Assembly (NCBI RefSeq): GCF_004010195.1
Contig: NC_057718.1
Location: 87,540,606-87,604,605 of the forward strand
Source of the DNA: Chiloscyllium plagiosum
Lineage: Eukaryota
DNA length: 64,000 bases
Direction: 5' to 3'
Under the pieces are notes generated by a model, which saw nothing but the letters and a program-made list of their open reading frames with translations, was not told the DNA's origin and ran no database searches. The stretch's first letter is position 1. Each line of letters opens with the position of its first letter. The position numbers and the translations under genes were made by a program. Positions 1-64,000 of this stretch are shown here, one piece after another.

Positions 1-129
1 CAGCAATGATTTACACTTGACCAGGATTCACATGCCTGGAAGGGGCCTCAGTACATCCAGCCAGGAAATCCAAAATGATCCTGGTATGTTGTGCAGCAAC
101 GCAGTTGGTATGCAATGTTTCTTCTGCAG

Positions 130-405
130 ATCCTCACAGCACCAGGGTCCCAGGTTCGATTCCAGCCTCGGGTGACTGTCTATGTGGAGTTTGCATGTTC
201 TCTCCGTGTCTGCATGGGTTTCCTCTGGGTACTCTGGTTTCCTCCCACAGTCCAAAGATGTGCAGGTCAGGGTAAATTGCCCATAGTGTTAAGTGTATTA
301 GTCAGAGGGAAATGGTTCTGGGTGGGTTACTCTTCAGAGGGTCAGTGTGGACTGGTTGGGCCGAAGGGCCTGTTTCCACACAGTAAGGAATCTAAGCTAA
401 TCAAA
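130..405 (+). mobile_element. HE1-like V-SINE
   Basis: tRNA-like B box (ggttcgattcc), V-domain core (gtggagtttgcatgttctc...ggtttcctcccacagtccaaagatgtgcagg) and CR1-like tail gggccgaagggcctgtttcc. Confidence 0.85.
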
Positions 406-559
406 TAATGCCAACAAAATGAGAATATGGAGAAGGCAGAGGACCCAACTCAGCACCATCAAATTTTTTATGATTCCAGTTAGTCACTATCCCAAATATA
501 ACAATCTCCATTCTTCTATATCACAGCAATTCCTCGAACCAACTATTCACCCATTGCAT

Positions 560-1210
560 AATGTCCCTCAATCTGGCCAGCATTTATTGTCCATTGCTAG
601 TAGCTCTGGAGAAGGTGGTGGTAAGTTGCCAGCTTGAATCTCTGAAGTTCTTAGTGTGTATCTTTAATTGTGATGATTTTAGGAAGGGATTCCAGGATTC
701 TGACTCAACAACAGTGAAGGAATGGCAATATAGTTCGAAGTTTAGGATGAATTACACTTGGGGGAAAAAAACTTGCAACTAGTGGTGTTCCCATGTATCT
801 ACAGACCTGTCTGTCCAGGTGGTAGAGGTTGAGAGTTTAGAAGGAGACTTCATGAACGGTTAGAGTGCAGTTTTATAGATGATAAGTGCTGGTGCCACTT
901 TCCGTTAAAAGAGTTGTTTTGACCTGGATGGTGTCAAGTTTCTTGAGTGATATTGGGACTGCACCCGTCCAGGCCAGAAGAATAAATTTCATCTCACATC
1001 AGACTCCCGTCTTGAAGAGAGTGAACAGGCATTGGGGAAGTAGGAGTTGAGTTACTGACCATAGTATTCCTGGCCTCTAGCCTGCTGTTGTAGCCAGAAT
1101 ATTTAGATGGCTTATCAGTTCAGTTTCCAGTCAATGGTAATACCAGAATGTCGATAGTGGGGAATTCAAATACGATGTTTCCACTGATCATAAACAGATG
1201 ACTGTTAGAT
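560..1210 (-). mobile_element. Old LINE 3' region (CR1/L2-like family)
   Basis: Reverse complement of the same 3' end seen at 14020-14490 and 35900-36505 (ctggccagcatttattg.ccattgc...ggagaaggtggtgg). Confidence 0.55.
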
Positions 1211-1599
1211 TGCTTAAGGGCTACATTCTCAAAGGCAAGTAAGACAAATATGGAGTCTATTGCATTTGATAAATTTAAGCCCAAGTTGACTTCAGAGGTT
1301 AATGGCTGAAAAGACAAGATGATATATCTCTTAGCTAAAGATGAGTGATTTGATATCTATAATTTTTGAAAGACAAGTCCAGTGAGACATTTTTGGTTTG
1401 AGAGCACGCGGTCAATCTTGAAGAGTATTAAATGCATTTGTTTCATCAGGTTAAAGAAATTTTATGAAGATTATGTAATCTAAAGGTCTGGCCATTGCTA
1501 TGGAGCTGCATGATACTTGGAGAAGTTCTCTAGTTCCAATTCATTCAGCTGTTGAAGGAATTATTTGCAGCTGAGGCCTAGCATTCACTGCAGTCCAGA

Positions 1600-2900
1600 A
1601 GGTGGTCATAGTAAATGACAGGCCTCTTGCAATGAAGGTCAATTTACCATTTGCTTGCTGTACCTATTTTTGTTGCATTATAAGGACACCCAGGTCCCTT
1701 TCTCCTTCAACACTGCCAATATATCACTGTTCAAATAATGGATAATCCTTTTGTTTTTCACACTGAATGTATAACTTCATGTTTAGTTGTATTGGGCATG
1801 TGTTTGCCCACTTGCTCAGTTGTCTAGATCACTTCACAGCCTCCTTATGTCCATCTCAACACTCAATCCTGCCCAGTTTTGTCATCAGCAAACTTGGAAA
1901 TATTGCATTTGGTTCCCTCGTCTCTGTACAGAGGCACCCCTGTTATCTGAATATCAATTATCCGAATTTCGGATTATCCAAAGAAGATCTCAAGGTCCCA
2001 ATTGAAACATTACATCAAAAAGATGTTACCAACACTGATCACTTCTTTTGTTTACAATGATTAAAAGTGAATTCGGCTTACTGAAATGCTGTTAAGAACA
2101 GTCCTGGACAATGATGGGAGCGCAGGCATCATCTCCAAATAACTGACCTCCCGCGCCCTCTCTCTCCCCACACTTATCCTGAAGTTCTAGATATGGGTGT
2201 ACCCTAAAGACCCTTTCCCCAGATAATCTCTCCAACATTATCCTGTACAGGGTAGAGTGGGAACTTGTCAAAACGTTGTGCGTGTGGCTGCTTGTGTGTG
2301 CGCTCGCTATTTTGAGACTCTTTCCCTCCCCCCCCTCCCCCCACACAAAGGCAGCAGTCTGGATGCCATTTCGGGTCAGGGACAGGGAGGGGGTTGGTGT
2401 TGCATGGTGTGCTGCTGCCTAGTCTCCTGAACAGGGAGCAGACATAGCAAGTGCTCACACTCTCAATCCCATTGAAGTGAAGTAGTGACGGGGAGAGGCT
2501 ACAGCAATGCTGCAGGCCCCTTACACATAAGTGTGTGTCTGCTCAGAAACAAACCCTGAGACAAAGAGAGAGCAAGGCAGGCACAGCAAGGAAAAAGGAA
2601 ATTTCAGAAAACTCCAAGCCCCAGAGGAGGGGCATTGAATGAATTATCCGAATAATCAATTATCTGCATGAAATACTGCCCGCTGATCTCATTCGGATAA
2701 TCGAGGTTCCTCTGTATGTTGTGAATAGCTGGGCTCGAGCATTGATATTTGTGGTACCTTACTAGTCACTGCCTTTCTTAGGGAAAAGACCCATTTATTA
2801 CCACTCTGTTTCCTGTCTCTCAATTCTTGATCTATGCCAATATATTATCCCTATCCCATATGCTTTAACTTAGTCCACTAACCTCTTATGAGGGACCTTA
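1600..2900 (-). mobile_element. Decayed CR1 RT fragment interrupted by a MITE
   Basis: Antisense CR1 RT landmarks on both sides of 1929-2714 (gtcatcagcaaac = FADD; gaatagc...tggtacc..actagtcac = VTSGVPQ). Confidence 0.6.
1929..2714. mobile_element. Tigger/pogo-like (Tc1-mariner) non-autonomous element (MITE)
   Basis: TA at 1927-1928 and 2715-2716. Imperfect TIRs: left CAGAGGCACCCCTGTTATCTGAA, right (reverse complement) CAGAGGAACCTCGATTATCCGAA. Subterminal ATTATCCGAA repeats; no transposase. Confidence 0.8.
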
Positions 2901-2995
2901 AAAGAATGATGCCACATTTTCAGTTGAGGATGGTACGTGGCTTGGGACCTTAAAAGAATGATGCCACATTTTCAGTTGAGGATGGTATGTGGCTT
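2892..2995 (+). repeat. 52-bp tandem duplication (2 copies, 1 mismatch)
   Basis: gggaccttaaaagaatgatgccacattttcagttgaggatggta(c/t)gtggctt starts at 2892 and at 2944. Confidence 0.95.
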
Positions 2996-4451
2996 GGAGG
3001 GATATTATATTTGGTCGTAATCCCATCTAAGTAGTTGAGGTTGAGTAATTGACACTCTGCAGATTTTCTGCTCAGAATTATGTATGCTAGATACTTTTGA
3101 GAAAAGGGTGGATACAAATATATCTTTGATAAAGTTTCTTAGTCAATAAGCCAATTATTCAGTCTTGACCAAAGGAACCTGACTGACTTGTTCTTAATTA
3201 TGAACCTGATCTAATATAACTGCTCTGCAAAATACGCACTTACATATTTGGCCCTAACATCAACCGGTTAAATTTAAAATTGGTGACCAGTGGAGGAATG
3301 GGATTAGAAAAGAAAACAGAGCAACCCTTCCAACTTTGATCTTTAAAACTTTTATTGATCAATGACCCCCTCACAATAGCTGTCAGTGTTCTGAAAATTT
3401 CTTGATGTTTCTATGCACCCTGAAATAATTATCTTCTATGGGAATGAGCTACTTAGGCCTCATAAGGCTAGTCAGTATTCCCACATTCACATGGTGATGG
3501 CACTAATATTACTTGAAGAGGCTGTTTGTGGCATTTAATGATTATATGAGCGAAACTACAATTCAGGATATTTGCTATTATGGACAGACTTTATGGTTTT
3601 AATCTCTCCTTGGACTCCACTCTTATTAGGGAAGTGGAAGATTCATTGTTTTCTGTCAGTTTAATCTCAAAAGCTGTCTTTGCTTCTCTATTCATTATAT
3701 TTATATGATTTGCATTTTCTTCCACTGAACATAATGGTGCTTCCAACCAGGAATTCACATAAGTAACTTGTAAGCATACCATTGTTCTCTTACATTCAAT
3801 TTCTTACATGCCATCACTGGCACTAATCCTCATTCTTGCACAACTTGATGCTTGTTAACTGTTTATACTGGGTGTCTTCCTGGAACCACTATTTGGATGG
3901 TTTCTTCTGGATTCAGTGGGGTAATTTCCAAGAAAATTCTCTACAGGAACCCTTTCCAAATGCTAAAGATGTCTTTAAGTAGGTTTTCAGCTCTGACATT
4001 TTGCTGAGAGGTGTTGCAAAGGAAGAGAGGGAGCAATGAGCTATCCCTTCCCGTGCCACCCTCACATTCTCTGTGACTAGGTTCAGAAATGCAACAATAT
4101 TGATCCACTCACATACAGGCTGTGACCTCTCTTTGAAAGTCTTCAGACATATGACTCTATCTGAGCTCCTTGCAAGAGCACCATTATTGTTACTGTGCCC
4201 AAACCTTTTTTTGTTAATAAAGCTTATTTTGAATAAAAGTTCAAGATGTACTTATAAAAACTTCACATAATCTTTTTATATTAAAAAATTAAATCTTTTC
4301 ACAACACCTTCACCCTTGGGAGAAATAACAGGAACCACCAGCAAAGATACAACAGAGTGCATCAGGAGAGAGCATTTTAAAAAAGAAAACTGAAGTCACC
4401 AGTTCAGTTTGAAAAAACATTAGTAACGTTACAGGAAAACCTTACTGGAAT

Positions 4452-4717
4452 TAGAATCCCTGTAGTGTGGAAACAGGTCTGTCGGCCTAACAAGTCCATA
4501 CCAACACTCCAAAGAGTATTCTACCCAGACCCATTACCCTACCCTATTACTCCCCATTTCCCCTGACTAATGCACCTAACCTACACATCCCTAAACACTA
4601 TACGCAATTTAGTATAGTCAGTTCACCTAACCTGTACGGCTTTGGACTGTGGGAGGAAACCGGAGCACCTGGAGGAAAGTCATGCAGACATGGGGAGAAT
4701 GTGAAAACTCCACACAG
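4452..4717 (-). mobile_element. HE1-like V-SINE (5'-truncated)
   Basis: Reverse-complement V-domain (tttggactgtgggaggaaaccggagcacc...aaactccacacag) and tail. Confidence 0.85.
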
Positions 4718-4724
4718 TAGAAAT

Positions 4725-6700
4725 TCATCCCAAGAAAGAAATGTATTAGGGAGAGGACAAGGCAACCATGGCTGACCAGGGAAGACAGAGATAGCGTAAC
4801 AGCAAAAGAAAAAACATACGGTGTGAAGATTAGTGGGAAGCCAGAGAATTGGGAAACATTTAAAATCCAACAGAGGACAACTAAAGAAAAATTAAGGGGG
4901 CAGAAGATGAAACATGAGGGTAAGCTAACTAATAATATTAAAGAAGGTTGCAGGATTTTTTCTGATACATAAAAGACGAGAGAGGCAAGAGTGGACATTG
5001 GGCTGCTGGAAATTGCGGCGAGATAAATAGTATTGGGAAACAAAGAAACGGTGGAGGAGCTGATTAAGTACTTTGCATCTGTCTTCATGGTGGAAGACAC
5101 AAGCATACTATAACTTCGAGAGTTGTGGCCATGAATAAAGAGAATGTGCAGGGGAAGCTGAAACGTCTGAAGGTGGATAAATCACCTGGATCAGATGGAC
5201 TACACCCCAGAGTTCTGAAGGAGATGGCTGAGAAGATTGTGGTGGCATTGATGGTGAGCTTTCAGGAATCACTGGAATCAGGAAGGATCCCAGAGGACTA
5301 GAAAGTGGTTAATGTAATATGCTTATTTAAGAAGAGAGAGAGGCAGAAGATAGAAACTTATAGGAAGGTTAGCCTGGTAAGATTTTAGGGTTCATTTTGA
5401 GATTGCTGAGTACAAGGAAGTGCATGATAAAATAGGGCAGAGTTAGCACAGCTTCATTAAGGGGAGGTCATGCCCACAAATCTGTTAGAATTAAGGATGT
5501 AATGAGCAGGTTAGACCAAGGAGAGCCAGTGGATGCAATCTATTTGGATTTCCAGAAGGCTTTTGATAAGCTGCTGCACAGGAAGCTGTTGATTAAGACA
5601 AGAGCCCATGACGCTAGGGCCAAGGTACTGTTATAGATAGAGGATAAGCTGATTGGCAGAAGGCAGAGAATAGGATAAAGAGGTTTTTATGTGCGGCAGT
5701 TGGTAACTTGTGTAGTTCTGCAAGAGTCTGCATTGGGACCATAACTATTCACATTATATGTTAATGATCAGGATGAAGGAACTGACGGCATTGTTGCTAA
5801 GTTTGCAGATGACACCAAAATGGGTAGAGGGACAGATAGTGTTGAGGAAGGGGGGGGTGGTTGCAGAAGGACTTGGATGGGCTTTGTGAGTAGGCAAATA
5901 AGTGGTAGATGAAATACAATGTGGCAAGTATGAGGTTCGGCACTTTATTTTGAGTCAGAGCCTTATTTTGAAAACACTCTTCAGAAACCGGAAGTACAAA
6001 GGAACTTAAGAGTCCTAGTTCAGGATTCTCTTAAAGTTAACATGCAGACTGAATTGGCAGTTAGGAAGGCAAACGCAGTTTTAGCATTCATTTTAAGAGG
6101 GCTAGAATACAAGAACAGTGATGTAATTCTAAGACTGTATAAGGCTCTGGTCAAGCCGCATTTGGAATATTGTGAGCAGTTTTGGGCTGTGTCTAAGGAA
6201 TGATGCGCTGGCCTTGGAGAGGGTTCAGAGGAAGTTTATAAGAATGATTCTGGAGATGAAGTGCTTGTCATATGAGGAAGGGTCAAGGACTCTGGGTCTC
6301 TGTACTTAATGGAGTTTAGAAGGATGAGGGGTAATCTTATTGAAGCTTCCAGAAAACTGAGAGGCCTGAGTCGAGTAGATGTTTCGACTAGTAGGGTAGA
6401 CTCGGACCTGAGGGCACAGCCTCGGACGACCCTTTAGAACTGAGATAAGGTGGAATCTCTTCAGCCAGAGGGTGGTTCATCTGTGAAACTCATTGTTGCA
6501 GAAGACTGTGGTGGCCAAGTCATTGAGTGTATTTAAAACAGGCAAAGATAAGTTTCTGATTATTAACAGGATCAAAAGTTATGGGGAGAAGGCAGGGGAA
6601 TGGGATTACTAAGCATATCAGCCATAATCGAATAGTGAAGCAGACTTTGATGGGTTGAATAGTCTAACTGTGCTTCTATTATCTAATGGTCTTATGGCTT
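4725..6700 (+). mobile_element. CR1 LINE, 5'-truncated decayed ORF2 and 3' end
   Basis: Frameshifted remnants of PWLT, KSPGSDGLHPRVLKE, YLDFQKAFDK, KFADDTK and RLYKALVKPHLEYCEQFW, followed by a CR1 3'UTR. Confidence 0.9.
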
Positions 6701-9045
6701 GTATGTTAACTTGCTGTGATCCATGCACTAAGATGCATATTGTTCTGAATCCAATTGATATGTTCACCTATTTGAATCCCAAATGTTTCTATTGTTCATT
6801 TTAATGAATAATGTTTCCCGTGTTATATTGTACCTCTTTTACAGTACACTAACATATCTGGTTTATATTCTTGAGGTGATTGGTTGTCCCCTCGCGCGCA
6901 CACTTCCCATTTCGCTTAGTATCATCAGCAAACTTGATATTACACTTGGTCCCCTCATATAAGATATTGATATGGATTGTTAATAACTAAAATTCATGTA
7001 TTGATCCTCAAACCCCAGTTGCACCCTGTCATCTGGAAAGTGACCAGTTTATTTCAAAATCTGGTTTTCTGTGTGTCAACCAATCCTCGTGCAATTACCC
7101 CAAACTAATGAGCCTTAATTTTGCGTGACAGCTTGTTTTTGTAAGTTTTTCTGTGGGATGTGAATGTTGCTGGCTAGGTCATCTTTAGATGCCCTTGTGA
7201 CAGAGGGTGTCAGCTACCACCTTGAACTACTGCAGTCCATGTCATGTCCACAATGCTGTTCTACAGAGACTTCCACAATTTTGACCATTGCAATAATGAT
7301 AACAATACAACACTACTTCAGTATCTGAGAAATGGGGCTTAAAATAGTGCAATCATCTGCAAGCATCCACATTTCTGACCTTATGATGGAGGGAGGCTCA
7401 CTGATGAAGCAGCTGAACATGTTTGAGAAATTCCCGCAGCACCTCAAGACTCAGATGCCCCAACAGCCAGAATCATTTTCCCTTCCTAACTCCAACCATT
7501 GGAGAATTTTCCTCAATTCCCACCGAGTCCAGTTTTGACAGGGCTTCTGTCTGCCATCTTCAATCAAACGCTGCCTCTTTGTTGTGGTTGGTCAATCTCA
7601 CCTCACCTTGGTCTTGCACCTCATTGAATGCTTACTGAAAATCTAAATATTCTACATCTAGTAGATTTCCCTCATCTGCCCTGGTTGTAACATCCTCAAA
7701 TATCTCATATTTGTCAAACATTTGATTCTGCCTGATAATTCCCTGACTTTCTAAGTGCCGAGTTATCACATCAGTAATAGTTTAAGGGAGTTGCCTTGAA
7801 GGAAGATACTCAGAGGTGGGATTCCAGAGTTTAGGACCAGGTGCCATGGTGGAGAAAAGTAAATTGGAGGTGCACTCGATGCTAGACTTAGATGAGCTCA
7901 AACATCTTGGAGGATTGGTTCCATCATACTGTATTTGCTGCTGTCCAAGATCTCTTCATTTGTTGAAATTAATGTTCTTCATTATTGTTGTATTGTTAGA
8001 ACCCTTGCAGACACACTCATTATTTTTTTCATTATTTTTGGTTTAGGTTTGTGACCACTGAGCTGACAGCTGAAGACTACCTTTGTACTGTAAGCTTTGG
8101 ATTGTGTTTTAAAAGAAAGAGAACAAACAAGCTGATGTTTGCTTATGAGGCCAGGCCTTAAATCTAATTGCAGGTTGATTCTTATTAAAAAGCGTTCAAT
8201 ATATGCTTCGATGCCAGAGAGGCCTTATGCTCAAGCAGATGGCAGATGCTGAATATTAACGGAGACATCATGAGGAGAAGGTTATCTTGCAGGAAGAGGT
8301 TAGAGTTTGAACTGGTTTTTGGATTTTGTTTAGGTCAGAAGGGTTGTGTCTGTGAAACATACAGGACAGAGGTTTTGATTGTTGCCTGGTTGTCCCCTCA
8401 TCATCAACTCACTGAAAATTTAGAGAATAGAATCTCAGTTACAATAACTAAATGAATATTTCTGAAGCCGGTTGGAAAATATTTGCATACATCGGTGTCA
8501 TCAAAAACCAAGCAAGGTCATCCTCTGCTGCTGTTATGGATCTTGGAGTCGTCTTAAGTGAACTAGCCAGTTACATGGCCTTTTTCCTGTCCAGGAGTAG
8601 CGGGAGACAGAGTGGAGGTGACGTTGGAGATTCCCGGGAAGGTAAAGATTTAGTATATATTTGGGCAGCAGCTAAACCCGAGGTACTACATGTGTAGTAT
8701 TTCCATCTTGCCCCCCCTCCTCTAACCAGAAGAAAAGGACTCTTAACGTTTTTTTTCTCTTTTATATATGCAAGTACTTTGGTATTAGTTAATTGACATA
8801 AAGCTAAAGCTTACAATGACAGGGGACCTCAGACCCATGGCATGTGCCTCTTGCTTGATGTGGGAGCTCACGGACATGGCTGATGTCCCTGACCCTTACA
8901 CCTGCAAGAAGTGTGTCCAGCTGCAGCTCTTGTTTGACTGCATGATGGCTCTGGAGCTGCAGATGGACTCAGCGTGGAGCATCCGCAATGCTGAGGAGGT
9001 CATGGATAGCACGTTTAGTGATTCGTCACACCGCAGGTTAGAATT

Positions 9046-9322
9046 GGGCAGCACGGTGGCACAATGGTTCGCACTGCTGTCTCACAGCGGCAGAGACCCG
9101 AGTTCAATTCCCACCTCAGGCAACTATCTTGTGTGGAGTTTGCACATTCTCCCCGTGTCTGCGTGGGTTTCCTCCGGGTCCTCCAGTTTTCTCCCACAAT
9201 CCAAAAAAAAGGGGTGAAGGGGTAAATGTAGGGGAATAGGTCTGGGTGGGTTGCTCTTCGGAAGGTCGGTGTGGACTTGTTGGGCCAAAGGGCCTGTTTC
9301 CACACTAAGTAATCTAATCTAA
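9046..9322 (+). mobile_element. HE1-like V-SINE inserted in CR1 ORF1
   Basis: gggcagcacggtggcacaatggtt (A box), gagttcaattcc (B box), V-domain and (AATCT)n tail. Confidence 0.9.
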
Positions 9323-11859
9323 CTGCTGAGGGAGACAATGAATGGGTGACCAGAAGGCAGTGCAGGTGTCCCCTGCGGTCATCTCCCTCCAAAACAGGTA
9401 TATCGTTTTGGATACTGTTGGGGGAGATGACTCACCAGGGGACGGCAGCTATTGCCAAGATCATGGCATCGTGGCAGGCACTGCTGTTCAGAAGGGCAGG
9501 AAAAAGACCTCATAGGGCCATAGTCATAGGGGATTGTATTGTAAGGGGAGTAGGTAAGGGTTCTGTGGCCAAAAACAAGAGTCACAGATGGCATGTTGCC
9601 TCCCAGGTGCTCAGGTCAAGGACGTCACTGATCAGCTGCAGAGCATTCTGAAAGGGCAGAGTGAACTGCCAGTTGTCTTGGTTTTATAGGCACCAATGAT
9701 ATAAGTAAAAAAAAAAAATTAATGTCCTGAAAGTAGAATTCAGGGAGCTAGGAGAGAAGTTAAAGAGGAGGACCTCAAAGGTAGTGATCTCAGGATTACT
9801 ACCAGTGCCACGTGCTAGCCAGGGTAGAAATGTTAGAATAGGCAGGATGAACACATGGCTTGAGGGATGGTGTAGGAGGGAGGGGTTCAGATTTGTGGGA
9901 CATTGGGACCAGTTCTGGGGAAGGTGGGACTATTACAAATTGGATGGCCTATACCTGAACCAGAATGGAACTAATGTCCTTAGGGGAGTTTTTAAACTAA
10001 TGTGGCAGGGGGCTGGGAACCAGAGGAGAAGACTTTTGGACAGTAAGTTGGAAACAAGAGACTGTAATGTTCATGAAGTTAGCATTACCAAGGGGAAGAG
10101 TAGGCAGAGAACAAATGAACGTAAAGGAACTGGTGGTCTGAAGTGCATATACTTTAATGCAAGGAGAATAGTGAGTAAGGCAGATGAGCTTAGGGCTTGG
10201 ATTGGTGCCTGGGAATATGACATTATTGCAATCACAGAGACTTGGTTGAGGGAAGGACATGATTGGCAGCTAAATGTTCCAGAACATGGATGCTTCAGAC
10301 AGTTCAGGGAAGGAAGTAAAAGGGGGGAGGAGTTGCATTGCTGATCAGGGGTGCTAAGGGAGGACACTATGGAGGGCTTGAGCAGTGAGGCGTTATGGGT
10401 AGAGCTGAAAAATAAGTGTGCAGTTCCATTGTTGGGGCAGTATTACAGGCCTCCCAACAGTGAGCATGAGGTAGAAGAACAAATAGGTAAACGGATAATG
10501 GAAAGACGTAGAAGAAACAGGTGGTAGTGATGGGAGATTTTAATTTTCCCAACATTGACCTGGATACACTGAGTGTCAGAATTTGTATGGAGCATCCAGG
10601 AAAGTTTTCTAGAGCAGTATGTCGATAGTCCGACGAGGGAAGGGGCCATATTGGACCTGATGTTGGGTAATGAGCCAGGCCAGGTGGTAGAAGTTGCAGT
10701 GGGGGATTTCTTTGGGAATAGTGCCCACAATTCTGTAAGTTTTAGAATACTCATAGACAAAGATGATGAGGGTGGTCCTGAGGGAAGAGTAGTAGACTGG
10801 GCCAAGGCCAACTTTATTAATATTCGATAGGAGTTGGGAAATGTGGATTGGGAGCAGCTACTTGAAGGGAAGTCCATACTTGAAATGTGGGAGGCTTTCA
10901 AAGGTAGGTTGAAGGTAGTGCAGGATAGGCATGTCCCTTTGAAAACAAGGGATAGGAAAGGCAAGATTCATGAACCATGGATGACTCAAGAGGAAAAGTG
11001 AAGTGTACATAAGGTCCAGGCAGCTAAGAACAGAACGGGCCTTGGAAGAATATCGGGACAGTAAGATCAATCTTAAGCAAGGAATCAAACGGGCTAAAAG
11101 GGGTCATGAAATAACTTTAGCGAGCAGAATTAAGGAGAATCCCAAAGCCTTTTATTCATATGTAAGAAGCAAGACGGTAACTAGAGAAAGGGTTGGTCCA
11201 CTAAAGGATAAGGAAGGAAGGTTGTGTGTCAAACCTGAGAAAATGGGTGAGATTTTCAATGATTACTTTGCATCCGTGTTCACTGAGGAAAGGGATATGA
11301 TGAATGTTGAGATTGGAAATAGAGGTTTGTTTACTCTGGATCACATTGACATAAGGAGGGAGGAGGTGTGGGGTAGGCTAAAGGATATTAAGGTGGACAA
11401 ATCACCAGGACCAGATTGGATGTATCCAAGGTAGCAGAGGGAAGCGAGAGAGGAAATAGCTGGGGCCCTGACAGATTACTTGTAGCATCCTTAAACACAG
11501 GTGAGGCGCCTGAGGACTGGAGGATTGCTAATGTTGTTCCCCTGTACAAGAAGGGCAGTAGGGATATTCTAGGTAACTACAGATCAGTGAACCTGACATC
11601 AATGTTGGGAAAGCTGCTGGAGAAGGTACGAGGGATAAAATCTATTTATATTCTGAAACGAATGGGCTTATCAGTGATAGGCAACATGGTTTTGTGCAGG
11701 GCAGATCGTGCCTTACCAACTTAATAGAGTTCTTTGAGGAAGTGACCAATTTGATGGATGAAGGAAGAACTGTAGATGTCATATACATAGACTTTAGTAG
11801 GGCATTTGATAAGGTTCCCCATGGTAAACTAATGGAGAAAGTGAAGTCACATAGTGTGC

Positions 11860-12180
11860 AGGGTGTTCGATTCTCGCCCTCGGTCGATAGTCTGTGTGGA
11901 GTTTGCACGTTCTCCCAGTGTCTGCATGGGTTTCCTCGGGGTGCTCTGGTTTCCTCCCACAATCCAAAAGCTGTGCAGGCCAGGTGAATTGGCCATGCTA
12001 AATTGCCAAGTCAGGGGTAAATATAGGGTAGGGTCTGGATGGGTTACTGGGTTCTGGACTCCCCGACCCCAGGGAAAAGACTTTGCCTATTTACCCTATC
12101 TGGTTACTCATCAGATAGTCTGTGTGGACTTGTTGGGCCAAAGGGCCTGTTTCCGTACTGTAGGTGATCAAATCGATAAA
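11860..12180 (+). mobile_element. HE1-like V-SINE inserted in the CR1 RT region, itself carrying a small antisense CR1 insert
   Basis: V-domain and tail interrupt RT between ...KVKSH and the VTSNVPQG block. Confidence 0.85.
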
Positions 12181-12617
12181 ATAGGAGATAGTAGTAATTG
12201 AAGGGAGTTTCTTGAAATGGAGACAGGTGACCAGTAATGTTCCACAGGGATCAGTGCTGCGTCCACTGTTGTTTGTGATATACATACATAATCTGGAAGA
12301 GGGCATTGTTGGTCTGATCAGTAAGTTTACAGATGACACGAAGATTGGTGGAGTAGTAGAAAGCATAGGAGACTGTCAAAGAATACAGGAGAATATAGAT
12401 AGACTGGTGTGTTGGACAGAAAAGTGACAGACGGAGTTCAATCCAGGCATGCATTTTGGGAAATCTAATTTTAGAGCGAGCTATACTGTAAACAGGAGAG
12501 CCTTGGCTAAAGTTAATGAGCAGAGAGATCTGGGAGTTCAGGTCCATTGTACCCTGAAGGTGGCTGCACAAGTGGATAGAGTGGTCAAGAAGGCATATGG
12601 TATGCTTGCCTTCATCG

Positions 12618-13042
12618 NNNNNNNNNNNNNNNNNNNNNNNNNNNNNNNNNNNNNNNNNNNNNNNNNNNNNNNNNNNNNNNNNNNNNNNNNNNNNNNNNNN
12701 NNNNNNNNNNNNNNNNNNNNNNNNNNNNNNNNNNNNNNNNNNNNNNNNNNNNNNNNNNNNNNNNNNNNNNNNNNNNNNNNNNNNNNNNNNNNNNNNNNNN
12801 NNNNNNNNNNNNNNNNNNNNNNNNNNNNNNNNNNNNNNNNNNNNNNNNNNNNNNNNNNNNNNNNNNNNNNNNNNNNNNNNNNNNNNNNNNNNNNNNNNNN
12901 NNNNNNNNNNNNNNNNNNNNNNNNNNNNNNNNNNNNNNNNNNNNNNNNNNNNNNNNNNNNNNNNNNNNNNNNNNNNNNNNNNNNNNNNNNNNNNNNNNNN
13001 NNNNNNNNNNNNNNNNNNNNNNNNNNNNNNNNNNNNNNNNNN
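12618..13042. other. Assembly gap (425 N)
   Basis: Run of n flanked on both sides by CR1 sequence. Confidence 1.
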
Positions 13043-13398
13043 AGGGGCATGGATAGGGTAAATAGACAAAGTCTTTTCCCTGGGATGGAGGAATCCAGAA
13101 CTAGAGGGCATAGGTTTAGGGTGAGAGGGGAAAGATATAAAAGAGACCTAAGGGGCAACCTTTTCACACAGAGGATGATACGTGTTTGGAATGAGCTGCC
13201 AGAGGAAGTGGTGGAGGCTGGTACAATTGCAACATTTAAGAGGCATTTGGATGGGTATATGAATAGGAAGGGTTTGGAAGGATATGGGCCGGGCGCTGGC
13301 TGGTGGGACTAGATTGGGTTGGGATATCTGGTCGGCATGGACAGGTTCGACCGAGGGGTCTGTTTCCATGCTGTACATCTCTGTAACTATGACTCTAT
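13043..13398 (+). mobile_element. Younger CR1 3' end nested in the older CR1
   Basis: RGMDRVNRQSLFP...TRGHRFRVRGERYKRDLRGNLFTQR plus tail ctgtacatctct...atgactcta. Near-identical to 46760-47115. The host CR1 resumes at about 13399. Confidence 0.8.
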
Positions 13399-14019
13399 TA
13401 GAAAAAGGGAGATTGAGGGGGTTCTGATTGAGGTCCACAAAATCATGAATGGTATGGACAGGGTGGATAGAGATAAGCTTTTTTTCCCAGGGTGAGGGAT
13501 TCGATAACAAGAAGTCACGTGTTCAAGGTGAGAGGTGAAACATTTAAGGGGGATACACATGAAAAATACTTTACACAGAGGGTAGTGGGTGTCTGGAATG
13601 TGTTGCCAGCAGAGGTAATAGAGGTAGGCATAGTAGATTCATTTCAGGTGCATCTGGATGGATACATGAGTAAGTAGGGAGCAGAGGGATACAGATGCTT
13701 AGGAACTGGGCAATAGATTTAGACAGTGGATTTAGATCGGCTCAGGCTGGGAGGGCCGAAAGGCCTATTCCTGGGCTGTAAATTTTCTTTCTTCTATGTG
13801 TACAAGTAATTTAATTTTCCTCTTGATTTATCCCTTAACTGTCTGTTTGTCTGTCTGTCATTGTGAGAGAGTGGCAAATACAATTAAAAAGAATTAGATT
13901 TAAATTCCCAGCATTAATTCAATTACCTTGTCCTTTCACTTGCTGTGTGGCTGTGGCAATAAGAGCTGCTCAAATACTGAGAATTCTGCAACAAGTAACT
14001 CACCACCTCACTCCATGAA

Positions 14020-14490
14020 GCCTTAGCACATGGCACAAATTGAGAATGTGGTGGAATACGTCCACTTCCCAGCATGAGTGCAGCTTTAAGAACACTCTAG
14101 AAGCTCTCCATCCAGAACAAGGCAGCCCACTTTTTTGGCACCCCATCTACCACCCTCAACATTCACTTGCTGCTCTACTGTTGTAGTGGCAGCAGTATAC
14201 ACTGGTTACAAGATGCACTGCAACAACACACTGAGGCTCCTTTGACGGCATCTTCCAATCCTGTGACATCTAGAACTTAGAAGTTCAAAGTTAGCAGGTG
14301 AATCAGAATATCACCATTTGCATGTGCCCCTGCAAGTCACCCACCATCCTGACTTTAAACCAAATCGCTGTTCCCTCACTGCCACTCGGTTAAATTCCTG
14401 GAACGTTATTCCTAACAGTCCTATATATGTATCTACACCACATGAGCTAGCAGGAGTTCAAGATAGCAGTTCACCACCTCTTTCTCAGTG
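14020..14490 (+). mobile_element. Old LINE 3' fragment (CR1/L2-like)
   Basis: Collinear with 35990-36430 (tggaatac.tccactt...catccagaacaaggcagccc...acaagatgcactgca). Confidence 0.6.
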
Positions 14491-15735
14491 TTTGAGTTGG
14501 GTATGGGTGCTTGGTGTGGAACTTGGTGCCTGGTGAAGAGTTGGGCCATGGTCATTTGATGAGTTGGCTGTTGAGTGTTTGTTGAATTGGTATTCAGTGT
14601 GGAGCTGAGTCCTGAATGTTAAATACTGGGTTCCAAATTAATTAGATGCTCATGTGGAGCTGGCTGCTTGGTGAATTGGGAGCCGAGTACTTGAGAAGGA
14701 GCTGGTTGCTCAATGAATTGTGTTTAGTGCAGATCAGAGTGCTTGGTGCAGAACTGAATTGAGTGCTCAGTGCAGAGCTGGGTTGGTGCTGATGCTCTGT
14801 TGGATTTTGTGTGCTTGTTTTGGTTAAAATGGGGACCACATTAAGTTGGGTGTTGAATGCATGGTGTGGATCAGGATCTTAAATGTTTTGTGCTGGTGTT
14901 GGGTAATACTGGGAAAATTGGAGGCTCGGTATGAAGTTGCATCTTGAGTGCTTGATGTTGGATCCTGAGTGAATTAGGTGTTGGTTACAGAACTTGACCT
15001 GGATGAATTGGGTGCTTGGTGAATTGGGTGATGAGTGCTGAATTGAGTCCTGGTGAATTGGATGCAAAACTGATTGCTGAGTGGGTGCTGGATGCTGAGC
15101 TGGGTCCTGGTTGAATTGGGTCAAAACTCAGTGCTCACTGAATTTGGGTGCTGTGTGAATTGGGTGTTGGGGCTGGGTGGATTGGATGTGAGGTGCTGAC
15201 TGGGTTCTGGGTGAATTGGGTGCTGGTTGCAGAGCTGTGTTTTGAGTGAATTGGGTGCTGGGTAATTTGAGTATTGTGAACATGTCTCCTGGGTGAATTG
15301 GGAGCTGAGCCATGTTCAAGTGAATTAAGTGCTGGATACAGAGGAAGGTGCTGGGTGAGTTGAGTGCAGGGTGAATTAGGTGCTAGGTACAAAGTTAGGA
15401 TGGGGGTATTTAGGTGCTGGGTGCAGAGGAGTGTGCTGGGGTGAATGGGGTGAGGGTGAGTTGGGTGCGGGGTGCTGGGGTGAATTGGGAAGCTGGGGTG
15501 AATTAGGTGTTGGGTGCTGGAGTGAGCTGGGTGCTGGGGTGAATGGGACGAGTTGGGATGCTAGGGTGAGTTTGTGGTACTGGGGTGAGTTGGGGTGTTG
15601 AGATGAGTGGGCTGAGTTGGGATAGCTGGGGTGAATTGGGGTGCTGGGGTGAATTGGGGTGCTGGGATGAGTGGGCTGAGTTGGGATAGTTGGGGTGCCG
15701 GGGTGAGGTGAGGGTGCTGGGTGCCGGTTGCATTC
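14490..15735 (+). repeat. Degenerate G/T-rich tandem repeat (unit like GGTGAATTGGGTGCTG)
   Basis: Dozens of variants of ggtgaattgggtgctg(g), becoming more homogeneous and G-rich toward 15400-15735. It explains the Pro/Ser/Gln-rich antisense ORFs. Confidence 0.85.
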
Positions 15736-16015
15736 GGGGTCGCTGGGTGTCGCTGTTGTCTCCGGGTCCGCGCTCGTGTTCCGCATTGCCCCCTGGCGGT
15801 GATCCACGGACCTGCTCCCGGCCGCAGCTAAAAAAAAAAGCCGGGAACCGGAGCCGGAGCTGGGGGTTCGCTCGCCCCTGGACACTGACACTCCGCGACA
15901 CTGCGCTAACGGAGCCTCAACACCAGAGCGGGAGAGCCAGCGGCACTGCCGCCGGATCCACCTGAAGGAAAAGAGACTGCGGCCGCTGAGCATTCACGGC
16001 GAGAGGAGGGTCAGG
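15700..16015. promoter_or_regulatory. CpG-rich, GC-rich patch; probable promoter/5' region of the SAMD5-like gene
   Basis: Dense CG dinucleotides (ccgggtccgcgctcg, gccgggaaccggagccggag) in an otherwise CpG-depleted window, about 400-700 bp upstream of the ATG. Confidence 0.65.
15785..15802 (-). promoter_or_regulatory. CTCF-like binding motif
   Basis: The minus strand reads TCACCGCCAGGGGGCAAT, matching the CTCF core CCRSYAGRKGGCR, and lies inside the CpG patch. Confidence 0.55.
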
Positions 16016-16349
16016 ACAAGGTGTGTGTGTGTGCAAACCAACTGGAGAGAATCTCAATCTACAACTGAACCGAGTCAGAGACTCAGCTCACCAGGACAAC
16101 CTCAATCTGAAGTCTGAATTTTACCTTTAATTCTACTTTTGATTCTAGTTCCAATTCTCATCTCTTATCCACCACCTTTTAATCCTCATGTCATTATAAT
16201 CCCAGACCTGTCTCCAATTCTATTCCAATCCCAAACCTAATCTCAATCCTAATCCCAACTCCTCCAGCAATCCTAGTACAAATGTTCATTTTAATCTCAA
16301 TTCTTGAAGTATCCACACTTAACCCTAACTCATCTCTGTCTAATCCTAA

Positions 16350-16895
<546 letters not shown>

Positions 16896-19315
16896 TGACT
16901 CTTTTGGGATATAATTTACAGGAACATGAAAGGGACTAAAGTACTTGCTATGATGTGAGTTAGAAAGTGGCTTGAATGGCAGTTGGCATCAGATGTGCAG
17001 GAGATTTATCTTGTAACATGGACAAATCACTTTTACAGGATCAAGAGACGGCTCACTGTCACTGTCTCATGAGCAATTAGGGATAGCTCCCTGCTTCAGG
17101 CAGTGATGTCCAACTCCCATGTCAAAGAAAATTCAATGGGTGAAAGGTCATTTCTAATCTTGTAGTAAAATGTAAAGTAGTCACAGATATTGGAATCTGT
17201 CAATTTGTTATGAACATGTGGGAATTTCAGTTCCATATCGGTATTGACAAATCTGGTCCAAACTTGAGTTTGGTGTGAAGATTTGAGTCCTGCACAGGAA
17301 TATAGAAAGGAATATAGACAGTTACCTGTAGTTATATTTGTGCAGATATTTGACTATTGTATAAACATACAGCAATCTGTCTGATTTTTGTATTTGGTAT
17401 GTTATCGTAGGAAATCTGTGGGTAATTTGAATTCTAGGCAGAAATCTTCCCAGCATTTGAGTTTCTCACTGATTGACTTTTTCTTCATGTTTTAGTTTTA
17501 AAGTGAGGTATAATAATCAGGTGCATGCTTGAGTGCCATATGGGGACACAATAATTGTCAGGTATGAGATTTATTCTTTTCTGTAATTCATACAGAAATT
17601 TAGAGAGGATTCATCAAAGTTATGCAGGTTTGAGAAATTGTTAATGAGCAGTGACTTGAGATACTGGATCTGTTTTTGCTGGCTTAGAGAAAGCTAAAGG
17701 AAGACAATGGGTTTTTTTTAAATTATGGAGAGTTTTGGGAGAGTAGTTAGTCAGTAATGAAGTGTTCTTGATTTTAAAATTTGTCACTAAGAAGTGAGAG
17801 GACATAAAATGCTTCACCACAGGGACTGGTTGCTCCTGTGAAGGGAAAATTAGATAATTTTTTAAAATTAGACCAAAATACAGTACGATTGGGAAAGGAC
17901 AAGGTAGTGGGATTTGTTTTTGCAATAGTTTGACTGGCATGGACACAATGAGATGGTCTTTATGATTCTGTGGGGATATATATAATAGATTTAGTCATGT
18001 TTTACATTCTATACTGAGTACAATGCATTGAATTATTTGAGCCTACAAGGCCTACATTTTAGAATGTGCTTAGCACTTGAGATCCATACAGTAGTCAAAT
18101 TTGGGATGTGTATCTTTCAATAGAACTCAATTAGCGCAGTTTCTAGCATTTCTTACCAATTTAAGTCTAGTCCAAATATCTCTTTTGGTTTAGAGGTGTT
18201 GACCATTCCCCAAAGCAGTCTAGCTTTATGCCTGAAGGGAAAGACATAATCACACCGTCTGTTAATCCGCACTTCATAAAAACCAGTCAGTCTCTCTGGC
18301 GACGAAGACATAATAAAAACCTATTGCAAAATCTTTGCCATCTGAAAGGGACTATCAAGATGCTTCAGTCATCCTCAGTGAAATAAGAAAACTGAGAAAC
18401 AACTGGTATTAAATCTTCTTTAAAAGGAGATTAATTAGATAAATTAATTGGTTCCTCCAGCTATTTAGTTGCAGAGAACCTGAGTTTTTTTCATTCTGAT
18501 TCTTAGAGCGTTGTCAAAGCAACATTTTTCCCCTCATTTGGATTTCTGCAAGAGTATTGGTGTAGTTGTTGTTCTGTTGTGAAGATATTTTACTCATGTC
18601 AGTTTGGTGAATGTACAAAATGTTAAGCTTATTGCACTGAATCTTGCTTGAAAGATGGCCGAATGTTACAATGCTTGGCAATTTAAAAAGAATTGAACTG
18701 CTGCACTAATAGATACTCACATTCATGACTGGCATTATTTCTTGCAATTTGCTGTTCTCCCAAACATGCTCAATATTCCTGTGATCACAATTCTATGTCA
18801 ATCACACGAATCAGCAATTTCGCTCAGCCATCCTGTTGCCTGGGAAACCTTTTCCCAGCAGCAAACGATGTATGCCTGACAACCAGTTTGACACTGAATT
18901 GAAAATTGAAAGTGACCTCTCGTTATATTGAAGCTGAGTAGCTTGGCAGAGCACTAAAATGATTAGGATTTGAAGGAGCACTGTGTATTGTGTTGAAGAA
19001 ATCTCTTTTAATGATTTCTTTTTATGGGGGCCACATAATTGTTTTCAAGCCATTAAACAAATAAATCAAAAACCACTTGAGTAAACATGCCTGGCATTTT
19101 AAAGGCACTCACCATTGAATTTTAGGAAGATTTAAAGTTGCAAAGAACTGAAAATAAATTTCTAAAATGTAAATTGAGTAGTGATTAAATGTTACACTAT
19201 CATCTGAGACAGTTAATGAGGCAATGTTACCAGCCCTTCTGAAAGGGTCAGTGTGGAAATCCAACAGCATCACTTGAAAGAGTGCATATGGAATTTTGTC
19301 CATATTAATGAAATG

Positions 19316-19630
19316 ATGGTACAGTCAGTGGTTAGCACTGCAGCCTCACAGCAGCAGGATCCCAGGTTCGATTCCAGCCTCGGGTGACTCTGTGTGGAGT
19401 TTGCACGTTCTCTCTGTGTCTGCGTGGGTTTCCTCCGGGTGCTCCGGTTTCCTCCCACAGTCCAAAGATGTGCAGGTCAGGTGGATTGGCCAGGCTAAAT
19501 TGCCCATAGTGTTAGGTACATTAGTCAGAGGGAAATGGGTCTGGGTGGGTTACTCTTCAGAGGGTCGGTATGGACTGGTTGGGCTGAAGGGCCTGTTTCC
19601 ACACTGTAGGGAATCTAATCAAAATCAAAT
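19316..19630 (+). mobile_element. HE1-like V-SINE
   Basis: Well-preserved A/B boxes, V-domain and tail. Confidence 0.9.
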
Positions 19631-20171
19631 AAGAAAATATTTTCAGTAATAATGTGGAAAAAAAGAATTTATTCCTCGACAGGTAACATGGAAATACTGA
19701 AATGCCTCCACCAGAAAGAGAATGGAAAATGACACATTTCCTCCAAGTGCATGATAATTTGTTTCAGGGTGTCCTGAAACCAATAAGTTAGAAATATGAA
19801 ATTATCTCAAATTAATATTTGTGTAAATGTGACATTATGTCATGCAAGGGAAAAAGTGGAAAGTGTATTGCGATATAATATCTCCTGGGAGCTGATATGG
19901 GATTATTACGTTTTCTTCTGAAAGAGATAATGTGGAAGTGAGCCCGATAAATAACTTCCTTTTTAAGAGCTAAAATTGAGATGGCAGTCATGAATATTAA
20001 TGTGGAAACCTTACTGCATCCATTGAGGCAGATAATGTGGAAATGTGACAGTATGTATTGGGGTTTAAGTGGGAGTGTGATTTAAAAACCCCAGCAAGAG
20101 ATAATGTGGAAAAGATGCAGCATCTCATGGCAGAGGTGATGTGGAAGTAACAGTATTTCTTCTGAGTTAAC

Positions 20172-21670
20172 AGAAATCTTAAGACCATAACACATTCGGC
20201 CCATCAAGTCTACTCTGCCATTCAATCATGACTGATAAGTTTCTCATCCATAGTGTTAGGTACATTAGTCAGAGGGAAATGGGTCTGGGTGGATTACTCA
20301 TCCCCATTCTCCTGCTTTCTCTCCGTAATCTTACTCAAGAACCTATCTATCAGTCTTAAATATACCCAATGACCTGGCCTCCACAGCTTCCTGTGGCAAT
20401 GAATTCCATAGATTCCCCACTCTCTGGCTAAAGATGTTTCTCTGTATCTCCGTTCTAAAAGGTCTTCCCTTTACTCTCAGGCTGTGCCCTCGGGTCCTAG
20501 TCTCTCCTACCAATGAAAACACCTACCCACCATCTACTCTGTCCAGGCCATTGTGTTCTGTATGTTTCAATTCGATCCCTCCTCATCCTTCTAAACTCCA
20601 TCAATTATAGACCCAGAGTCCTCCAATGTTCCTCATATGTTAAGCTTTTCATTCCTGGGACCTTTCTTGTGAACCTACTGTGCACAATACTCCAAATGTA
20701 GTCAGATCAGAGCCTTTTAGAGCTTCAGTTTTTATATTCAAGTCCTCTTAAAATAAATGCCATCATTGCATTTGCCTTCATAACTATTGACTCAACCTAC
20801 AAGTTTACCTTGACTAGAACCCCCAAGCCTCTTTGCATTTCAGACTTCTGAATTTTCTCCCCATTTAGAAAATAGTCCATGTCTGTACTCTTCCTACCAA
20901 ATTGCATGACCTCACACTTTCCCATGTTGTACCCCATCTGCCATTTCTTTGCCCACATCTGTAAACTGTTCAAATCCTTCTGCAATCTCCCTGCATCCTC
21001 GATGCCACCTGTCTCTCTACCTATCTTTGTATTGTATTAGCCACACACCCCCAGTTTATTCATCTAGATTATTTATGTATAAAGTGCAAAGTTGTAGTCC
21101 CAACACTGAGCCTTGCGGAACACCACTTGTCACCGGCTGCTATCCTGAGAAGGACCCTTTTTCCCCACTCTCTGCTTTCTGCCAGACAGCCAACGTTCTG
21201 TCCATGCTAGTACCTTGCCTCTAACACCATGGGTCCTTATCTTACTCAGTTGCTTCCCGCTGTGGCACCTTGTCAAAGGCCTTCTTGAAGTCCAAGTAGA
21301 TAACATTCATTGGCTCTCCTTGGTCTAACTTGCTCATTACTTTCTCAAAGAATTCTAGCAGATTTGTCAGGCATGACCTCCCCTTGATGAAACTGTGCTG
21401 ACTTTGCTCTATTTTACCATACACTTCCAAGTATTCAGAAATCTCATCCTTCACAATGGATTCCAGGATCTTACCCACGACCAAGGTTAGACTAATCGGT
21501 CTGTAATTTTACTACTTTTGCCTAGCCTCTTTTTGAACAGTGGTGTCATATTTGCAATTTTTCTAGTCCTCTGGGACCCTCCCTGATTCTAGCAATTCAT
21601 GAACGATCACCACCAAAGCCTCTGCTATCTCTTCAGCTATCTCCCTTAGAACTCTGGGGTGTGGTCCATA
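20172..21670 (-). mobile_element. CR1 LINE, 5'-truncated
   Basis: Minus ORFs KGRSCLTNLLEFFEKV...YLDFKKAFDKVP and WAKKWQMGYNMGKCEVM; CR1 3' end near 20172. Confidence 0.9.
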
Positions 21671-22616
21671 CCTTCTCAGAGAGATAATCTAGATTTGACC
21701 TGGGAGGGATAATATGTTTGTGGTGTGCGCTATTGTGGAAATGTGATGACATGTCTGGGGAGGATGATTTAATGTTGCAATCTCTATTCGGAATAATAAA
21801 GAAATGATACAATGTCCTCTTTGTGAAATAATGTGGAAAATATGAAGATGATGTGGCAGCAATATTGTATTACCTCTGAGATATTGAAATTGTTAGGATA
21901 TACCTCAGACATATAATGTGGAAATATGCAAGCAGCATTGTGGGAAAGATAAAGCTGATGTGGTAATAATACAATATTTTCTCTGAGATGATGGAATTGT
22001 TAGAGTATCTCCTTGTACAGATAATTTGAAAGTAGCAAACCATTTCAGAAAGATAATGTGGAAATGTGAAATATTTTCTGATAAAGGGAAAATGTAAATC
22101 TCTCCTGACAAATTATTTGGAAATGATAAAATATGTTGAGAGAGAGGGAAATGTGACAATCTCACAGGCAATAATATGGAAATATTTCAAAATCTGACAT
22201 TCAGATTATGTGGAAGTCATAGTGTCTCCTGAGAGAGGTTTTGTTGAATAGAGGCACATGAGAAACATAACGTGCAAATATTCCACTATTATGTGACACA
22301 GATAAAGTCAAAAGGTTACAGTCCAATGTGCAAATGTTGCACTTGAGATAGAAAATGTGGAGTTGTTGTAGAATGCTCTGAGACTGATAAGATATGATAT
22401 TATCTCCTGTAAAAGTTAAAGAGTGAATATAATGGTGCTTCCTTGCAACAAATCAAGTGGAAATGATCGTCTGTCTTGATGTATAATCTGCAACAGTATA
22501 ATATAACCTGAGGTTTAATGTGAAAAGGTTATATTATCTCCTGAGAGAGGGAATGTGACAAAACTCCTAAGTGAGAATTTGGAAGTAATGCAGCATTTTT
22601 CAAGTGAGACAGTTAG

Positions 22617-23715
22617 AATCTTAAGACCATGAGACAGAGGAGTGGAAGTGAGGCCATTCAGCCCATCGAGTCCAGTCTGCCATTTCATCATGGCTGATGG
22701 GCAGTTCAACTCCACTTACCCGCACTCTCCCTATAGCCCTTTAATTCCTTGCGAGATTAAGAATTTTCAATCTCTGCCTTGAAGACACTTAAAGTCCTGG
22801 CCTCCACTGCTCTCTGTGGCAATGAATTCCACAGGCCCACCACTCTCTGGCTGAAGAACTGTCTGCTCATTTCCATTCTAAATTGACCCCCACTAATTCT
22901 AATGCTGTGCCCACGGGTCCTAATCTTCCCGCCTAACGGAAACAACTTCCCAGTGTCCACCCTTTCTAAGCCATGCATTATCTTTTAAGTTTCTATTAGA
23001 TCTCCCCTCAACCTTCTAAACTCTAATGAATACAATCCCAGGATCCTCAGCCGTTCATCATATGTTAAGCCTACCATTCCAGGGATCATCTGTGTGAGTC
23101 TCCGCTGGACATGCTCCAGTGCCACTATGTCCTTCCTGAGGTGTGGGGCCCAAAATTGGACATAATATTCTAAATGGGGCCTAACGAGAGCTTTATAAAA
23201 TCTCAGAAGCACATCGCTGCTTTTATATTCCAACCCTCTTGTGATAAATGATAACATTACATTCGCTTTCTTCATCATGGACTCAATCTGCATGTTTACC
23301 TTTAAAGAATCCTGGACTAACACTCCCAGATCCCTTTGTACTTTGGCATTATGAATTTTCTCACCGTTTAGAATGCCTGCATTCTTTTTTTCCCAAAGTG
23401 CAAGATCTCGCATTTACTCACGTTGAACTTCATCAGCTATTTCCTGGACCATTCTCCTAAACTGTCTAAATCTATCTGCAGCCTCCCCACCACCTCAGTA
23501 CTACCTGCCTGTCCACCTAACTTTGTATCATCGACGAACTTCGCCAGAATGCCCCCAGTCCCTTCATCCAGAACATTAAGATATAAAGTGAACAGCTGTG
23601 GCCCCAACACTGAACCCTGCAGGGCACCACTTGTCACCGGCTGCTATTCCGAAAAAGAACCTTTTATCCTAACTCTCTTCCTTCTGTCAGATAGCCAAGC
23701 CTCAATCCCTGCCAG
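22617..23715 (-). mobile_element. CR1 LINE 3' part
   Basis: Minus ORFs QGSVLGPQLFTLY...KFVDDTK, YKALVRPHLEYYVQFWAP and TRGHS...FFSQRVVGLWNSLP. Confidence 0.9.
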
Positions 23716-23719
23716 TTTT

Positions 23720-24027
23720 TATAGAATCCATACAGTGTGGAAACAGGCTGTTCTGCCCACTAAGTCCACACCAACCCTCCAGGGAGCCACCCACCAAGAC
23801 CCATTCCCCTGACTGACTATCCCATATTTGCGTCTGACCATTGAGCAATTTAGCATGGCCAGTTCACCTAACCAGCACATATTTGGAGTGTAGGAGGAAA
23901 CCGGAGCACCCGGAGAAAACATGGGGAGAATGTCCACAAACTCCACACTGGCAGTCCCCCGAGGCTAGGATCGAACCTGGATCCCTGGCACTGTGAGGCA
24001 GCACTGCTAGCCACTGAGCTACCGTGC
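23720..24027 (-). mobile_element. HE1-like V-SINE
   Basis: Reverse-complement head (gcagcactgctagccactgagctaccgtgc), V-domain and tail. Confidence 0.85.
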
Positions 24028-25482
24028 TTTTTTTTTGACAGTCTCTTGAGGGAGGTAATGTGAAATTGATCCAGTACGTACTGAGATAATGCCTCCACGG
24101 ACAGGGAGAGAGAGAATGTGAAGATGTGACTGTATCTCGCGAGAGATAATTGAGTTGTTCGGATACCTCTTAAAAACATGATATGTAAATGTTACGGACT
24201 CTTTTGGTAGAAATTTATATGGAAGTATGATAGAACCTCCCAAGGGAGAAAGAGAGCAATATTACAGAGCAGGTACTCTTGATGATATGGAATTAAATGC
24301 TGTTTAATTAGAGATGATGGGAATGTTGCTGTATCCCCTAATAGACATATGCAGAATGTACACAAAGGCAAAAAATGTGGCAGTGTCTCCTGAGAGAAAG
24401 AATGTGCAAATGTTGCAGAAGCTCCTATGGCAAATGACATGGAATTGTCATTCCATCATCTGAGAGACGTAATGTAGAATTGTCACAGTCTGCCTTGAGA
24501 CAGATAAATGGTTATATATTTATCTCCTGTATAGGCACAAGTGTAAACATGGAAATACTTCATGCAGGAAATCAGGTGGAAATCATACAGTCTTCCTCGA
24601 AATAATCTGCAAATATAACCATGTAACCTGGACATTAATGTAAAAATGCAGCATTGCCACTTTCTCTTTCTGACGGAGAGAATGCTAAGATATCTCTGAG
24701 AAATAATGTGAAAATGGGTCATTACCTCTTAATAGCTATAATGCTGTAAAGGTACAGTATAAATAATGTGGAAATGATACAATATTTCTTTAGTGATGAT
24801 GTAAATCATACAGTATCGCCTGAGACAGATAAACGTAGAAATATCTCAATATCTCCCTAGAAGGAGAATTTGGAGCTGTTTCAGTAGCACTTATGTCATT
24901 TAATTTGACTTATTTGGATACGTTTTTAAGTGTGGGTTTACAATTTTGAGTTAGTAAAATAATGGGATTTTGGTGTATCTGAAATTAATAATTGTAGCCA
25001 TGGTGATTTCATTTAAGACTTTTTCTGAGGGCTATTTCAGCAACCTAGTTAGTTTGTGTTCACTTTTAGATTTTACAACCTAGCAGGGTGAACCATTGTG
25101 TTTCAAGGTTTCTGTTAGAAATTTGTGGACTGAGAGATTCTTTTAAGCTGAAGCAAAACACCCATATCTCAAAGGGAGATGGTTTTTGTTTCAGTGCAGT
25201 GCTCATGAGGAGGGAAGAATATAGTAACACTGATTGCTATGGAGTTAAGGAGTTAGTGAGATTTCCTGCCTGCAAGTATTGGTATAAACCCTGAGGAGGT
25301 TACTTGAATCTGAGTACATTTAGGATCAGGTGTATGAAAGCTCCAGGAAACAAGTCTGCTGTCTTGGAGTTAAAGTCATGGGTACGTAGTCATCCGTTGA
25401 GACATCACAAAAAGTAATTCAGTCATGAGTACTGCACAAGGGTTACTGTTGGATACTGTACAAGAGACTTTGGTCAAGCAAA

Positions 25483-26610
25483 ACATAGAACATAGAATAT
25501 TACAGCACAGTACAGGCCCTGCAGCTTTCAATGTGGAGCCAATCTGAAGCCCATCTAACCTACACTATTCCATTTTCGTCCATATGTCTATCCAATTACC
25601 ATTTAAATGCCCTTAAAGTTGGCAAGTCTACTACTGTTGCAGGCAATGCATTCCATGTCCCTACTTCTTTGAATAAAGAAATGACCTCTGACATCTGTCC
25701 TACATCTATCACCCCTCAATTTAAAGCCATGTCCCCTTGTGCTAGCCATCACCATCCGAGGAAAAAGGCTCTCACTGCCCACCCTATCTAACTCTGATTA
25801 TTTTGTATATCTCAATTAAGTCACTTCTCAACCTCCTTCTCTCTAACGAAAACAGCCTCAAGTCCCTCAGCCTTGCCTCATAAGACCTTCCCTCCATACC
25901 AGGCAACATCCTAGTAAATCTCCTCTGAATCCTCTCCAAAGCTTCCATAGCCTTCCTATAATGCAGCGACCAGAACTGTACACAATACTCCAAGTGCGGT
26001 CGCACCAGAGTTTTGTACAGCTGCAGCATGACCCCATGCCTCCGAAACTCCATCGCTCTACCAATAAAAGCTAACACACCAAATGCCTTCTTAACAACCC
26101 TATCGACTGGGTGGTAATTTTCAGAGATCTATGTACATGGACACCACCATCTCTCTGCTCATCTACACTACCAAGAATTGTGTAGCCCACGATTAGCCCA
26201 GTACTCCTTATTCCTGTTGCTCCTTCCAAAATGAATCACCTCACACTTTTCCCCATTAAACTCCATTTGCCACCTCTCAGCCCAGCTCTGCAGCTTATTT
26301 ATGTCCCTCTGTAACCTTCAACATCCTCTGCACTATTCACAACTCCACCGACCTAAGTGTCATCTGCAAATTTACTAACCCATCCTTCTATGCCGTCATC
26401 TAGGTCATTTATAAAAATGACAAACCGCAGTAGCCCCAAAACAGACTCTTGTGGTACACCACTTGTAACTGAACTCCAGGATGAACATTTCCCAGCAACC
26501 ACCACCCTCTGTCTTCTTTCAGCTAGCCAATTTCTGATCCAAACCGCTAAATCATCTTCAATCCCATGCGTCCGTATTTTGTGCGATAACCTACCAATGG
26601 GAACCTTATC
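25483..26610 (-). mobile_element. CR1 LINE 3' part
   Basis: Minus ORFs [12 protein letters not shown]...WVSKFADDT and LYKTLVRPHLEYCVQFWS; (CATAGAA)n-type tail at 25483. Confidence 0.9.
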
Positions 26611-26611
26611 A

Positions 26612-27540
26612 ACTCTGGGTAAGATTTTTGCAATTGATAGGGCCATGGGTAGTGTTGTAGAACAGAGGCGCCTAGAGGTTCAGGTATATAATTCTTTGAA
26701 ATTTACACCACATGTAGACTGGTTAAGAAGGCGTTTAGCATGCTTGCTTTCATTGCTCATACCTTTAAATATAGATGTTGGGAAGTCATGTTGAAGTTGT
26801 ACAGGACATTGGTGAGGCTTCTTTTGGAATACTATACACTTTTGGTTGCTCTGTTATAGGAAGGAAATCATTGAGGAAATTGTGGACGCTATAAATCAGA
26901 AACAGAAATTGCTAGAAAAGCTCAGTAGGTCTGGCAGCATCTGTGGAGAGAAATCAGAGCTAATGGTTCGGGTCGAGTGACCCTTCCTCTGAACCATTCT
27001 TAGGAAAGGTCACTTGACCTGAAACGTTAACTCTGATTTCTCTCCACAGATGCTGCCAGACCTGCTGAGCTTTTCCAGTGATTTCTACTATTAAATTGGA
27101 GAGAGTTCAGAAAAGATTTACCAGGTTGTTGTCTGGAATGGAAGGTTTGAGATATGAGGATTGGCTGGGACATTTTTCACTAGAGAGTAGAAGGTTTAAG
27201 GGTGGCGTTTTATACAGGTATATAAAATCACGAGGGACATAGATGATGTGAATAGCAAGGGTCTTTTCCTTAGAGTGGGGCAGTTTAACACTAAGGAGGA
27301 TATTTTTAAGGTGAGTGGAGAAAGATTTAATAAGGACATGAGGGACAATTTTTATTCATGTTTGGAATGAAATGCCAGAGGAAGTGGTGATACAAGTACA
27401 ATAATGCCATAAAAGAAACGTTTGGATAAGTACATGAACAGGGAAGGTTTGAAGGGATATGAGCCAAATACAGGCGATTGGTTTGAGACCATGGTTGGCA
27501 TGGACTATTTAGACTGAAGAGTCTTTTCCATGCTGTACAG
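26612..27540 (+). mobile_element. CR1 LINE 3' part, head-to-head with the previous copy and interrupted by a PLE palindrome
   Basis: Remnants of LYRTLVRLLLEY, LERVQKRFTRLL and WNEMPEEVV. Confidence 0.8.
26877..27088. mobile_element. Palindromic Penelope-derived mini element with two opposed hammerhead motifs
   Basis: Arms of ~90 bp (26904-26994 and 26996-27086) are reverse complements (ctggcagcatctgtggagagaaatcagag / ctctgatttctctccacagatgctgccag). Confidence 0.85.
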
Positions 27541-28439
27541 GTTGTACTCCCATATCACTGTAGTTGAATTCCCATGTGTCGTCATGTTATAGAAAATCAT
27601 GCAATAGAAATAATGAGGCCTCTGGGAAAACAGTTTTGGTGGTTTGCCCCAACCCTATCAGTGAAAATTTAAACAAAAATAGTAGTTAACCTAATACAAA
27701 TGTTTATGGGATATTAGGGAAATTGGAACAGCTCCTTAGTTAAGTTGTTGTGGCGGGTCAGTTAAGTTTTCCAGTAGTTACATAATTCTAAATTCTGTTT
27801 TCTTTTGTTCGTGTTTCAATTGTAGTGTTTTAATAAATGCTGTTTTGCTTACAGCCGAGTGGTTTGACCAACTGCATCACACTGGAATATCCACTTCACA
27901 TCTACCTTTAAAATAAGGAAAAGTTAGGGACTGGGCTACCTTCTTAAAATATTTTGAGGGGGTCTGGCCTGGTCCATATTGTGCAATTCATCAGAATCTT
28001 CAACTGATTACTCTCAATTGGCATCTATATCTGCTGGCTGCACTACATTCCAGCCAGTTTTCTGATCCCATCCAGTCGTAACACTGTACAAGTCAGATTG
28101 CAGAATGAAACCCACCTTGATAGATCAAGGGCGAACTCTTAATTTCTTTCGCTATGTGTCAGTTTTGTCAAGTTTTTCTGAGTGATTCACATTATGACGC
28201 TTGGGAAACATCCATCACCTTACTTCACAAAACCTGCCTGACTCTACCCTTTAGTGCCCCTCTCTCACACTCTCGCACTATCATATCATGTGCTATTTCC
28301 AAAACAACTCACCACTTCCTGGATATCCCAGAATTGACTCACATTCATGGTGCAGCACCATCTTTACAAAGATATTGTGCACCCATACAAGAGCTGTCAG
28401 TCCAGTGCTGCCCTGCGTGGTTCCTTACACTGACCCTGG

Positions 28440-28690
28440 ATATTGCAGACAATAGAAAATTGGTGCCTCTCTTTGTGGGCAGGGAGTGAAGGTACTGCTG
28501 ATGGGGATGAGGTGATGCAGAGTCAGGACATCTTTTCTCCTAGGCCAGCAGAGGACACCATTCTACTGGAACCATGCCAACCTGGACCAGGGCTACCATC
28601 CAGGCGAGTGCAGTCTTAATGCACAGAAGGCAATGAAGGAATGCACAGAATGTAGGAAGAAGATCAATTACCTTCTCCGCTCCATCTGTG
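28440..28690 (+). pseudogene. Relic of a PIF/Harbinger-type Myb/SANT-like DNA-binding ORF
   Basis: Frameshifted reading ADNRKLVPLFVGRE-KVLL...QDIF...PTWTR...SAV...ECRKKINYLLRS fits the Myb/SANT (MSANTD/NAIF1-like) pattern APRF..LEVLL...W..VA...QCRKK.NDL. Confidence 0.55.
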
Positions 28691-28811
28691 AAAGTGCCAC
28701 CATCTTCTCATTGATACCTCACACTCACTCTAACTCTGCTACTGTACTCACCATTTCCTGCAACATCTTCCTCACTAACATCTGACCCTGACTAAGGCTG
28801 AAACTCTTCTG

Positions 28812-29025
28812 GGCGAAAGTGAGGACTGCAGGTGCTGGAGATTAGAGTCGAGAGTGTGGTGCTGGGAAAGCGCAGCTGGTCAGGCAGCATCCGAAGAGCA
28901 GGAGAATCGACGTTTTGGGCAAAAGCCCTTCATCAGGGATGAGTCTCTTTAGCCCTAAACATCGATTCTCCTGCTCCTCGGTTGCTGCCTGACCTGCTGT
29001 GCTTTTCCAGCACACACTCTGAATA
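28812..29025. mobile_element. Palindromic Penelope-derived mini element (second family) with a hammerhead motif
   Basis: ggtcaggcagcatccgaagagcaggagaatcga versus tcgattctcctgctcctcggttgctgcctgacc. 7-bp TSD tcttctg at 28805 and 29026. Same termini as the PLE at 54648-56629. Confidence 0.85.
28903..28940 (-). ncRNA. Minimal type I hammerhead ribozyme motif (G12 mutated to A)
   Basis: Minus strand C-CUGAUGA-A-GGGC-UUUU-GCCC-AAAA-C-GUC-GA, with a perfect stem II. Confidence 0.7.
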
Positions 29026-29867
29026 TCTTCTGCATAGCCTCCTTACCCCCTTAGGACATCTCCATGCATTTACCCAAAGTAACAGTGTGCCACCCACCTT
29101 CCTCTCCCTCACACACTATGTGCAGAGTTTCCTAACTCTGACCGCCCTGAGCAGCTGACTAACCATATCCAAGTGTCTGTAGTAGTTCTTTTTTACAGTT
29201 GGTTACCATAGTGATTAATCACTGAAGCAGATTCACTTGATTCTACAGATTTTCTTTAACATCTAAGCATATTTTTTAAACTGAGAGAGAAAAAAAAGCT
29301 CTTGATTCAAACAAAGCCAAATTTCAAACTGTTCCTCAACACTTGTTCTTTTACTGTTGGTCAATTTCAGTGAAATTTCACTCTTGTCTCAACTCTTCAA
29401 GTTTTTGAATTAACAGATTGCTCCCACTTTCTCGTTCCAAGTTTGTAGAGACATTTTCACGATGCTTTTCCAAGTCCACTTGCACAAACATTTCACAATA
29501 CCTTTCATAAAGCTCTTCACAAGAAAGCAGATGATGCTGACGTGGAGTCCAGTCCTCTGCACACCGCGACACCTAGTGCCAGGGTTGAGAATTGCGTAAC
29601 AGCAAACAGGAATTCACTTTATTAAAAAAAGTTGGCAATTCATGAATCGTGTTACAGACAAATCGAGTTTAATAAACAAGCATTATAGGAGAACTAACTG
29701 TACTACTCTGACTTTGAATTTGTAAATAAAAAGATTGGTTTATTCTATATTATCTTTTGCTGAATAAATGTCTGTTTTGTTGTTATCACAAAATCTGCAG
29801 CATTGCATTTTACACTTCAGTGAGTTGACCACCTCATTAAAACCAAAACAAAAAACATGATCTACCA

Positions 29868-30000
29868 AAAAAAACAAAGAACTGTGGATGCTGGAAATTA
29901 GAAATGAAAATTGTTGGAAAATCTCAGCAGATCTGGCAGCATCTGTGGAGAGAAAGCAGAGTTAATGTTTTGTGTCAAGTGACACTTCCTCAGAACTTCA
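29868..30000 (-). mobile_element. Penelope-derived terminal fragment with a hammerhead motif (29961-29996)
   Basis: Minus strand GUU-CUGAGGA-A-GUGUC-ACUU-GACAC-AAAA-C-AUU-AAC. Stem II shows a compensatory change relative to GGGUC/GACCC in other copies. Confidence 0.75.
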
Positions 30001-30074
30001 GAATATGATCCATCAGATCAGAAAGAAGTCTGGGATCTGACTTGTTCAGGAATAACATCAGCTGAGATCATCAC

Positions 30075-31615
30075 AGCTGAGAAATTTACTATGCAAATAT
30101 TACAGTATCTTATAACAAAAATAATGTGAGGCTTAAAAATCTCATGATACAGTATCTCAAGGCAGATGATTTGGAATTATTACAGTATCTCCTCAAAGAG
30201 GAGTGTTTCTTATGTGAAATTCGTGTAAGATAGCATGAGACAGATAAAGTGGAAATATGACATTATCTGCGAGTAAGGTTCATGTGTAAATGTGACAGTA
30301 CATCCTTTGAGTGATTAAATGGAATTGAAGCAATCTATTTTGGAATGTAATTTGGGAATATTACAATATGACCTGAAGGTAAAATGGAAATGTTATATCT
30401 ACTCCTGAGAAAGATAATGTAGGAATGTTACAATCACTTATGAGAGTGAATGTGCTTATGTGCTGACTGATAACTGAAAATATTCTAATACTTTCTGATG
30501 ATATGCAACATGATGAATAAAGTGGAAATGTGATAATATTTCCTGAGAGAGGTGATGGGCAGATACTGCTTTATCGCCTCTTGGGGATAATGTGAACTTT
30601 TTGAAGGTAGCCCTGAAATAAGTAAAGTGGAAATGGGAAATTATTTCTTGGAAATATCCATGTATAAATATGCCAGTATCTGCTTCGTGAGATCAAGTGG
30701 AAATGAAACAGCCTACCTTGGAACCTAATGTGGAAAGTTATAATATTTTTTATGAGCTCATGTCCAAATGTCACAGTATCTTATAAATATTATGTGAGAG
30801 AGAGTCCCGAGAGAGGGGTCATGTTGGTATGTTACAGAATCTTCTGAGAGGCATGACGTAGGCGTGTTACATTATCATCTGAGAGGGACATGTGAAAATG
30901 ATAATATTGCCAACCTTCAGGAGTGATTTAAATGTGGAAATCAAAAACCATTTGAGTGATAATTTGCTGCACGTGCAGGATTCTGTACTGAAAACAACAA
31001 ATGCTGGAGATCACCGGTCAAACAGCATCCATGGAGAGAGAGAGCAAGCTAACCTTTCAAGTCCAGATGACACTTTTTCAGAGCTGAAGTGAAGCGTGAA
31101 GGGGCAGAATTTATGCTGCAGTTTGGTGGGGCGATCTAGGGTGCTGACGGAGAAAAGATGTTGATAGTTCAGATTAAGTGAACGGAATGTGAGAATGGCA
31201 GAACAATGGTATGTCTCCTGCTTTTCTGCATCAGCAACCTGCACCCACCACTCCCACAACAATAGTATAAGTGCTACTCTCTCCACACTTCAACAGCACT
31301 GATAAAGAGACACCGAGACTTGGACCATTTGAGTCCGATGTTGTGAAAATATCATATCTTTTCCAACAGAACAAGTAAAGACATGACAACACCTTCTGTG
31401 CATTAATGTGGAAATATTGAAATAATTGACAGACAGATAACATGGAAATGCTACAGAATCCTTTGGGAGAGATATTGTAAAACACTTAGTATATCTCCTA
31501 AGAAACACAGCATGGAATTCTTCCAGTCATGCCAGTGAGAGACAATGTGGAAGGGTGACAATATTTCATGAGAGAGATGATATGGATTTGTTACAATATC
31601 TCCTGAGAGAGTTTC
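30075..31615 (+). repeat. Further block of the ~35-bp satellite, interrupted by a PLE fragment at about 30985-31270
   Basis: Recurrent gataa(a)gtggaaat...acagtatctcctgagaga. Confidence 0.75.
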
Positions 31616-31749
31616 TGAAAGGAAATCCAAAATGTTAGGTATGCTTTTCTATCTGATACTGCCTGACCTGTTTAGTATTTTCAGACTTCCAAATTTCCAA
31701 CATCTGCAGTATTTTTGGTATATGCTACCTAATTAGCATTATAAACAGT

Positions 31750-33800
31750 GTAGACCATCAACCACTGAGAAAAACATAGAAAAGCAATCTGTAGGGAAAT
31801 TACAGATGGTACAAGAGTGTGATAATGGTGCTCTTCAATTCACCTAACGTAGACTAATGGTGTGTAGAAGAGACAGGAGGAAGACTTCATTAAGTATGTT
31901 CAGGAGATTTTTCTTGATCTGTCCATTTCTGGACAATGATGAAGGAAGCATTTCTGGATTTATTTATGTGGAGGAAGGTAGGTCAGTTAGACCGTATAAG
32001 GGAACAATTAAAATATAGTAATGCAAAGTTTTGATTAATTATTCCTTGTCTATTTCTATAATCTGAAGTTAAAAAATTTATTTGGAAATCACCAGTTTAT
32101 AGTGTGCTACAAATGCACTTGTCCAGGATAAATTGCGATGATGAATTGACAGGCATATCTGTAATAGAACAACCAGCTGTCTTTAAAGAAGAGTTAGTTT
32201 GAGTCCAATTGAGGTACATTCCCATAAGGGAGAAAGATGAAGCAACCATAGCCAGAACAGAAGAGGTAAAGGATAAGATGAAACTTAGAGGTGTAAATGG
32301 CAGATCTTCACTTTTCTTATTTTATTATTCTTCCCCCTTTTACTTAAAAGCTGTTGCATTTCAAACAGCCCTGATCAAAGGCCATTGGACTGAAATATTA
32401 GCCCTTTCTCTCTGATAGATGCTGTATAACCATTTCCAGTAATAAATGTTTTTTAGCTATTACTATTGTGTAGAGGTCAGATTGTTCATATAAATGAGAA
32501 CGAGGGCTGAATATAGAAAGACCATAAGTCTATAAGACATATGAGCAGAAACTAGGCCATTTACCCCACTGAGTCGACTCTGCCATTCAATCATGGCTGA
32601 TACGTTTCTCAGCTGTATTCTCCTGCTTTCTCTCCTTGATACTCAAGAACCTATCAATCTCAGTCTTAAATATATGCAATGATCTGGCCTCCACAGCCTT
32701 CTGTGGCAATGAATTCCATAGATTCACAACTTTCTCTGGCTGAAGAAGTTTCTCTTTATCTCCATTCTAAAAGGTCTTCCCTTTATTCTAAGTCAGTGCC
32801 CTCGGGTCCTAGTCTTTCCTACCAACGGAAATATCTTCCCAAATTCTACTCTGTCCAGGCCATTCAGTATTCTGTATGTTTCAATTAGATCCCCCCCCTC
32901 ATCCTTCTAAACTACATTGAGTACAGACCGAGTTCTCAGACATTCCTTAGCTGTTAAGCTTTTAATTCCTGGGACAATTCTCGTGAACCTCCTCTGAACA
33001 CGTTCCAAGGCCAGTACATCCTTCTTGAGATTTTGCGCCCAAAACTGTGCACAGTACTCCAAATTTGGTCTGACCAGAGCCTCAGAAATACATCCCTGTT
33101 TTTATATTCATGTCCTCACAAAATGAATGCCACCATTGCATTTGCATTCCTAACTACTGACTCAACCTACAAGTTTATCTTGTGTGAATTCTGGACTAGA
33201 ACACCCAAGTCACTTTGCACTTCAGACTTCTGAATTTTCTTCAGAAGGTTCAAAGGGAAGGTGAAAAGTAAATGTGTTGCAAAAAAGAGAGTGAGAAAAG
33301 AGGGAATCTGAAAGGAGAATCTAAAGAACTTCTGTCGGCATCTAAGTTATAAAAGTGGAATAAAAGGAAAGGTGGGGCCAATTAAGAACCAAAAATAGAA
33401 TCTGGAGGCAGAGGTCATGGCTGTGTTTCAAAATGCCTACTTTGTATCTGTCTTCACCAAAGAAAAAGTTGCTGTCAGTAATGGAAAAGGTACTTAAGGC
33501 ACTATATGTGCTTGAAGTTGGTTTAAAAAAAATCCACAAAAGGTGGTGGTATTGAGTCACCAACACCTAATGGGATGCATCTAAGACCAGCAAGGGCAGA
33601 AATTGCAGAGAGGTTAGCCATAATCTTCCAATCCTAGCTTAGATTAAAGGGAAGTGCGAGAAGACTGGAGGTTGGGGAAAAAAAATCCACGAGATACACA
33701 AATTAACAAATTACAAGGGTAAATCCAGCAACTACAGGCTAGTCATTTAAACCTTCATAACAGAAAAGCTTTCGGAAAGATAATCTGGGGTAAAATTGTG
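31750..33800 (+). mobile_element. Old CR1 ORF2 (EN/tether) remnant with a nested minus-strand CR1 3' end (32518-33240)
   Basis: Plus-strand remnants LRYIP, KVGPIK, YFVSVFTKE and NPSNYRLV. The nested copy is collinear with 20172-20860. Confidence 0.7.
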
Positions 33801-34549
33801 AGGTAGACAAAGATTGAATTCATTTACAAATGGGATAGAAAAGATAGATAGCTCTGCAGATGTATCACTGGGTGAAATTCATAGGAAAAACAGAATAAAT
33901 GATCACTAAGTATCAAAATGGATCATTAACTGCTACCTTTGCAAATTTGAATTACATCGCTTTTAAACTTGTGTATATTCACAAATGGGACAGATGAGAC
34001 AGTCCAGCAGAAATATCACTGATGGAAATCACAGTCAAAAGCGCCCAAATTTTGTGGATTCTCACTTGAAGCCATGAGAGGAATGAGATGAATTTCTCAC
34101 AATTCTTTTGGTTTCTATACTAGTTTCACATTATTGTTGACAACGGAGTGATAGGAGATCCTAGTTTCTAAAGTCAGTCAGTTTGACCTAGGTCTTTGGT
34201 GCTGGAGTGAGAAATGCTTCTTTTAAGGCTTGCTGTTCAGGAACTGAAAATGAATCAGATTAAAGCTGTTCACCAACTTGTGTAACCAGTAAGTTAATAC
34301 CATACAGTTCCATCTTTGACCTTGAATTGTGAAATAAAACTCCTAGCACATGTTCTGCAGCACAAGTGTCCAAACTTCAAGTATTTTCCCTATTCATGTT
34401 TTGATAAAATAAAATATATAATCATTACAGTTGATCTCTTGTTAATATATCCCATTTGGCATTTTGGTATTGGTGATGGAGATTGTTGTCAGTGTCAAGG
34501 CAGATCTTCGGCTTTACTAAGATTTTGTGAGGTCACTCTTACTAATACA

Positions 34550-36505
34550 ATGGTATGTATGCAAAAAGAAAGTTGATGAAGGCAGACCCAAAAAGATGTT
34601 TTTCCTTTTGTTCCTTCGTTGCTTGTTGCAGGCCCAATTTGGTTGACACTTATTTTAGAATTCCTCTGACCTGGTCAATAGAAGTGTTACTGAGCCACAC
34701 ACAGTGACGGAAGAGTGTATTTTCTAGTGTATATTTTCTGGCCTTGTTACTCTTAATGAGCATAGAACAATACAGTGCAGAACAGACCCTTTGGCCCTCG
34801 ATGTTGCGCCAACCTGTGAACTATTCTCAGCTCGTCCCCCTACACTATTCCAAAATCATCCATGTGCTTATCTAAGGATTGTTGAAATCTTCCTTTATAC
34901 TCAACGCAAAAAGGACCTCTGAATCAACTGAGGGAGAATAGTAGGTGGTAATCAGCAAGAGGTTTCCTTGCCCATCTTTGCTTTGCTGACATGAGACTTC
35001 ATGGTACAGAGAGAAATCTGGAGTCAAAAAGTGTGGTGTTGGAAAAGCACAGCAGGTCAGGCAGTATCCAAGGAGCAAGACAGTCAATGTTTTGGGCATA
35101 AGCCCTTCATCAGAAACTACAATATCTGTCGCCATGTGTGGCGCACAAACACTTGTATTGACCAGGTCAACTGAATTCTAAAATAAATGTCTATTAGACT
35201 AGGCCTCTTCAAGCAATGAAGGAACCGAGAGGAAAAACATCTTCTTGATTTTGCTTTCACCAACTTACTTTTGTGCACATACCATTCCTAATGTACGGCT
35301 TATGCTGGAAACATTGGCTCTCCTGCTTCTTGGATGCTGCCTGACCTGCTGTGCTTTTTCAGTGCCACACTTTTCAACTTCATGGGATAGGGTTCAATGT
35401 TTAGGATTCCTAGGGAAACCTTACAACTGTATACCACTGTGCTGCAAACTCTGGAGCAGCTGGTAAAACTGGAAACAATGTGAATCAGGAGGAAAATTTT
35501 GTTCTTTGGTGCCATATCTAGCACAAAGTATTGTTGTTGAAGATCAATCATCTTAGCCAAAGGACATCACCACAGGACTGACTTAGACCAGCCACCTTCA
35601 GTTGCTTCATCAATGGCCCTCTCTCCTCATCATAATGTCAGAAATGTGGATGTTCACTCATGATTGTACAATGTTCAGCACCATTCGTGACTCTTCAGAT
35701 AATGAGGCTGTTTTTGTCCATAAGCAGCAAGATGTCTAGGTTTAGACTGGTAAATGGCAAGGAACATTCGCACCACAAAGGTGCCAGATAATGATTATCT
35801 CCACACAGAGAAAATCTAACCATTACCCCTTCAATTTATTGTCATTACTGAATCATCCACTATCAATATTCATGGGGTTACCTTTGACAAGGTGCTGAAG
35901 TGGGCTAGCCATGTAAAAACTGTAATGGCAAGAGCAGTTCAGAGGCCAGGATGAGTAACTTGCCTCCTGTCTCTCCAATACCTGTCCACCCACCTACAAA
36001 GTACAAGTAAAAGTGTGTAATTTCCTGGATGAATCCAGCTCTTTCAACATTCAGAAAGCTTGACTTCATCAAAGCAAAGGAGTCCTTTTGATAGGCATAA
36101 CCATTACCATTCACTCCCTTCTCTACCAATGTACAATGGCGGTTGTGTGCACCATCTGTAAGCTGCACTGCAGTAATTCAACAAGGCACCTTCCACAGCA
36201 TCTTCCAAATTCACAACCTGTACCACTTAGAAGGGCAAGGGCAGTACATATATAGGAAAATCACCTCCCACAAGTTCACCTTCAAGTTGCAACCATTCTG
36301 ACTTGGAATGATCACTGCTCCTTCACAGTCACTGGATCAAAATCCTGGAACTCTTTCTCTAACAGCACTTCCCATGCCCCTACATCCCAAGGAGCACAAC
36401 AGTTCATTTAGGCGGCTCACTAGCATCTTCTCCAGTGCAATTGGGAATGGTCAACAAATCTTGACCTAGTCAGTGATGTTAACATCCTCTGAATGAATTA
36501 AAAAC
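34550..36505 (+). mobile_element. Rearranged CR1/L2-like LINE with an inverted, duplicated 5' part
   Basis: Minus remnant HEVS.QQSKDGQGNLLLITTYYSPSVDSEVL (34900-35005). Plus remnants of RT (MFTHDCTMF) and a 3'UTR ending tgaatgaattaaaaa. Inverted repeat 34550-34715 / 35125-35290. Confidence 0.65.
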
Positions 36506-37559
36506 AAAGTATCAGTTCTCCAAAACTTGATGAAAGGTCATGTTTGAGGCATTAGCTTTGCTTTTCTCTCCACAAATGATCCTGGCCTGAGTGTTTCCAC
36601 TGTTTTCTGTTTTTATTCCAGTTTTCCATCACCCTGTAGTATTTTGATTTTGTGCATAAGGTGCATATACAAACCAGAGGCTTGGTGCACTGGAAAGCCT
36701 GAATGAAAAGCATGCTGGAGTCTTGAACTAACTTAGTACAGGGCTTTGTCCAAACATTTGAAGGCCATCTTTTCCACCATGAAACACTGACTAACCAGTG
36801 CACCTGAATAGTCCACTATGATGCAGCAAGTGATGCAGCACCAATATCACTGCTTTCATGGCAGCACCAAACAACTTCCACCAAAGGTTTCAGGGATCTG
36901 ATGAAAACGCAACTCTGATGCTTTGCAAGACCAACTGTGCTATTGTCAAAGGGCCTTCCAGAGTATTATTGATCCCCTCTGTTGTGTTTTCACATGAGTG
37001 GCATTGGCTACATGGAGCATGAATCTAGTTTCTTTCTCAGCCCAGCTACTACCTGCCAGTCAGACAACCTGGTCTGTTGCAGTTTAGATCAAGATAGTGC
37101 AATCTGATGCCAGGTCTCTGTAAGGCCATCTGCAGACTCTTTGCCATGCTCATCTGCTAGAGAAACACCTTGCAGGAAATTTGAAAGAGGAAAATGCATA
37201 TGAAAATTGAGCACCTAAGAATGCATAAATTTGTAGGTTATTTTTGTGTGCATTATGACCTTCCTGAATTCATAAAATTGGATTAGAATGTGCATGTTGT
37301 GGTGTTTTAAGTTTGATATAAAAATTATCATTTTTAGAGGAAGAGTAGGGAATGAGGATGAATTGATAAAATTACTTACTTCAGTCATTCACTATTTGAA
37401 TGTGTAGAGCTCAGGGGAAAAGCAGCTGTTTCTGTTTTGTGGTTTGGGACTTTTGAGTACATTTACATGCTAATCATGGATGACTTTTCTCTAAGAAATG
37501 AACTTCCACGTGATCTATCCCACACTTCAACATTATAACATTATCTATTAGTGATTTTT

Positions 37560-37990
37560 GTGTAGATTTGTAGCTCATGTTGATGATAAGTCTGTAAGTT
37601 TGCTCGCTGAGCTTGAAGGTTTGTTGTCAGATGTTTCATCACCATACTAGGTAACATCATTAGGGAGAGTCTCCAGTGAAGCACTGGTGGTACGTCCCAC
37701 CACTGGTGGCAAGTTTCCTGCTAATTTGTCCGATGTCGTGTGTTTTTTTTAATAGTTCTTGCATGGTATCTTGTAAATGACGATAGTTTTGCTGATGATA
37801 TCTATTGGATCCTTGAGGTTCATTAGTCGCTGTTTGTGTGTTGGTAGGTTTATGGGGTACCATGATACCAAGGAGTCTGAGTAGTCTGGAAGTCGTTTCT
37901 GCTATGTCTTTGATGTAAGGTAATATGGCTATAGTTTTTTGTTGCGTTTTCATTAGATCCCTGATGAAATTGTTGCGTTGTGTCTGCTTG
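37560..37990 (-). mobile_element. Penelope-like element fragment (RT thumb to GIY-YIG) with a degenerate hammerhead at about 37625-37665
   Basis: LPYIKDIAETTSRLLRLLGIMVPHKPTNT and a YKI.C...IGQISRKLAT remnant. Minus strand CUAAUGA-UGUUACC-UAGUAU-GGUGAU-GAAAC-AUC. Confidence 0.75.
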
Positions 37991-38329
37991 TTTGGGTTTG
38001 TTTCTGAGGAATCAGCGAATCGTGTTTATTAGATACCTGTTTTTCTTGAAAATATTGTAGAGATATTTTTCTTCTGCTTTTTGTAGTTGTTGGGTGCTGT
38101 ATCAGAGACCAATATTTCCAAATGTTGGAATTGAAAATGGCAATGTTGATGTGCAATGCTGATTTAACAATGATCATAACCTGCCTCATCTGCCTGCAGT
38201 GATGGTCATTAGATTTGCATGGGTAAATACTTTTGCCAAGATAATGCCCAATGCACTTCCTGTCAGATGTGTCGCCTCCTTTTCAAGCACCAAAAGGGCA
38301 TTTAGCAAATAATAATATCAGATAATTTC

Positions 38330-38810
38330 TCCATCAAAATTTGGAAATGTGGTATCTTTTTAAAAATCCAGCAGAGGTAATATGGAAGTGTTAACAATAC
38401 GTCTTGAGTGAGATACTGTAAATATTTTACAATATCTCTGGGGTGATGATTTGAAAGTGTTACTGTATTATCTCCCGAATGAAATCATGTTCAAATGTTA
38501 CAATATCCGGTGAGTGAGATAATGTGATTTGTTACACAATCTCCTGAGACAGATTATGTGGGAATGTTATAGTATCTCTAACACAGATAATGCTACATTG
38601 TTACGGTATCTCCTGGGATAGATAAATGTGGAAATTTTATTGCATTACCTGAGACAGCTAATATGGACATATTAAAGCATCCCCTGAGAGAATATGGCAA
38701 CATTAGAGTATCCCATGAGAGAATATGGAAATGTTCATTATCATCTAGGATGGCTAACACAAACAAAATCATGAAAATGTTACTGCGTGGTATTGTGGAC
38801 ATTAAGCTTC
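38330..38810 (+). repeat. Further block of the ~35-bp satellite
   Basis: gagacagattatgtgggaatgttatagtatctc, gatagataaatgtggaaattttattgc and similar units. Confidence 0.75.
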
Positions 38811-39399
38811 ACAAGATAGTATGTTAAAATATCCCCTATAAAACTGGTGGGTCTGAAATGAAAGTGGTGAATTCCTGGTAAACATCTTAGTTTGCAGCAG
38901 TTCTCACCTGACTTCAGGTTGCTGTGAGGATGGGTGCTAAGAAAAAAAGAAACTCAAAAAGAAACCCATTGAGATGTTGAGTTGAAATTGAAGGAGCTTT
39001 TCATAGAAGTTCAAACAACCAGAGGAAGTGATATTGCTAATAACTGGAGCCCTTCCTGGAACAGAGCCCCTGCTCTGTAGGGGATGATGGGGATCAAAAA
39101 TAAACAATCTTTATGGGGAATACAGCTTTAAAGAGCTATCTAAAGGGGTCAGTTACAGGAATCTTTGGGATTCTGGGTTGTGATGTGAGGGAACGGGAAA
39201 TTCATGGAGGTGTGACTTGCTGATGATCAAAACTCAGGAGTGCGGTGATTGTCAAAGAACAATTGAGTTTCTTTCTGGCGTAGGGAGTGGGAAGATTCTA
39301 CCAAAGAACAAAGAGTGACTTTCAGATTGTCTGTTTAATGCTACATATCCACCAGAGGCATGGAGCTGAATGAAAGCGTTTCAGAAGGCACATTTTAGC

Positions 39400-39585
39400 T
39401 GTGTTACTTAGTTAATATGCAACTTTTGTTTTTAGTTTGTATCTCTTAATGAATGTTTCATTGACATTAAGTTTAGTTTGTTACAGTAAGAAGTTGTGTT
39501 ACTTAGTTAATAACTTTTTGATTTTAGTTTGTATCTGTTTATTAGTGTTTGTTTGACATGAAGTTTACTTTGCTACACTAAAAGG
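39400..39585 (+). repeat. ~95-bp imperfect tandem duplication inside probable LTR sequence (about 38850-39670)
   Basis: tgtgttacttagttaata...tttagtttgtatct...tgacat.aagttta.tttg.taca at 39400 and 39495. Confidence 0.8.
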
Positions 39586-41292
39586 TGAAATGTCCTTTAG
39601 TTACTTCCATTGACACTGTGGGAATTCCAATCTTTGAGAAGGTTTTGGCTTTATCAGGACATCAAAAATTAGGGGGGTTTGCAGAATAGAATACACAGGC
39701 TCTGGAATGGGTGTGCTGGTGTATTCCAGAGCTGCAACACTAGGGGGAGCATTTCTTGCATATGTGCAAATATGTCAGTGACGGACCTGCGAATGTTTAA
39801 AATGAAAGATGTCTTTAAATGCTATTTTCGTTTACATATCTTCAGTGGTCAATTTTTGTTGATTAAAATGGACTTTATTTTGGAGCCTTTTTCATGATGG
39901 AGAGTTTTGTTTGAAGTAAAGCCTGGCAGATTTGTGAATTAGAAGTCAGTTTTTCAATGTTATTCCAGTACAGAACACGAGGTACCTGGAAATGGCAGAC
40001 ATTTTCCCCCTTGCATCTAATTAAAAGTTGATGAATTTTTTTTTGTAATAAATTCATAAAATGTCAAAACACAAAACCAACACCCAGTCTGGAGCTTGTA
40101 ACCGTGCCCTTGAGATTAAGAGTCTGGTTATCTGTCAAATGAGCAAATAGGATATTTCAGTGCTTATCCAACTTGTTCAAATAAAACTGGAAGAGTGACA
40201 CTGAATCTAAAGGCACCATCTCAAGTGACCCTTCATAAGTATGTCAAAATCACGCACTCCTGTCGCCTGCCAACTGGAAATTCAGCAGAAATGGTGGCAT
40301 TTGTACTGGCAGCTGCTGCATGGGCCAAGTGCACATGTGCAACTGTTTCTGATGCCTTCAGAGTAGGGGTAGGATTACAGTGCTTAAGTAAACAATATTT
40401 CACATTTAACTTTGCTATATTAAGTGGAAAATTAACATGGCTACTTATAATGCTCAGATATTTTAGGGAAGAGCGGACTTGCGTTCTAGTGCAATAGAAA
40501 TGATAACAGGATAATTTTTGAAGGCTATGGCAAAAGCAGTAAGGGATAGCTGGCAAAAGTAGCCAGTATGACTGAGATTGCTGAAGGATTGACCCAGCAG
40601 CTAAACCTTGAGGTGAAATAAGATGACCACCAATTGCACTCGGATTAAGTTGGCCAGACCTCAATGACCAATTAAACTGCTTGAATTGGAAAACCAAGCA
40701 AGTAAAGGAAATGCATAAATTTCAAAGAGGAAAGTCAGCAAGAAAATTCAAAACATGAAGAGACTTAAATTATGCAAACGTTGGCTGATGGTAAAACTTG
40801 GAGAACATTCAATTAACTGCTTGATTTGATTTGGTAAGGAATATTCACTTCTCAAGAAAGGAGTTGACATGCACTGGACTTTATATGATTTGGAGAAATT
40901 GTCACAAAGTTGTTGTGACCTAAAGAAAATTGGACATTCTCATGCAAAATGGATTCACAGAGAAAGATTTGGAGATAGACTTTTCTTTAGACAAACAGCC
41001 TGATGGCTATGATATGATGAAAACTGATGTTTTTAATACCTGAGTTAGAGCCAGAGGCTAACAGATGGAAATATTAAAAGAAAACAATGCCACAATTCTA
41101 CAGAATTTGCCACAGAAATTGAGATAGTATTTGATGGGTATATAGGTCGATGAAGTTTGAACAAGGGTGTTTCTGATGGGGAAAAAAAAGTTAAACTCAT
41201 GTCTTTGGGAAAAGATCCCATGTGGAAGACCATGAGGTTCCTCAGACACGGTGCTGCAGTAACGGCAGATGACTAACAGGTTTCAGGTACTT

Positions 41293-41562
41293 ACACAAAT
41301 AAAAACAAAAATTGATAGAGAAGCTCAGCAAGTCTGGCTGCATCTGTAGAAAGAAAGCTAAGTTTTGGGTCCAATGACCCTTCAGAACCATTCTGACATA
41401 GTTGACACTGAATAGGTTGAATGAATTTAAGTTCTGAAGAAGGATTACCGGACCCAAAAAGTTAGCTCTACTTTCTTTCCACAGCCGCTGCCAGATCTGC
41501 TGAATGTTTTCAGCAGTTTTTGTTTGTGATTTCCAGCATCTGCAGTTCTTTTTATTTTGTTG
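41293..41562. mobile_element. Palindromic Penelope-derived mini element with two opposed hammerhead motifs
   Basis: Inverted arms; 11-bp TSD ttcaggtactt at 41282 and 41563. Plus strand GUU-CUGAAGA-AGGAUU-ACCG-GACCC-AAAA at about 41431-41460. Confidence 0.85.
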
Positions 41563-41573
41563 TTCAGGTACTT

Positions 41574-44500
41574 TCAGCTTGTTTGGATAAGCATGAGAAT
41601 GAATGAGCTAGCTGACCATGGCACTGTGGTACAGGAATCTATTCAAGAAGCAGGAGCACAAAACAATATAGTGATAGTAGTAGGTAGCACAATGAGGGGG
41701 ACGAGTGCAGTTTTCTGCAGCAAAGGCTGAGAGTGCCAGGAAGACTGTGTTGTCTGCTTGGTACAAGGGTTTGGAACATTTTCTCAGGATAAACTTGCAA
41801 TGAAAGGGGAAGGATCCAATTATTGTGATCCATGTGGGTACAGTGACATAGGCAGGACAAGGAAAGACTTACATCTAGGCAGTAATAGGAGCTACGCACC
41901 AAATTGAAAAGCAGAACCTCAAAAGCAATAACCTCTTGATTATTACCTAAGCCACAAGTGAATTGGCATCGGGCATGTAATACTAGAGAAATGAATGTAT
42001 GGTTCAAAGATTGTTGTGGGAGAAATGAGTTCTGATTTGGAGAAGACTGGGGAAATTGAATCTGTACCATTGGAAATGTTTATACCTGAGCTGTACTGGG
42101 TGGTACTCCAGTGAGGTGCATAACTAGGGAACTAGAGACAGTTTTCCACTCAATACTAGGCGTGAGGAATCAAACTTGGTAAGGTAAGGTGTGATAAATC
42201 AAGTGTATAGACAAGGCAGCAGGTAAAGATATTAATATGGGGAATGATAAACAGACCGTGACAGGAAGCAATACAGAGTGAAGGTCTCAAAGTAAATCAA
42301 CAGATAACACAAGAGGTTACAAAAATAATGAAAGGACAACAATAAAGGCTTTGTATCTGAATGCATAGCATTAAGGACAAAATAGAGAATCTGATAGCAT
42401 AGATAGAAATACATAAGTCAAACCCCATAGATATTAGAGTCATTGTTGCAGGTCGAAGTTCAATGGGACCTGCATATTGAAGGATATAAAACATCTTGAA
42501 AAGGCAGGTAGCTAGAAAAAGTTGGAGGTGATTCTCTTAATTAATCATGGTGTAAGTACAATAGAGAGGCTTAACCTAAGTTTAGGAGGGGCAGCTAGGG
42601 TGAAAATGAGAAATGATAAAGGCATAAATTTTTGTTGGAGTGGTTTCCAGGTCCCTTAACAATAACCACACAGTTGGATGAAATATGAAACAACAAATAA
42701 TTGGAAACTTTTCAGAAAAGAATGGCAATAATCATGGAGATTTAAATATACAAAGAGCTGGTAAAAGCAAATCAGTAAAGATATCTTCACTGAGGAATTC
42801 ATGGAATTTTTTTTGGATAATCTCTTAGAATAGCAACTGACTCGAGAGTGGACTATTCTAGTCCTGGTATTGTGCAATGAGTTAGGATTGCTTAGTAACC
42901 TCGGTGAAGGTGTCCCTTGGTTGCAGTGACCAAGGTATGATTGAACTTTACATCTAGTTTGAGGCAGAGAGAATTGGATCCAAGACGAGTACTCAAACTT
43001 AATTATGAGAATTAAGGTTAATTATGAGAACATGAAAGTGAAGCTGACTGAATTGAACTTGAAAATAAGCTTAAGGAATAAGTCATTAGAGATACAGTGG
43101 CAGACATTTTAAGGGGATTTTTCAGAAAACACAGAATAGATATATTAATTAAGAAAGAAAAGTTTCAAGTGTTGGACCCACCATCTATGGGTTAAAAAGG
43201 TTAACAATAGCATCAAACTTAAAGCATATAATTGTGCAATGATGACTGGCAGGTCAGAAGAGTAGACAAAACATAACAGCAAAAATTGATTAGAAGATTA
43301 ATAAGGAAGGAAAAATAGAGTATGAGAGAAAGTAAGGTCAAGATATTGAATTAGTAGCAAACATTTCGATAGATATTTACAAAGGAAAAGAGTTAATCGC
43401 ATGAATATTGGTCCTGTAAAAAGTGGATAAAAGGAAATTGCACATGAATTGAACAGATATTTTGCATTGGTCTTCATTGAAGAGAACATAAGGAACATTG
43501 CCAAAATAGATGTAAATCAGGAAATTGAAGAAACAGAGTAAGTCAAGAAAATTGTGATCACCAGAGAAGTGGTACTGACCAACTTGTTGGAAATGTGGCC
43601 TGATAAATCCCCAGTCCCTGACTGACTTCATCCTTGAGTCTTAAAAGAGGTGACCAGTGAAATAGCTGATGCATTGTTTTAATTTTCCAAGGATCCCTCT
43701 ATTTGGGGAAGGTCCAATCATGTTGGGGGGAAAAAGCAAATGTACCTCCTTTATTCAAAAAGTGAAGAAGGTGAAAAGCAGCAAACTACAGCTCAAAATC
43801 TGTCACAGGGAAGATGTTAGAAGCTATTATAAAGAAATTATAGTCGGGCAGTTAGAAAATGTCAAGGTAATCGCCCAGAGTCAACATAGTTATCTGAAAG
43901 AGAAATCATGGTTAATCAATTTATTGGAGTTCTTTGGAGCAAAGAAGGTGTAGCCAGTGAATGTACCATACCTGGATTTCCAAAGGCATTTGATAAGGTG
44001 ACATAATTGAAGAATTTTGAAGAGGTGAAGTCAGTCAGGCTGTTGCACCCTTTCAAAGAAGCTCGCTTGACGTGTCAAAGTTCCATACAGAGCACTTACT
44101 TCAGGACCCTCATGTCAGATGTGGATGATGCAGCTGACCAATGTAGCTGATTGAGTCCAGTCACTGTTTCATGTTGGGGCATGTGTCTAAGCAAGTACAT
44201 TAACATTGATGTGCCAGTCCTGCTGTGGATTTAAGGGATCTTAGAGGCAATTGCTCTCCAGGGTTTTGAGGTGCCTGCTGTACACAATCTATATCTCTGA
44301 GCCATCTATGAGGGGAAGGGTGTTTCATTACTGCATAGTAGACTTGGTGCTGTGTTTACATTCCTGGTCTTCAACCACTCTTCCTTAAGTGATTGAGAGC
44401 TGGCACACTGAAGGTGATTTTGATCTTTAATGCTTGCACTTCTTGATAGTAGAATTTCAGGATAGGAAAAGTTGGCAGAAAATATACAGGAAATTGGTGG

Positions 44501-44945
44501 GGCCATATCTAAAGTACTGGGTACAGTATTGGCTTTATTTAATGAAGGATATAAATACATTGGAAGCAATTCAGAGAATGTTTACTAGACCAACAGGTAA
44601 GGTAGGTCACCTTATAAGAAAAAATTGGTCAGGCTCAGCTTGTAGTTGCCAGCACTTGGAAGGTTGAAAGGTGACTTATTTGAAACGGAAGATCTGAAGG
44701 TCACTTTAAAATAAGATGGCACCCATTTAAGACAGAAGTTTTTTTTTTAACTCATGGATGGTGATGAGTTTTGGAACTCTTCAAAAGGCAGTAGAAACAG
44801 AGTCTGAATATTATTAAGCCAGAGATAGATACATCCTTGAAAGTATGATAGACAGGACTGTGGAGTGTCCAATCAGCCATGATCTTATTAAACAGTGGAG
44901 CTGGGTCGCAAAATCGGGTAACTGATGCCAGCTCTTAATTCATAT
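41574..44945 (+). mobile_element. Old near-full-length CR1 LINE (esterase ORF1 + ORF2, internally disrupted at about 44010-44400)
   Basis: CCLLGTRV and IVIHVGTVT.G (SGNH esterase); ALYLNAHSI, IIMEI, YFALVFIEE, KSWLINLLEFF, YRKLVGPYLKYWVQYW; 3'UTR near 44870-44945. Confidence 0.8.
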
Positions 44946-45488
44946 GTTGTCTATGAAGTATCTCCCAAGCATGTTAGTAACAGGCCTTTGTTTGAAAACT
45001 CACAGAAAAACTGAAGAGATAAGAGGGATGGTAAGACAAAATCTGGTCACAGTGAAGAGGATGGCCAGGGTGAAGAAACAGGGACTCCTAGGAGTAGTAA
45101 GAGAGAAAGTCCAGAAGGTAGGCATGATTCAAGGGGCTGACTTGATGACTTTGCCTTTGAATAGGACATGTGAAGGCTGAATGTTGGAATTTGGAAAGGA
45201 AAACTGTGCAGAAAACTCTTCCAGAAAATATTGTCCCAGTGAATAAAACGTGGAACACGTGGGTAAGTTCCCTTGTGTCTATGATGGGGCCAGGATGCAA
45301 GAAATTCTGGAAGTTTTCTGTATGAAGGTAAAGCATTCTCTTGTTTGATGAAATGGGCAAGACTCTTGTTAGATATGGGATCAGCAGAGTCGTTGATGTC
45401 GGGAAGCAATCTGAATTTCTCTCCAGAAAGTTATGTAAGTGAAAAGATAATGATTTCAGTGTATTACTCAATCATTTCTAAAATTGAT

Positions 45489-45794
45489 TTAGATTAGATT
45501 CCCCACAGTATGGAAACAGGCCCTTTGGCCCAACAAGCCCACACTGACCCTCCAAAGAGTAACCCACCCAGACCCATTCCCCTACCCTATATTTACCCCT
45601 GACTATGGGCAATTTAGCAGGGCCAATTCACCTAACCTGCACATCTTTTGATTGTGGGAGGAAACCGAAGCAAACCCACGCAGACACTGAGAGAATGTGC
45701 AAACTCTACACAGACAGTCACCTGAGGCAGGAATCGAACCCAGGTCCCTGGCGCTGTGAGGCAGCAGTGCTAACCACTGAGCCACCATGCCACC
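45489..45794 (-). mobile_element. HE1-like V-SINE
   Basis: (TTAGA)n tail, V-domain and head in reverse complement. Confidence 0.9.
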
Positions 45795-45809
45795 CCAATT
45801 TAAAATTCC

Positions 45810-47290
45810 CTTAATCACTGGCCCTGTAGATGAGAACAGAAATATGCCATTTTGTCCATCAAAGTCTGCTCTGCCACTCAATTATATCACAGATGATCAT
45901 CCATACCATGTCCCTTCTCACATTATCTCCTTATTTCTTCATGCATTAGTCTGCAGAAATCTATTGATTTCTATTTCAAACACACTATGAAATGAGCCAC
46001 AATAGCCCTCTAGGATAGAGAATTCCAAATATTTTCTACCCTGTGTATGATGAACTTCCTTTTCACTTCAGTTTTTAATGGCCTACTCTAATCTTGAGAG
46101 TATGTCCCCTGGGTTGAAATTCAACAGCTAATTTGATTATCTGACCTAAATCCACCCTTTCATGTTCTGTAAAAACTTTAAGTTTTAATGGGATCACCTC
46201 TTCCCCCCACTCCCCCGGCACACGTACTGTTCAGACCTCTAAGGTATGCATACCAATTTCCCCTCATGAATCTGGTGAATCTCGTTTGCACTTCCTGAAT
46301 GACAAGATTAACTCCCCTTAGATAAGGTGACCAAAACTCTCTACTAAATTCCACAGCTCTATGCAGCCATAACACAATATCTTTATCACTGTTCATAATT
46401 CACCTTGCAATGAAGGCCAACCTATTTGGAATTTTTCTTCCTAATTACTTTCTGTATCTGTATGTTTTTATTGACTCTTGAAAAAGACCATCCAGGTCCC
46501 TTTGGATATCTGTACTTCCCAAATACACTCCATATGTTGCAGCTGTACAGGACATTGGTTAGACCACTGTTGGAATATTGCGTGCAATTCTGGTCACCTT
46601 CCTATTGGAAAGATGTTGTGAAACTTGAAAGGGTTCAAAAAGATTTACAAGGATGTTGCCAGGGTTGGAGGATTTGAGCTATAGGGAGAGGCTGAGCAGG
46701 CTGGGGCTGTTTTCCCTGGAATGTCGGAGGCTGAGGGGTGACCTTATAGAGGTTTATAAAATTATGAGGGGCATGGATAGAGTAAATAGACAATGCCTTT
46801 TCCCTGGGGTGGGGGAGTCCAGATCTCGAGGGCATAGGTTTAGGGTGAGAGGGGAAAGATATAAAAGAGACCTAAGTGGCAACTTTTTCATGCAGAGGGT
46901 GGTGTGTGCATGGAATGAGCTGCCAGAGGAAGTGATGGAGGCTGGTACAATTGCAACATTTAAGAGACATTTCGATGGTTATATGAAAAGGAAGGGTTTG
47001 GAGGGATATGGTCCAGTGCTGACAGGTGGGACTAGATTGAGTTGGAATATCTGGTCGGCATGGACGGGTTGGACCGAAGGGTCTGTTTCTGTGCTGTACA
47101 TCTCTATGACTCTATATGAGAAAAATGCTTTCTGTTTATTCTACCCAGGAACAAGTTCACATTAAATGACATCTGCCATGTTCTAGTCCACTCACTGATC
47201 TTGTCCAAGTTCTCTTGAAGCCTCCTTGCCTATTGCTCAAAGGTTACCTTCATACCCAGTTTGGTAATATCAGCAAATTTGATCCTCAAA
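45810..47290 (-). mobile_element. Old CR1 3' part interrupted by a younger plus-strand CR1 3' end
   Basis: Minus remnant FWSPYLRGVNLVIQEVQTRFTRFM; the element resumes at 47116. Confidence 0.65.
46533..47115 (+). mobile_element. Young CR1 3' fragment
   Basis: MLQLYRTLVRPLLEYCVQFWSP / MLPGLEDLSYRERLSRLGLFSLE.RRLRGDLIEVYKIMRG..., nearly intact. Confidence 0.92.
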
Positions 47291-48641
47291 TCCAAGCACG
47301 GTAGCCGATCCTAACATGCTTCTTAAAGGTTGAGAGTAAGATATAGCCATCTTGAGAAAGCTCACTGAGGCTGCTAAGACTGAAGTTTCATGCAAAAGAT
47401 GAGTGGCTTAAAAGAATTAATTGCTTTCCATAAATCAATTTTGTGACTAAAGATGTGCCCAAACAGTGAGAAACTTAGTTTAAAAAAAACAATGGAACAT
47501 CAGACTAAAGAGGGAACATTAACGCAGTTGGAAAATCTTCGTAATTGCTTGAATTAAAAATATTGTATATGTTGTTGATAAAGGTGAATCACTGGATGCA
47601 CTATAGTTAGGTGTCACATAAAAAGATTTTATGGAAAATAAATGCTCATGATGTAGCAGGTAGCAGACTGGCATGGAGTGGCTGGTTAACAGGAAGTAGA
47701 GTAGGCATAAGACTGTCACTTTCTGGTTGAGTGTATCACAGAGATCAGTGCTGGACATAAGCAAGATGAAGCAAAACAATAGCAGTAGTACTCTATGCGG
47801 ATAATAAAAGGGTGACGGAAAAGACCTTCTGCAAAGCCTCATTAAAAATAATTGCCTTGGAGTATAAATGGAGACTATCTCCAAGCATCAAGACAGTCAC
47901 CTGGATACTCAACTGGGAGATAAACCATTAGATGTATTCAATGGGACTCTGGTTATGAAAGGAAATTGCTTAGATGTAATCTAATCACGTAAGCCATGCA
48001 ATAGGAATCCACTAGCCCTAACCACACTTGGACCACTTAGCAGTTGGAGAAAGAAGGTCATGTTACAAACCAATTACCACTTGTGTGTTTAACCACCTGT
48101 TTTCTCCACAGACTATCATAAGTAAATGAGATGCTGAAGAAGCAAGATGCTGAGTGAATGCAGTCTCTCTCTCCACTCAACTTGCACATTTCAAATCCTG
48201 TTTGTTAATTTTGACTTGGATTTCTTTCCTTTTGAAGAGTTGTTGGTCTCTATGGGAATTATAACATTTGGACCATCATTCATGTACAGTCTGTCAAAGC
48301 TAACTACTATTTAGGTCACATCTCTTCTCTTCCCAATAGTCCTTCACCTTTTCCCCTTTATAGTATTATCTAATTTCCTTTAGAAAGTTATTATTGAATC
48401 TCTTGCAAACTCCACTTTCAGAAAGTGGTTTCCAGATCATAATTTTGTTTGATGAAAATACATTCCATATCTCCACATGGTTTTTCTTGCCAATGATCTT
48501 AATTCACACATACACTCCCACACTCGCACGCACACGCACCCTCTCACAGACTTATACACCTCTACATTCACACACTCACAAATACACACACTCACAGACA
48601 CTCAAAACCACCATGCCAGCCCCCACACCCCCCCCCATTAT

Positions 48642-48848
48642 GGGCGGCACAGTGGTTAGCACTGCTGCCTCACAGCGCTGGAGACCTGGGTTCAATTCCC
48701 GCTTCAAGCGACTGACTGTGTGGAGTTTGCACGTTCTCCCTGTGTCTGCGTGGGCTTCCTCCGGGTGCTCCGGTTTCCTCCCAGACTTGTTGGGCCGAAG
48801 GGCCTGTTTCCACACTGTAATGTAATCTAAAAAAAAATCTAATCTAAT
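48642..48848 (+). mobile_element. HE1-like V-SINE with an internal deletion
   Basis: Head and V-domain join directly to the tail (ggtttcctccc|agacttgttgggccgaaggg). Confidence 0.88.
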
Positions 48849-49067
48849 TATCTGGGCTGACATGACACTAATTGTTAAAGTTCACTTGAGAATGTAACTT
48901 TAAAAAAGTTCTGCGATTTACATATGAAAGAACTGAAACCAACATGTTCATTCTAAAAGATGAGAGACTTCACAAACAATCCAGGTCACTTTCAATATAT
49001 AATTTCAGCTACTTCACACTAAACTTCTGCTATAAATTCTATGTCTTACGATCTTATACTCCACAAC

Positions 49068-49102
49068 GACCTGATGAAGGAGCAACATTCTGAAAGCTAG
49101 TG
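49068..49102 (+). ncRNA. Minimal hammerhead ribozyme motif, catalytic core intact
   Basis: GAC-CUGAUGA-A-GGAGC-AAC-AUUCU-GAAA-GCUA-GUG. Palindromic AGCU stem III, predicted cleavage after CUA (49099), stem II weakened. Confidence 0.7.
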
Positions 49103-49393
49103 CTTCCAATTAAACCTGTTGGGCTATCATCTGGTGTTGTGTGATTTTTAACTTTGTACACCCCAGTCCAACGCTGGCATCTTCAAATCGATCTTAAATG
49201 GGGTTACTGACCCTTCTGTGATGGAGAAAGTTTTGAAAGCCTTGATCATTTGATATTTTTTGTTTCTTTCTGGAGAAAAGTTTCAGATGCTTCAGTCACT
49301 TAGAATCATATGTATACCTCCAGTGCAGAAAGAGGCCATTTGGACCTTCAAGTCTGCACTGCCTCTCTGAAGTAGGGACTTGGCCTAATCAAG

Positions 49394-49572
49394 AGGGTGA
49401 CACTGGCTCAGTGGTTAACACTGCTGCCTCACAGCACCAGGATCCTGGTTCAATTCCAGCATCGGGTGACTGTGTGTGTGGAGTTTGCATGTTCACCCAG
49501 TGTCTGCATGGATTTCCACTGGGTGCTCCAGTTTCCTCATACAATCCAAAAATGCGCAGGTTAGATAGATTG
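49394..49572 (+). mobile_element. HE1-like V-SINE (3'-truncated)
   Basis: Head and V-domain present, tail absent. Confidence 0.8.
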
Positions 49573-49599
49573 GGGTAATGTAGCATGGCCATAGAGTCC

Positions 49600-52500
49600 A
49601 GCTTAGTCGATGTGTGGTGACGTGGAGGTCTGGTGCATGGGTTTGAGATTATTGAGAGTATCACAGATGTCCTCATAACAAGGGATAAACCCCCAGAAAA
49701 GCCAACAAAAGGGCCTTATGAAATCAAGTCAAGAAAACCCAAGAACAACAAGACCAGGAAGAACACAGGATCAAGAAAGAGATGGGCCACCAAAAAAACT
49801 CACTTTTAAGCAACATGTTGTCTGACATATTTGTAAAGAAACTAACTGGCTAGCCAACTTATGGGAGCACCAGCTACCATCTCATGTCCTCTCTCCAAAA
49901 AGAAACTATCAGAACTTGTGGGCTAAATTATCAGTTCCAAACAGCAAAGTAAATGTCAATATATTTGCTAAATAAACCGGTCCTCTGGGCAATGGACAAC
50001 TGATGAAACCAATTGAGGAGGAGCAATTCAATACAGCCGGTAAAGGAATTGACCCTAAAAGCACAATTTGGCCTGGTTGGGATGAGCCTGGAAGACGTCC
50101 AAGGCATCTATGACACACAGCTTATGTGACGTCTTGCTTTGGTTAAAGTACTATTCCGGAATTACTTAAGAAAAGCCACACAGTTCTCAGAATGGAAACA
50201 GAAGATCCAGAACACCTTAAAAACACAGGCAACTGGTGGCCCATCATGATAGGTCCCATGTTGCTATGGCTTTATACTAGAGCTCATCCGCTCCATCCAT
50301 TTCTTTTTCTCTAGTATTCTCTTTTAGATTTATTTTCCGCTTTTCTCTTCTTCTCTGCCTCAGACTCTCAGCCTCAGCACGGACTGCGTGAGGCATCCTC
50401 TTGGCTTGGTGCCATGGTTTCCTGATACAGCATGGAGGTCTCTCAGCGGCCTGGTGTGACGTCCTCTCAGCCCAGCGTGGTGGTCTTTCAGCCTGGTATA
50501 GTCTCAGCATGCACCTCCAGTCTTGAGGTGAATCCAGAGTGGCCTCCCGGCCTCGGTGAAGAGCAGTGCTGACTGGAGGCCAGGTGCCAGGGTGGACTGA
50601 GTTGGAAGGACTGTTGTTCTGAACGTTTTATTTCTTTATTTTTCCTATTTATTCCTAAGATCTGCAATGTTGGACTTTTTATTTCTTTCCTAAGAACATG
50701 TACTGAAGATGAGATAAACCCAAGAGAGAAGGGTTTTCTGGCAGCAACTCTCAGCTGCAATGAGAACATTAAAGTGTTTGAAAACATCATATCAGGAACC
50801 AATCACAACCTACCAATGACCTAGCAATTGTTCTTGCCAACTTGCAAGGATGTTCGATTCAGTTGAACTTAAACTTCTCATCAAAGCTTTGCACTAAGTA
50901 AACTTCCCCTGGTGACTTCATTAAACTAATAGAAGACCTGTATTCAAACAACACAACAGTCATTGAGGCAAAAACAGAAATTGCTGGTGAAACTCAGCAG
51001 GTCTGTGCAGAAAACAGAGTTAATGTTTTGAGTCCAGTGACCAAATTGTTAACACTGCTTTCAGAGTGGTCACCAGACGAGAAACATTAACTCTGCTTTC
51101 TTCTTGCAGATGCTGCCAGACCTGCTGAATTTTGCCAGCAATTTCTGTTTTTTGTTTCGGGTCTCCAGCATCCGCAGTTCTTTGTTTTAGTTATCGAAGG
51201 TATTCAGACTAAAACCTAACCTATCAACGTAGAGAGGCGAATCACACAGGGTGATACTCTCTCACCCATCCATTCAATATTGAACTAGATCAGCTGGTGT
51301 TCTCCTTGGAACAGGCCAAATCACAAGTTTCATGCTGTTAGAAGATCAAAGAGTTAACTGTTCTGCTTTGGCCTTTGCAGATGACATTGCTCTGTTAAGC
51401 ATCTCACATTTGGGATGAAACCTGAAAATAGTCCAACGTTTTTGTAAACATCCAGACCTGTGTATTAGCATCACAAGGACACTTTGCTTACAAAGGAAAG
51501 ACCTTGATGTACAATCATGAAGAGAACTGGACAATGAAAGGTGACCATGTCTCCAACATTCTCCTGGGCAAGACAGAACAATGCCCGGGGGTCCACAACC
51601 CATGGCCCGGCGTGTCTGAGGGTGCTCAGGAGGAGCAGTTTAAAGCATGAGTTTCCAACCTGAAAACAACAGCTCTTCAACCAATGCAGAAGTTGGAAAA
51701 CTTAAAGACATGTCATTCCCACACTGTACAACCACTCTGTCTTAATGAGGCTTCACAGAACATTCGTATCAAATTGGACCATGTGCGGTGCCACAAAACA
51801 GATTCTACATGTTCCACCACACAAAACAGACAGCCTCCTTTAGTCTAAAAACAGAGATGGTTGGCTCAGTGTGTTAAAACTTCAAGTGCAGATTCCATTT
51901 GTGATAATTTGGAAGCAGCAGGTATTTGAGACATCGAGGGACATCATGATCCAGTTTCATTCGATTTCTGCAGAAGGAACATTGACACCAGAATAGCACT
52001 CTGGAAACTCAAGACTCTGGAGGAGATTACAATCTTCCTACAGGACAAGAAGTGTAATACCTCAGAGATGGAAGAATCTACACAATTGACTAACCCTGAC
52101 CAGGCACCAATCAGCAAAATACCAGGTTGTGACTCATGGAGGAAATCAGAACTCTTCCAAGTAGCTCAACCTCAAAAATCAGACTGGGTATCAAGTACTA
52201 CCAAAGTGATAAAGTATCAAATTCATGGATCAACCCGCCTTCAATATTCAATCATCATGACTTAACCAACACCCTACTCCAATGCTGTGACCTTTACGCA
52301 ATCTTTACTCAAGGTTGACCAAAAATGATCAAAACTTGTCACAGATGCAAGGCTTCAAAAGAAATCCTTGCACCCAATGGTGTCCATTCTCCAAAATGCC
52401 CGAATAAAGTGCCACAACAAGATCCTGGCACAACTGCAAAATTGTGTGTCTAAATAGAGGTAGATGTCATATCTAGAACCCAGACCAAAGGATAAAGGAA

Positions 52501-52960
52501 CTTTGGAAACTCAATGTTACGTTCAAGAAAGATCAATCAGTCACAGTGGTTGATGTAACAGTGCAGTATGAGGACAATGACACAGGGTGTGAGAAAGCTT
52601 GAGAAGAAAAAAGATGGAGGTATCAACACTTGGGTCTGGAAATAAAGGAATTGACAAGGGACCCTCAGTGCCAGAACATTTCTGATTCATGACAGGTTCT
52701 GAAGGAAAATGGCTTGAGAAGATCAACAGCCTCATGAAATTCCTGGGTATTCAATGCTATAAATCCTTTGCCCAACAAATATCAAGATTCTCCTGATGCT
52801 TGAACTTCTACAAATAGTCAGCATCAAGTGAGAAGACTGAAGAACCTGCCCAGCTGAAGCCTGGAGATGAACAACACTGACCCTATGATACAAAGTATTG
52901 TGTTCAGTCTGAGGACGTTTGGTGTCAGCACGCTTCACGAGGTAAGAAAATGGTGGTGGG
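49600..52960 (+). mobile_element. Decayed R2-clade (restriction-like endonuclease) non-LTR retrotransposon
   Basis: Motifs in order: IPELLKKSHTVL, GNWWPIMIGPMLL (50228), EINPREKGFL..SCNENI, MFDSV, QGDTLSPI (51247), SALAFADDIALLS (about 51362), LQPMQKLENLK, CHRCKASKEILA..WCP (52337), ARIKCHNKI (about 52398), EPR, VVDVTVQYE (52546), YQHLGLEIKELT, GKWLEKINSLMKFLGI. Confidence 0.82.
50968..51190. mobile_element. Palindromic Penelope-derived mini element nested in the R2 RT
   Basis: aaaaacagaaattgctgg...cagcaggtct versus agacctgctgaattttgccagcaatttctgttttt. Confidence 0.8.
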
Positions 52961-53109
52961 AGAAAAATTCATAAACATTTAAAAAATAAAGTTAAAAATG
53001 AAAGTTAAAACCATGTAAACTTTTAACGAAAGATAAAGTTGGAGTAATTGTGGTAGATAGCTAGCTAACCTTTTATACTTCTAATAACCTGCAAATTTCG
53101 AACCAGATT

Positions 53110-53395
53110 TCCTCAGATGGTGATGACTAGCATGAGGGGACATAGCTTTAAATTGAGGGGTGATAAATATAGGAGAGATGTCAGAGGTAGTTTCTTTACT
53201 CAGTAGTAGAGGCATGGAATGGCCTGCCTGCAACAGTAGTAGGCTCGCCAACTTTAAGGATATTTACATGGTCATTGGATAGACATATGGATGAAAATGG
53301 AATAGTGTAGGTTAGATGGGCTTCAGATCGATTTCACAGGTCGGTGCAACATCGAGGACCAAAGGGCCTGTACTGCGCTGTAATGTTCTATGTTC
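53110..53395 (+). mobile_element. CR1 3' fragment
   Basis: gaggggacatagctttaaattgagggg...gggcctgtactgcgctgtaatgttctatgttc. Confidence 0.8.
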
Positions 53396-53571
53396 AAACT
53401 ATTTCTGGTTTGAAGACTTTACAAGCTAAACCTTTTTGCTGAAGTGCATTTTTGCCTCCTTCAAGGAGAGAAACTAAACTTCCTTCTTAATTCAGCTCTG
53501 GTTTCTTCTGAGTTATTTTAAAACAAAAATTTGCTTAATTCTTCTGAACTACAAAACAAACCTTTACATAC

Positions 53572-53992
53572 AGTCATAGAAATGTATAGCACGGAAACAA
53601 ACCTTCAGTCCAACTCCTCCATGCTGACCAGATATCCTAACCTAACCTAGTCCCATTTGTCAGCACTTGGCCCAGATCCTTCTAAACCCTTCTTATTCAT
53701 AAACCCATCCAGTTGCCTTTTAGTTGTTGTAATAGTACCAGCCTCCACCACTTCCTCTGGCAGCTCAATCCATATGTGTACCACCCTCTGTGAAAAGGTT
53801 GCCCCTTAGGTCCCTTTTGAATCTTTCTCCTCTCACCCTAAACCTGTGCTCTGGACTCCCCCATCCTAGGGAAAAGACTTCGGCTATTTACCCTATCCAT
53901 GCCCCTCATGATTTTATAAACATCTATAAGGTCACCCCTCAGCCCCCGACACTCCAGGCAAAACAGCCCCAGCCTGTTCAGCCTTTCCCTGT
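53572..53992 (-). mobile_element. CR1 3' fragment
   Basis: Reverse complement of the 46690-47115 type. Confidence 0.85.
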
Positions 53993-54647
53993 CATAAAAC
54001 CACACTGAAAATGATTACATACATTATGCATCTTTCATTACACCAATCCTAAGTTTCCTTCAATGAAAGAGGAACATAATATACACACATTTACTTAATG
54101 TGTTTACAAAGAAAGTGAAAGGAGGGTCTCTGTTACAGGCATAATTGTTCACAATCTTTTTTTTTAAAAGGAGTCTTTGAGTTGCGAAAATAAATAGACC
54201 TGAGACCAGATATTTGGTTGTTGTTTTGTTTCCTCCAAAGTAGCGAAACTTCAGTGTATTCATAGTTTTCAGTAAATCGTTATTCCAAGATGCCTCTCAT
54301 CAGCTAGTTTCTGTATTTTGGGGAAATTGAGAGAGAAAATAACTTCCTCTCTCCTTGCTGTCGTGAGTGCATGTTGGTTTCTCTGTTTTTTGCTTAAAGG
54401 TTGCTGGAGATCTACAGTTTCTTTGTGGTTCTGGTCTCTGCCATTTTCCGTTTTAAGGTGGATAATTGTAGGCAAGCTTCATCCCTCAATATGTGCAATT
54501 GTGAGTAAAACAATAGTTTTAAATTTCTTGATGCCTCACTGAGTTTCTGTACCTCTTGATTCAAATGTTAACACTGAGGCAACACAACGGTGATTGCAAG
54601 ATAATTCTTCATTGCAACCTTCACAGCACACTAATGTTCCAACCTGG

Positions 54648-56629
54648 GAGAAAGTTGGGACTGCAGATACTGGAGATCAGAGTCGAGAGTGTGGTGCTGG
54701 GAAAGCACAGCAGGTCAGGCAGCTTCCGAGGAGCAGGGGAATCGACATTTCGGGCGTAAGCTCTTCATCAGGAATGAAGCTTATGGGCTGGGGGCTGAGG
54801 GATAAAGGGGAGAGGGATAGGGTTGGGGGAAAGGTAGCTGAGAACGCGATAGGTGGATGAAGGTGTGGGAGAAAGTGATACGTCCTGGGGGGAAGTGATG
54901 GACAGGTCAGGAGGGCGGTGCTGAGTTGGAGGCTTGATAATGGGATAATGTGGGGGGAAGGGGAAATTAGGAAGCTGTTGAAATCTACATTTATCTCATG
55001 TGGTTGCAGGGTCCCAAGGTGGAATATGAGGCATTCTTCCTCCAGGCGTCGTGTGGTAACGTTTTGGCAGTGGAGGAGGCCCAGAACCTGCATGTTCTCA
55101 ACGGAGTGGGACGGGGAGTTGAAGTGTTCAGCCACAGCGGTGGGGTTGGTGGGTGCGAGTGTCCCAGAGATGTTCTCTGAAATGATTCACAAGAAGGCAC
55201 CCTGCCTCCATGATATAGAGGAGACCACGTTGGGTGCAATGGATGAGGTAGATGACATTGGTAGAGGTACAGGTAAGTTTCTGATGGATGTGGAAGGACC
55301 CTTGGGGCCTTGGAAGGAAGTGAGGGGAGTGCTGTGGGGTACAGGTTTTGCAATTCCTGCGGTGGCTGGGAAAGGTGCAAGGAGTTGGGTGTGGGCTGGT
55401 AGGGGGCGTGGACCTGTCGAAGTCACAGAGGGAATGGTCTCTCTGGAACGCTGATAGGGGTGGGGAGGGTGGTGGTGTCCTTTTGAAGGTGGCAGACGTT
55501 GGTGGGTAGAGGGTGAGGACCGGGGAAGTTCTGTCCGTTTTGCATTGGGAGGGCTGGGATTCAAGGGTAGTGGTGCGTGAAGTGGAGCAGATACGCTGGA
55601 GGGCATCATCAACGACATGGGAAGGGGCGATCTTAGAAGGAGGAGGCCATCAAAGGGACTTTGAGGTGGAATTGGTCATCTTGGGAAAAGATGCAGTGGA
55701 GGCAGAGGAATTGGGAATAAGGGATGACATTTTTACAGGAGATAGGGTGGGAGGAAGTGTAGTCTAGGTCGCTGTGGGAGTCGGTGGGCTTGTAGTAGAT
55801 GTCTGTTGTTAGTCGGTCACCAGAGACGGTGATGGAGAGGTCCAGGAAGGAGAGGGAGCTATCTGAGATGGTCCAGGTGAATTTGAGGTCGGGATGGAAG
55901 GTATTGGTGAAGTTGATGAACTATTCAGCCTCCTTGTGGGAATATGAGTGGTGTCGACTCAGTCATCGATGTAGTGGAGGAACAGGTGGGAATGGTGCCG
56001 GTGTAACTGCAGAAGATGGACTGCTCCATGTCCCCAACAAAGAAGGTGATAGGTCAGAGAGGGGAGTGATGGACAGGTCAGGAGGGCGGTGCCAATTTGG
56101 AGATTTGGGACTGGGATAATATGGGGGGAGGGGAAATGAGGAAGCTGTTGAAATCCATATTTATCCCAAGTGGCTGCAAGGTCCCGAGGCAGAGTATGAG
56201 GCGTTCTTCCTCCAGCGTCGGGTGTAACGGTTGGGCAGTAGAGGAGTCCCAGAACCTGCGTGTCCTTGACTGACATAGCTGGGTCCCATGCGGGTGCCCA
56301 CGACTACCCCTTTGGTTTGGAGGAAGTGGGAGGATTGGAAGGAGAAGTTGTTGAGGGTGAGGACCGGTTCAGCCAGGCGGATGAGGGTGTCGGTGAAGAG
56401 TACTGGTTAGGACGGTGTGAGAGGAAGAAATGGAGGGCTTGGAGACCTTCTTCCCTCCTGTGTGGCTGACGATGTCCTCCAGCGTATCTCCTCCACTTCA
56501 TACAACACTGACCTGAATCCCACCCCTCCCAAAGCTACAAGGACAGAACCTCCCTGTGCCCAAAATGTCGATTCTCCTGCTCCTCAGATGCTGCCTGACC
56601 TGCTGTACTCTCTCAGTAACACACGCTCG
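54648..56629 (-). mobile_element. Penelope-like element (RT + GIY-YIG remnants), rearranged, with inverted termini and an 18-bp TSD
   Basis: AEHFNSPSHS...RRLEEECLIFHLGTLQPHEINVDF (GIY-YIG C-terminus), FLHYIDD, HFLQTKGVV.GTRMGPSY. TSD actaatgttc(c/a)aacctgg at 54630 and 56630. Confidence 0.9.
54739..54776 (-). ncRNA. Minimal hammerhead ribozyme motif in the PLE terminal repeat, catalytic core intact
   Basis: Minus strand AUUC-CUGAUGA-A-GAGC-UUAC-GCCC-GAAA-U-GUC-GAUU. Confidence 0.72.
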
Positions 56630-57239
56630 ACTAATGTTCAAACCTGGACTGGTACATAAAGGTTTGCACTCTGACTGGCATTCTCCAGTTGAGTTGAAGC
56701 AGGCTTTTTAACTCCTGTTCTTGTGTATTCTTCAAAGGGAAGAACAAAAAATATGCTTGCAGTTTGGGACTTCGGCGATATGGGCAACTTGCTATTGAGC
56801 AGGAGTTCATCAGTCTCTCATTATCGTTGTAATCATAAGATCAAAGTCCAGTCTGTTTTGACTTGTATACCTCCCACTACTCTTGTTGTTTGATGTTCTC
56901 TTCACATCCGTGGGTGTGGTATTTATTGGTCCCACGTAGAATTTTTGCCGGTCAACCACTGAATTTATGTCTGCAGTCATTTTGTCTCTGTATCAGTCCT
57001 CTTTTACAAAAAAAAACCCAATTTGGAATTAAGGGCTAAAAAGCCATCCATATATTTTGGGGTTCTGACAGTATCTAAACAATATTGATACTGCACTTTA
57101 TGAAGAGAAATCTCCACTCAATGTTGCTTTTGAAAGCCATGTTCTGAATGAACATGCTACAGTATCTCTTGGATGATAGATAATCTAGAAATATTGAACT
57201 ATTTCCTGGGATGTAAAGAAAACTTAGAGGTTATATTCC

Positions 57240-57585
57240 GGGTGGCACGGTGGCTTAGTGGTTAACACTGCTGCCTCACGGCACCAGGAAGCTGGTTTCG
57301 ATTCAAACCTTGGGTGATTGTATGGAGTTTACACATTCTTCCCATGTCTGTGTGGATTTCCACCAGGTGCTCAAGTTTCCTTGCACAATCCCAAGCTGTG
57401 TGGTTTAGGTGAATTGGCCATGCTAAATTGCCCTGTAGTGTCCAGGGATGTGCAGGGTAGGTGGGTTAGCCATGGTAACTGCGGGATTATGGGCATAGTG
57501 TCGGGGGCTGTGTCTGGGTGGGTTGCTCTTTAGATGGTCAGTGACTCAACAGGCCAAATGGCCTCTTTACGCACAATAGCAATTC
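57240..57585 (+). mobile_element. HE1-like V-SINE
   Basis: gggtggcacggtggcttagtggttaacactgc head, V-domain and tail. Confidence 0.85.
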
Positions 57586-57959
57586 CAGAAATATTTTTAG
57601 ATATTTTGGAAATGGTATATAATTTCCTGAGAACCTTTGAAGTTTTGACCTTACAATGAGATTGATTGTTGAACTAGGAATGAAACAAGTCAACACCAGA
57701 ATCTGGCTCAGTAATATGATCCTTCCAAAAAGGTGAATGCATCATCCTGCAGATCATCAGATTGGCATGTCACTACCACACCCACTTCTCCAGCTTGACA
57801 GTAATCAGCAGATAGTGTTGAGATAGGATAGCAGCCAATTGGCACTTTGGCAAATGAGATGCCATCAAACTCAAAGCTAGCTCCTTATTCATAATGGTTT
57901 ATGATATTTAAAATACACTTTTGAAACAACTAAGTGTTTTGTCATGATCCCTCTAAAGA

Positions 57960-58625
57960 CTGAACTGGATGTGGTCTTGACTCTTCTACAACCATATCAT
58001 TGCAGCTAATGTGCTTTATCCGGGTTTATATTCAGAGATTACCATATACTTTCTCAGTCATCTTATAAGATCCTCTCTTGTTGTCCTTTCTCCAAGTATG
58101 AGAACACAGTGTCTAATTGTCCTAATATTTGTGTTAGCTAGTCAAACTGTAGGAGGTTCATTTTGAGAACTGTCTACTTCACTGTTATCGTCTCTGTCAT
58201 CTCCAGTACACTTAGTTCCTCCTTATCTACTTCCCTACCCAATAGCTTTTCACAATGTTTATGTGACATAACCTATTCTTCTTCCTGTGAACAGAGGTAT
58301 TTGTCAGGTAAGTCACTTTACAAATCCACTTAATTACTTGCTATGAACCACTGAATTTTGCTTTCAGAGAATTGCCTTGCAAAGGTAACAAGACTAAAAC
58401 TTCATCTCCCACTTGAAACATACTAATTGCTAAATGTTTATTTGCCCATTCTATCTTTTTCACTTGTGAAACAGTCAAATGCTGTTGTGCTCCCTTACTC
58501 GCTTCTGAGTCTTTCTAATAACATCAACACATCATCATCATTGAGGATTCATCTTTTTGGTTCAGTGACATCTTTAATCAATTTTAATAGACCTCTAATC
58601 TCATGACCATAAACCAATTCAACTT
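57960..58625 (-). mobile_element. Gypsy pol remnant: integrase C-terminus followed directly by the RT N-terminus
   Basis: ELVYGHEIRGLLKLIK...FQVGDEVLVLLPLQGNSLKAKFSG...TYL...RKKNRLCHINIVKSY, then EPPTV.LAN...LDTVFSYL...DLI...KY...KPG.STLA..DMVVEESRP. Confidence 0.8.
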
Positions 58626-59289
58626 CAACACGGTACATTTATTTAGGAATCTGTACTAGAAAATGTTAAGGAATCTAATTTTTGTCCCAGTCTTGTGAGT
58701 TGTAAAGATCTTGTGTTTTTGTGTTGTGACTTTTTTTAAAAGATAGAGTGGATTGAAATGAAAAAGAGCTGTTTTTGAGTGTTTGAAAGGGTGGCTATAT
58801 GTCTTAAAGGCATACAGTGACATTTGTTACAAGAATTATTTAAACAACTGTTTTAACATGCAGTAATTGAAGTTTTGACTGAAATTTGAAGCTGAGGGGA
58901 TGTACAGTTGGTTGGCAGCAAGAAATTAATTTGTCTTTGGACCAGTTCACCAGTTTTTGCCTGTCAACAACTGTGATTAGTTCTCAGTTTACACCTGAGT
59001 ACAGGTTTCAGAGAGACTGAAAATACAGTTCTTCCTTAGCTTGTGAGCAAGCTCCTGTTCTCCGCAGTCAAAACTCACTGTTAACCTGAAGAAAACTAGT
59101 TTATCCTACCTGCAATAGTTGTTGCAAGCTGTGATTTTTTAACTGCTGTGTCAGAGAATTTCTAAGAGTGAGCTTGCCATCTTGTGTGTCTCTTATTAAC
59201 TAGTGGATACCTCCAGAGAAAGACAACCAAACAGATAAGAGACTAAAAAACTAAAGAAAGGGATTACAAAAATGCAAAAACAGCACTAA

Positions 59290-61120
59290 TCTTGCTGAAT
59301 GGAAGAGACACAAAGACCAACAAAGGGCCTCAAAGCAGTTTGTAAGAGCTGGTGAGATGAGGATTTTGAAAGGAAACCTTCCAGGGACATTAAAATCAAT
59401 GAGAAGAAATTTTGTAGTGGTGTAAAGGGAAAGCAGGTGGTCAGGAACACTGTTGGCCCACTAAGGACTGAAAGTGGGGATGTTGTCAATGACTATGGGG
59501 AAATGGCAGATGTGTTGAATAGTTAATTTGCCTCAGTATTTACAGTAGAAAAGGAGCATAACTTGCTGTAAGTCCCAAGGAAATTAATAGTGGACTGGGA
59601 ACAGGGACTGAATAAACTTAATGGAAATAAAACATTAGAAATCAAGAAATTGATGGAATTAAAGAATGACAAATCCCTGGAGCCTGATAGTTTCTATCTG
59701 AGGATGTTAAAGGAAGTTCCAACTATCGTGAGTTCTCTAGATATGAGTTGTCCCTCTGGATTGGAAAAATTCACAATTCACTCCACTTTTTAAAGAAAGG
59801 CAAAAGAATAAATCCAGGAAATGACAGACTAGTTTTCCTCACATTGGTAATGGGGAAGTTGTTGAAATTTATGATAAAGGACCGATCAAGGATAAAAGTT
59901 TTCAGTTAATCAAAAAGAGTCAACATGGATTCATGACAGATAGGTCATGCCTGACGAGCCTGTCTGAATTTCATAAAAAGGTGACTAAGGTAGTGGTGGA
60001 GAAATGTCTCTGATGATGTTTATGTGGACTTCCAGAAGGCATTTGATAAAAGTTCCACATAAGAGGCTGTTAACTCATGGAACTGAGGGCAAATTACTGA
60101 CATGGCTGGAAAGTTGGTTGAATGACAGACAACATAAAGTAGGGATCATAAGTATGTACTCAGATTAGCAGGATTTAACCAGATCTCTGTTAGGGCCTCA
60201 ATCATTTACATTATTAATTACTTGGGTAATGGTGTAGAAAGTCAAATATCCAAATTTGCTAATGACACAAAGTTAAATGTCATTGTAGACAGTATAGATG
60301 ACAGCATAAAATTACAAAACAATATTAATGGATTAAATGGGTAAAACTGTGGAAGGTGTAGCTCAATGTAAACCGGTGTGAGGTTATCCATTTTGTATCA
60401 AGAAAAGATAGAGCAAGGTTCCTTTTAGATGGTATGAACGTATATATAATGGATGTCCAAAGAGACTTTGGGAATGGGTTCAGATGCATAATCTTTAAAA
60501 TACCACTAACAGGTGCAGAAAATAATCAAGAAAACTAATGGAATGCTGGCCTTTATAGGTAAAGGATATAGATGTTATGGTGCAGTAAAAGAAATCTCTG
60601 TTTCGACCCCACTTGGAGTACTGTGAGCAGGTCTGGGTTCCACACCTTAGGAAGGGAGGGCTTGGGAGGGAGTACAGTGTAGGTTTATGAGAATGAAACC
60701 TGGCCTTTAGCTATGAGGAGAGATTTTACAAATTAAGCTTCTTTTCTCTCTCATTTAGAAGGCTAAGACTTGATCTAATAGAATAGATCTTCAAGATATT
60801 ATCACAAAAAGGCAAGATAAAGATAAATATTTCCATTGGTGGGGACTCTAGAACGAGAGGGGCATTGGTCTGGTCCTAATTCTCAGACATTCAGGAGAGA
60901 TGTTAGGAAATGCTTCTGCACACAAAGGGTGGGAGACATTTGGAACACTCTTCCTCAAACAGCAGTAGATGCAGAATTAGTTGATGATTTTAAATCTGAG
61001 GTAGATAAATTTTTGTTCAGCAAAAGTATTAAAGGTTATTGGACAAAGGCAGATATATGGAGTAAGGCCACAGATCAGCCATGATCTCAATGAATGATGA
61101 AGATACAACTTTCACTCCTG
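59290..61120 (+). mobile_element. CR1 LINE, 5'-truncated and decayed
   Basis: VGPLRTESG, FASVFTVE, DKSLEPD, RSCLTSL, YVDFQKAFD, KFANDTK, FCTQRVGDIWNTLP. Confidence 0.88.
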
Positions 61121-62776
61121 CTAAATCATTCTCCCAGAGTAAATCAACTCTGTCTACAGGTAATTTCTTATCTGCTCTGACCACCACTGGTCCAGACGAC
61201 AGATCACATTTCAGTTGGTGCAATGGAACCAGGATATAGTCTTCACCTATCTTATTTACTTTGGCTTTCATTGAACTCTCTGGAAAGAAAATGGAATCCT
61301 CCTCCAGCAAGAAACTTTGAGTAGTGTTTGTGTTCCCTACTATAATTATGGACTTTGTTATGTCCTTTGAAAAAAGCAGAGTTTTCTTTCCTTTAGGCAA
61401 AAAAAACCTTCATGTCTCTCATCTAGCTTACATACTTTTGCACTCACAACATTGTTTACATCTGCTCTTAGTTGAACTTGAAGCTACAATCTGATCCATG
61501 GCCTTTTCCTTTTCAGTTTCCTATTTGAAATCATTCTTACAAGCTCCAACAAGTATCATAGGTTTCCCTCATAATTTTTAGCATTCTAAATGAACATATC
61601 CCATCTTGTTGCAGTGTAAAAACCATAGCTTTCAAGTTTCACATTTCCACCCTTGGAGCTTTCCCTTCTGATCTGAGGCGGCGGCTTAGGGGCATTCCCG
61701 CTTTCCACTCTTTACTCTGGCTACTCGTCTTTCCTCCACACTCCAATTTTCCATCCCTTTCAAATCTATGAGGCGAATGAAAAAAATATTTTGTTTTATG
61801 TATTAGCTCATAATCAGCAGCCATTATTGCAGCTTGTCTAGCTATTGCAATTTTTGGTCTTCAGCATAGCTTCTTATTACAGAAGATATTCTTCAAAGAA
61901 AATAATCTTTCAGAAAGCTTCATACTTCTACTGCTCATATCCACTTGTAAGAATTACTTGGCTTAACCCTATGAAATTCAGGATAGATTTGCTCTGATTT
62001 ATTTACTTAAATTTGGGAACTTGTACCTGTATGCCTCAGGCACTAACTCAAATGTACCCAACCTTTTTTGTAACATAATCCCAAAAGATCACCTGTGACA
62101 GTGAAGTATAAATTTCCTGTGCTTTACCTATCAACTTGCTGCACTTAAGCAATGTCCAATGTTCTTTTGCCCAATTCACTTTTCTCAATATTTTCTCAAT
62201 ATTTTCTCAAATGACATGAAGAATAACTCCAGAGTCTTTTCCTCAAATTTTGGTAAGGCTTGTGCAAACTTAAACATTTGCATACTGGACTTCAAATTGC
62301 AACTCAGATTCTCCCAATCAAGGCCTAAAATATCTCCTGTATTACCCACTTAATTTTAAACTTATGTTCATGTTCTGTTGCTTTCTCTTTTTTGTAATAT
62401 TAATTTGAGTTTTTTCTTTTATATTTTGACTTTTCATTTCCATTTCTTATGTTCTTAATTCCATTTCCTTTTCCTTTTTTTATATCTGCCATTTCTCGTT
62501 CCTTCTTTTTCTTCTCACGTTCAAGCTGCTTTAACTATCATTGAATATCTACTGATTCTAATGTTTCACAACCCGAATATCTGGTCTCTCTTGAACTTCC
62601 TTTAAACCCAAGTTCCGGGCTAGTACCTCAATTATCTCTGCCTTCATAATTCTGTCAGGCAATGCTACCTCCAGTTTACCCGACAGGTCAATCAACTTGG
62701 TCTTTGAACATTCATTTAAGACTTGTCAAGGACAGCTTTGACACCTACAGGAAATGATTTGCATTTCCAGTGCCAT
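61110..62776 (-). mobile_element. Gypsy (Gmr1-like) gag + protease remnant
   Basis: MALE...KTKLIDLSGKL...KAEIIEVLARNLGL; charged coiled-coil; FAQALPKFEEK; FELVPEAYRYKF; AADYELIHK; knuckle HCNKMGYVHLEC; protease NTNTTQSFLLE...VPLH...SGPVVV...LPVDRVDLLWENDLAG. Confidence 0.85.
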
Positions 62777-62867
62777 GTCTTAAATGTAATACAAAACCCT
62801 TTTTTCCTTCACCCAGGCCATTTACTAATACCACACACAAATCCTCATTGGCTATGTTACAAAATCA

Positions 62868-62885
62868 ACCTTAGAAGAGCCCCCA
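62868..62885 (-). promoter_or_regulatory. Degenerate tRNA-Pro primer-binding site; probable 5' LTR extends from about 62890 toward the window end
   Basis: Minus strand ...GCAACCA-AGTT-TGGGGGCTCTTCTAAGGT versus the canonical tRNA-Pro PBS TGGGGGCTCGTCCGGGAT, about 100 bp upstream of the gag ATG. Confidence 0.6.
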
Positions 62886-63456
62886 AACTTGGTTGCACCT
62901 CACTGGGGTAGGATGCTGGATATCAAATCCCATTTTTCAGAGAATTGTCATAAAAATTAAAAATATTATAAAAACATGCAAGAATTCTCCAATTTATCTG
63001 TCTTTTATGCCCATGTTGACTGGAAGCATCAAAATAGATTCTAGGTACAGATAAACACTTGTGAACCATCATCATACAACTCTACTAGTTAAGACTTGAA
63101 CTCCCTTAACAGCTTCCCCTACGTGCACATACAATTATGGGTGGAGGGTAAGACTGGGAAAGCAATTCAATGATTCCTGCCCACAGGGCTCACTGAGATG
63201 ATCCTTTTGACTTGTCAGGACCTCCTGTTCCTTGATTCTCCTTCTCTAGATCTTTTTCCTTGTTTGTGGAAAGTATAGGGTGGCTGGTTCACACTTGTAA
63301 AGACTTTGGCTTGCAGTCTAAGAGCCAGCAACTGCTGAGAGAAAAAATGAACTGACTTTCTCTAGGCTTAGTGTGTTTTTTTTACTGCAGAGAAAAGAGA
63401 CAGATCCTGCTCTTGCAGAGATCTAATGGCTTCTAAGCAAACATTCACACCCATGT

Positions 63457-63785
63457 GAGCAGCATGATGGCTCACTGGTTGCCACTGCTAGCTCACATCA
63501 ATCCCAGCCTTGAGTGACTGTTTGGAGTTTACACTTTCTCCCTGTATCTTCATGGATTTTTGCCTGGTGCTTTGGTTTCTTTATACAGTCCAGAAATGTG
63601 CAGGTTAGGGAGGATTAGCCATGCTAAATTGCCTCATAGTGTCCAGGTATCTACAAGTTAGGTGGGCTAGCCATGATAATTACGAGGATAGGGTAGGGGG
63701 TTGAATGTGGGTGGGATGCTCTCCAAAGCATTTGTGCGGACTTAACAGGCCAAATGGCCTCTTTCTGCAGGTATTCTGTGATTCT
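63457..63785 (+). mobile_element. Older HE1-like V-SINE
   Basis: Diverged head, V-domain and tail. Confidence 0.75.
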
Positions 63786-64000
63786 ACATGCTGTTAAGTT
63801 TCTGGGAACCAATCACATAGGTGTTGACCAGTAGAAGTCCTTTATCATTTACAGCCGGTCACCACTTCAGAGACCAATCAGCTTCTTGTTGCTAGCTGAA
63901 CCTCTATTCGTACACAGACCTGTTAGCTCCAGCTTGGCTATAAATTAGACAGTTCACTCAACCTCAACCAGCCCCACTGGCTGAACAAAGCAGTCTAAAC

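Follow-up and report, generated by a model that had tools for sequence, protein, structure and literature searches.

The window, the 64-kb stretch of Chiloscyllium plagiosum DNA that was analysed, contains at positions 49630-52966 of the plus strand an old, decayed and 5'-truncated copy of a shark R2 element. R2 is a retrotransposon that normally inserts only in ribosomal RNA genes. The window copy lies outside rDNA, and it was probably inserted by TPRT at an ectopic site, from a lineage based in the rDNA.

Identity and structure of the window copy

The R2-clade remnant is found at window positions 49630-52808 (+), with the motifs of RT, zinc knuckle and restriction-like endonuclease collinear and spread over three frames. 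Plus strand translations contain the RT motifs NWWPIMIGPMLL, GFLAATLSCNEN, FDSV, QGDTLSP and ALAFADD, followed by CHRC...H...C, RIKCHN, LEPRP and VVDVTVQYE and by the C-terminal tail YQHLGLEIKELT...GKW...LGI: all motifs listed in the initial annotation are present, and their order is that of R2 proteins. In searches of the PDB (frames read with X at stops), residues 250-295 of frame 1 (nt 50147-50284) match residues 460-505 of 9nl3_A (E 4.5e-8) and residues 1031-1086 of frame 3 (nt 52492-52659) match residues 1047-1102 of the same chain (E 1.6e-9); frame 2 has no PDB match. All PDB matches of the window frames are vertebrate R2 chains. The ORF pieces of six related copies (L055, L058, L059, L060, L061 and L064), used as tblastn queries, match the 64-kb window only at 49630-52808 and only on the plus strand. 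In an HMM-guided reading of the window copy, 545 residues fall on positions 312-1046 of the 1076-position profile. A Pfam scan of the three X-read frames returned no family and hence no AP-endonuclease family, the 5' part being absent; a Pfam scan alone would therefore miss this element, and even the relatives of the window copy have only weak RVT_1 and zinc-finger matches in Pfam. The window copy is an R2, both by its direct matches to solved R2 proteins and by its place inside the shark R2 clade.

The ORF remnant (49630-52808, + strand, delimited by tblastn) is that of a single ORF with pre-RT region, RT, linker, zinc knuckle and endonuclease, and corresponds to about nucleotides 1370-4000 of the 4.26 kb family element. 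The truncation point lies approximately at 49615-49630, as there is no family match upstream of 49630 in the window; the sequence at 49404-49573 is an interspersed repeat that is also present in unrelated loci. About 1.37 kb are missing at the 5' end, comprising the 28S leader, the 5' UTR, the three zinc fingers and the Myb region. The N-terminal part of the RT domain, with NWWPIMIGPMLL, is at 50147-50284 (+), the catalytic FADD of the RT (within ALAFADD) at 51374-51385 (+), the CCHC zinc knuckle (CHRC...H...C), followed by RIKCHN in a shifted frame, at 52337-52399 (+) and the core of the restriction-like endonuclease (VVDVTVQYE ... K..YQHL) at 52492-52659 (+). The 3' UTR (52809-52966, +) was identified from alignments with sister copies and is common to L075/L082 and L076/L080. 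Homology between the window and L081, a more distant relative, continues up to 53054, so that the window element, like that of L081, may reach about 53054; its 3' end is thus placed between 52966 and about 53054.

Two later nested inserts interrupt the R2 sequence and, like the missing 5' 1.37 kb, are directly visible in the window copy. The first (about 50282-50710) is low copy and specific to the window copy: family matches end at 50281 and restart at 50711 with a loss of only about 10 R2 residues, and the sister copy L080 lacks the insert and is continuous across that point. The second (about 50971-51189; family matches end at 50970 and restart at 51190) is an interspersed repeat with inverted ends. 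Its segments 50969-51010 and 51081-51152 match the same repeat in the flanks of L011 and L029, in opposite orientations, and the insert has high contig depth in run X2. These breaks in the tblastn matches confirm the two nested inserts that had been proposed at 50280-50700 and 50968-51190.

Phylogenetic placement

A tree was constructed from 67 reference proteins and 17 genomic copies (747 columns); the references are R2-like and include no NeSL, R4 or HERO proteins. All shark copies form a single clade (support 1.0) that is sister to an R2-like protein of turtle (1.0) and lies within the vertebrate group; the arthropod proteins in the tree, some of them named R2, are far from the window copy. 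Within the shark clade, the window copy groups with L080 and L082 (0.91), and this group, which includes P0151, joins L081 and a main family of dispersed copies with a support of 0.98. A copy that is inserted in 28S belongs to the same clade. Better-kept relatives of the window copy match 9nl2_A (1.7e-73), R2Tg (3.4e-68) and, less well, silkworm R2 (1.7e-19); at the N-terminus they align with 9nl2_A over its three zinc fingers (residues 3-115, 3e-18), and their zinc-knuckle region aligns to R2 chains, too. By the fingers seen in these relatives, the window copy is assigned to the three-zinc-finger (A-type) vertebrate R2 lineage.

The motifs CCHC and endonuclease are common to NeSL/Utopia, R4/Dong, HERO and R2, and as the tree has no reference sequences of the first three, one could suspect that the window copy belongs to another of these endonuclease-bearing clades. 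We regard this as highly improbable, along with the related proposal that recombination brought rDNA to this place: R2 chains alone were matched in the PDB, the tree places the window copy in one clade with a 28S-inserted copy, and the copies with which it has 65-75% DNA identity have relatives that hold the R2 site and the R2-site leader. The R2-clade assignment made in the initial annotation is supported by the same R2-only PDB matches and tree position.

Genomic setting

The window copy sits in repeat-rich DNA. No rRNA family reached the gathering threshold of Rfam anywhere in the 64-kb window, and the 28S leader motif has no match in the window at up to 3 mismatches. The sequence TTAAGGTAGCCAAATG has one match with 3 mismatches, at 11388, with 0.92 expected by chance, and the junction flanks of the window copy score no better for 28S likeness than 27-58% of random window segments. 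The absence of 28S or other rRNA from the flanks and the position outside rDNA, both noted from the first inspection of the sequence, are thus borne out by Rfam, motif search and junction scoring. They also speak against the transfer of an rDNA piece by recombination, since 28S sequence is absent from the window and, above chance level, from the junctions, and since the combination of a shared 3' end with a 5' truncation is the mark of reverse transcription. The window copy is therefore not inserted at the conserved 28S site (...TTAAGGTA/GCCAAATG..., with the slash at the insertion point); insertion at that site describes the location of an element and not its descent, and by descent the window element is still filed as R2.

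The initial annotation had further placed the element in a probable intron of a protein-coding gene. This is not supported: the sole host gene found is SAMD5-like (16392-16871, plus perhaps a small exon at 18174-18284) and ends about 31 kb upstream, in a screen that may miss short exons. In a small sample of RNA reads (about 2% of run X13), matches fall on the flanking repeats only and not on the R2 body, which says nothing either way on expression or intron status.

Dispersed relatives

The genome-wide search for further copies that had been suggested in the initial annotation found dispersed copies in unrelated flanks, and their 3' junctions were aligned. The window lineage consists of four copies, the window copy and those at C9:65.08 Mb, C20:14.36 Mb and C2:9.63 Mb; all four are outside rDNA in unrelated flanks, and the 3' end of the window copy is common to the three others. 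Its sister is the main dispersed family, which is distinct from it and has at least 32 distinct non-rDNA 3' junctions, with none of the 32 in 28S. The description of the window copy as a "rare" off-target insertion is thus wrong genome-wide. Compared with one young copy, members of the main family have identities of 68-92%, and they are of very different ages. Among the assembly matches examined, there was no 28S-resident copy of either the window lineage or the main family: the small contig C83320 has only a 130-nt R2 fragment, without 28S, and the flanks of the 28S locus on C37 have only short 28S-like pieces.

Nine of the 32 main-family junctions reuse one site of an abundant LINE (...GGGGAGTAGAGACAACCCTGGTAATTATA/GACCAGTGAGCC...), and an uninterrupted copy of this LINE site was found by genome search. 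At the remaining, non-LINE flanks of the main family, the mean identity to 28S is 3.8 of 12 positions in comparison to 2.97 for random 12-mers; this likeness is weak and mostly caused by the first G.

Could the window lineage have acquired a new specific target? The ...TGGTGGTGGGAGAAAA at the 3' junction of the four copies would then be target DNA, with GGTGGTGGGAG as the pre-insertion sequence. The four copies do share about 15 nt past a stretch that resembles the terminus of the main family, and the sister family does reuse one LINE site. However, there are four copies only, and their flanks diverge right past the shared stretch; the one exception is the similarity between the window and L081, which continues for about 80 nt more, as expected of a 3' UTR. 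The window sequence 52960-53107 occurs only once in the genome and is thus not a repeated target. We consider a new target very unlikely.

A second reading takes the location of all these copies at face value: the window copy would belong to an R2 lineage without 28S specificity ('R2NS') that has spread from dispersed masters, comparable to those of planarian and liver fluke. Its arguments are the position of all four window-lineage copies outside rDNA in unrelated flanks, the junctions of the sister family (at least 32, of differing ages and none in 28S) and the loss of specificity documented for other R2 elements (PMC5035012). We nevertheless judge it unlikely, in view of the 5' ends of full-length relatives and of the further points given below.

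Link to rDNA and proposed origin

The window copy has lost its 5' end and with it any leader of its own. Its origin is thus unprovable from the copy itself, and the one proposed here is argued from relatives only. The 5' ends of all full-length dispersed copies (7/7) read GGCGGGAGTAACTATGACTCTCTT(AAGG), which is the genome's own 28S sequence from position -28. L081, the distant full-length relative with a 3' UTR homologous to that of the window copy, begins with GGCGGGAGTAACT, again at 28S position -28. A review (PMC13580325) gives about 28 nt of rRNA as typically retained after R2 ribozyme cleavage, and a leader that starts at -28 is what R2 ribozyme cleavage of a co-transcript with rRNA would leave. 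Some points count against an rDNA origin: Rfam shows no ribozyme family in L058, L060, L061 and L081 at E-values up to 1, neither the window lineage nor the main family was seen in a 28S gene of this assembly, and a dispersed master with leader and ribozyme retained could produce such 5' ends anew.

Two individual copies add to the link. L066, a 5'-truncated R2 of a third lineage, is inserted at the canonical 28S site (...CATCAAATA/GCCAAATGCCTCATC) and is the only 28S-resident copy seen in the assembly, and one stray has a 28S tail of 12 of 12 nt. Since assemblies usually collapse rDNA arrays, the absence of 28S-resident copies is weak evidence for an R2NS lineage. Such a lineage would be marked by young copies, nearly identical to each other, at unrelated sites outside rDNA, and none were found: the highest identity between copies is about 92%, and none of the 15 relatives examined has an intact ORF (the longest has 531 aa), so that nothing points to bursts from dispersed masters. 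Given the rDNA link of the relatives and their 28S leader, the window copy is read as an old ectopic insertion and not as part of a retargeted lineage; its age shows in a DNA identity of only 65-75% to any other copy. The initial annotation had left the choice between a non-specific lineage and an off-target insertion, and the leaders of the relatives, L066, the 28S tail and the lack of intact ORFs favour the latter, from an rDNA-based lineage.

The window copy probably arose as follows. R2 masters in 28S genes would have supplied the template RNA, which, judging from the relatives, would have been co-transcribed with the rRNA and then cleaved by the ribozyme at the element's 5' end, 28 nt ahead of the insertion site. 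The R2 protein would have nicked a site outside 28S, and the RNA would have been copied from its 3' end. An early halt of reverse transcription or of 5' joining would have caused the truncation; a copy made in this way would have been unable to encode the whole protein, and it has since decayed as neutral DNA.

Comparison with known R2 elements

In the literature that we found, non-rDNA copies of R2 are reported only for insects and flatworms (PMC5035012, PMC2718515). The non-rDNA R2 copies of Drosophila described in PMC2718515 are incomplete, divergent and unable to seed the rDNA population, and in this they are like the window copy. The Drosophila strays are of the insect D-type and few per genome, whereas those of the shark number dozens, are of the three-finger vertebrate type and in part reuse one LINE site. 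R2NS-1_SMed and R2NS-1_CSi, according to PMC5035012, are R2-clade elements at unrelated non-28S sites, as is the window copy; their copies are more than 98% identical to the consensus, indicating activity from dispersed copies (PMC5035012). In contrast, no such young copies were found in the shark, and the 28S leader points to the rDNA. That the window copy, together with its three sisters, represents an ancient vertebrate R2 lineage living outside rDNA, a shark 'R2NS', is improbable; if true, no vertebrate would have had a non-specific R2 before this one, and the wider shark R2 clade would have alternated between rDNA-bound and free-living phases.

On its own, the window copy is a neutral fossil, and its value is that of one more dated point, the oldest seen, among R2 misses of 28S. 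As a whole, the record of strays comprises dozens over a long time, and roughly one in four of the junctions sampled lies at one LINE site. Relatives of three-finger R2 proteins are developed for gene insertion into human rDNA, and a natural catalogue of off-target sites could inform on tolerance.

The structures 9nl2, 9nl3 and 9dou (the last of R2Tg) are of vertebrate A-lineage R2 proteins, which are active and 28S-specific; the window copy, in contrast, encodes nothing intact, while its relatives align to A-lineage R2 chains over 400 residues and with the three zinc fingers. Table S2 of PMC13188248 has 15 rows of Chondrichthyes, among them the shark R2s R2-1_SCa of the small-spotted catshark and R2-1_CCar of the great white shark, with the same order of RT, CCHC knuckle and restriction-like endonuclease; for the catshark element, the upstream 28S sequence is shown. 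The R2s of this table are curated as 28S-resident or full-length, unlike the window copy, which is 5'-truncated, dead and outside rDNA. By eye, R2-1_SCa as given in Table S2 and the window ORF are visibly similar and both contain NCSALAFADDIALLS. The R2-like protein P0122 of Chiloscyllium punctatum has 34% identity with the reading of the window copy (over 533 columns common to both); with L066 its identity is 68%.

Identity and extent of the R2 copy

Three-frame translation of the plus strand between 49400 and 53100 contains all motifs listed in the initial annotation, in the order of the R2 protein: NWWPIMIGPMLL, GFLAATLSCNEN, FDSV, QGDTLSP and ALAFADD, followed by a CHRC...H...C knuckle, RIKCHN, LEPRP, VVDVTVQYE and the tail YQHLGLEIKELT...GKW...LGI. 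No frame stays open for more than 111 aa, and Pfam identified no family in these frames when they were read with X at stops. Compared with all solved structures, the same frames matched vertebrate R2 proteins only: nucleotides 50147-50284 correspond to residues 460-505 of 9nl3_A (E 4.5e-8) and nucleotides 52492-52659 to residues 1047-1102 of the same chain (E 1.6e-9); frame 2 had no match. The distance between the two matched parts is about 585 nucleotides longer in the window than in the protein, which roughly fits two nested inserts of together about 650 nucleotides.

Window 51900-52900, used as a DNA query against the 3.56 Gb genome of the animal itself (where the window lies at C9:87540606-87604605), returned 20 further matches on 18 contigs (64-78% identity), some of them much better preserved than the window copy. 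ORF pieces of six full-length relatives match the window on the plus strand only and only within 49630-52808, equivalent to nucleotides ~1370-4000 of a 4.26 kb element; the window copy is thus missing some 1.37 kb of 5' sequence. The matches are interrupted at 50281/50711 and 50970/51190, confirming the two nested inserts that had been proposed: the sister copy L080 is uninterrupted across the first break, and the second insert resembles a repeat present in unrelated loci in both orientations. The 3' UTR is common to the window and two copies up to 52966 and to the window and the more distant L081 up to ~53054, so that it is uncertain where exactly the element ends. A GTAATGGTGGTG-like unit occurs two or three times in the 3' UTR of the window lineage (L081 5990-6130; window 52950-53054), and differing numbers of this unit may cause the differing end points of the four copies of this lineage. 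An interspersed repeat (49404-49573) lies upstream of the R2 copy and a fragment of an abundant LINE (53108-53395) downstream.

Phylogenetic placement

In relative L020, a 418-aa ORF aligns along its entire length with 9nl2_A (1.7e-73) and 9nl3_A (2.3e-68), both chains labelled "R2 retrotransposon protein", and with R2Tg (3.4e-68), versus 1.7e-19 for silkworm R2; the three zinc fingers of 9nl2_A are matched by the N-terminal part of relative L060 (3e-18). For a tree (FastTree LG+gamma, 747 columns), 17 genomic copies were fitted frame by frame, with gaps left at breaks, to a profile made from 67 R2-like proteins obtained by protein search; the references were R2-like only, without NeSL, R4 or HERO sequences. 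All shark sequences form a single clade (support 1.0) inside the vertebrate group, with a turtle protein as sister (1.0). Proteins from arthropods, some of which their sources call R2, lie far from it. The window copy groups with L080 and L082 (0.91), and these three form a clade with P0151, L081 and the main dispersed R2 family of the genome (0.98). L066, a copy that resides in 28S, pairs with a bamboo-shark protein (1.0).

P0151, a 938-aa gene model of Mustelus asterias annotated as 'uncharacterized protein', has numerous Pfam matches to zinc fingers, and its R2-like C-terminal part falls with the window lineage (0.78); this model is probably a chimera that took in an R2 fragment.

Links of the relatives to rDNA

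The genome's strongest match to 28S, L066 (G000:C37:11767852-11776239, at C37:11.77 Mb on a chromosome-scale contig), is split by a 5'-truncated R2 of 2.2 kb that sits in the canonical site, with the junction ...CATCAAATA/GCCAAATGCCTCATC and with protein remnants clearly homologous to those of the window copy. About 580 bp of upstream 28S are lost at this locus, and as the only 28S-like sequence in its flanks is in short pieces, it could represent a decayed or orphan rDNA unit.

Fifteen younger dispersed copies were fetched (7 kb each), seven of them full length with pairwise identities of 86-91%. All seven have GGCGGGAGTAACTATGACTCTCTT(AAGG) at the 5' end in differing forms: four start with it (L055, L058, L059, L060), one with a partial copy (L061), and two have an extra partial duplication (L052, L064). 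Comparison with L067 and L069 identifies this sequence as the stretch of the genome's 28S that runs from -28 up to the R2 site. The near full-length L081, a more distant relative with a 3' UTR homologous to that of the window, starts with GGCGGGAGTAACT directly after unrelated flank. R2 ribozyme cleavage typically keeps ~28 nucleotides of rRNA on the template, which lead to annealing of the cDNA end to the upstream target (2026 review, PMC13580325); with their leaders starting at -28, the dispersed copies therefore look, in sequence, like products of rRNA co-transcripts. Rfam detected no ribozyme in four full-length copies. These rDNA links, the 28S-resident copy and the 28S leaders, make R2 descent hard to doubt and, together with the structure matches and the tree, confirm the window copy as an R2 element, as initially annotated.

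Insertion sites of dispersed copies

The window copy itself lies outside rDNA, as had been claimed. Rfam found no rRNA in the whole window, the 28S leader has no match there at up to three mismatches, and the single match to the 28S target motif (three mismatches, 38 kb away) is at chance level. The 28S target halves from this genome, aligned locally to the flanks at both junctions, scored no higher than 27-58% of random segments of the window; the junctions thus carry no short 28S remnant, which the initial annotation had named as evidence against its reading.

The initial annotation had also proposed a genome-wide alignment of 3' junctions. 3' ends were alignable at 40 loci, 32 of them distinct, and none of these 32 has its 3' junction in 28S; at L015, 12 of 12 nucleotides of 28S are followed by unrelated DNA. 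The 3' flank begins with G in 19 of the 32, and nine junctions are at one identical position of an abundant LINE (2605 first-look candidates in a search with part of it). All 11 uninterrupted LINE copies read ...GGGGAGTAGAGACAACCCTGGTAATTATA/GACCAGTGAGCC... at this position; empty sites were seen in L084-L094 and sister-family copies in L051-L065 and L021-L050. By eye, the LINE and 28S sites have TA/G at the nick and GGGAGTA ~22-28 nucleotides upstream in common, and GGTAAYTAT of the LINE site resembles the leader; N-terminal domains of three-finger R2 have footprints centred at -30 and -15 (PMC11204384). In L064 the LINE's GGTAACTAT is fused to leader sequence, the product expected if the cDNA end annealed to a look-alike upstream sequence. 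This reuse belongs to the sister family and not to the window copy, whose flanks contain no such site. That the window lineage acquired a new specific target is very improbable.

Origin of the window copy

Four copies of the window lineage were found (the window, C9:65.08 Mb, C20:14.36 Mb and C2:9.63 Mb), which are 71-81% identical over shared parts and have unrelated flanks throughout. We consider it likely that the window copy is a stray from rDNA-based masters, probably an ancient one that was dead on arrival: relatives have 28S leaders and L015 a 28S tail, an intact ORF is absent from 15 of 15 fetched copies (longest 531 aa) and no pair of copies is closer than ~92%. Table S2 of PMC13188248 (two of its 15 Chondrichthyes rows were compared by eye) contains a catshark R2 that is preceded by 28S and has a visibly similar ORF, which was counted for the same origin. 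Against it, neither the window lineage nor the main family was found inside 28S in this assembly. As assemblies usually collapse arrays of rDNA, missing 28S-resident copies are weak evidence. A dispersed master keeping leader and ribozyme could also yield an identical 5' end, and non-specific R2 families are published for planarian and fluke (PMC5035012); we regard membership of the window copy in such a lineage as unlikely.

R2 of cartilaginous fishes has been published as a PCR fragment (PMC5035012) and as full elements (PMC13188248), and R2 copies outside rDNA in Drosophila (PMC2718515). Our literature search found no report of R2 copies outside rDNA in vertebrates, and the words off-target, ectopic, non-specific and pseudogene do not occur in the main text of PMC13188248. 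The window copy contributes an older, separate R2 sub-lineage and no new principle.

Host gene and other features of the window

Pfam was run on 122 of the 169 window ORFs of at least 75 aa (the shortest and those inside the R2 copy were dropped), a cut-off that short exons may escape, and the only host domain found was a SAM domain (16350-16895, E 5.9e-16). The encoded protein shares 91-94% identity across the SAM region with SAMD5-like proteins from three elasmobranchs, which map to 16392-16871 (plus strand), one of them also to 18174-18284 (plus strand). The gene therefore stops ~31 kb upstream of the R2 copy, and the suggested position in a probable protein-gene intron is not supported. 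Nearly the whole coding sequence lies within one exon.

The G-rich stretch at 54.6-56.6 kb is not an exon; it is made up of another repeat, present twice in a direct and inverted arrangement (54677-56632). A minus-strand ORF of this repeat includes ...HFNSPSHS...LIFHLGTLQPH.IN..., which may be the GIY-YIG-type end of Penelope-like elements. A 211-aa ORF at 9709-10341 (plus strand) has a weak GDSL-lipase-like match below the cut-off (E 4.9e-4) and lies next to ORFs with RT (11577-11984); it may represent a LINE ORF1 of the esterase type.
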